DNA of 64,000 nt. It comes from Saccostrea echinata (taxonomy: Eukaryota). Numbering within the stretch: the stretch's first letter is position 1; each line of letters opens with the position of its first letter. The stretch is from contig NW_026889778.1 in the NCBI RefSeq assembly GCF_033153115.1, forward strand, positions 8,184,001-8,248,000, given 5' to 3'. Made by a program: the position numbers and the translations under genes. This document shows, in pieces, positions 1-64,000 of the stretch. A model generated the notes under the pieces. It worked only from the letters and a program-made list of their open reading frames with translations. It was not told the DNA's origin and made no database searches.

Positions 1-319
1 ATATTTGCATTTGTTATAACATGTATAAAGAGTGTTGAACTCTTGGACATTTATAATAACCATCCTCACAAGCCAGGGGTCCTCAGGACCCTGGCTTGCG
101 AGGATGTTATAATACCATAAAAATACATTATCTGTGATATTTTTAACGATTGGCATAAAATTACGTTAAATGTGATTAAAATTCAGTGTCTATGGTAAAA
201 TGACTTCATATCCCAAAAGTAGGTAAGTGTCACTTTTACTCATTATCGTCACTGACAAGTAATCTGTCTTCTACAAGATGTGAGTATATCGAGAGGGGAT
301 TTATAGGTCGGGGATGAGG

Positions 320-540
320 TACTGTAAATCACTTTTTATTCGCGAGAACTTTATTTTCGCGTAATTACGCGAGACAGTACTAGTGTGCTTGAAAAAAAAA
401 AATCATTCTCGTGTATATTAGTATTCCTAAAGATTATATAGAGCAATAACCAATATTCTTGAATATTCTGTCTCACTAGTGGAGAGTCAATGGCTTTCTC
501 GCGAAAATTAAGTGTCCCGAAAATTTAGTGCTCTACAGTA
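320..540. mobile_element. MITE with TACTGTA...TACAGTA termini
   Basis: Imperfect terminal inverted repeats TACTGTAAATCACT / AGTGCTCTACAGTA with TA ends. Confidence 0.6.
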
Positions 541-670
541 TTTAGTATTTTACATTTTAAACTCATATTGCCTAACCCTGTTTTTGTTAACGTCTCTCTA
601 TTCCCTTAAGCTTCTTTATAACCTCTTTTGACAGCATTGGGAGATAATCTCAATAGGGGTTACATGTCAC

Positions 671-3289
671 CTTAAGTGCTCGGCCATTAATATCGGCTCC
701 TCTTCGGATGAGAGCTTCTATCAGCTGATTTCTATCTACGGGGTCATTCCGCATTATAGCCTGGTGTAATGGGTACAAGCCATTCTGAAATAGTCAACAG
801 TTGAGTTGTTATTCGTCTCATTGTTTGAAGATTTTTCTTTTAACAAAGACGGCAAATTAAAACCGTTTCAATTCTGTGGTGCATTTTTAATGAGAGGTCT
901 GCAGTTATTATATCTTCACGTAATCCAATAATCACGTAATAGATTTTGTACATTTAACCAGATTTCTAGAATTATGAACGAATGAAGTTTTTTTTTATTA
1001 CATCTATATCTATAACTCAATTGTGATGGTATTAACTTGATTTCATATTTACATTAGTATATAAAATATGTAAATGTTTGTTGATTATTCAATAAAAGGT
1101 GAATTAAGAAAATGTTGTTTGATTATCGTCATAAGTAAACTTGAATCGTGTATGAAGTACTTACTGCGTTTCTGATGTTAACATTCGCATCAGGATCGTT
1201 GATAAGTTCATCTAAACCGTCATGTTCCTTCCTTCGATCTTTCACCGAGGCCTTGATATTAGGAATAATTAAATGATTAATTAATTTAAAAAATGCATAA
1301 TTACACTTTTGATATGGATACTGCCATTGAAATTGTTAGCACAGCATTCACTTATTATACCTGTATAAACTGCTCATAATACTGTTAATACTAAGATACA
1401 TAGTATCATTGTAACATATAATATTATGCTTTATTTATAGTTTATAAATCTGAATCAACAAGAATATGTTTTAAAAAAGTAAGTTAATGACATTTAATGA
1501 TTTGTTTATATATTTAACTATTTTGTTTTTCCTGAATAAAGTATCCTGGAGAATATTGTATTTTCAGTCATTTATGCTCACATGTATTATGAAGAAATGG
1601 AATATTATAACCGTACCTACAGATCCCATTTTCCATCCATTACCGTGTAAAAAAGTTCTTTGATCATCATGTTAGAAATTTAAGTGAATGAGACTTTTAC
1701 CTCATCAAAGGATTGTGTTCTCCCTCTTTCTTCTATCTCTCTCGGTTCCTTTAATTATATAAAGAAAAGTAAATTACTTAATGCGAATCTTTAGGTTTAT
1801 TTAAAATTGTATTATGACGGATTAATTAAGATTTGAATGAAAATAGTTGTTACATGTAAAAGGGGTTACTTTTCGTGCTTATTTGTAACGAGAAGAAAAT
1901 TTAATGATAAACGTCTTTCTGACCATTAGCAACCTAACTCAACATTAATTTTTTTTAGACTTGAGACGGATCTTCGCCTTTCAAAATAAGAACAAATCAT
2001 CACGATAGATTAAGTTGAACACTTCCTTTTCTCTTTTGGAAAATTAACTTTAGGACATACCGCTTTCCTGGCAGTCAGTGGAGTCTTCTTCTCTGGTTTC
2101 TTGCAACGACGATTAAAGTAATTAATCATACAAAATCCATTTATTTCATGGCAATAAATAATAACACATTATGAAATAAATGAAAAGTATCTTTCTAAAG
2201 CATTTCATTTATCTACATCTTCATGCCCATAGTACAATGTCTGTCCATTATCCAAATGTTTGAGAAAATGAATCAGCAAATCATAACAAATATGCTATCA
2301 TTATTTAGGTGAAACATTCCTTGTATACAAAGGTTTACATTTCCTCTTTAAATTTTTGTTAATTGTGTTTAACTAATTTAAGTGATATGATTTGACCACA
2401 ATAAATGCTCGTGCTTCATCATGAATTATAATTCTATGATTTTAAATCATCGAACACATCATTTAATGTGGAATACATCTGTGAAATAAAGTGAATTTGT
2501 CTTTCAAAAATATTATAAAATCACACACGGGATATTATGCTTGTTACTGAGTACGGAGTATATGGACACATGCACAGCATAAAGTTGTGTAATACAATTA
2601 CCGTATTCTTCTTTTCTACAAAATGCAACTTGATATTTCAAATAAAAGAGAAAATTGAAAAATTCGATATTGATAAAGGTAAAATGCAAACTGTATTTTT
2701 TCCCAGTCGATAAATGACTACTTTGATGATTACAAATCTATGTTTGATTACAATCTTTTTCATTAACACAATATAGTAAAAATAATTTCTATGACAAAGT
2801 CTGTTAAATGCTACATATGCACAAGATATTCTACAATGTTTCCATAGATTGTACCTTGTCATAAAACAAGCACCACTAATTTGGTGGGGGTTTGAAAATA
2901 GAATATTTGGCCGGTTGTCTGCTTTTATTCAAATTACAATGTTACATAAATGGGTATATATTTATCTCAAGATCATTCACATTGACAGTACAAAATACTA
3001 CTTCAAAGCATTGACGTTTCAAATATGCCTTACTGTGGTTTTCTTGTTACTTTAAAGCTAGCTTTTTTCAAATTTAATTTGAGAGGCGCACAAGCTTTCT
3101 TCCCACTAAAGATAGTGTACTGTAGTTTCATTATTTTTCGGTAAATAATTCTTTGTCCCCCGCTTTCACTGAAAGTGGGGGATATTAATCTGGTTCTCTC
3201 CGTCCGTCTATAGTTGCCTGTATGTCATCCTGTCTGTCTGTACATGTAACACTCGTTTCGAACGGTATCTCAAAAGCCTGGAGCTTTTT

Positions 3290-3335
<46 letters not shown>

Positions 3336-6300
3336 TATCCAACTGCCTATGGCCTATAAAAGACCCCTTTTGATTTTGAGATCAATAGGTCGAAGGACAA
3401 GGTCAGAAATTCATATACTGCATACATAGTTTGCAGGTGATAACTTAAGTTTTCTGTAAGCATTGCTTTAAAACTCTCTTGACATTAAGGCCTCAGTGGT
3501 TTAGGTCAATCTTTTTTCGTTCTTTTCTTCTCATTTTGGGTTTTCCGTGCTCTTCTTTTCACCTTAACCGGGGGGCACAGTTCCGTTATGGGGTCTATGG
3601 CACTCCAAATTCACAAAAAATGATCTAAAAACAGTTTTACGCTTCATAAACTAGGTTTATCAATTGTAAACTGTAGCTTAGGAAGCGAGAACTACAGTTA
3701 ACACATTGTACATGTTCATTAAAATTTTCATCTGGAAAACTATATTTGACATTGTGAACTATTGCTTACGAACGTAGAACCACGGTTATAAGCCTGCAAA
3801 TATTTGTACATGATAGTTTTTGCTAATAAATATCAATTACCGGTATCACTTGTAAACTATAATTAGCATAAGATAACCATAGTAATGAGTTAATAATCGT
3901 AGATTCACAAATCGTGAAACTATGTTGATCAGATAAACTATGTTTTCGTTAACTGCAGCTTAGAGTTGTTAATCATAGTTTACTAATCGTGAAACTGTAT
4001 AAATCAGATAAACGTTTTTGCTTCGTAAACTATAGTTTACATTTAATAAACCTACATGAAATATGGAGATAACGAACAGAATTCAAGCTAAAAGTCCATT
4101 TAAACAATACAATCGGAAGCAGAGCAAATACGGACCTCAATACATCAGAGGTGGGATCAGGTGCATGGAGGAGCGAGCATCCCCTGCTGACCGATCACAT
4201 CCGCCATGTGCTCCTTGTCATGAGTGGGAAAAGCGGGGAAAATCCGTAGACAATTCAGTGTGTAAATAATGGCCTAACAATAAGTATGAAAAACGTCAGT
4301 CAGCATTTGACTTAATGATAGGTTGTATTTGCTGACAAGGTCATTGTATCGACCATAAAACTTGCCAAATGACTTCAAACGAGACTGTTGGTATACTTGT
4401 TTCATCAACTTGTTTGTCAATAGCTTGCCTCTGTTTAGAAACTGTTCATACGTAGAGCATGCTCTTGCGTATCGAATCAACTGGGAGACAAAAACCCCAC
4501 ATGGAGGTGATAAGGGTATATTGCTACATAAGTAGGGGAAGTTGACGATTGAAAAAAATGAAGTCGTCACACATTTCATAAAGCTTTGTTGTTAGGTTAT
4601 CATTAACGCTTTTTCCAGTAAAATATCCAAATATGAAACAGATGTGTCAGACTCTGTGGTATCTTTTATTTCAAGCTCACTGGGATATATCGAGTCGACA
4701 TATGAATGAAAGTAGCTATTGTTAATTTATAATGCGTCGTCGTTATATCAAAATGTCGAGTTGAATGCCACAGCAAGTGTTTCCTTCTTCTCATGTAGAA
4801 GTTTTTGAATAAATTCTGCTTCATTTGAAAACATCAACTGTAAAGTATGTTTAGCTCATTTTTGTGAATTTGGCGTGCCTTAGTGGTCAGCAAACCAAAC
4901 ATTTTACGACTGATAAGCAAGACGAGGTATTTGTAAAATAACGTATATATATATATCACAGAACTTTTTTTTTTGTTCTGTTGTTTTGTTTTGCCCCAAA
5001 ACATGGGATTTGGTCCCCAACAAAATTTAATAGAAACCACATTATAGTGTTATCGATATCTATTATTATCTGTAAAATAGCTATCGGAGAGTATGTAATT
5101 TTAATTGCTTTTTCACACACAACTTGAAAGGAAGAGGTCAATGAAAAGTCTGTCTTTCGGATTTTAACGCCAAATTTATATTAATATATTTAGATGGTAG
5201 ATTGATGTTGATCTTCACTTTAGACGACAGGACTTGGACCTGTTCAATAGCTTGATATTGTAGACTGTTTTTAACAAAATACAAAGAAAAATACATTTTG
5301 TTGAAGATTTTATTCAAATGTGATAAAATATTCATTTTTAGTGATGATAACTGTACAACTATCATTATTCGTAAAAAAAAAATATATGGTATAATACTAA
5401 CATTGCCTAATATAGTTTATAATGTTTAGATTAAGTCCATGCTTATTATTCCATAGCTATGAAAAGATATCAATAAAGAGATAAATGTTAGGTGCGCAAA
5501 AAAATGAGATATACTGAGTATATATTTTTATGCATCAGCTATTCTTCCTTCCGGTTAATGATTTTTCTACAATGTCACCATCTGTCTTTTCTACGTGTGT
5601 TAGGGAAGGCTGCTCGAGGGTCTTGACCTTGAATAAAAGTACGAAATCAAGGTCAGATTAAAATAGAAAATGAATTTAGAATTTTGTATCGAAAGCGATG
5701 TACCAATCGAAAAGAAGTTAAGGAAGGATATTTATTTAAAGATGTACTTTTTCATATTAAATCATAGCACTTTAAAATCATAGAAATTTCCAAACTGCGC
5801 TATCTATCTCTTTAATCAGAAGTTTTATACAGTGTCATTTTAGCGGATATATGAATTTATTAAATGTTGAAATATGGCGTTAAAATCCAACAGAAAAAAA
5901 ACCCCTTCATTACTTTATAAGTCAGAAAAGCAGGAAAGAGTGTGAGGAAAATGCTTCCCAATTCAAAATTTTCAAGCTTTTATTTTCCGTTTGTTGTGTC
6001 AATAAATTATTATATTTGTGATCTAATAAGAGATGAGCTATATTACCGTTATCTTCACCCCTGTATTCCTTTAATAATGTCATCATCTTCTCGTCATTGT
6101 TACTCTCGGCGTAATCGTACGGCGTCTTCAAATCCTGTATAGAACATAGTCAAAGTTATTTACATTCTCAAGTGTTATTGATACTACACAAAACAAGGGT
6201 TTGTCAAAAAACACATCCTGTATCCTAGTACAAAATTAATTTCTCTTTGCATGAGAATAGGACAACTTTTGTGTGCGTATTTCAACATTTCGATGCATTT

Positions 6301-8622
6301 ATTGAAAAATTCAATGACGAATAAACAATCTGAATCATGCATTTCTTAGGTCAGCGAAGCATACCCTTTGGCTTATTCAAGATATTTCAAATTTCTTTAG
6401 ATATAGTGAAGTCTTACATACATCGTTTTGTGGTCGTCTTTCAGCTTTGTGGTTCAGCAGGATCTTTGCTATTTTATGTTGTTTTCGTATGGATGCCATA
6501 TGTAGAGGCGTGTTCCCTGCCTGTTAGAAATGCTTATTACTGATACGTTATTCTAATGTCACTCTAATATCAAAAAATACAACTCAAAGTTTAAAGTAAA
6601 ACTTGATGGCCAAACATACCTTAAGTAGAAGCTTTCCTTGCATTCTCTGAAATATACATTATATTTTTTAAGTCTTCAAAAAGATATATTTACAACTTAT
6701 TCATGTCATTTAATAAGTTGGAGTTCTTGTCATTAACTACATGTGTATTGACTTGAAACTACTCAGTGCCACGTGCTGTTTTAAATATACTTAACTTGAT
6801 GAATGAATTTATATTTTACTCTTTTACTTCTTACTGGTATTGCTTTAGCGTTGATATCAGCACCTCGACTGATCAGACGTTTAACAAGTGTCTCCCGAAT
6901 TAATGGATCGTCCTTCATGATTGCAACGTGAAGGGGAAACAAGCCACTCTATAAAATAGCAAACTAGATAATTAACTAAATCTGACAAGCTGTAAGTGTT
7001 CAGTATTGTAATTAATATAAATTGGTTTGTGTTATACATAATCTCAGGCAAGGAATAATGAAGTCAGAGCTTTAAAGCAAAATCAAATAGCAAAGATTCT
7101 GATTTAACTTAGACATTGCAGATGTATACTGCTTCCAGTTAAACTGAGGGGCATTCGAAGCGTATGAGCATGTTATTCAACTCTTGAATTTTTGAGAAGT
7201 ACTGGGTGCTAAAATAACCGTGTATAATTATATGACTTGATTTATGTAGAAGTTTTAGTTGGAGAAATGTGCCATAAATTTAATGTGTATTCTTTGTTTA
7301 AATTACTTCGACAAAAAGGAAATGAATATAAAATAAAATTGAAATTTTGATTTTATCAATAAATAGAAAACAATTACATCAATTCCAAATTACAAAACTA
7401 CTATTTCAAAGTCGCGTTTCGTCGTTTAAGAAAATTCCCTACAAAGCGCCCATTCTCTCAGCGTTTTGCTACGCAGTACAGTTAAGGTGACAAATGGAAA
7501 TATCGGCGATTTTTTTAGATAGAAAATACATACCTTACAAGGATGGGGGCTTATTTTTAGGACTTTACTATTATCGGACAAATGTAATGTGATTGAAAAC
7601 TACATGTTGAGGACGATTAGATTTCTTATTTAGACTTGTCACGTGATGTGGCAGTCATGTGATTTTAGCAAATATATCTGCAGTATTGAGGTCATCTATA
7701 AATTCCAATATTGCAAGGGCATAACCAAGCTATAAAATCTAAGTTTAATTTATAATTATTTTCAACAAATTTTGCAGTTTGTAAAAAATGGTGAGAACCT
7801 ATATAGATTCTACTATCTAACTGCTAAAATTACATTTGTTAGACGGTATGCTGAAAATTTTGCTGGTCAAGTACATTTATAGACATAATTAATTCATTTG
7901 CAAGATTTCATCAGGTTCGCAGCAGTTTTCAAATATCTTCATATCTCTTGAGTTTATGTGTAAAAGATTGTCATAATTCATTGAGGGTATGCCCTTGCAA
8001 TACATCGATTTATTCCGACCCTTCTATTACCCTTCAATGAATCTGCATACAAATATACGGCACTTATCGCTTGTCTAGGGAATGTACGGGAAGTATATGA
8101 ATAAAATCATAAAATATACATCCCATCCAAGTTAATGGCCTTTTTTATAGCTGCAAATAATATTTTATTTAATTACAAAATACATTTTTCATTGTATAAA
8201 AAATAACTTGATCCGCCTCTCACTGCATACAAACTGCGTCAAATTTTCCGATATGACGTCACATTGACAAGTACATTGCGATCAGTGAATTGTTAATATA
8301 TTGCTGTGAGGGATTTAACCAACGACAAAAATACATGTAATAGTAAGTATTGATGTCGTTTAAAGCTATCGAACAGTTTAAAAAAACAAATCATTTCATT
8401 CTGTGGTAATTTGAAGAACTTGTATTTTTGTGTGATGTCATAGTAAGCATTTCCCGTATAAATTAGGCCCCGCCTCCTTATTGTAGCCTTAACTGTGCTG
8501 CGTATTCTTTCCGATGTTGTTTTTGAACCAGGAAGTAGTGAGGAGAGTGTTACCGAGTTTTGGACATTCACGTTGGCCTCTGGGTCCCGCAATAATTCAT
8601 CAAGCTCGTCAACTGGCTCAGT
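671..8622 (-). CDS. Second and third copies of the 4-exon ankyrin module (long isoform of the upstream gene, or a tandem paralogue); continues off the left edge
   Basis: Module 2 exons: 8554-8622 (TEPVDELDELLRDPEANVNVQNS), 6835-6948 (SGLFPLHVAIMKDD...GADINAKAIP), 6422-6520 (AGNTPLHMAS...QND), 6047-6134 (DLKTPYDYAESN...; phase-1 donor), with a possible microexon at 6620-6646. Linker exons: 2602-2615, 2061-2099, 1701-1748. Module 3 exons: 1165-1251 (...DGLDELINDPDANVNIRNA), 671-784 (NGLYPLHQAIMRND...GADINGRALK). The 114-nt and 99-nt exon lengths match module 1. Confidence 0.8.
4057..4832 (-). mobile_element. Truncated, degenerate Penelope-like retroelement (RT C-terminus and 3' end) in an ankyrin-gene intron
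   Basis: Minus strand reads AFNSTF*YNDD (decayed FRYIDD), then SIYPSELEIKDTTES...SYLDILL, then FSIVNFPYLCSNIP...GVFVSQLIRYARACS...FYGRYNDLV. It has frameshifts and a stop. The same 3' end recurs at 44250-44350 and 55680-55797. Confidence 0.75.
7482..8349. mobile_element. Partial DNA transposon relic (TTAA terminus): long arm plus central segment
   Basis: 7482-8060 is the reverse complement of 58330-58880, while 8076-8349 matches 58049-58320 in direct orientation. Begins TTAAGGTGACAAATGG. Confidence 0.7.
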
Positions 8623-9062
8623 CTGTGATAAAAAGACAGAATTGTTTACCTCAATCATTTTATAGAGATACAGTTTTAGCAATTTGGTGTTTGACAGTAT
8701 TATCTATTTGTTCATATTTCGAAAAGAATTATTGAACAGTTAAAGTTCATGTAATTATATGTAGAAAATCAAACTAATCTTGAAATATAATTTGACTTGC
8801 GCATTTTACTATAAAGGATAAAAAATATTTAAAAACAGAGAGAAAAAAATGATCGAAAAAAGGAAAAAAAATATAGTGAGTGTCATCTTGTACAACAGAA
8901 AACAAACCTTATTTTGTACCTTTTGTGGATTTATTTGAGAGAAAGTATACTTCGTCCTAACTCAATATACCTCTCAAATAAACTAAGATTGTTCTAAAAG
9001 TTTCTCTTACAAAAATCAAAAGGAAGAAGATAATCATACTGCTTTTTATGCTGCATTCCGTT

Positions 9063-9925
9063 AATTGTCCCCTGCTTTCACTGAAAGAAGGGGATATTAA
9101 TTTGGATCTGTCCATCTGCCTGCCCTTCTGTATGTGTGTAAAAGTTTCGTTTCTCAAAAAGACTAAGAGCTTTTGCAATGAAACTTTTCATTATAACTCC
9201 CTATGGCCTATGCAAGTCCCATATTTATTTTGAAGTAAAAAGGTCAATAGTCAAGTATTCATGTATTGAAAAAATAGATTCCAGATGATAACTTTAGTTT
9301 TCGTAGAGCTTTTTCAATGAAATTTTATATCATAAATCCAGTGACTTAAAAAAACCTATTGGATTTGAGTTCAAAAGGTCAAGGTCAGATAATTACACAT
9401 TGCAAATATGGTTTCTGGATAATAAAGTTCTCTTTGAGCCTTTTTAGTGAAATTTTATATCTTCTTTCAAAGTGGGGTATATTAATTTTGGTCTGCCAAT
9501 CCATATATCCTTCTGTCTGTGTCACACTTTCGTTCGCGGATGATATTTCAGAGAGCCTTTGAGATTTTGCAATGAAATTTTATATCATAACTCCCTTTGA
9601 CTTAAAAACATCCTTATTGATTTCAAGGTCAAAAGTTGAAGGCCAGAAATTCATATATTACAAAAAATGATCTCCTTATCATAAATTTACCGGTAGGTTT
9701 TGCAATGAAAATGAAATTCTATGACATTAGTCGATATGACTTACAGAAGACCCCTATTGAATTTGAGGTCAACAGATTTTGACCAAGGTCAGAAAATCAT
9801 ATATTGCATACATATTTTTAATGTAAGCTTTAGTTTTCTATATGCTTTTGCAATGAAGCTTAATGAGTATCCTTTAATTAAGGCAGACCCCTATTCACTT
9901 TAAGGCCAGAAGCTGAAAGGTTAAG
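9063..9925 (+). mobile_element. Degenerate HINE-like repeat (related copy at ~3153-3510)
   Basis: TGTCCCCTGCTTTCACTGAAAGAAGGGGATATTAAT start shared with 3154-3190, followed by CTGTCC microsatellite-like DNA and degenerate tandem units (TTTTGCAATGAAA, GGTCAAGGTCAGA). Confidence 0.6.
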
Positions 9926-11908
9926 GTTGTACGTGTTTCTTTCTTCATCGTAATTTTCTTTAGGTCTTCCACTCTTTTTTCCATTAAGCGGGGTACATAA
10001 ATTCCCTGAATTAAATTGTTCATATTGGATCTCCTTTCAAAGAAAATATATAATTCGTAATTTTCTTCACGAAGCCTTTGCAAAGAAATATATGCCAAAA
10101 GTACCTAAACTTCACGCAAAAATGAGCAGCTTTTTTACATTTTAAATTCAAACGAGGCACATTTGGCCCTTTACATACACACAATTTCTTTTTCAACAAA
10201 ACATATTGTGAATCTACAGTAAGTCATGGTTAAGAGATGGAAAGTTCATTGCTATGCGTTACTTTGATGACTTTTTATCGCCCCACTTCGACTTGAACTA
10301 CCCTCAGTGTATTCTTTACAGAGTGTGTTGGCATATGGAGTTGACAAATTGTAATAGTATTACTCTTCTGATTATTTTAAAGGTTTTTATTAATACTTCT
10401 TTGTGCAACTTCCATCAAAAAAGTTTACTATTATGATTGATAATTATAATTTACTTTACTTCAAACTTTAATACTTGATACTCTAATTTGACTAATATGA
10501 TGCTTTGAAATAAAACTTTAACTTTGATTAGCATGCAAATTTGATATTTTACAATGATATGTTTATTTAATTTGAATTTAGAATTTGTTTTTCAGAGAAT
10601 TTATATCTCTCTAGAAATTTTATTTTAATATCAAAGCAATATTTTTTTTTATTTGATAGAAAAGAGAATTGGAATGAAATATATTAATTTGAATTTCATA
10701 TAAGGAATGCACAGCTTTACTATATTAAGAATCAATTAACTATCATAACTATATTTTCGTCAAATCTTGTCTTAGAGTCCAAACCAGACTTGCATATTTG
10801 ACTATATGAATATCATACTAGTATATTAGCACCGGGAAATTTTTTACCAACGAACCTAAATTGACAAAAAATATTTTAGTTTTTAAATAAATACATGTAT
10901 TGCCTTCTTTAGTAGATTGCAAGTAAACATGCACACTTAATTATTATCGTTTTTTTTAAATTATCTCAAATGATTCTTATTTGAATTCGCAAAAACCTAT
11001 TTTGTTCCAAATTTGGTTAAAATGGTTCAGGAGTTTTGGAGAAGATGATGAAAACATATATACATGCACACATACGTTGGATAAAAAGCGTACTTGAACC
11101 TCCGATTCAGATTAGCCAAAAGGTAGAGGGTGTTATATTTATGACCCACTCTGAAAAACCAGTCTTACGAGCGAAGAAAGGACTTCTTAGGGAAAGGAAC
11201 TTATCAACAATACTCTGGATATTAAACAAAACAATCCAAGCTCAATCTTACCTCAGTGACCTTTTTGAAGTTGAAAACAAGAAAAAAGTTATTAACTTCC
11301 CCAAGGTGAAGTTAGTAGTGCGCAATAAAATAAGGGTATGTGTTTCTCAAAGAATCTTTTTTCTACCTCGCTTTACAAGTTATTTTTTGAAATTGTATAT
11401 TCAAGTAATAGTGTGATTAAATACAATACCACACAAAACATAAATACCTGGTATGGATCATCTCCTGACAAAATAACCAGAGTATTAAAAGCCAGTTGTA
11501 AAATATGAAAATAATTTATTGCATTATATCACAGACATATCAATAATTTAACGAGAATACATGTACATTTACAAAACATTGAAAGACAAAATAGATTCTA
11601 TAGTTATGAGCTTGTACAACTGTTACAGAAGATGATTGCGGTGCCCATACCATTACAACATTAAGTGTAACACATCACACTTAGAAGTTTGGATATCAAA
11701 TTAAGGTGTAGGATACACACATAAATATGTTGTGCTAACCAAAGAGTTTATATTGTTAGAAAGAAAATATCCTGAAATCATGTTTCATTTATCACATAAA
11801 GTAAGGATTATGAAAGAACACTGGTGTAAATGCCTCAACGATGCCTCAAGTTAATAATAATTGATTGTGACGTCACAGAAAAGGTCACGCATGTGCAGAA
11901 TGTCTCTG

Positions 11909-14900
11909 TCATAAGATGGCACAGGTAGAGGATTTGTTCTTACTCCGCTGTACACGTTGTTCTTGGTCCTTTAGAAGTCTCATCATCTCCGCATTACCAT
12001 TCTCTTCGGCATAGTTATAAGGTGTCTGTCCCTCCTGGTTCAAAAACAACATCGGAAAGAATAAATTACCCATGTTACTTAAAGTTCTTAAAGAACCTGC
12101 TAGGAAAAATCTAGGAAGTATATTTACCGACTTAAACGCTGAATAGCTTTTGAACCATCAACTTCATCGATGGTCAAAAAAGAAACCTTTCTGATTGATT
12201 CAGCAGTAAAAGTAACAATTACAAACTATTGTCGACGTATGATACTTACTTTAAATTACAACAAATTCAATAAAGTGTATACGCCGTTAGTTGGTGATAT
12301 TGTTGACGTATTATACTTACTTTTTATCATACTAAATGCAATAAAATACATACGTCATTAGTTGGTGATATTGCTGGATCGTAGGACAATAAGATCCGGA
12401 CGGTGTCCAGTTGATCCCTGGCCACTGACATATGGAGTGGAGTATTTCCAGCCTGTAAACACCGTGATTACAATAAAAATCTTTATAAAGATGTACGCAA
12501 ATTTAAGTTAAAAAGTTCACTGAAACTTAATGTCGAAATGATATATGTCATCGTTTAAAGAAGTAGTACAAATAGTTGTAGGTGTTACATACTGTAAAAG
12601 TACAATACAGATATATAGTGAAAGAATCTAAATATTAAATGCAGATATGTAGTCATTTTAGTAAACAGCACTTCCAAAACTTCACACAATGTAAATAACG
12701 TCAATTATACATATCTTATCGATGTTTACTTGTCATTAACTTAATGGTTTAACCTTGATTTTTACCTTCTTTCCAAACTGTTGAGATAAGAATTTTGAAG
12801 AACATGCGATAGGTTTAACTTAAATTTCAAGGAATATTTTAAAGACTTAGATGCTATTGTATTTTGTCAATAATGTTTATACAGTATACATAAGAAGACA
12901 GAATGTTAAACTCAAAATTCAGCTTCTATATAAAAATATTGTAGAAGCGTATTCTACTTTGTTAAGATGTGTTAAAGAAAAGACATGGGATTAATACATT
13001 AGTACTAGGTAATAAAATGAAACTTAGATATTTGTGCCACAAAATTGGCAGAGAATTTCTTTGTAAACTTAGTTAACTTCCAAATTCGTTGTTTTATTTT
13101 CAAAAGGCACACCCACGGATATAGTAAATATCACATTCAATAGTGAATTTCATACTGATGCAAAATATAAAATTTGTGAGATAAATAAAGTGTGCATGGT
13201 TTATATGTTTTTACAACAACTCTTTTACCTTTAACAGAGATCTGCCTTGCGCTCGCTAATTTCAGAAATATCAATAGAAATTATAGATTTCTTCATAAAG
13301 TTAAAACAATCAAGCAAACAAACACAATATATATAACAAAGAACAATCTATGGAATACATGCGGTGTTAGTTTCCTATTAACAGACAGCAGCATGTAGAA
13401 GATAAACTCTAAAGCAATTTTAAGCAAAGATGAAAATTCTAAATTCAGCTTTATACCTCGTTGTGTTCTTCATTCTAACACAAGGATACAACGTGTCTTA
13501 ATTGAATGAAACATTTTTTTATGAAATATAATTAGTCAAGTTCTGGTTTTGAGCTTTATGTTTTCGTTTCTATTCACATGGCAAAATTTGGTACCTTCGT
13601 AATTCAAAGAAACAACTTTTCTTAGATCTTTTTATAGATTCAAACATATTTTTTAAAATGATTTCCAGCACTAAATATTTCAGAGGTGAGCAAGTTTGTA
13701 GCTTGGAACAAGTATATGTCACAAGACAAAATACTTACATATATACAGGGATGCAAAAACTTTAAGGTAAACTGTCAGTATAGATCAAACATAATAAATG
13801 TAAGAAGCAAACTCACGGGCATGGCTTTAACATTTATGTCAGCCCCTTTGTTAAGTATTCGTTGTACCATATTGTTCCTGCTGGCAGGGTTATTTCTCAG
13901 TATTGCAACATGTAAAGGAAACAACCCCATCTGCAACACAATATATTCATTATTGAACAAATAGTATTCTTAGCAGTCTTTACATTACAACCATAAAATA
14001 ATTATAATTAAGGCTTTTCCCTGTTTTACAAAATTTAATATGAAAGATTTTATTCATAAATGATCATATGTTGAGATGTGATCTTGTTAGTTAAAAAGAT
14101 GTATATTTCTAAATGTCTGAAATATATCATTACATAATCTTATATGGTACATATTTGTCTGAAAAATCTGAAAAAAAATGTCGTAAAAGTGAGAGTGAAC
14201 GATCAATGGTATGGATGACCTTGACCTATACACTACCGAGTTAGGAACGTTGAGGTTGGCGTCTGGATCACTCAGCAGTTCATCCAGGTCATCTGGATTA
14301 TCCTCCTCTATAGCGGAAGTGATGGATTCCTGACAAAGAGGAATATATTATACACAACCTTGAACTTTTGACGGAGACTCATTTAAATTGTTCTTGTTTC
14401 TTAATCGAGCAAAATGTCCCACTAACTTCAAATATTTGAAACTATACATAAATTAAGAAATAAATTGTTACTAGATCTATATACATTATTTCTATTATTA
14501 ATATTTCAAATAAGATATTTAAAAAATCTAACTATGTGAATGGATTAATATCAAACATAAGTTATAATGATACCAAAACAAAAGTTAGTTTAAATATATA
14601 CCTGTCATTATACATTACTGTAATTTACTTATTTTTCGTGGGGTCAAATTTTCGTAGTTTGTGGAAAAACTTGTTGGGATTTGATTTCGTGTGGTGTTGT
14701 AATATACATGTATATACATATTTTATGAAGGAAATGTATTCGTGGGTCTCTTTATCACACTAAAACAACAAAAGTAAATCCCCATGAAAAAAGTAATTTT
14801 ACAGTATTCTGATTATACAACTAAAAGTTTACTATGATTATGCGATCATAATAAAATCAGTGACAAATTCTAATTGGGTCTACATCGAAATATTCCTGGG

Positions 14901-15762
14901 TTTTCACATCTGCGACCAACATGAAGCAGGTAGAATACTACGCAACTATCAGCAAAATTCATTTAATCATTTTCTCTAGGATACATGTATATTCTGGTTA
15001 GTCTGAACATCAAATTAAATGTAAAGCAAACAAATTTTCAAAATCTGGTTAATATAAAATACATGGTGCATGATAAAAAAAATTGTTTCTGAAATAAAAT
15101 GATTAATAAAGGAAACTAGGATTAGTTGCTACTTCTCACCGCTGCTGGACTCTGAGGTCTTGGATGACTTGGAGGGGGTATAGGCTAAATACAATGGGGA
15201 AGAAAAAAATGTTATATCTCACTTGTTTACCCTGGTATGACAAATGTAACTAATATCATATAAATGTTATGGAACATGACGGTATCTCAACACAGTAATT
15301 CATCTTGATTCAAATAAACAACACCCGTACGCTTATCACATCTAAACTTCAAAATGTATTTACAATTAAACGTCCATAATAATTACTAATTTAAAAAACA
15401 TATTACCTCATGATTATAAAGCGTGTCTTACGACTTTAAATTATTATAAAACGTTCATACTACACTGTACTCTAAGATATACATGTATGTACTTTGGTGA
15501 GATATCATATGATACGTTGAATCTTCACTATAATACATGAAACTTTTATTACGATACTTCGAATTACTATGAAAAGTTACATGTATCACGAGAAACTTCT
15601 TTTGACATTTGGAGTATCATTATTTATCACATTCCAAATTTAGAATGGTAATGTGGAAATAATAATTTAATATATTTTATATTTCATTTTTATTAAATAA
15701 AAACTTGGCATTTAAGACTTTGATAAAATAATCTTAATTAAAATATATCAAATGTAAATTCA

Positions 15763-15808
<46 letters not shown>

Positions 15809-18800
15809 TTTCATTTTACTTTTTTAGATTAGATTTACAATAGTGATAACCTTCATGCTTTTATTTACTAAAGAAAAATCTCCGATATATTAATATTCTA
15901 AAGTTAGCTTTAGTTTATAATAATTCTAAACCTATGTTTGCTATAATAAACTAAAGATTAAATTATTTTTTAAAATCTTGTTCTTTCTGAAATATTCCAT
16001 AGTCAAATGACAATTCATGGACATACTAGCATCGACTTGAATTTCCATTTTATATTTTACGTTTTGATATCTTTCAAAGTACAATGTGTCTTGATACATT
16101 TTTAAAGCATATGGAAAAGAATACTAAACAGTGATTCAAAGGGGTAACACAAGTAAAATTAAATGTAATATTTATTCATGAAATTAAGTTGGGTGAAATA
16201 GCTATTGTCATTTTGTGCAAATAATAATAGCAAAATCATACAGCATTTAGTTCCGTACCTTCACAACGACAGATATTTCGTGGTTTCGACTAACAACATT
16301 AGTATTCAGTTATCTGATAGCGGGTTTCTTTAGCGGGTGTACAATTTGGCATTTTTGAAGAACTTTTTTTTTGTGGGTGGACAAAGAATTCTATGGCGTT
16401 GCAGACAGGTGGCATAATTTTGCAATGGACAATTTTGCACTGCTCAACATAAGAATGTTTCAGACACCTCAGATTTGTAAAGAAAAACAAAAACCATAAT
16501 TCAATATCATAAAAATATGTCAAATTATGATCGAAGTACTTTTGTAGTGGGCCTAATGCAGAATCAAATACCGGTAAGTGTAGGGAGAGTAAGCTCATCT
16601 TTCAGATGAGTTTTTAGTTCGCTTGTCAGTTTGAATATACCGATTCAAACAATAATAATTAAAGTTAAACCAAAAGAAATGAATTTAAGATTTATGAACA
16701 GACTGATCAAAAAAATGTTCTTGCATTCAATAGTTTTACGCAAGGATGACATTTAGAGATCTTTTGAACGGGATACTACAAAACTGCTAAAATTAGCAAA
16801 TGTAAGCAACCCGCTAAAAAATCCCGCTATTCGGTATCAGTGATGATGATGAGAAAAATCAGCAATGTTACACATTTAAAAAAATACATCAACAGGCAGG
16901 AATCGTCACATTGGTAATGTTAAACTTAATAGTAACAATTCAAAATGCTGAAATAAATAACATTTAAGTGATCTGTTATGTAAAGTGGTGCGGTTTTTGA
17001 GAGTTTTAACAAGTGAAGGGCAGAAGTAGCAGAATAAACGAAAATAAATACAATTCTCTGTGTAAAAAAATGTGATAATCTTAATGGAAAATAAAGAAAA
17101 TAATTCGAAGAAAAAGTGTATCTTAGAAAAAAGACGAGTAGTGATGCCAGAAAACTGATTATGAACTTCTGTAACGTGAATTAAAATTTTGAGACAGGTG
17201 AGTACAAGGAAGGCAATAATAAGCTTACTGTGTCTTCCTCAATAGGTGGTGTGTCCTAGAAATATACAATGTTTCTCGTAAACACGTCAATTATGAATCA
17301 TTCTTGGCGTTAAACAAGGTTAACTTCCATATAGAGATCATTTGAAAGTAGATTGACTAAGATTCTAACAATGGCCTTTGTCTAAAATTCCCATCTTAAG
17401 CACAGTGAGTCCAATGGCCTGTTTTACAATTAACATGTACAAAACAATCAAGTACATTGATCGAAGAGTTACAATATAACTTTTATCTGTAACTTATTTT
17501 TTTTTTCTGATTGTTCAGATGCTAGTAAGTATTTTTAAGAATTAAGAAGGTTGAATTTTATACAAAAGTTGGTTTAAAACAGAAGGAAATGATATATCAG
17601 GTGTCTGTAATTAATTTTTTTAAAATAAAGAGACTTCTTTTTTGTCTCTTTAAGACAATAAAACATTGAGTGTTCAGCATGCATTTATGATATTTACAGG
17701 TAAAAACACAACATGGGAGATGACGGATCTACATGTAAACCCAAAATAAAAAAAATACCGAAGCCCATTGTTAGTAACATATGAACAAAAAGGACAATGT
17801 TAGGTCACTATCAATTTGACACCTTATCCAAAAAGAAAGTCCAGACAAAGCTTAAAATTAGTTGTTGCATGCACAAAACAATAATTTCTATTAAATTTTT
17901 ATGGACGGGCATGCAACAAACCTCATGGTCGGGTTCAATATTCCGATTTTGTTCTGGCGATGGAGATGGAGTTGGTCGCAGACCTCTATTAGGGGAAGCT
18001 CTTGGCAGTGTGGAAGAGTCAGACGACGTCGGAGACTACACGTATTATAATAAAACCATCAGGTAAGGGATTTAATTGTATAATCACACTCAATGTACCA
18101 AAATAGTTATATTGAAAAAGCGCACATATTAATCTCTTTAATTTGATTAACAGCTAACTAAATTTGGTTTATGCACACATTTAAGTCTTTACAAATTAGT
18201 TTTTGCATGCAAGCGTTATGAATCTCCGTTCTAGTGTTAGGAATCCGCATGCAACAAACCTCGTGATTTCGTTCGGGACCTCGGTTTCTTCTGGGCGTTG
18301 GCGATGGTCTCAGAGCTCTAGAGGGTGAGAGAGGCGGCAGTGTGGAGGATTCGGACGGCGTAGGAGACTAGATATACAGGAACAAGACCGTGAGTCTAAG
18401 AGGGAGTTTTCTCTGATATTTCTATTTTCTACAATTTATTGGTTTTTGGCAGTTTAAGGAGTTTAAACTTTTTTGAAACAATATATTACAGTGTCAATCC
18501 AATTTGCGTTTTAGTTTTGAGATTATTGTTATAAATGATATGTGATTATAGAGCAATAAATAAAAGACACAATTTCAAATTACAAATCTTTGAGTTACAT
18601 GAAGAATTAAGATATCCTCAAATATTCAGTTTTCAAATGGTATGTGATACCTTCGAATTCACCTCAATCTAATTTGATATCAGGTCATTGTTTACAAAAA
18701 TAATTAAATTTTCAGTGTGCCTTTCTTGTCTTCCATCAGCAAAAAAAGTATATACAAATGAATCAGAAATATTGATTGAAAACATTCTGAAATTGATAGC

Positions 18801-21800
18801 AAAAATAAAACATTGGGTTTAAAATAAAATAAATATAATGAGGGGAAGAGAGACATTTTTTTAAGGTTTCTTGCCATTCGAAAATGGATTACATTTCTCA
18901 ATGGATGCATGCAATAAAGGGAATACATTTTAAATATGAAACAATGATTAGGTTAAAATATATACTGGGTAATTGAAAAGTTATACCTTTGACGTTTGAC
19001 CAGTTTGGGGATTGGGTGACCTCGGCTTTAAACGGGCTGATGTCCTTAAATCCGAACGTACAGCAATTGGGGAAGGCTTCCAGGGGATAGATGATCAAAT
19101 TGCATCAATTTTTAGGGAAAAGTGTCTAATTTTTGTGTTAATTTGGAAATGCCCAAGTTGGAAGAACATTATAATTTGCATCAGCAGATAAAACTCATAT
19201 GGTTAATGACATTATCCAATGTCAGTTACTAATATCGTAACCAACAAAATTTTAGTTTGCATATTTCACAGAAAATACATCAAAAAAAATATTGATTTCC
19301 CTCTCTCAAAATCGACCTAATATCATCTCTTTTCCTAATCGAAAGATTTAATTTAAATATTAGCCACGCCCACTGGCACCCTGACAACCAATTAAAGAAG
19401 CTTTAAAGTCAAGATTACTAGATGCGACTCCATTATGAATATATTAACACAGAATATAAGAACTGATTTTATTGGAAAATTAATGCATTATGATTTTCTC
19501 ACAAAATTAATTGAAGTCACTGTTGGGTATCAATTTGTATGATACAAGATGTTTGATATGAAAATGAGAAATGAATGATATATGTCAGAAAGAAACCGCC
19601 AATATGTGAAAAGCATATGTATAAAAAGTTTTGGTATACCGTACCTGGCGAGGGGGCGCTGCAATAATTGGAGGGGGAGGCTAAAAACCACAAACATACA
19701 AGATCATTCACATGACATAATCTAGCAAAAACTAGACAAACAAAATATGATTTACAAGGAATTAAGGACCACTCGTTCAAAGTTCCTATGATTTTCCAAA
19801 AGAAATCTGATTTATGACTAAGATTTTACAAAATTTCCGAATACTTTGCATGGCAAAAATTTGAAAAATTCACTTTGTCAATACATTTATTTCGGAAACA
19901 ATTAATATTCTCTCTCTTATCAGATTCCTGGGCTCAAAGAAACTTAAACGTAAATCTTATGTACTTTTTGTTCCTTTTTACAATATAATAACCACAGGTA
20001 TTGAACAATTAAAATATATTCAACAGTCAAGAGTGAATAGGTAATCAATGTTCTAAAAACAATAATAGCCAGATCAACACACAATATACTACAATGTACA
20101 TATACTTTGTCTTAACTAGCACTTTGCACATAATATCTAGATACATACTGTAATTCTAGCTGTTTTCTGTCTTTTGAGTAACTTGACAACATCCAGGTAG
20201 TTTCTACTCTCCGCTAATGCCAGAGCATCATTACCATCCTATAAGAAGACGGATTCATTATTATCTGATTCTAACAGACAATCATTCTTGAAAATTTACT
20301 CTCAGACAATGCAAACTGCATTAGTTTATGGACAGCATGTCGATTGCTTGACCAATTAAGAAAACATTAATTATAATAAAAAACCAAAACACAAAAACAA
20401 TTTCACTCATTGTGTTTACGGAGAAAAATTAAACATGCATTGATTTGTTTTTATGAATTTCTGGATATATTGATGAAAAAAGTTCTAAAAATATCACAAA
20501 CCAGATCTTTGTGAGTTGGATCCGCTCCCCATTTTAATAGTTGATCCACCACGTTATACATTTGATTATCTTGTCTGAGACTAGGTCTCTTTATTGCCAG
20601 ATTTAAGGCTGTATCCCCTTCCTTTACAAAGCATATAAAATAAAATTTACCTGTTTTTTTGTATCAAACATTGCAGAAAATGCATGAAATTTCTTGAAAA
20701 ATCAATGGTTTCCTAACATATACAGAAGAGGATGTAATCAAATTTTTGTCTAGGAATATCCGTTGTATTCTAGGGACAGATACAAAATACTTTAAAGTTT
20801 ACACTTAAAGTGGTCTATCTCACATTTTTCACATATAAAAATTTATTTGGATGGAAAGAAATATATTTATACATGTATATTTCAAAAGAATCATAGTGAA
20901 ATACATTTTCCTTTTGACTAAATAGTGTAATGAGATAATGAAGTTCTCTTACGTAATCCCTGAGATTGACATCTGCCTCTGCGTCTACCATTCGACTGAG
21001 CAGGTTTAAAGGGGGATGTTGGTAAAGATTGGTGAACATGTAGTGTATAGCGCCAGCGCCATGCTACAGGAAACAAAGCAAACACGGAATTTGCTAATGC
21101 ATTGTCATATCGGCATATGTTGTGTTAAAAGAAAACAAAGATGACGGTAATTGATTTTCTGTTTGTATTTCTATTGTGATCCGAATAAATAAATCCATTT
21201 AAGCATAAGATGACGGTAATTAAGTTTCTGTTTGCATTTCTATTGTGACCCGAATAAATAAATCCATTTAAGCATATGCCTTATTCAGACAGTCATAATC
21301 TGCCCCCTGATCAACACAATCTAGTGCCCCTTAAGCATATTTATGTAGGTTCTTACATTATTCAGACAGTTAAAATCTGCCCCGTGATTAACACAATCTA
21401 GTTACAATCTGCCCCCTGATTAACACAATTTAGTTACAATCTGTCCCCTGATTTACACAATCTAGTTACAATCTGCCCCCTGATTTACACAGTCTAGTTA
21501 CAATTTGCCCCCTGATGAACACAATCTAGTTACAATCTGTCCCCTGATTTACACAATCTAGTTACAATCTGTCCCCTGATTAACACAATCTAGTTACAAT
21601 TTGACCCCTGATTAACGCAATCTAGTTACAATTTGACCCCTGATTAACGCAATCTAGTTACAATCTGTCCCCTGATTTACACAATCTAGTTACAATCTGT
21701 CCCCTGATTAACAAAATCTAGTTACAATTTGACCCCTGATTAACGCAATCTAGTTACAATCTGACCCCTGATTAACACAATCTAGTTACAATCTGTCCCC

Positions 21801-24800
21801 TGATTTACACAATCTAGTTACAATCTGTCCCCTGATTAACACAATCTAGTTACAATTTGACCCCTGATTAACGCAATCTAGTTACAATCTGTCCCCTGAT
21901 TAACACAATCTAGTTACAATTTGATCCCTGATTAACGCAATCTAGTAACAATTTGACCCCTGATTAACGCAATCTAGTTACAATTTGACCTCTGATTAAC
22001 ACAATCTAGTTACAATCTGTCCCCTGATTTACACAATCCAGTTACAATCTGTCCCCTGATTAACACAATCTAGTTACAATTTGACCCCTGATTAACGCAA
22101 TCTAGTTACAATCTGCCCCCTGATTAACACAATCTAGTTACAATCTGTCCCCTGATTAACACAATCTAGTTACAATCTGCCCCCTGATTAACACAATCTA
22201 GTTACAATCTGTCCCCTGATTTACACAATCTAGTTACAATCTGTCCCCTGATTAACACAATCTAGTTACAATTTGACCCCTGATTAACGCAATCTAGTTA
22301 CAATTTGACCCCTGATTAACGCAATCTAGTGCTCCCTTAAGTAAATTTATACAAGATCTTACCTTATTCAGACTGTTAAAATCTGCCCCTTGTTTAACAC
22401 AATCCAGTGTCCCCTTAGTAAATACATGTCAGCTCTTACCTTATTCAGACAGTTACGATCTGCCCCCTGTTTAATACAATCTAAGGCCCCCTTAAGTACT
22501 TACCTTATTCAGGCAGTTACAATCTGCCCCCTGATTAACACAGTCTAAAGCTTCTTTTTCATTATTGTTCATTACAGCATCAATGAGTCGCCCCTGAAAA
22601 GTCAAAATTCAAATCTTCCATATCAACAGTAGTCTAAAATGTTCATCTTGATTTACATGTACTGTCATTACCTATGATATAAGTCATACATTTATTAGGC
22701 TTTGGGGAGTTACATTTATCTAGGGACATGGAATGTAGTATCACATTTGTTCCTGTTAACATCAACATTTGTCAGAACTAATACATGTACGAGTATATCA
22801 CTTTATTGTACAATGTTTATTGCGTGATTTTTTATAAGTTTTATAACTGACAATAAGATATATTTTACGAATTTGCTTTATTCTATAACTACAAAACAAA
22901 CAGCATCCAGAAAGTTTTTTAATGCATTCCATGTATAAGCAGATCTTTATCTTATCGATGCACCTTTGAAAAAAGAAAACTCGTACCGAGTGTTTTAAAG
23001 AATCCATGTATTTTATTGTAGAATAGGTCTAAGTAAAAAATGCATGGTGAAAGTGGGATTTAAACACTGACAATGTAAACAAAAAGCTTTCGATTAAATA
23101 AAAAAATATTTCTGGGCAATACCTTTGGATTTCCTAAAAAAAATACTATTAAAAAAAACTTATCATTTGCTGAGAAAATACTCCTTTCACTCACCCCGTA
23201 TAATTCTCCGAGAGACTTTGTGTAGTATTCTCGGGCTTCCTCGGCAGTCATTGAACCATCTAATACATTAGCCAACTCAAAATATTCCTGCGCCATAGCC
23301 ACATCATATGGCGTTCGTAAGTTCTGTTTGAAATAGAGAAATAACATTAAGCAAAAAAGTTTTTTTTATATGAACGAAAGTATAGTATATATTAGTCTGT
23401 TGATTACACTTGCAGTGTTCTCGAATTTACTCTGGTATTTTTTTTAACCTTGTTTCGTATATCAAGATCTGGGTTGTGCTCTAGAATCATCAGACAGGTC
23501 TGAAAGGCCAACCGAAGGACAGCGTGTTTAATGACTAAATGAAGGACTGTGTCCTCATCTGTAGTTGTCGTGGCATTGACGTCACTTCCTATTTTAAGTA
23601 GAGCACTGATAATGGACTCCATGTCTTCTCTTCCGCTTAATGCGACAATATGTAGAGGCTTCTGACCATCCTGTGTATGGAATAAATATTACATCAAATA
23701 CTGGCCGACAGAATGACCATCTCGATTATACAAGAAAAGTGTGTTCTTTCTTGTTTTACAAGATGGAAGTAAAACATTTCAAAGCATCACGCAATTAAAC
23801 AGGCAAGTCAAATGTCACTGAAATGTCTGAACAGTTTTGTGACATTGATACATATTGTATTCTGTAATTAACTGTATGTTAGCCTAATTTTGTAGAGATC
23901 TATAAAACGTCTATAAGTTGTACATCGATCCATGTTTGTCAATAAGCAAACTATTCTGATAAAAGTTGTAGTTGGCTATCTGAAAACAAGTAACTAGAGC
24001 CAACGTATGCTCTAATGCAAATGAATATGGTATATTTCATGGTTTGACAGTAGTGTTTGACAAGAATTAATGAATGGAGCCACCAAAACTGCAAATTGCC
24101 GAAGAATCGAGTGAAACCGAGTCTCGCGAAAGGATAAATTTCCAATTTAAAAAAATACATTTTTAATATCCACAAAGAAAATTCCAAATTTGATTGAATA
24201 GTGAAATAGAGAATATTGAAAAGATGAGTGTTGAATATTAAGTTAATTGATTAAAATATTTAGAAAAGTGTAATTTGCTCGAGATGAAAATATAACTCCA
24301 ATGTATGCCACAGCTATATCACCAATTTGGTAATCGATTCTTTTCCCAAGTCAAAGGGATTTTAGAAGCACCAAAGAGTGCTGTGACAGCTCTGAAATTT
24401 TATATGAATTAGGAGACTGACCTTGACCTCCATGTTGGCATTACCGCCCACCAGTCTGATCAGTTCCTCTACCTGCCCCTCCCTGCAAGCTTTGTAGATC
24501 TCCCTCTGTAAAAAGAAAACAGTATCAGAATTACTATAGTTACTCATTACCAGAAATTCAATATTTGAGTGAAATTCGTGTGATAGATGGGCGTTATTGT
24601 ACATGTGCATGTATTTGTATGTTTCAGTATCTGCCGATCAAGTAGATCGAGGTTACGGGGAATCTGTCATTTCATCGATGTCCATCGATAGCTTAATATT
24701 GACACCCTCTGTCAGGAACGGGTCCTTTGTGAATTAAAAAAAAATTGTCTAGTCTATATCCCAGATTTACATTTAGCTTAAGTTGTCGTCCTTTATCTAA

Positions 24801-37339: not shown

Positions 37340-38135
37340 ATCTATCATAATGCTGACATTCTTATACCAGATACTTTTCATCTGTCCTTCCCCTTAAATT
37401 GCTTCATTCATCCAAATTATCACGATATCCAAGTTGAGTTCTTCCATTATAAGGCACATAAATGTATTTACGTTTCATATCCTTGTCAACTACTTTGAAG
37501 AGTCTTATTTTACATATTCTAGAATGTAAAGATTTCTGGAAAAATACCACACTCCAGTCCTTTACGAAAAACTGTAATATTACAGTTTTCTGTACGATTT
37601 TATATTACAATTTTTCATAATATACATGTAACTATATTATGAAAAATATTTCGGAATAATATTATGGAAAACTTTAATATAGATAATGTTGTGCAAATAT
37701 TAAATGAATCCTTACAAATGCTATATTATGAAATATTTTTGCTCCAAACTTCTGTTTTAATTGTTTTTATGGTGCAGGGTAAGAAATAGTCCAAAATTAT
37801 TGCTTATTAATTTTCACTTTCTTTGACATTGGGATTGGCAGTAATTTTCCTGTATAGTTTCAGGTCGACACAGTGACCTGATACTGGTCTATCACTATCT
37901 ACCATCGGCTCATACATTCACCTCTGTAGTAGGCTCGCGTATATCACAGTGGTTAGTAAGAGAAATAGTGCATTTGTTTTAATTCATTATAATTAAATAT
38001 CTGAGCTAATGATAGTCCTTAAAGATAGATATTTACTAAATAGATATAAAACTATCACTTTAATTTGAAATAATCCTTGAAATGTAATGTTTTTTACATT
38101 ACGTCAAAAATCTTTACGCGAGCCCATTGCAGAGG

Positions 38136-38442
38136 GTCGCCCGCGTGGCGCAGTGGTTAGAGCGTCTGCTCTAGAGTCGCGAAGTATAAGGAGTTGATCC
38201 TTACGTCGCGGGTTCGAATCCCACTGTGGGACGTGGAGACCGGTCCTTCGGATGAGACCGTATAAACCGAGGTCCCGTGTCGCAGTAGGTGCTGGCATGA
38301 TAAAGATCCCTCACTGCTCAATGGCCGTAAGTGCCGAGCATAGGACAAAAAAAATTTGCAGCTCTCCACCGGCAAGTGGTGGCGTCTCCATATGAGTGAA
38401 AAATTCTCGAGAGGGACGTTAAACAACATACAAACAAACAAA
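38136..38442 (+). mobile_element. tRNA-derived SINE (Deu/Nin-domain type), full length, with 11-bp target-site duplication
   Basis: A box TGGCGCAGTGG, B box GGTTCGAATCC, central GGATGAGACCGTATAAACCGAGGTCCC...TAAAGATCCC, (CAAA)n tail. TSD CATTGCAGAGG at 38125-38135 and 38443-38453. Confidence 0.9.
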
Positions 38443-40167
38443 CATTGCAGAGGTGTCTGAGAGAGGAACGAACGACAACTCTGCATAGGAGATTGCTGGT
38501 CTATAGCTATGTCTCCGTCCTTCCTAGTTTTGTACCAAACGTTTTTGGGCCTACGAACTGAACGAAGAATTTAAAACAAAAAGAAAACGAAACATTTAAC
38601 ATGCCTGACTCATTGCACATCTGTTAAAACATAATTTACATTAATGAAATGCTTCACACAATATGTCTTTCCTTTAACAGTTTGATACATTTTTATCGAG
38701 GTGGATTAGATGTATAGCTTAATTTACTAAATTATTATCCAATGTATTCACCATAAAAATAAACCAGGTAGTTCTTATAAAATCTACGAACTTTCCGTTA
38801 GTAAAAGAGATTTCACAATCATGTTGAGTATACGTATGATTTTAGATCAACACTATATTGATTAAGCACAGATAAATCACTTACTTCTCTTCTTCTGTTA
38901 ACAGGAAATGGCCCGGAACAAGGCGATCTCAACACGTTACAGTGCACACAAAAGTCTTAGTCAATGAAAAATTACCAAGCTATAATTTATACGTTAGCTC
39001 ACATAAGGAAAGTATTTGCTAGTCCATTTTCGTTTATTAAGTCGTTTTATTCATTATTTATCAAGGTGAACTATTTATCAAACCTTTCGAAAGTTTAGTA
39101 AATAATATATCCTTTCACCACGATTACAAAATATCTGGGCCTCGGACACCTTTCATACGGAAGCTCTGAGGGACATTAAATGTATAGGATTTAAACATAT
39201 GACCAGTCGAAACACAGCTCTAGGACACAACACAGGAATTTAATGACCAGTTTGTATTGTGATGCATAAAATTTTGGAAATAAAATTCGCCATTTCTTGT
39301 AGAGTAAAAATTATTTTACACACTGTCGCGAAGGTAATGCAATATGGACGCAATTCAATATTGAGGACAAGGAAGGAAAATTACTGCAAGAAAATGATTT
39401 TGCATTTTGTGCATGTGAGATTAAAACTATAGATAATGTAATTATAATACCAAAGATTTTTAAACAATTTCCTGAGCGGCTCTATTAAAATGCATGCTTC
39501 TTGGTGCTATTTACACTGTACTGGGATCAATGGAGAGAGAGAGAGAGAGAAATTTTGTTTAATTCCATAGCTAGTGAATATTGGCTCTGTGGTCTTCCTT
39601 CTACAACGTAATATAATATGACATATTATATGTTCTTCCACAATTATCCGCCTGATGCTGTATGTGTCTTTTTGGTCCTAAAATGTTGAATTATGTTGCA
39701 TACTAGAATTCGACTAAAGAATCCACTAGAGTTTTGAAGACGCAAATCATTTATGAACCAGAAATTGAGCAATGCGTTATAATTAAATTTTATCTAGACT
39801 TGTATAATGTCCGTATATGCTGGTCTTTTGAATCTCTTTGTGCTGGTCAACATACCAGGTATCTGTTACAGCATAGCTCTAGATACCTGTTTTATTTTTT
39901 TTTCGATCTAAATTAAAATATATACTAATCATACAAAGGGGTAAAAATGTTGCTCAATAAAATTAATGGTGTCAACTGAAACAGAAACTGGCAAAAAAAA
40001 AAAAACTGTTTAAAGACCAACACAATTTTCTAAAGGAAAATTAAAACTTCATGGAAATTACGAGGTAGAATTGTTAAAGTATGACAAATACAATGTCAAA
40101 AACGGAAGTAAACCAGATAATTCAGAATGATTGCAGAGAGAGAGAGAGAGAGTTAATCAGCGCAAAA

Positions 40168-40552
40168 AAATCTTATCCAGGTCCAATCAATGGTGTACGG
40201 GGATTTACCCCGGGTTTCATTCCATACACCCTGAGGCCAAAGGGTGTATGGAATACAACCCGGGGTAAATCCTCGTACACCCTGGAATGGACCTGGATAA
40301 GGAATTTCTTTCCTATGTACCGAAATAAATTCTTTGTAAACAAGTCCAAACAACTGTGTTTCAAGCTATCGATAAGATTTACTACGTCCTACAATGCATC
40401 GTGACGTCATGTTATTTGCTTTTTATCATATAGAGAAACTATGCATTGTGACGTAACGTTTTTTACCCCCGGCTTAAGTCGGGTGTACGAAAATTTACAC
40501 CCGGCCTAGTAACCAATCAAAGCTCGTGTTACAAGCTACATAGGAAATAAAG
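40168..40552. mobile_element. ~385-bp insertion beginning with a ~140-bp palindrome (non-autonomous DNA element)
   Basis: CTTATCCAGGTCCA...TGGACCTGGATAAG hairpin at 40165-40308. The segment is absent at the paralogous position (~59950-59960) of the GPCR duplication. Confidence 0.7.
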
Positions 40553-42090
40553 GTTTTTATTTTGTAATCTATAGGCTGATTATTGTAATCGCTGATAATA
40601 CAAATACAAGTCGTCAATTTGGTTCTAGTGTCCACAATCCTCAATTTGATTTTAATATAAGCAACAGAGTTTGTATTACACAGTTTTCCCATATGTGTTC
40701 GTCTACACTTCATTTATATTTTCAAATAAAACTAGACTGACCAATTCGCAATCTTGAGCGCTGCCTCCATAGTCAAAAGTTGTAAGTTTGCGCCTAAGCT
40801 GCGACAAACCGAAGTCGATTAAAAAGGTACAAACTTTACTGTTCCTCTTCCAAAAAACTCGGCACTACTGATGTGAACGATTAAAGGTCTATTGAATAAA
40901 GCCCTGAAAATTGGGGGTGAGAATTGGGTGGGGTTCAAGACTGGCGTTGGCATGACACAATGCTAAGAACCCTTACTGATTAATTGCCCTGAGATCTGAG
41001 TAAAGGTCTAAAATTAAAGCCTTTTTCTGGCATCTGGTAATGTCTCATAGTGAAACATTAAACAACAAAACAATTAATGGAGGACACGAATTCTGTGTGA
41101 AGCAACATTCTGGAAATGGAATAAATCCTGAATCTCATCGTATATAGTTAAACTGGATGTGTATTTCAAACTTCATAGATTAAACAATTAAGGAAAAACA
41201 AACAATGAGTTTTTCTTACATTTAAAGAATAGAAAAACATTTTCTGGTAAATTAATAGAACTTACTGGTAAAGTGTAATATGATATGCTAAATGAAATTT
41301 TTCAGGTAGACTTGCATTAATTTTTCTTTTATTTTTGCTTTATAACACGAAGGTAACCAAAGAAAAAAAACAACAACGATGCAGCTGTGAATCCAAAACT
41401 TTAATCAACGCATGGATGGCTAAATAATGAGTTAACTTTTCATATATTTCAACATTTTATGACTGATAACAAGGAAATATTAATCGCAACTAAAGCATTG
41501 AAAGTTTGTAACAAATCTGCGGTAACTTTGTATATATATCTTCCGACAACCCTCATTGTATAAGTAAAGAATTAATACAATGCTTAAATGAGATGCTATT
41601 TGATTTTAAGAAAAGATTTCATTAATCTAAAGGAATTGTCCATATTTCTTTTTTATGGTTTATCTTCCTGGAGATTCAAAAGATGCCATAAATTAATAGG
41701 ACCACCTAATTTAATTTGAAAGAGACATTATTTTTTCTTCCCTTACAATAACAAGGACATTATTGCAACTTTACGAAAACTGGGCCATAAATTCACTTTA
41801 AAAACTGTACTAGAGGATGAAAAATTAATTAAAAACAGGAAAAAAAACAGCTTGATTTTAAAATAAAATAACACGAACATAGCTAAAAATTAAAAAAAAA
41901 AAATCAACATTTTTAAATACTTTTCAGCATACAATTGATTTGAAATTTATGAGATCGGTTTTTTGAAGGCAAATGTTTTCTATATCAAAACAATTTCAAT
42001 TATTTCAAAATCAAAGCCAATTACTCTACATTGATAACATCAGTAATATATGTCTTTAACAATTAACAGTGTGCTTTAACAGAAATAAGA

Positions 42091-43302
42091 CTATATAATG
42101 TTGAACTTTTTCGTGTTTCTTCTCTTACAACAAATGAGAAGCTGATTTCTGAATTTTGTATCAAAATAACCGTAAATAAAAGGGTTGATAATTTGATTTA
42201 GAAACACAAATCGTGAAAAATAAAGCCATGCAAGAGTCTGATCTTCTGAAAGGTTTATGAAATTAAAATCTTCAATTGTGTACACAAGAATCAAAATGAC
42301 AAGAGGTGGAATGTAAGAAAAGACATAAGCAAGTATTATAACGAAAAACATCCACGTCACTCTTCTCTGCACGGACGCCATTTTTGTGCTTGACTTTTTA
42401 TTTGCTGTGCTTTTACGATCACCCACGTTTGTTTCAACTCCAATTTCAGAGACATTGTTTGGTGATTTAAGAACAGTTTCTTGGACATTATTTGATGGAA
42501 TGTCCAATTTTCTCTCGCATTGTATTACTTGTGCACCTTTTGCCTCGTTTGTACTGTCTGTGAAACTATTCTCTGCTTCAGTTGTTTGCGTTGCATATGA
42601 TGATTCCACAATCCCTTCTCTGTAAGCTTCAGTCGTCTTGGATCTTTGAAGGAAGGAACGTCTAACTCGCTTCAAAACGGGAACATATAAACCTGCTGTT
42701 AAAAATAGGTTTACCAGCATGATAAGAGTCAAAAATCCAAAATACAAGGTAATTGTTAGTGACGAGTCAACAGAGAATTTACAAATCTTAATGGTCACAT
42801 TGTGGTTCATGAAAATTTCTGTTGACTCTAAAACACCAGCTGTCCATAGCAGAGGAGCAGAATAAGCCACAGAAATTCCACACACTACTCCAAAGAAAAC
42901 TCTTTTCCAAATGAGAGTCATTTTTGGACCGAAAAGTTTACAAACAAGAAGATATCTCTGAATAGAGATAACCAAAAGTATATGAGCTGACGCTCCAGGA
43001 ACACACGTCTGTAGAAATGAGAGAATTCGACAAGCAGTATCACTCGGGTAATTGAAGAAGAAGGTGTTGTCCATGATATAGAAAGGGGGACTTGTAAAAC
43101 ACGCCACAAGGTCAACGATGGCAAGTAACGGAATAAAATAACGCTCTCCTCTCTCCCTGATGCGAAGAAAGTAGAAAAATATAATGACAGAGTTCCCAGT
43201 GATGCCGATCAAAGCACAAAGAACAATGAAAATGGTGCTGCTGAGATAACTATAGAAATATCTTCGTTGTAATAGCTCCTGGTAATCTGTATCGTTATCC
43301 AT
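42091..43302 (-). CDS. Class A (rhodopsin-like) orphan GPCR, peptide-receptor-like, intronless ORF, copy 1 (403 aa)
   Basis: Seven hydrophobic segments. Motifs: TM1 GITGN, TM2 LAIVD, Cys at the top of TM3, SIQRY (DRY variant), ECL2 Cys, long ICL3, TM6 FSYIP, TM7 NPFIY, helix-8 F-R and C-terminal CC. Confidence 0.95.
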   Translation of the reverse strand: MDNDTDYQELLQRRYFYSYLSSTIFIVLCALIGITGNSVIIFFYFLRIRERGERYFIPLLAIVDLVACFTSPPFYIMDNTFFFNYPSDTACRILSFLQTCVPGASAHILLVISIQRYLLVCKLFGPKMTLIWKRVFFGVVCGISVAYSAPLLWTAGVLESTEIFMNHNVTIKICKFSVDSSLTITLYFGFLTLIMLVNLFLTAGLYVPVLKRVRRSFLQRSKTTEAYREGIVESSYATQTTEAENSFTDSTNEAKGAQVIQCERKLDIPSNNVQETVLKSPNNVSEIGVETNVGDRKSTANKKSSTKMASVQRRVTWMFFVIILAYVFSYIPPLVILILVYTIEDFNFINLSEDQTLAWLYFSRFVFLNQIINPFIYGYFDTKFRNQLLICCKRRNTKKFNII

Positions 43303-45557
43303 TGCTGAAATACAATGCTCATATATGGATTTAAAGCAAACAATATATTTCTTCCTTGTGGTAAATACTTATAATACATGCTCTGACTTAAAGCTACAAT
43401 GTCATTTGTTAAAGTTAGGTGTGTAAGTAATTTCAATAAGTTCAATTTCAATAATTTAAATGAACAACTTGCTAATGCTTCTGAAAGACCCTTTACTAGT
43501 AGATGGATTCATAGGCATGTATGCAGATCAAGTTTATTTATTTTTTTTTAAATATAAATAAATGTATTTTATACATGTTCTTGTTGACCATGTCTGCTTC
43601 TTGTCCAGGTCAAATTTAATCATTCTAATAAATAATTATATTATCTTCAAGAAAAGAATACTTTATATGTTAAAGACGTGTAGTGTATTTAAAGAATAAT
43701 GTAAGAATTGATTTATTTAAACATTGAACTCCTATAGCTACCAGAGTGCAATGAAACAGTTAATAAAAATATTGTGACGTAGACAACATATACTATACGA
43801 TATCCAATTAAATAACGCTTTATAACCAGAAGTAAATCATTGTAACAAAGCAATGGAAGTAATGAATTTGGTTTTTTTTAAATTTATTACTTGTAGATTC
43901 GATGCAAAAGTAAGGAAGGGAAGTTGTGAATGACAAGCTTGTGCTAATTTATAGGGCTGTGCAATAATATCGATATTGCGATTCATTAACAAAAAATGTA
44001 TTGCAATACGTTTTTCCAGTACCGATATACCGGCAAACTGCTGGGCTTTAGATTTCTTAATTAAAATATGGAATTTAATATGTCAGAAACGTTTTCATGC
44101 ATTTGATGCATACATTCATTCATAAATTTCCAATATTTCCCATCTAGTATTGTATACAGCGATATTTTCGCCTGTTTTTTATTCGCCCTCCACATTTGTA
44201 AACACTTTTGCGAAGTTTTAAGTTCGACCAAACACATTTATGTTCAAGCAGAAATATGGGGACATCGAAAAGTATTCAAGCTCAAAGTCCATTCAAACAA
44301 TACAAATCGGGAGCAGAGCAAACACGGACCTCCAAAAGCATAAGAGGAGGGAGACATTTATTTACTATCTTTCTTCAATTCGCCCAGATTTAAAATTGCT
44401 TACTTCTGATGAGGGCAAAGGTGCCAAGTATTTCCCATTCAAACATTATACTGGAAACACACATTCAGGATGGAGGTCTGTTATTTAGATAATTAAGGAT
44501 TATTCTCATTAAAAATTTCCAGTTCGAACAATTTGAAAATGGACTTTATAACTGAATCTTTCCTGTGCATTGTAAAAAAGTTTGCATCTGGTATGCACAT
44601 ATTGAAGACCTTATTTTCGTTCCAAACCTCTCTGAATTTACATCGTCATTTCTTTCATCACTAGTCACTTTGAATTAATTTAAGTATGTCGCCAAGGCTC
44701 GGGAAAAGAAAACACAAATAACTGCATTAAAACCATATCCACCCACAAATAATGGGGGATTCTTTCTATAAAGTTTTACACAAAGTTATATTCTACACTG
44801 TTTAAATAAGTGAATTCGCTTCATTTAAATTAATTAATCACATTCACATAAATACCATTGTGACGTCACCCCTTTAGGAAAACGATATACGCTGCACATA
44901 TTTAGAATGGAGTAAATGTGGAAAATGGCACGTATGATTTCCTTGGTGATGATAATCTGGACGACCTTTAAAAGTATTTAGTGTAAATAAAAATCAATCC
45001 AATTAAGAACATGTTACTAAGCTGGTTAGGAAGAAAACTGAAACATATTATATCATCTTCCTCCATATATTATATAATGCAATGCTTTAACGTTTATCAA
45101 ACATCAATCAATAATGTCTTAATTCTAAATACCTTGGAAGTATTTAAGTGGAATTAAAATTATTTTTTTCATTCTTTCGTTCTGTTTGATGAAGGGTAAG
45201 TTTCCATGTAAATGTAATTTATGTATTTATAACCAAAATGTACTTACGAAGGTTGTTATTTTGTTTTTAAAACACAATAACAATCTCTTACGTGAATGTA
45301 AAATCATAACTCATTAAAATTAAAATCTTCGTTCCGTTTTCAAATATTATAAGCAGCTTCAATGCAATATTCATGAGACAGATCAACGAAAAAGGAAGCA
45401 GATTCGTCTGAAAATTCATTTAAAAATTCTCTTAATCAAAACATACTTATGTTGAGGGCAAGGAATAAAATCAAAATTGGTTTTGAAAGTTTAATTAAAA
45501 AAATAATTGTGCAGGCACGATGAAATTTATCTTTTTACAGTAATCTGGAGAGAAAAA

Positions 45558-48500
45558 ATGACGAGTAATTCAATTTATCCGGAGTCTGTTGTGACAAACT
45601 TTCATCGGTGTGACGAAGCCCAGTCTATTGATTCACTCCAGTCTATAAATTCCATTTCTCAACAATCAGTTCGAAGCATTCGGGAGGTTGTTTTGCAGAA
45701 GGGCAGCAACTATTCCTCTTCAAGAAGAATAGCAAAACACTGGAAAATGATCTTAATTATTTTGATACCTGTATTATCTCTGATGTCTATTGCCACAAGC
45801 AGTCTTTTGAAAGCAGCAAAGGTTAAAGAAGCTTCAATGGATTCCATTCACAAGGTGGAAATTGCACATTTGTATGCAACTTTGATCAAAATGCTACAGA
45901 GAGAGAGGGGAATTTCCTCGACATATTTAAGCACCCCTGGCGACAAGAATTTACTGTTGGGTACCATGCAGAATGCAAGAAAGAGCACAGATCTAGCCTT
46001 TGCCAAAATCCCTTTAAATCATCATGCCATTTACATAAACGGGAGTCCATACGCAATTCTGGAAGTTTATGAAAAAGTTCATTTATCACGGGAGAAGATT
46101 GAAAATGGATCAGTCTCTGTTGAAGATCATCTCCATTTCTACACCAAGATCACTAATGCATTCATGAGCGTCATGTTTGATGGCGTTAATATTCCAGGGG
46201 AGTACGATTGCGTTCTAGACATTGTGGCTTTTTCATCACTTGTAAAATGGACAGATGTAATTGGTCTCTTGCGTGCTAGAATAGCATTCCAGTACGCAAC
46301 TTGTGACTTTACATCAGAGTCATTGCAGAATTATATGTTCCTGACTGGCGAAGCCATGGGTTATAAAAATATTTTCACACATTATAGTCCTGAAATAAAA
46401 TCTGCTTTTTCCACTACATATCAGAGCACAGAAGATTATCTCGAGAAAGTCAGAAGATCGGCTTGGTCTGAATCATTTCTGAACTCGTGTAAAACAAAAC
46501 CGAAAGAAGATCGTTTATCCGTAGGTTTAACATATTTTCAAAATATGACACAATTTATCGATTTTGCTTTTGAGATCCAGCAGTTCAAGTCGAAAATCTT
46601 AACGGGCAAGATGTTAGAAATACGAAAAGACGCCGAATTCCAGTTCAACGTATACCTCACTGTTCAGTTCATTATAACCATTGTAAGCATCATTTTAACA
46701 ATATGGTATATAGTATGTATCGAAAACATGACATTCAAAATTGCTAATAATGCTGTTATAATAAAATCCAAGTCCAAAGAGTTGGCTGCAGAAAAGTCAG
46801 TAACAGAAAGCCTCCAATACCAAATGTTACCGAAGAAAATCGTCATAGCGTTAAAGGAAGCACAAGCGGTTACATCTGAAAACTTTGAATACGTAACCAT
46901 TTTCATCAGCGACATTGTAAATTTTACTGAGATTGGAACAAGGAATTCAGCAAGAGGGATCATCGACTTACTTAATCATTTATATGCGTAAGTCTCAATT
47001 ATGTTTGGATTGGTGTCAATTCTAAAGAAATACCAGTTTCTCCCCAACAGTGCAGAAAATATTTCAAAGCACTCTAACACTTATATTTAGACATATTTCT
47101 CTCCTTTACTGAAACATAGGAACAGGTTTATTGCGTCACAGTGTTCTTGTCTTAAAACCTCTGATTTCTTAAAAAAAATATCCACTATCTATCAATAAAC
47201 ATGTAGGGAAATTACCTTTCTTTTGCTTTCATAAAAAATAGGGTATATTTTAGTTTAATTTTAAATTTTAATCTTTTTAAAGGTTATTTGACAAACAGAC
47301 AAAGAAGTACGAGGTCCTCAAAATAGAGACCATGGGAGACTCCTACATGGTAGCTAGTGGAGTTCCGGATCAAAATGGCATAGCACATGCTTTCCATATT
47401 TGCAAGTTTGCCCTTGACATTCATAACATTATGAAAGGATATCGTGTTCCAACAACATTTGAAAGAAAAGAATCAATTAAAATTCGTATTGGAATTCATT
47501 CAGGTATGGTATTCATTAAAAATTATATTTTTTGTTTTGATATAGTTGCTTCAAGTACAAAAGCTATTGTTTGTCATTTCTGAATTAACATGTTTCTCCT
47601 TTTGGATTATCTACAGTAACTTTCAAACAAAATGAAGCTAATACATATAGATAACTTTTTTTTAATATTTACTTTTAATTTTACATATAGGTCCCTGTAC
47701 AGCTGGAGTCCTTGGTCTGAAGATGCCAAGATATTGTTTATTCGGACAAACAGTTAACACGGCGAAAACATTAAAATCTACCGGAAGAGGTTTGTGAAAT
47801 TTTCAGTTGTTGAGAGAAGAAACTGATATGTTCCTCTTAAGATAATTTGTTTTGATGAATTAGACAAGTAGATAATGTACAATGTAGACAATAATACCTT
47901 ATTCTTGTCGGTTGCAGTCGCTTGTTTAATGATTTCATTTTATGCCTTTCTGCAGGAGGTAAAATTCATATAAGCAACAGTACGTACCAAATGATTAAAG
48001 ATTCTGGACATTTTGCAGTTTTGGAAAGAGGGAATGTCATGATCAAAGTAAGAAAAATTTAAATCCTGATAAAAATACACCTGCATTAGTTGACATGAAG
48101 TTGGTTACGTGAACAGACTCTCTTGCAATACATAAGTATGGAAGCTCAGTAAGAACACAAATCAAAATATAAATATATAAAATGTATAATATATATTATT
48201 TCAAGTTTCATTGGATATAACAGTTGGTACGTGACGTCATATCCCAATGAAACGCTAAAATGGATATCATATTTCTTACGTAACTTCCTTTTTGTTTCAA
48301 TTTTTGAGTTACAAATCATTTCAATAGCTTTGGTTTTTTTTTGCTCATCATTGAATCGAACATTACCATCGGCATTAAAAAATGCCCTTTGCTTACTGGC
48401 CAATATTTTTAAGCTGGTTATTAAGGGGCGAGTCAAATCAAAGATAATTGGCTATGAATAGAAGATCTGCAGATAAGGATAGCATGGGTGCAGTTATTAG

Positions 48501-49892
48501 TAACTGTTCTACCTACTGGAATTTGATTGCACGGTGCTTTGTCATTTTTTTTTTTTTTGAGAAACCCCTGTATAATAGTATAATACATCTTTACCTGATG
48601 TCGAGTATATGTTGTTTGCTTTTAATCAATCAGCTGCCAGGGGGACAGCGAATGAAAGAGATTAATATTAGAATAGAGCGAAGGATAGTTCCGAAAAGAT
48701 ACACCTTTCTGAGATGATTCATATTTTGAGTGGAAGAACATAAAAGAAATAAGCAATGTTGTTAATATGGTGTGTTTATATCTATCCAATAGATTTTTTA
48801 AAATGTATATATTAAAACAAAACGATGGAAATATCTTATGCTTTAATTAAGGATTGTTTTTGCCTCAAATTTTGTCTATGCAGAGTGAGCTGGTGTACAG
48901 TACAAACCAAAAGGACAAAAATTTTCTAAAACTTTGCTCAATTGTAGACCTATCGTTACATATGTAGACGAATTTTGTTGGAACAAATATGTTATGAAAT
49001 ACTTTTTGCATCAATAAAAAATACAATGCGCTTTAAGATTTTAAACAATGAGTTTAACAATATGCATTAATACTTCAATCATTAATGATGTCACATGTAA
49101 GTTGTTTGTTGTCTAGCATATGAACCGGTGCGGAAACTTTCCTTTATATGCATAAGTTCATCAATTCCCAGGATATGTATCATTATTTATCAGAATCCTT
49201 TACAAAATGTCTACAGAGTTTAAATTTTGAATTTTTCCCCATTACTTTGATCTTGTTTGTTTTTGTTTTGAACATATTTTATTGATTAAATCAAAAGAAT
49301 TGGAAACAAGTTCTAAAATAACTTACTAGTTCCTCTCCTTATATAATACAATATGTCATGCAAATTAAAGAAAAGTAATACAAATGATACAAATAAAATT
49401 TAACATATCAACTAAGAAAATCTACATGTTTCATCAATAAATTTATGAACAGCAGCAAAAATACTAATATTATCTGTAAATGCAAATTTTCATCACCACA
49501 TAGTAATAGGTTTAAATCAAAAGTGACCAATTCAAGCATGAACAAGCGATTGAAAAGAGTATTTCTAGCATTGGAATAATTTTTGCATGCATAAGAGAAA
49601 TGGTACACATCCTCGCGTTTTCCGCATGAACACGAATGACTATTAATAATATTTCGTTTACATAAATCATAGTTTAGTATACAATAATGTCTTAGCTTAG
49701 TATGAATGATATTGGTATATCTTGTTTGTCATTTTTCTTATTGAAGAAAAAAATTAATTTTTCAGTGCTATATATTCTATCTCAGTGTTTAAAACAATTT
49801 AAATAATTTTTTTTTTATTTCAGGGTAATGGGGCAATAAAGACGTACTGGCTGGACACAGCAGTTCAAATATCAAGACCTAGTTATAATTGA
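45558..49892 (+). CDS. NIT-domain (nitrate/nitrite-sensing) transmembrane guanylyl cyclase, ~636 aa
   Basis: Exons 45558-46987, 47283-47503, 47691-47789, 47956-48047 and 49824-49892 join in frame by GT-AG. Domain order: TM1 ([16 protein letters not shown]), NIT signature [10 protein letters not shown]2 ([22 protein letters not shown]), coiled coil ([14 protein letters not shown]), cyclase domain ([52 protein letters not shown]). An in-frame upstream ATG at 45189 is possible via a donor at 45195/45196 and the acceptor at 45540. Confidence 0.92.
49405..49730 (-). mobile_element. 3' fragment of a CR1/L2-type LINE ORF2, antisense in the last NIT-GC intron
   Basis: Minus strand reads IHTKLRH...LNYDL...[23 protein letters not shown]...LLLCG, the CxC...E-D-x-x-H-F-x-x-x-C C-terminus typical of these LINEs. 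Confidence 0.65.
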
Positions 49893-51234
49893 CAATGTTT
49901 CAAGTATACAGTGTTATGCATCACAACATTTACATTGTTTCTTCTTTGAAACGCCAATTTATGCAATAGATTTAAAATACATGAGGCACCCCATGTTAAT
50001 TTCAATAGTCCCCGTCCACTGACATCAGGCACAAAGACAGGTGCGCGAGATTGACATGCACATAAGGCTCCCGACCTTTCACTTGGCGAAATTTACATTT
50101 AGGTTTAATTATCAAGAAATCAACTCACCTAAATTTGGAAGAATTATTACAAAGAAAACAGTTAGAAATGTAAATATTTAAGGATATGCAAATTATAATC
50201 CATTTAATGTATACTGTTTTGTTTTAATTACCTATGGATAAGTGTTGAATTCTTTGTAAATAATATGTGTCATCTTTAACAAAAAAATAAATAAATTGAT
50301 CATTTATATTTGAATATAATATCTCACAATTACACTTACTTAATTTGAATCAATTTACATTATTTATTGTTACTTAAAAAAATCAATTATGTGTATTTCA
50401 CAAATATATTATTTTAATACTTCTAGTCATTTTCCAAGTATTGTGAATTGTACATTAAGCTGTGATTAAATTAAGCTTTATCTAAACAATTCAAGCAATT
50501 TTTTAACAAAATTTTCAAGATTTATTTTCCAGAAGCAAATAATGATTCTACCAGTTTGTATTTAAATTTGAATAATATGATTAATGAATATTTTCAAGAT
50601 ATATCCCAAGTGATAAGAGGAAGATAACGAAAAGTGATCGATGTTTTTGTCACGCAATCTACAAAATTATTTAATGATATTGCATAAACATGTGTATTTG
50701 AAACGTTTTTATCTTTACTTTAGATGCATCAATTATTGAAAAATAAATAATTTATAAAATGTTAACCCTTCCCTTATGGCATTTTGTTAACTTTGTCATG
50801 GTTCTTCTCTGAGGTTTGCACTGAAATTGATGTGAAAATACACTTATGGAACTAGGAAAATCGTTTCAAAGCATAAAGTTTATCACTCAACATATTTAAG
50901 TCTGAATCCTTAGCTGTTTTGAGATATTTACATACGTAAGAGAAACCAAAGACGGATAGATTGTTTGACAGACAGCTAGATGTTTATGTATGATGACAAA
51001 ATTAGCATAAAAGAATTCCATGGGTAATAATTGTGAAAATAATGGCCTGGAAATTTTGTATGAAAAATGTCAACCGACATTCGACTTAACGACATACTGT
51101 AAATGCTGACAACGTAATTCTATCGACCATAGAATTTTTGAAATGTTGATTTTTAAATGAAACTGTTGATATTCTTGTAACATCAACTTATTTTTCAGTA
51201 GCTTGTCTCGTTTTGGAATTTGTTCGTTTATACA

Positions 51235-51990
51235 AACATGCTCTCGTGTATCAAATCAACTGGGAGACATAACTCATATTCAGATGATAATGGTATATTG
51301 CTACGTAAAGAAGGGAAGTTGACGAATCGACTTAGGAATGACAATTAATATCGTTAATTGATAAAATATCATCGACATATCTAAATTTTGAAATATAAAC
51401 CACTGCAAGTGATAATAAAAATATCTCTTACTATGGCCAATAAACATGTTATCTATTGAACTTGATAAAAGACACCACCGAGTCTGACATTTAGATCTTT
51501 TAGAAAGAAGACATTGATGGCAGACCAACAGCTAAAGTTTATGATAAACGTAATGAATAAACTTTTCTATCCTCCACTTCACCTGGATAGCTATATATCA
51601 TTATGACCTGCAGATGACATACATGTATTTAAGTTGATTCGATACACAAGTGCATGTTCTACGTTCGAACAATTTTTAAAAAGAGACAGGCTGCTGACGA
51701 CTGCTTGACTGTGCAAGGAATAAACAATTTCGTTTAATGTCAACATTTCACAAATTTTTTTTTCTGTACAAGAACAATTTTCAAATACTAAGTGTCATTA
51801 AATAGTACATACCATTGTGAATTCGTTATTTTCATACCGAATTGTTTACGGAATTCTTCGTTAAACTGATCGTGGCAATGAGGTCAAGGCAAGCGTGATC
51901 TGTCGACAGAATATGCTTATCCCTCCATATATGACACCTGATCCCGTCTCTGATGTTTGAAGGGGTCAGTGTTACATGTAGCTCTGCTCT
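51235..51990. mobile_element. Degenerate fragments of the same Penelope-like RT family in both orientations
   Basis: 51235-51330 matches 4457-4550 (minus-strand RT thumb). 51470-51990 carries the plus-strand version (AAAGTTTATGATAAACG, TTGATTCGATACACAAGTGCATGTTCTACG, CACCTGATCCC). Confidence 0.65.
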
Positions 51991-54240
51991 AATTGTAATG
52001 TTTATTTCTTTCTTTTCTTTTTTTTTTGGTTAGTCTTTTCATTTTCTATTTTTTCCATGACCGTAAAACTCTTCCCAAGTCTAAAAATAAATATCTAGGA
52101 TGTTATAATCAGCTCTCAAACTCCAAAGAAACATAAAAAGCTAGACTCACTTTATCCGTAAAATGGTCATGCCCATATATCAATTAAGTGACCAAGAACC
52201 AATTTCCCCTTTCAAACATAAATATATATTTGAGAATTAGTGTTTTCAATGTCTTTATAACAAATTTCCAATGAAAGTCCTGATTTGATAAAAAAGAAAT
52301 GTTCTGATATTAAAAAACCCGAATGTATTCGAGTAACTTCAGCAAAGAATTAAAATATGAGCCCATCTCTTGATAAAAAAAAAAAACAAAAACAGACTTC
52401 AGATACAGTTCTTTCATTATATAATTGGACAATTTGAATCAGAAAGCTGTGCTCGATTCAGAATATTTAAAAAAAAAAAAAAGCTTAACTTTTCGTCATT
52501 TTTAGAGGAATGATATATAATATATGGACTTGCAAGATAAGTTTTGTGATTTTCAATACATATGCAGGCATCGAGGATTCAAACGATATTCAATGTGTTT
52601 TCAACTATAATTTAGCAGTTTTGATTTTTAGAAATTCAAAGGTCCAAGAAAGGCCCTAAGTACGTGTAAATTATGTTCTTTCCATGAAATGACAATACCA
52701 GATGTAAGTGATTTTCACAGTTACTGACTTTTGTTTTGATCTTTTAAAAGTAATTCAAAATCCACATTATTGTATTGGGTGAGAATAGGATTACTGTATA
52801 TTTGTTGTTATCTAATTCAACAACTTTTTGAATAAATTACTGGGATTCAAAGAAGATAGTACAGTGAATCTTTTTAATCTGAATGTGGTATAATTCGAAA
52901 TCTTGCCTTTCACAAAAACTTTCAGTTTCTATTCTTGTCAACATTTAAACTGCATGTAGTAATACATGTATTTTGCTTAAAGCAAGGAACTGTTGACAAG
53001 TTTCTTGAAAGTTAAGGATCAAAACCTATATTTCACTTGAAATAATTGTCCTATTATGATTATCTTCCATACTGATACATGTGTAAGAATATAAACGTCT
53101 CAGAGTATTTTATAAATTGAAACGCTTATCAGATAAAGTATGAAGTTTATTATTGCAATATGTACAGCTCTCGAAGGCGAAATTATTCTTTTCATGACAA
53201 TTTGTGCCCAGTATTTGTGAATTTAAGATTAAAATCATTTTGTAAGTACTGGATGGGAACGTCAACACTGTAATTAGGGCTTTTACATCTTTTTTTTATC
53301 TATTCTCTGTCCTCTTAACATTTCAAATATGTGTAAATTCTTTACAAGGCAGTGTATGTCCTTCAAAACGTATAATGCACGATCTTTCCTGATTATTGTT
53401 AAATAAAAATTACCATGGGTCATATTTGCCCTCAGTACATAATGACATGCTTGTGATTTTAAAAGTTACATAATTAGTTTGTGCAGTTTCATGGAGTCAT
53501 CAAGGATGTGAAATCGAAATCTGCTCAGGACGAAACAATGCCTAGTTTTAAGCCACAAACTAATTGTGTAAAGAATTTTCCCCCTGAAGGCCTTTACAAG
53601 ATCAGAATGTATGTTATGAGGTCAGTAACATAATAGAAATATATAATTTATAAAAATAATTTAAAATATTGAGCACCATATCGATCAGTAATTTTAACAA
53701 ACCGTTTCCTTTCATCAGATACACGTCGATCATATAATCTTGTGGCTGATTTTTTATACGCCCCCTCATCTGGATGTGATTTGTTTTTAACAAAACAATA
53801 TTTTGAACTTAGATAAAAAGAAATTGTTTTGTTTAGTATATGTTTCATAATTAAACTCTTTTCCCAATTCTTTCTTGACTTGATTATTTAAATCTAGTGC
53901 TAATGAATGTTAAATGTGACTATAAACTGATCTGATTAAGTGGAACTGTGAACTATATTATATCGTAGACCACTCCTTTTTTATGTTAATGGACACTTAA
54001 TTTGTATAATTTACTGATCTCATTTCTACGAGAACTTTGAACGCTATAATATCGTAGTAATTTACTTTTTATAATAATACTTGTATGTAGTCAAACCCGT
54101 AGGATTATAATACACCAATCAATATCTCAAGTATTAGAAAATGCAATCTTGGTATCTAAGTATAATCCAAAATATTTTATCCTTCTTCAGTCAATTCAAT
54201 GCTTCGATTTTGATTTTTAACTGCAAAGGCTATTTCGTTA

Positions 54241-54881
54241 TTTTTAGCTTTCACGAGCTGAAAGCTCACGTGAGGTTTTTCGAATTTTCTTTTGTGTTCG
54301 TCTGTCCATCTTTCTGTACACTTTTAATATTATCGACTTTTCCTCAATAACCAAGGGACATATTTCAACCAAACATGCCGCACAACATGTTTGGGTCAAA
54401 GGTATTTACATCTATGAACATCTATCATCCCTTCAAATGAAGGGCCACTCACTCATTCAAGAGGAGATATTTAAGAATTAATGAAAATATGGTGACATCT
54501 TTAAAAAGAAAATTTTACCTCGAGAATCAGTGGGTCAGAGAACTTCAATACATCGTGTAGATTCGGGTTTGTTCAAATCATGAAACTGGGGAAAGCATTG
54601 GGCCTCAACAGGAGATCAAAGTTTTAAATAGGAATATAAGAATAGGAATATATTGAAAGAACTCTAGTAATCTTTTTTTCAAGAACAGTAGAGCTATAAT
54701 AAACCATATTGATATGGAAGCATTCTCAGCTAGTGTAGATTCAAGTGTGTTCAAATCATGACCCCGAGGTAAGGCTGCAATGTGATCAAAATTTACAGAG
54801 GAATATATAGGGAAAATACAATGAAGAATAGCAGGGCCATAGTTACTTATGTGAGCCTTGTGATCCATTGACCTCTTGTTT
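54241..54881 (+). mobile_element. HINE-like element with satellite-type internal repeats
   Basis: 5' TTTTTAGCTTTCACGAGCTGAAAGCTCACGTGAG hairpin, repeated GTGTAGATTC...GTTCAAATCATGA units, 3' GTGAGCC...CCTCTTGTTT. Confidence 0.65.
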
Positions 54882-55369
54882 CGGAAATATTTATTTTAAT
54901 AAAGCGAACTTTAACCATTGCAATTAAATCTTTGATAATTCCCCTTATCTGATATGTAATAATGGTTAAACACGTTATTTTAAGGAAGGATCAAAGAAGG
55001 GAGTAAGGTGCTTGTGAGAAATGAATCAAACAATTCTGTAAAACTTAAGACGAGGTTTGGCAAATATTACATTAATTCATCTTCTCATATATGCATTAAG
55101 TGAGGTGAAACCATACACATGACAGTGCATATGGATAAAACCTTTTTTCAGATATATACTTCTTGGACCAAGGATTTATTTTAGATTTGTTTTATTCAAA
55201 ATTTAATAGCACAAAAAGCAAATTTTGTTTACAGAAATCAGCAATATATGCCATAGATTTTTGTCTATATAGATATACTGAATAATGTCTACCAGAGTGG
55301 ATACTGATTTCTTCGTCATTACACTTGTCCTGATTTCTATAGAAACTCCCTAACATGAAATACTTTGAT

Positions 55370-56305
55370 AAACTATAGTTGACAATAGTTAACTATAGTT
55401 TACTATAGTGTCAAAGTTATCACTTTGATTTACTTTAGTAAAAACTTTGAAACTTTGATTTACTATAGTGAAAACTTTGAAATTTTGATTTACTTTAGTG
55501 AAAACTTTGAATTACTATAGAAAAACTTTGATACTTTGATTGACTGTAGTGAAAACGTTGATACTTTGATTGACTATAATGAACATTTTGAAACTTTGAT
55601 TCACTAAAGCAAACATTTTGATACTTTAATTAACCATAGGAAAAATTTTGACATTCTTATTTGAGATAGTGGAAACTTTCCTCCATGGCACCTGATCCCA
55701 CCTCTAAATTTTGAGGTCCGTATTTGCTCTGCTCCTAATTTGTATCGTTTCGTTGGACTTTCGAGATTGAATACTGTTCGTTATCTTCATATTTCACTTT
55801 ATACAATAATAGTATTCTTTTTAATTCCCATTCTAGACAATATGTGGTAGTTCGTATTCAAAATTTAAAAGCGTTTCAGAGACTTGTAACCCCCCCCCCC
55901 CCAAAAAAAAAAAATTAGATGATTCACTGAAACTTCCTTAACCTTGTTAGATATATAATATTTATATAAACTGTAGTATTAATTTTGATACTTTGAAAAA
56001 CAATATTGAAAATTTTGATACTATGAAAAACAATATTGAAAATGTTGATACTTTGAAAATCTATAGTGAAAACTGATACTTTGAAAACTAAAGTAAAAAC
56101 TTTGAAACTTTAATTCACTATGGTAAAAGCTTTGAAAATTTGATTTACTGTAGTGAAAACTTTGAAACTTGAATTTAATATAGTGAAAACCTAGATACTT
56201 TGATTTACTATTAATAGTGAAAATTTTGACACTTTGATTAATTATAGTAAAAACTTTGAAACAATGATTTACTATAGATACCAACAGTAAACTATAGTTA
56301 ATTAT
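55370..56305. repeat. Degenerate ~30-bp tandem repeat (TTTGAAACTTTGATTTACTATAGTGAAAAC) interrupted by a retroelement 3' fragment
   Basis: Arrays at 55410-55680 and 55980-56280, bounded by AACTATAGTTTAC / GTAAACTATAGTT inverted motifs. The PLE-like 3' end lies at 55680-55797. Confidence 0.7.
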
Positions 56306-58048
56306 AATATTTTGTTTTGTTACAGTTACCACAGCGTCCTTTACTTGGTGACCAAATAATTTTACGATTTCTTCATATTTCAGGAATTTGTTGTTTACTG
56401 TAAAATTACATATTTTCGTGCAGTCAATTGTTCGCGGTTTGAGTGGGAAAAATATTGGTTCATAAGGATTAGATTTTGTGGATGAAGAATTGTTTAGTAG
56501 TTATGGATATGAAATTTTACATTACGTGGTGAACATGAATTCGTGGGTCTCTTCGTACCTACAAAACAACGAAAATTAAACTCCAATTAAAAATGAGTGA
56601 TTTCACCGTATGTTATTTCTAAAAACAAATTACTTAAAAAGTATACATGTAGTTTTTTTTTGGTGCTATTTATCCTTGAAGATGACATTACTCAGATGAC
56701 AAGAAAATCCACTGATAAGAATGATAAACCAAGTAGCCTATTGTACATTGTAGACTCATGATTTAAGTGTTATAATTATTCATTTTCAAAATAACTAGGT
56801 CAATGACCTTCTTTTTATGCTAGTTGCCCCTGAGTATTTCTTGGAAAAATACATCAATTATTTAAAGAAATAAACAACGTTATTCAGTGAACATGGCGTC
56901 ATGAATAGCAATTGCTCTGCTGGCATATTCCATGATGCGCGCAAAAAAACTAAACAAAATCAGTTTTCTGCAAATAATCAAAAATTAAATCAACTCTTTA
57001 ATTAGTGTATTATTTGTATATTTGACAGATAAACATAGCAATGTTGTTTAAGTTTCCAATGGCCAATGATATATTTCTACTCAGTTCTGGCCAGGACTTG
57101 TTCACATGAACCTCAGCCGAACTACACAATATGATGGAGCGTATGATGTTTAGTCTATAGTTACCCGAACCAGTTCATAGTACAACAGTTCTTGTACTTC
57201 TCCAGCACGCACGAGTAGTTAGAAAACGTGATACAGCAACTAAATCCTCTATAGTGAATCTGCTGGAACAATTGTAGAACTATTGTTACGTAAACATTAT
57301 TAAAACACTAACTAGAGCTGGTATACAGACAAATAATGACCCGAAAGTCTAATGATCTGAGATCATTAATTTATGCCGAGAAGTGATCTCAAGTCATTTA
57401 TTCTAGGCAGGGAAGTGAAAGCATAAAGAAGAAAAACACCTGTAGAATAATTATATCCTTATTCTATTAAGGTTTATATGACTTAAAAGAGATGCATCTA
57501 ATTATAAATGTTCAAATGGTCAAAAAATATGATTTGTGAAGATAGTCAACACTTCTTAATTAAAGATACATAATGAGTCAAAATCATGTGATTCTTTTAA
57601 GATAAATATCATACATATAAAACAAAAGAATTTATGTGAAGTATGTATAAAGCGAAGTTTTGACAACTCATTTGCACTGTAAAGCAAGAAATGTAATTGA
57701 TGGAAAAGCAAAGTTTGTATCTATCGCGTGGTAGTTATTTTCATCAATTTGCATCAATTTCAGCGATGCGAAGGTCACGTATCTTTTATTTTCAAGTTGA
57801 AAGTTAAGTAAACAACATTGAGTTGGAGCAAGCAAAAGTGAGGAATAATTTCTGATCATTTTTTTTGAATATTGTATCAAAATCATCGGTCATCCGACAT
57901 TTATATCTATGGAACTGACACCATGTTAGGTTCTTACACTTTCTGTATGACATCACACAAAAATATCAGTGCTCCAAAATACCACAAACGAAACGATTTA
58001 CTATTTTAAACTGTCGGATAGCTTTTAACTACTTCAATATTTACTTGA

Positions 58049-58880
58049 CTAGGGAATGTACGGAAAGTATATGAATAAAATCATAAAACAGACATCGCAT
58101 TGAAGTTAATGGCATATTTTATATCTACAAATAATTTTATATTTGATTACAAAATACATTTTTTATTGTATAAAATAAAACTTGATCCGCATCTCACTGT
58201 ATACGAACTACGTCAAATTTTACGATATGACGTCACATTGGGAAGTGCATTGTGATCAGTGATACTCTTTATATTTTGCTGTGTGGGATTTAAACAAGGA
58301 CAAAATGCATGCAATAGTAAGGAATATTTCCGTATATTCGTATACAGATTCATTGAAGGGAAATAGAAGGGCGTGAAATCGATATATTGCAAGGGCATAC
58401 CCTCGATGGATCATGACAAGCTTTTACACATAAACTTAAGAAGTATAAAAATATATGAAAAGTGCTGCAAACCTGATGAATTCTTGCAAATGAATTAATT
58501 TTATCTATATTCAATGTAGTTGAGTAGCAAAATATTCCACATGCGGTCTAACAAATGACATTTTAGCAATTAGATAGTAGAATATATATAGGTTCGCAGC
58601 ACTTCTCACAAACTACAAAAGTGTTAAAAATAGTCAGAAATTAAACTTGCAATATTGGAATTTAAAAATGAACTCAATACTGCAGGTATATTTGCTAGAA
58701 TCATGTGACTGCCACATCACGTGACAAGTCTAATAAGAAATCTAATCGTCCTCAACATGCAGTTTTGAACCACATTACATTTGTCCGATAATGGTTAAGT
58801 CCTAAAAAGAATCGTCCATCCTTGTAAAGAATGTATTTTCCATCTAAAAAATTCGCCGATATTTCCATTTGGCACCTTAA
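58049..58880. mobile_element. Partial DNA transposon relic of the same family: central segment plus opposite arm
   Basis: Ends CCATTTGGCACCTTAA. Homology to 7482-8349 as described above. Confidence 0.7.
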
Positions 58881-59389
58881 GTGAACTGTGTGGAGCTTTA
58901 ATAAATGTAGGCCTGGAGTTTCCTCTCCTATTTAGGTTCATTTTTGATAAATCTCTAAATAAAGATTAAATTCCGATTTTTTTCCAACTCAGTATAGATA
59001 TTTTTAGTTCCAGCTTTCCATTCCAAAATCTCTTAGCATTAAGATTCTTCAAAGGAAACTGATCCATATTTTTAAGCAGAATAAATGTTTTGATAGTGTT
59101 CTTGTTAAAGTTAAAAGGATGCTTTCAAAACATCCTATGACTTTCAGGAAATCACCAGGGTCCGGTTTTTCAAAAGGTTTTTAAATTTAACACAGTAGTT
59201 AGGATAACAATGTGTTAAATCCTAATAAGGTGATTAGCTTACACAGTGGTTAAACTGTGTTGATCAAAAGCAATTTAACGCAATTGTTAACTAACATTGT
59301 GTTAACTATGACTTTCAGGAAATCACCAATAAACAATAAACATCACCATATCTTGAAGTGTCAATGTTATTTTGCATGTTGTCTTAAAG

Positions 59390-62300
59390 GTGACGTAATC
59401 TTAAAGCAATTAAATAAGGACAAGGAAGGAAAATTCCTGCAAGGAAATGTGTTTATATTTCGTGCATGTGAGTATAAAGCTATGAATAATGAAACAGTCG
59501 TTATAATACCGAAGATATTTAAACGAAATATATATATTGGGTTCTTCATTTTCAATATCTGTGTATTTATTTTGGCCTTTTGAATCCTATTTTGTGCTGG
59601 CCAACTTATCCGTTAATGCAGTACTCTAGGTACCTCTTCTAAAACAAATGGGTTCTTTTTTTTCGATCCAAGGTTATAATATTCCATTCAAACACAGGGA
59701 GAAATAATGTTTTCCAATAAAATCTTCATATGCAATACTGCCAACTGAAACAGAAACTGACAAGAAAAAAGTATTATTGTTTGAAGACCTACACAATGTG
59801 CTTATGGACAATAAAAAATTCATGGAAATGATGAGGAAGAAACTATTAAAGTATCATGACAAATAAAATTTTTAAAGCGGAAGTAAATCAGAAAACCCAG
59901 GATGACTTTGCAGAAAGAAAGTGCAAATCATAACTTTAATCAGCGCAAAAATCTAACTTGGGTTTTATTTTGTAATCTATAAGCTAGTTATTGCGTATTG
60001 ACAAATAAAATTCGTCAATTTAATTTCAGTGTCTACAATCATCAACAGAGATTGCTTTTCATATTTTTTTCCATATGTGTTGGTATTTATACTACAATAT
60101 ATCTCCATATGTGACTAGACCGACTTACAGGAAAAATGCTTGTGCAATAGTCAAAAACCGTGGGCCTGAGCCCTGGCTACAGCAAAACAAAGTTGTTAAA
60201 CTTACACTACTGGAGTAAAGGTTTGAAGGTGTTTTGAATAAGGCTCCAAAAATCGAGATTCTGTGCTGGGCGCTCGACAACCATCGTAGTATTTCATCTG
60301 TTGTTTATTAAAGATTTAACACAATGCTTAATTGAGATGTTATTTGATTTAAAGAAAAGATTTTATTTAAAGGAATTGTCATAATTCATTTCAATGGTTT
60401 ATCTTCCTGAAGATTTAAAATGCAATAAATTTAAAAAAGTCACACATTTTAATTTAAACAAAGACGTTACTTTTATTTCTTCCTTTACAATAACAAGAAC
60501 ATTTTTGTAACTTCATATGAATCTGGAGCATAAATTAACCTCAATTATTCTTCCCAAAGATAATAATGATTTAAAAAAAACAGAAAAAGAGCTAGATCTC
60601 ATAATATCAAATGCAGAATACATAACACAACAGAAAGCTTAAAATTGCAAAGTAAAAATATTCTTGAACACTTTCCAGCTTTCAATGAAACTCTATGTGA
60701 TTGGTTTCTTTTTGTAAAGAATCTCTGTATGAAAAATAATTGATTTCAAAATCCAAACAAGTAATTTTACATGAATAATATCAGTTATAAATATTTTTAT
60801 CATAAAACAGTGTGCTATTTAGGAAAATGACTACACGATATTGAATATTTATGCATACCCCCTCTTAAAGCAGATACAAATCTTATTCCTGAATTTTGTG
60901 TCAAAATAACCGTAAATAAAAGGGTTGATAATTTGATTCAAAAACACAAAACGTGCAAAATAAAGTAATGCAAGAGTCTGGGCTTGTGAAAGGTTTACGA
61001 AACTAAAATCTTCATTTGTGTACACAAGAATCAAAATGACAAGTGGTGGTATGTAAGAAAAGATATAAACAAGTATTATAACGAAAAACATCCAAGTCAC
61101 TCTTCTCTGCACAGACGCCATTTTTGTGCTTGACTTTTTATTTGCTGTGCTTTTACGATCACCCACATTTGTTTCAACCCCAATTTTAGAGATATTATTT
61201 GATGATTTACGAACAGTGTCTTGGCAATTATTTGTTGGAATATTTAATTTTCTCTCATTTAATTGTATTACTTTTGAATCTTTGACATTGTTGGTAGAGT
61301 CTACAAAACCATTCTCTGCTTCAGTTGTTTGCGTTGCACATGATGATTCCATAATCTCTTCTCTATAAGCTTCAGTTTTCCTGGATCTTTCAAGAAAGGA
61401 ACGTCTAACTCGCTTCAAAACAGGAATATATAAACCCGCTGTAATAAATATGTTTGCCAGCATAATAAGAGTCAAAAATCCAAAATACACGGTTATTGTT
61501 GGTGACGAGTCTACAGAAAATTTACATATCTTAGTGGTAACATTGTGGTCCATGAATACTTCTATTGACTCTAATACCCCAGCTGTCCAAAGCAGAGGAG
61601 CAGAGTAAGCCACAGAAATTCCACACACTACTCCAAAGAAAACTCTTTTCAAATTAAGGGTCATTTTTGGACCGAAAGGTTTACAAACAAGAAGGTATCT
61701 CTGAATAGATATAACAAGAAGTATATGAGCCGACGCTCCAGGAACACAAGTCTGTAAAAATGAGAGAATTCGACAAGCAGTATCACTCGGGTAATTGAAG
61801 AAGAAGGTATTGTCCATGATGTAGAAAGGGGGACTTGTAAAACACGCCACAAGGTCAATGATAGCAAGTAACGGAATAAAATAACGCTCTCCTCTCTCCT
61901 TGATGCGAAAAAAGTAGAAAAATATAATGACAGAGTTCCCAGTGATGCCGATCAAAGCACAAAGAACAATGAACATGGTGCTGCTGAGATAACTATTGAA
62001 ATATCTTCGTTGTAATAGCTCCTGATAATCTGTGTCGTTATACATTAGTGAAATCCAATGCTCATCGTAAGGGATTTAAGACAAATAACATATTTCTTCC
62101 TTGTGTTAAATACTTAAATGTTCTGACTTAAAGCTACAATTCATTTGTGAAAATTCAAAGTTAGGTGTGTAAGTAATTTCAATAAGTTATATATGTATTC
62201 AAGGTCAATGAAAAGGAAAAAAATTATAAAAAAAATACTGGAAACTTTATATAAGCTGATAGGAATACTGCCATTAATTGCAGAAGCATTGGTATTGAAG

Positions 62301-63285
62301 AACATTTATGAATAAATTGTATCATTTACAAAGTAATGTGTTCATAATTTGCAATAAATAATTTGTGTCCACCACAAATGGTCAACGTCCACTTATGAAA
62401 CAAATTCAGTCCTTCTTGGAATGGCAAATTGATCCACTATTTGAAAGAAATATATTCTAATTAAGCAGAAATTCGTCCATGTAGATAAAATTGATATAAA
62501 TTGATCAATAATGGATGCAAAATGCTATACTAATGAAACATCATATCATTAGTAGATTCTGTGTAATTAGTAGTTGTAGTTAAAGTTACATATACTTCAC
62601 ATTAATCTGGCATTATTTTGTCACTTGAATTACAATTGAACGCAACCACTTTCAATAAGTGGATCGCTCTCAGATCTTCCAAGTGTGTACAATTCAATGA
62701 TATTAATTATTATTAACTTGCTGATGCTCCTGCAAGACCCTTTACTGATGATGGATTCATAAGCATGTATGCGGATGGAGTTTATATTTTTGATTTTTAT
62801 ATATAAATGTATTTTATGCATATTCTTGTTGACCATGCCTGTTTCTTGTCCAGATCAATTTTAATCATTCTAATAAATAATTTAATTATTTTCAAGAAAA
62901 TAATACTTTACATGTAAAATACGATTTTTTTAAGGAAAATAAAATTGATTTCCATTCAAGTGTATTTCACAACTCAATCTGTTTTAAGATGTGCAGTAAA
63001 TTTAAACAATAAAATAAGAAATGATTCAATTAAAGATCTACTACTATAGCTGCCAAAGTTATATTGTTTAACCTAGGTTGGTGCAATGGAACAGTTTATA
63101 AAAAATATTGTGACGTAGACAACACATGCTATACGATATCCAATGAAATGACGCTTTACAACCAGAATTAAATCATTGTGAGAAAGCATTGGAAGTAAAG
63201 GATTTGGTGATTTTCAATTTATTCCGTGTACATTCGATGCAAAAGTAAGGGCTACAAGTTTTGAATGACAAGCTTATGCCAATTT
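59390..63285. repeat. Segmental duplication unit carrying the GPCR (paralogous to ~39340-43950; third unit starts ~63609)
   Basis: Shared non-coding blocks: GGACAAGGAAGGAAAATT (39365/59418), CAACTGAAACAGAAA (39973/59742/63786), and TATTGTGACGTAGACAACA (43770/63106). Confidence 0.9.
60849..62045 (-). CDS. Class A orphan GPCR, intronless ORF, copy 2 (398 aa), close paralogue of 42091-43302
   Basis: Same motifs (GITGN, LAIID, SIQRY, FSYIP, NPFIY). Aligns end-to-end with copy 1 by eye, and the flanking DNA is also homologous. Confidence 0.95.
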   Translation of the reverse strand: MYNDTDYQELLQRRYFNSYLSSTMFIVLCALIGITGNSVIIFFYFFRIKERGERYFIPLLAIIDLVACFTSPPFYIMDNTFFFNYPSDTACRILSFLQTCVPGASAHILLVISIQRYLLVCKPFGPKMTLNLKRVFFGVVCGISVAYSAPLLWTAGVLESIEVFMDHNVTTKICKFSVDSSPTITVYFGFLTLIMLANIFITAGLYIPVLKRVRRSFLERSRKTEAYREEIMESSCATQTTEAENGFVDSTNNVKDSKVIQLNERKLNIPTNNCQDTVRKSSNNISKIGVETNVGDRKSTANKKSSTKMASVQRRVTWMFFVIILVYIFSYIPPLVILILVYTNEDFSFVNLSQAQTLALLYFARFVFLNQIINPFIYGYFDTKFRNKICICFKRGYA

Positions 63286-64000
63286 ACTTTGAATAATCGC
63301 GCAGGCCAATTAAATTCTTTAAATTAACAGTCAATAAAGAAAAAAAAAAGAAAACAAATTCTTTTAAATTAGCATCTAAGTAATACTTAGTTCTTTGTGA
63401 TTAGTTGTTTTTGTTCTGAACCCCCCCCCCCCCAATAAAGAAAACCTTCATGCATGATCCTTTGCGTCTTTTTGATCCCAAAAATATTAAATTCTATTGC
63501 ATTATAGTATTGGGCTATAGAAACAAGTTTTGAAGACAAATAATACGTGTTTGAACCAGAATGTGACGAATGCGCTATATATAAATTTTTATTTTCACTC
63601 ACAATCTACAATATTTGTGTATTTATTTTGGCCTTTTGAGTCTTATTTTGTGCTGGCCAACTTATCCATTACTGCAGTACTCTAGGTACCTCTTCTAAAA
63701 CAAATGGATTTTTCCCAAGGTTAAATGTACCATTCAAACACGGGGAGTAATAATGTTTCCCAATAAAATTTATATGCAACACTGTCAACTGAAACAGAAA
63801 TTGACAAGGAAAAAGTATTATACCGTTTAAAGACCTACGCAATGTTCTAATGGACAATCAAAACTTCATGGAAATGATGAGGAAGAAACTGTTAAAGTAT
63901 CATGACAAATTAAATTTCAAAAGCGGAAGTAAATCAGAAAATTCAAGATGACTTTGCAGAAAGAAATCAGTGCACAAGCTCACGTTAATCAGCGCAAATT

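Follow-up and report, generated by a model that had tools for sequence, protein, structure and literature searches.

Can a receptor guanylyl cyclase that has lost its transition-state arginine still serve as a cyclase, and in what partnership? This is the question raised by a gene in the 64,000-nucleotide stretch of Saccostrea echinata DNA analysed here (the window), which encodes a membrane receptor with a NIT sensor domain and has Thr in place of that Arg. From the residue pattern and by analogy with known heterodimers, we consider that the product may be a metal-side (sGC-alpha-like) half-site subunit, which would need a full-site sister NIT cyclase as partner and would make little cGMP as a homodimer. 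We put the probability of this reading at roughly 45%.

The gene consists of five coding exons on the forward (+) strand, as do all features given below. Each intron starts with GT and ends with AG, and the 1911 nt of coding sequence translate into 636 aa with one terminal stop. The order of parts is TM-NIT-TM-coiled coil-cyclase. Coding exon 1 (45558..46987, residues 1-476) is an open frame ending in a GT donor, and it contains the N-terminal tail, both transmembrane segments, the NIT domain, the coiled coil and the start of the cyclase. Its start Met is also the start Met of the orthologues P0001 and P0031 from S. cucullata. Transmembrane segment 1 (about residues 62-82, 45741..45803) is predicted from hydropathy above 2 over 19-residue windows, and segment 2 (about residues 365-388, 46650..46721) from hydropathy of up to 2.4 and an unbroken helix in the structure model. 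The latter is followed by a coiled coil or signalling helix (46722..46847), which is helical in the model and gives a weak HNOBA match at residues 394-430 (E 0.08). The cyclase continues through coding exons 2 (47283..47503), 3 (47691..47789) and 4 (47956..48047), and coding exon 5 (49824..49892) ends with the stop codon.

A public S. echinata model of 285 aa, P0009, is 100% identical to residues 352-636 and has four splice junctions in common with our gene model, including that of exon 5, which confirms these junctions. P0009 begins at Met352 and is without the NIT part, though in the genome the reading frame runs open from 45558 onward. Among the 120 matches listed for the cyclase part, P0009 itself was the only transcript-derived relative above 66% identity. 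The Pfam family Guanylate_cyc matches P0009 with E 1.4e-57, and pieces of the cyclase were seen in exons 1-4, while no Pfam kinase family matched in any exon. A structure model of residues 352-636, which leans on the family alignment, has a mean pLDDT of 93.8 and finds the GC-A cyclase domain 9bcv as its top match (E 1.1e-25), as expected for a class III fold. Stops, frameshifts or broken splice sites were not found in the window gene. The sequence-only reading had described an intact five-exon TM-NIT-TM-coiled coil-GC gene without a kinase-homology domain, and splice sites, hydropathy and Pfam matches, run exon by exon and on the whole of P0031, bear this out.

The sensor domain could be assigned firmly. 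Pfam NIT (PF08376) matches residues 109-335 (45882..46562) with E 2.6e-12 and 48.1 bits, against a curated cut-off of 24.9, so that the NIT assignment made from the letters passes the profile check proposed for it. We also built an oyster profile from 11 NIT domains, drawn from 11 of the 16 NIT loci found in this genome. It matches NasR (4akk) with E 4.3e-8, and both Arg motifs align; the corresponding conserved arginines, R117 (45906-45908) and R239 (46272-46274), are kept in the window protein. According to the available part of PMC7496416, the Glu that precedes the second NIT Arg (NasR E175) belongs to the predicted NasR pocket. Its position is occupied by Leu in the window protein, so the motif does read GLLRA as had been stated. 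It is not a sign of decay, however, because the catalytically normal full-site orthologues P0004, P0008 and P0047 have it too; judging from these sequences, GLLRA is a subfamily trait and the normal state.

The active site was compared with the eight class III positions set out in the available text of PMC3591389, where an alpha-type subunit gives two metal Asp and a phosphate Arg (positions 1, 3 and 4) and a beta-type subunit gives Glu, Cys, Asn, Arg (position 7) and Lys. Seven of the eight are canonical in the window protein. The first metal-binding Asp, D452 (46911..46913), was placed by alignment to GC-A and the family. Family alignment also places the guanine Glu E492 (47326-47328), the second metal Asp D496 (47338-47340) and the phosphate Arg R545 (47485-47487) in exon 2. 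C566 and N573 lie in exon 3, and K614, the first Lys of the KGKG loop, is the last residue of exon 4. The eighth position is Thr577 (47768..47770), with the codon ACA where the three nearest paralogues have AGA, and a single base change (AGA to ACA) accounts for it on this comparison. Every residue that the sequence-only reading had listed as kept (both metal Asp, the guanine Glu and Cys, the catalytic Asn) is thus present, and the Arg is Thr as it had said. A self-sufficient class III guanylyl cyclase would have all of the eight. The pattern found here, with the metal side whole and the Asn/Arg side defective, is sGC-alpha-like and only partly degenerate, as the Arg is gone but the Asn is kept.

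The neighbourhood of Thr577 is altered as well. Relative to the family consensus, exon 3 carries D570Q, S576K, R577T, M578L and E579K, so that four helix neighbours (Q570, K576, L578 and K579) are off consensus; K579 aligns with GC-A E974. The loop was correctly read as KGNG, but only its second Lys is lost (K616N, exon 5), whereas K614, which aligns with the active-site Lys, is kept, and the change adds little to the case for a defective site.

At least 16 NIT matches are present in the genome (16 loci found). Two close paralogues with the same five-exon layout, at 81% and 70% DNA identity, lie on contig C28, while the window gene is on C29. A copy of the receptor gene that neighbours the window gene was not found near the C28 sisters, so that synteny is uninformative here. 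Of the two paralogues, P0004 is fully canonical, and P0002 is divergent with Asn and Arg kept. S. cucullata has a counterpart set: P0021 is canonical, P0003 has Ser for the Asn, and P0001/P0031 correspond to the window gene. P0031 has an open frame at 74% identity, the same Thr, KGNG, and Ile at the site of Lys576 of the window protein. An assembly error or a private allele behind Thr577 is ruled out by this shared Thr. The second S. cucullata model, P0001, is about identical to P0031 and stops at the exon 2 donor; it could be a broken copy or mis-modelled.

In a tree of 15 proteins, the window gene groups with P0031/P0001 at 99/97 and nests in a divergent clade (100/100) that has a stem of 0.35. 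Shared derived residues agree, with 25 linking the window gene to P0031/P0001 versus 4-8 in the cross pairings. The placement of the divergent clade relative to the single canonical genes of M. gigas, M. angulata and C. virginica is unsettled in this tree; in the FastTree analysis described below, it joins P0004 at 92. Among the best protein matches listed, the divergent clade contains Saccostrea only. It shows 9 fixed shifts among 125 canonical-invariant sites, besides L420Q in the signalling helix. D452, D496 and R545 are intact in all four divergent Saccostrea proteins. The Asn/Arg helix, on the other hand, has changed twice independently, once by R to T, seen in the window gene and in P0031, and once by N to S, seen in P0003. 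On this evidence, the window gene is a member of a fast-evolving duplicate clade and stands beside a full-site sister gene. P0002, with its catalytic Arg present and Ser at the second NIT Arg, was also considered as the complement of the window protein, but this arrangement is not conserved: in P0003 the NIT Arg is retained and it is the Asn that has gone.

The orthologues also bear on the simplest way in which the enzyme might have remained fully active, namely with Lys576 standing in for the Arg. This Lys is three residues past N573 on the same helix in the structure model, and it predates the Arg loss, being present in P0002 and P0003 too. In P0031, by contrast, Ile is found at this site together with Thr at 577, which leaves no basic residue at either position. 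Compensation by the adjacent Lys, which had been raised as a way out, is therefore not conserved, and we regard a fully active enzyme of this kind as very improbable.

Is the gene maintained at all? Pairwise comparison of the window gene with P0002 gave a dS of 0.61 and an overall dN/dS of 0.24, with a value of 0.18 for the cyclase. The branch of the window gene alone has a dN/dS of 0.35, a poorly determined value for which 1.0 is not rejected (p 0.16). These estimates come from pairwise and three-gene fits, which replaced a four-gene free-ratio codon model that was unstable because its outgroup was saturated (dS about 34). Tests between the window protein and P0031 were done at the protein level and cover the time after the Arg loss. 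In the cyclase, differences fall on 8 of 88 family-conserved sites versus 31 of 83 variable sites (Fisher p 1e-5), and in the NIT domain on 1 of 22 versus 59 of 202 (p 0.011). When we simulated neutral evolution down to 74% identity, a mean of 10.7 stops accumulated and every one of 1500 runs acquired at least one. When only the cyclase exons are considered, about 6% of runs stayed open, and for these exons the argument from stop codons is weak. Since P0031 has both the Thr and an open frame at this identity, neutral decay since the species split appears unlikely. The sequence-only reading had proposed looking for the Arg-to-Thr change in orthologues under constraint, and P0031 fits that description.

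The constraint is real on these comparisons, but looser than in the full-site pair. Over residues 352-613 the Thr-bearing pair is 76% identical versus 88.5% for the full-site pair, so that it has evolved about twice as fast. This doubled rate would suit a redundant duplicate in slow decay whose cyclase domain is without present function, as would the own-branch dN/dS that is compatible with 1 and the one S. cucullata model (P0001) that is cut short. We nevertheless think such decay quite improbable, given that the frames are open in two species after 26% divergence and that the cyclase substitutions spare conserved sites; only a very recent loss would escape both tests.

How exceptional is a NIT cyclase without the Arg? 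Eight of the 16 loci found in the genome lack it (five with Lys, two with Ile in apparently identical copies, one with Thr), and the other eight have both Asn and Arg and are full-site candidates. All 16 retain both metal Asp, and a dedicated beta-type partner is therefore absent from this set. For the family at large, a profile search yielded 150 representatives, possibly mis-modelled in part and biased toward the search profile, of which 115 had a NIT match. The 93 with positions 1-7 aligned were used and the others dropped. The site is complete in 57; 16 keep the metal side and have lost Asn or Arg, 12 have lost only the metal side, and 8 have lost both. At the Arg position we counted 73 Arg, 10 Lys, 4 Ser, 4 Phe, 1 Tyr, 1 Glu and no Thr, that is, 20 of 93 without Arg. 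Most alpha-like members retain the Glu and Cys too. On a FastTree phylogeny with 105 rows, made up of the 93 and a further 12 named proteins and calculated without residues 566-581, the alpha-like state requires 14 changes, of which at least 8 are forced by well-supported branches. The half-site state thus recurs in the NIT family as judged from residue patterns, and the Thr itself is confined to a single young pair of paralogues (the window gene and P0031) within a family that often shows such losses. The substitution is therefore less singular than was first thought: it is a real, constrained, genus-level variant, and both the receptor family and the half-site kind were already known.

These observations can be assembled into a mechanism for the half-site reading. 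The NIT domain, with both arginines kept, would detect extracellular nitrate, nitrite or NO, and the signal would pass via transmembrane segment 2 and the coiled coil to the cyclase. There the window protein would contribute a complete metal side (two Asp plus the phosphate Arg) but no transition-state Arg. Both sites of a homodimer would be without this Arg, whereas a heterodimer with a full-site partner would have one complete and one crippled site. The best candidate partner is P0004, which is encoded in the same genome with the same exon structure. We favour a heterodimer role because of the analogy with sGC alpha and ODR-1/DAF-11, and because the Asn/Arg helix has changed twice and the metal side never. 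The retention of the metal Asp pair and R545 in all four divergent proteins, the avoidance of conserved sites and the open frame in two species all point the same way. Against it stand the loss of just one position out of eight, the gene's lack of linkage to its sisters (C29 versus C28) and the absence of a dedicated beta-type partner from the 16 loci. N573 and K614, dispensable for a purely alpha-type subunit, are also kept in both species.

This last observation fits equally well with the main rival, which we regard as somewhat unlikely: a homodimer that self-pairs, binds GTP and produces cGMP at a much lower rate, thus acting as a low-gain sensor. Seven of the eight positions are kept in both species, including E492, C566, N573 and K614 of the beta side. 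In mammalian adenylyl cyclase, exchange of the same Arg slows catalysis by a factor of tens without abolishing it. Moreover, the Glu aligned with GC-A E974 is changed across the divergent clade, and we take an Ala mutant of E974 to be hyperactive. What weakens the slow homodimer is that residues 570, 576, 578 and 579 of the helix are also off consensus, with Ile at 576 in P0031, and that retention of Glu and Cys does not discriminate, as most alpha-like members keep both. The title of Yan 1997 also terms both the Asn and the Arg essential. Against the half-site reading, the accessible part of PMC4215837 describes a bacterial cyclase that is active although its Asn position is non-canonical, and so loss of consensus need not equal inactivity.

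It is also conceivable, if clearly unlikely, that the protein is a pseudo-cyclase that binds or senses its ligand but yields no cGMP whatever its dimer partner, and that ties up sister cyclases and so damps them. The long stem of the divergent clade (0.35) and the altered interface and helix sites, otherwise conserved, would suit such a decoy, and an inactive sGC heterodimer is on record according to the title of a paper. The metal Asp pair and R545 are nevertheless kept in all four divergent proteins, whereas loss of both halves does exist in the family (8 of 93 representatives). The earlier suggestion of either a half-site subunit or a pseudo-cyclase holds in so far as the residue pattern is alpha-type, but with one of eight positions lost, sequence is compatible with an obligate heterodimer, a pseudo-cyclase and a slow enzyme and cannot decide among them.

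If the half-site reading is extended to the family, NIT cyclases in animals could form a mix-and-match heterodimer system. Half-site subunits would have arisen repeatedly (at least 8 changes) with sensor and metal side kept, and the window gene would be a recent recruit, after one base change, that tunes nitrogen-oxide sensing together with full-site sisters. We hold this only tentatively. NIT cyclases offer invertebrates a haem-free way of sensing NO and nitrite that was described only recently, and one member had been assayed in the papers found. Should half-site and full-site members pair, there would be fewer independent sensors than a gene count suggests, and many members would escape assays in which genes are expressed singly. 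Taken alone, the window gene amounts to a duplicate at genus level that carries one substitution, and half-sites are well known from other cyclases; together with its full-site sister it makes a clean natural pair for testing half-site pairing.

A NIT domain between two transmembrane segments is the layout of the placozoan NIT cyclases (Moroz 2020, PMC7400543, available text). With these and with Platynereis NIT-GC1/2, the window protein shares the TM-flanked NIT, the C-terminal cyclase, both NIT arginines and membership in a group with many mollusc copies. In the accessible part of bioRxiv 10.1101/2023.08.02.551600, Platynereis NIT-GC1 produces cGMP when expressed alone in cells with an NO donor, and its NIT domain is needed. 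Unlike NIT-GC1, the window protein has Thr at the transition-state Arg and is predicted to be poor alone. We found no report of incomplete active sites in NIT cyclases in the literature searched, which mostly did not extend to subscription journals.

Like sGC alpha and adenylyl cyclase C1, the window protein has retained both metal Asp along with the phosphate Arg, but not the partner-side Arg. It differs from them in being a membrane-bound, young duplicate with NIT in place of H-NOX/PAS, in keeping the Asn and the loop Lys, and in having no dedicated beta-type partner among the 16 NIT loci. The C. elegans ODR-1/DAF-11 pair is described in the available text of PMC5225109 as an obligate heterodimeric receptor guanylyl cyclase in which each subunit gives part of one site. 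Those receptors have a kinase-homology domain, no NIT, and two incomplete partners, whereas the putative partner of the window protein is complete. The closest relatives are M. gigas P0008, C. virginica P0047 and Saccostrea P0004/P0021, which belong to the same orthogroup (100/100) and share GLLRA and, in P0004, the five-exon layout. Unlike the window protein, these full-site proteins keep the complete FGDTVNTASRMES helix and KGKG.

The closest paralogue of the window cyclase in S. echinata (P0002, locus L074) retains the catalytic Arg and has Ser in place of the second NIT Arg, while P0003, its S. cucullata counterpart, displays the reverse pattern.

Elsewhere in the S. echinata genome (G000), we noticed a distinct subfamily of NIT-domain guanylyl cyclases (NIT-GCs) whose catalytic helix reads TVSVASK or TVSLASK. 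Here Asn is replaced by Ser and Arg by Lys, and the metal side is kept whole. Four of its loci (L080, L084, L085 and L086) lie at C30:23.16 Mb, C16:20.02 Mb and C8:5.12-5.13 Mb, and L078 is a further member. In the tree of representatives, P0069, P0072, P0106 and P0192 form a supported clade of four sequences with similar motifs, and close to it lies a clade lacking the first metal Asp (P0068, P0087 and P0126). The two clades may constitute an older alpha/beta-type pair, which may be better suited for testing than the window gene.

Five other NIT-GCs (L079, L081, L087, L088 and L089) retain the catalytic Asn and Arg. In all of them, the Gly preceding the second metal Asp is changed to Asn, and the RMES Glu is absent (Lys in four, Met in one). 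At two further NIT-GC loci, L082 (C16:2.445 Mb) and L083 (C54:33.888 Mb), the beta-side Glu, Cys, Asn and Arg are all gone (motifs KVNAT and FGETLDIAHIMKAS). Their translated pieces are identical, representing either a recent duplicate or an assembly duplicate.

The public models of the window gene (P0009) and of its S. cucullata full-site sister (P0021), both members of one orthogroup, share an internal Met start just upstream of TM2, so that both lack the NIT domain. Annotation-based NIT-GC counts are probably too low.

The window also contains, on the reverse strand, a Cys/Asp/Gly-rich repeat reading frame with two related downstream exons that end with a PPSY motif (28453-29600 and 33854-34264); a Pfam search of these sequences gave no match at E 0.01. 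The cyclase gene itself sits amid a local array of rhodopsin-family receptors that extends beyond the window, flanked by two single-exon members (42094-43299 and 60852-62048, both on the reverse strand) that are 90% identical to each other.
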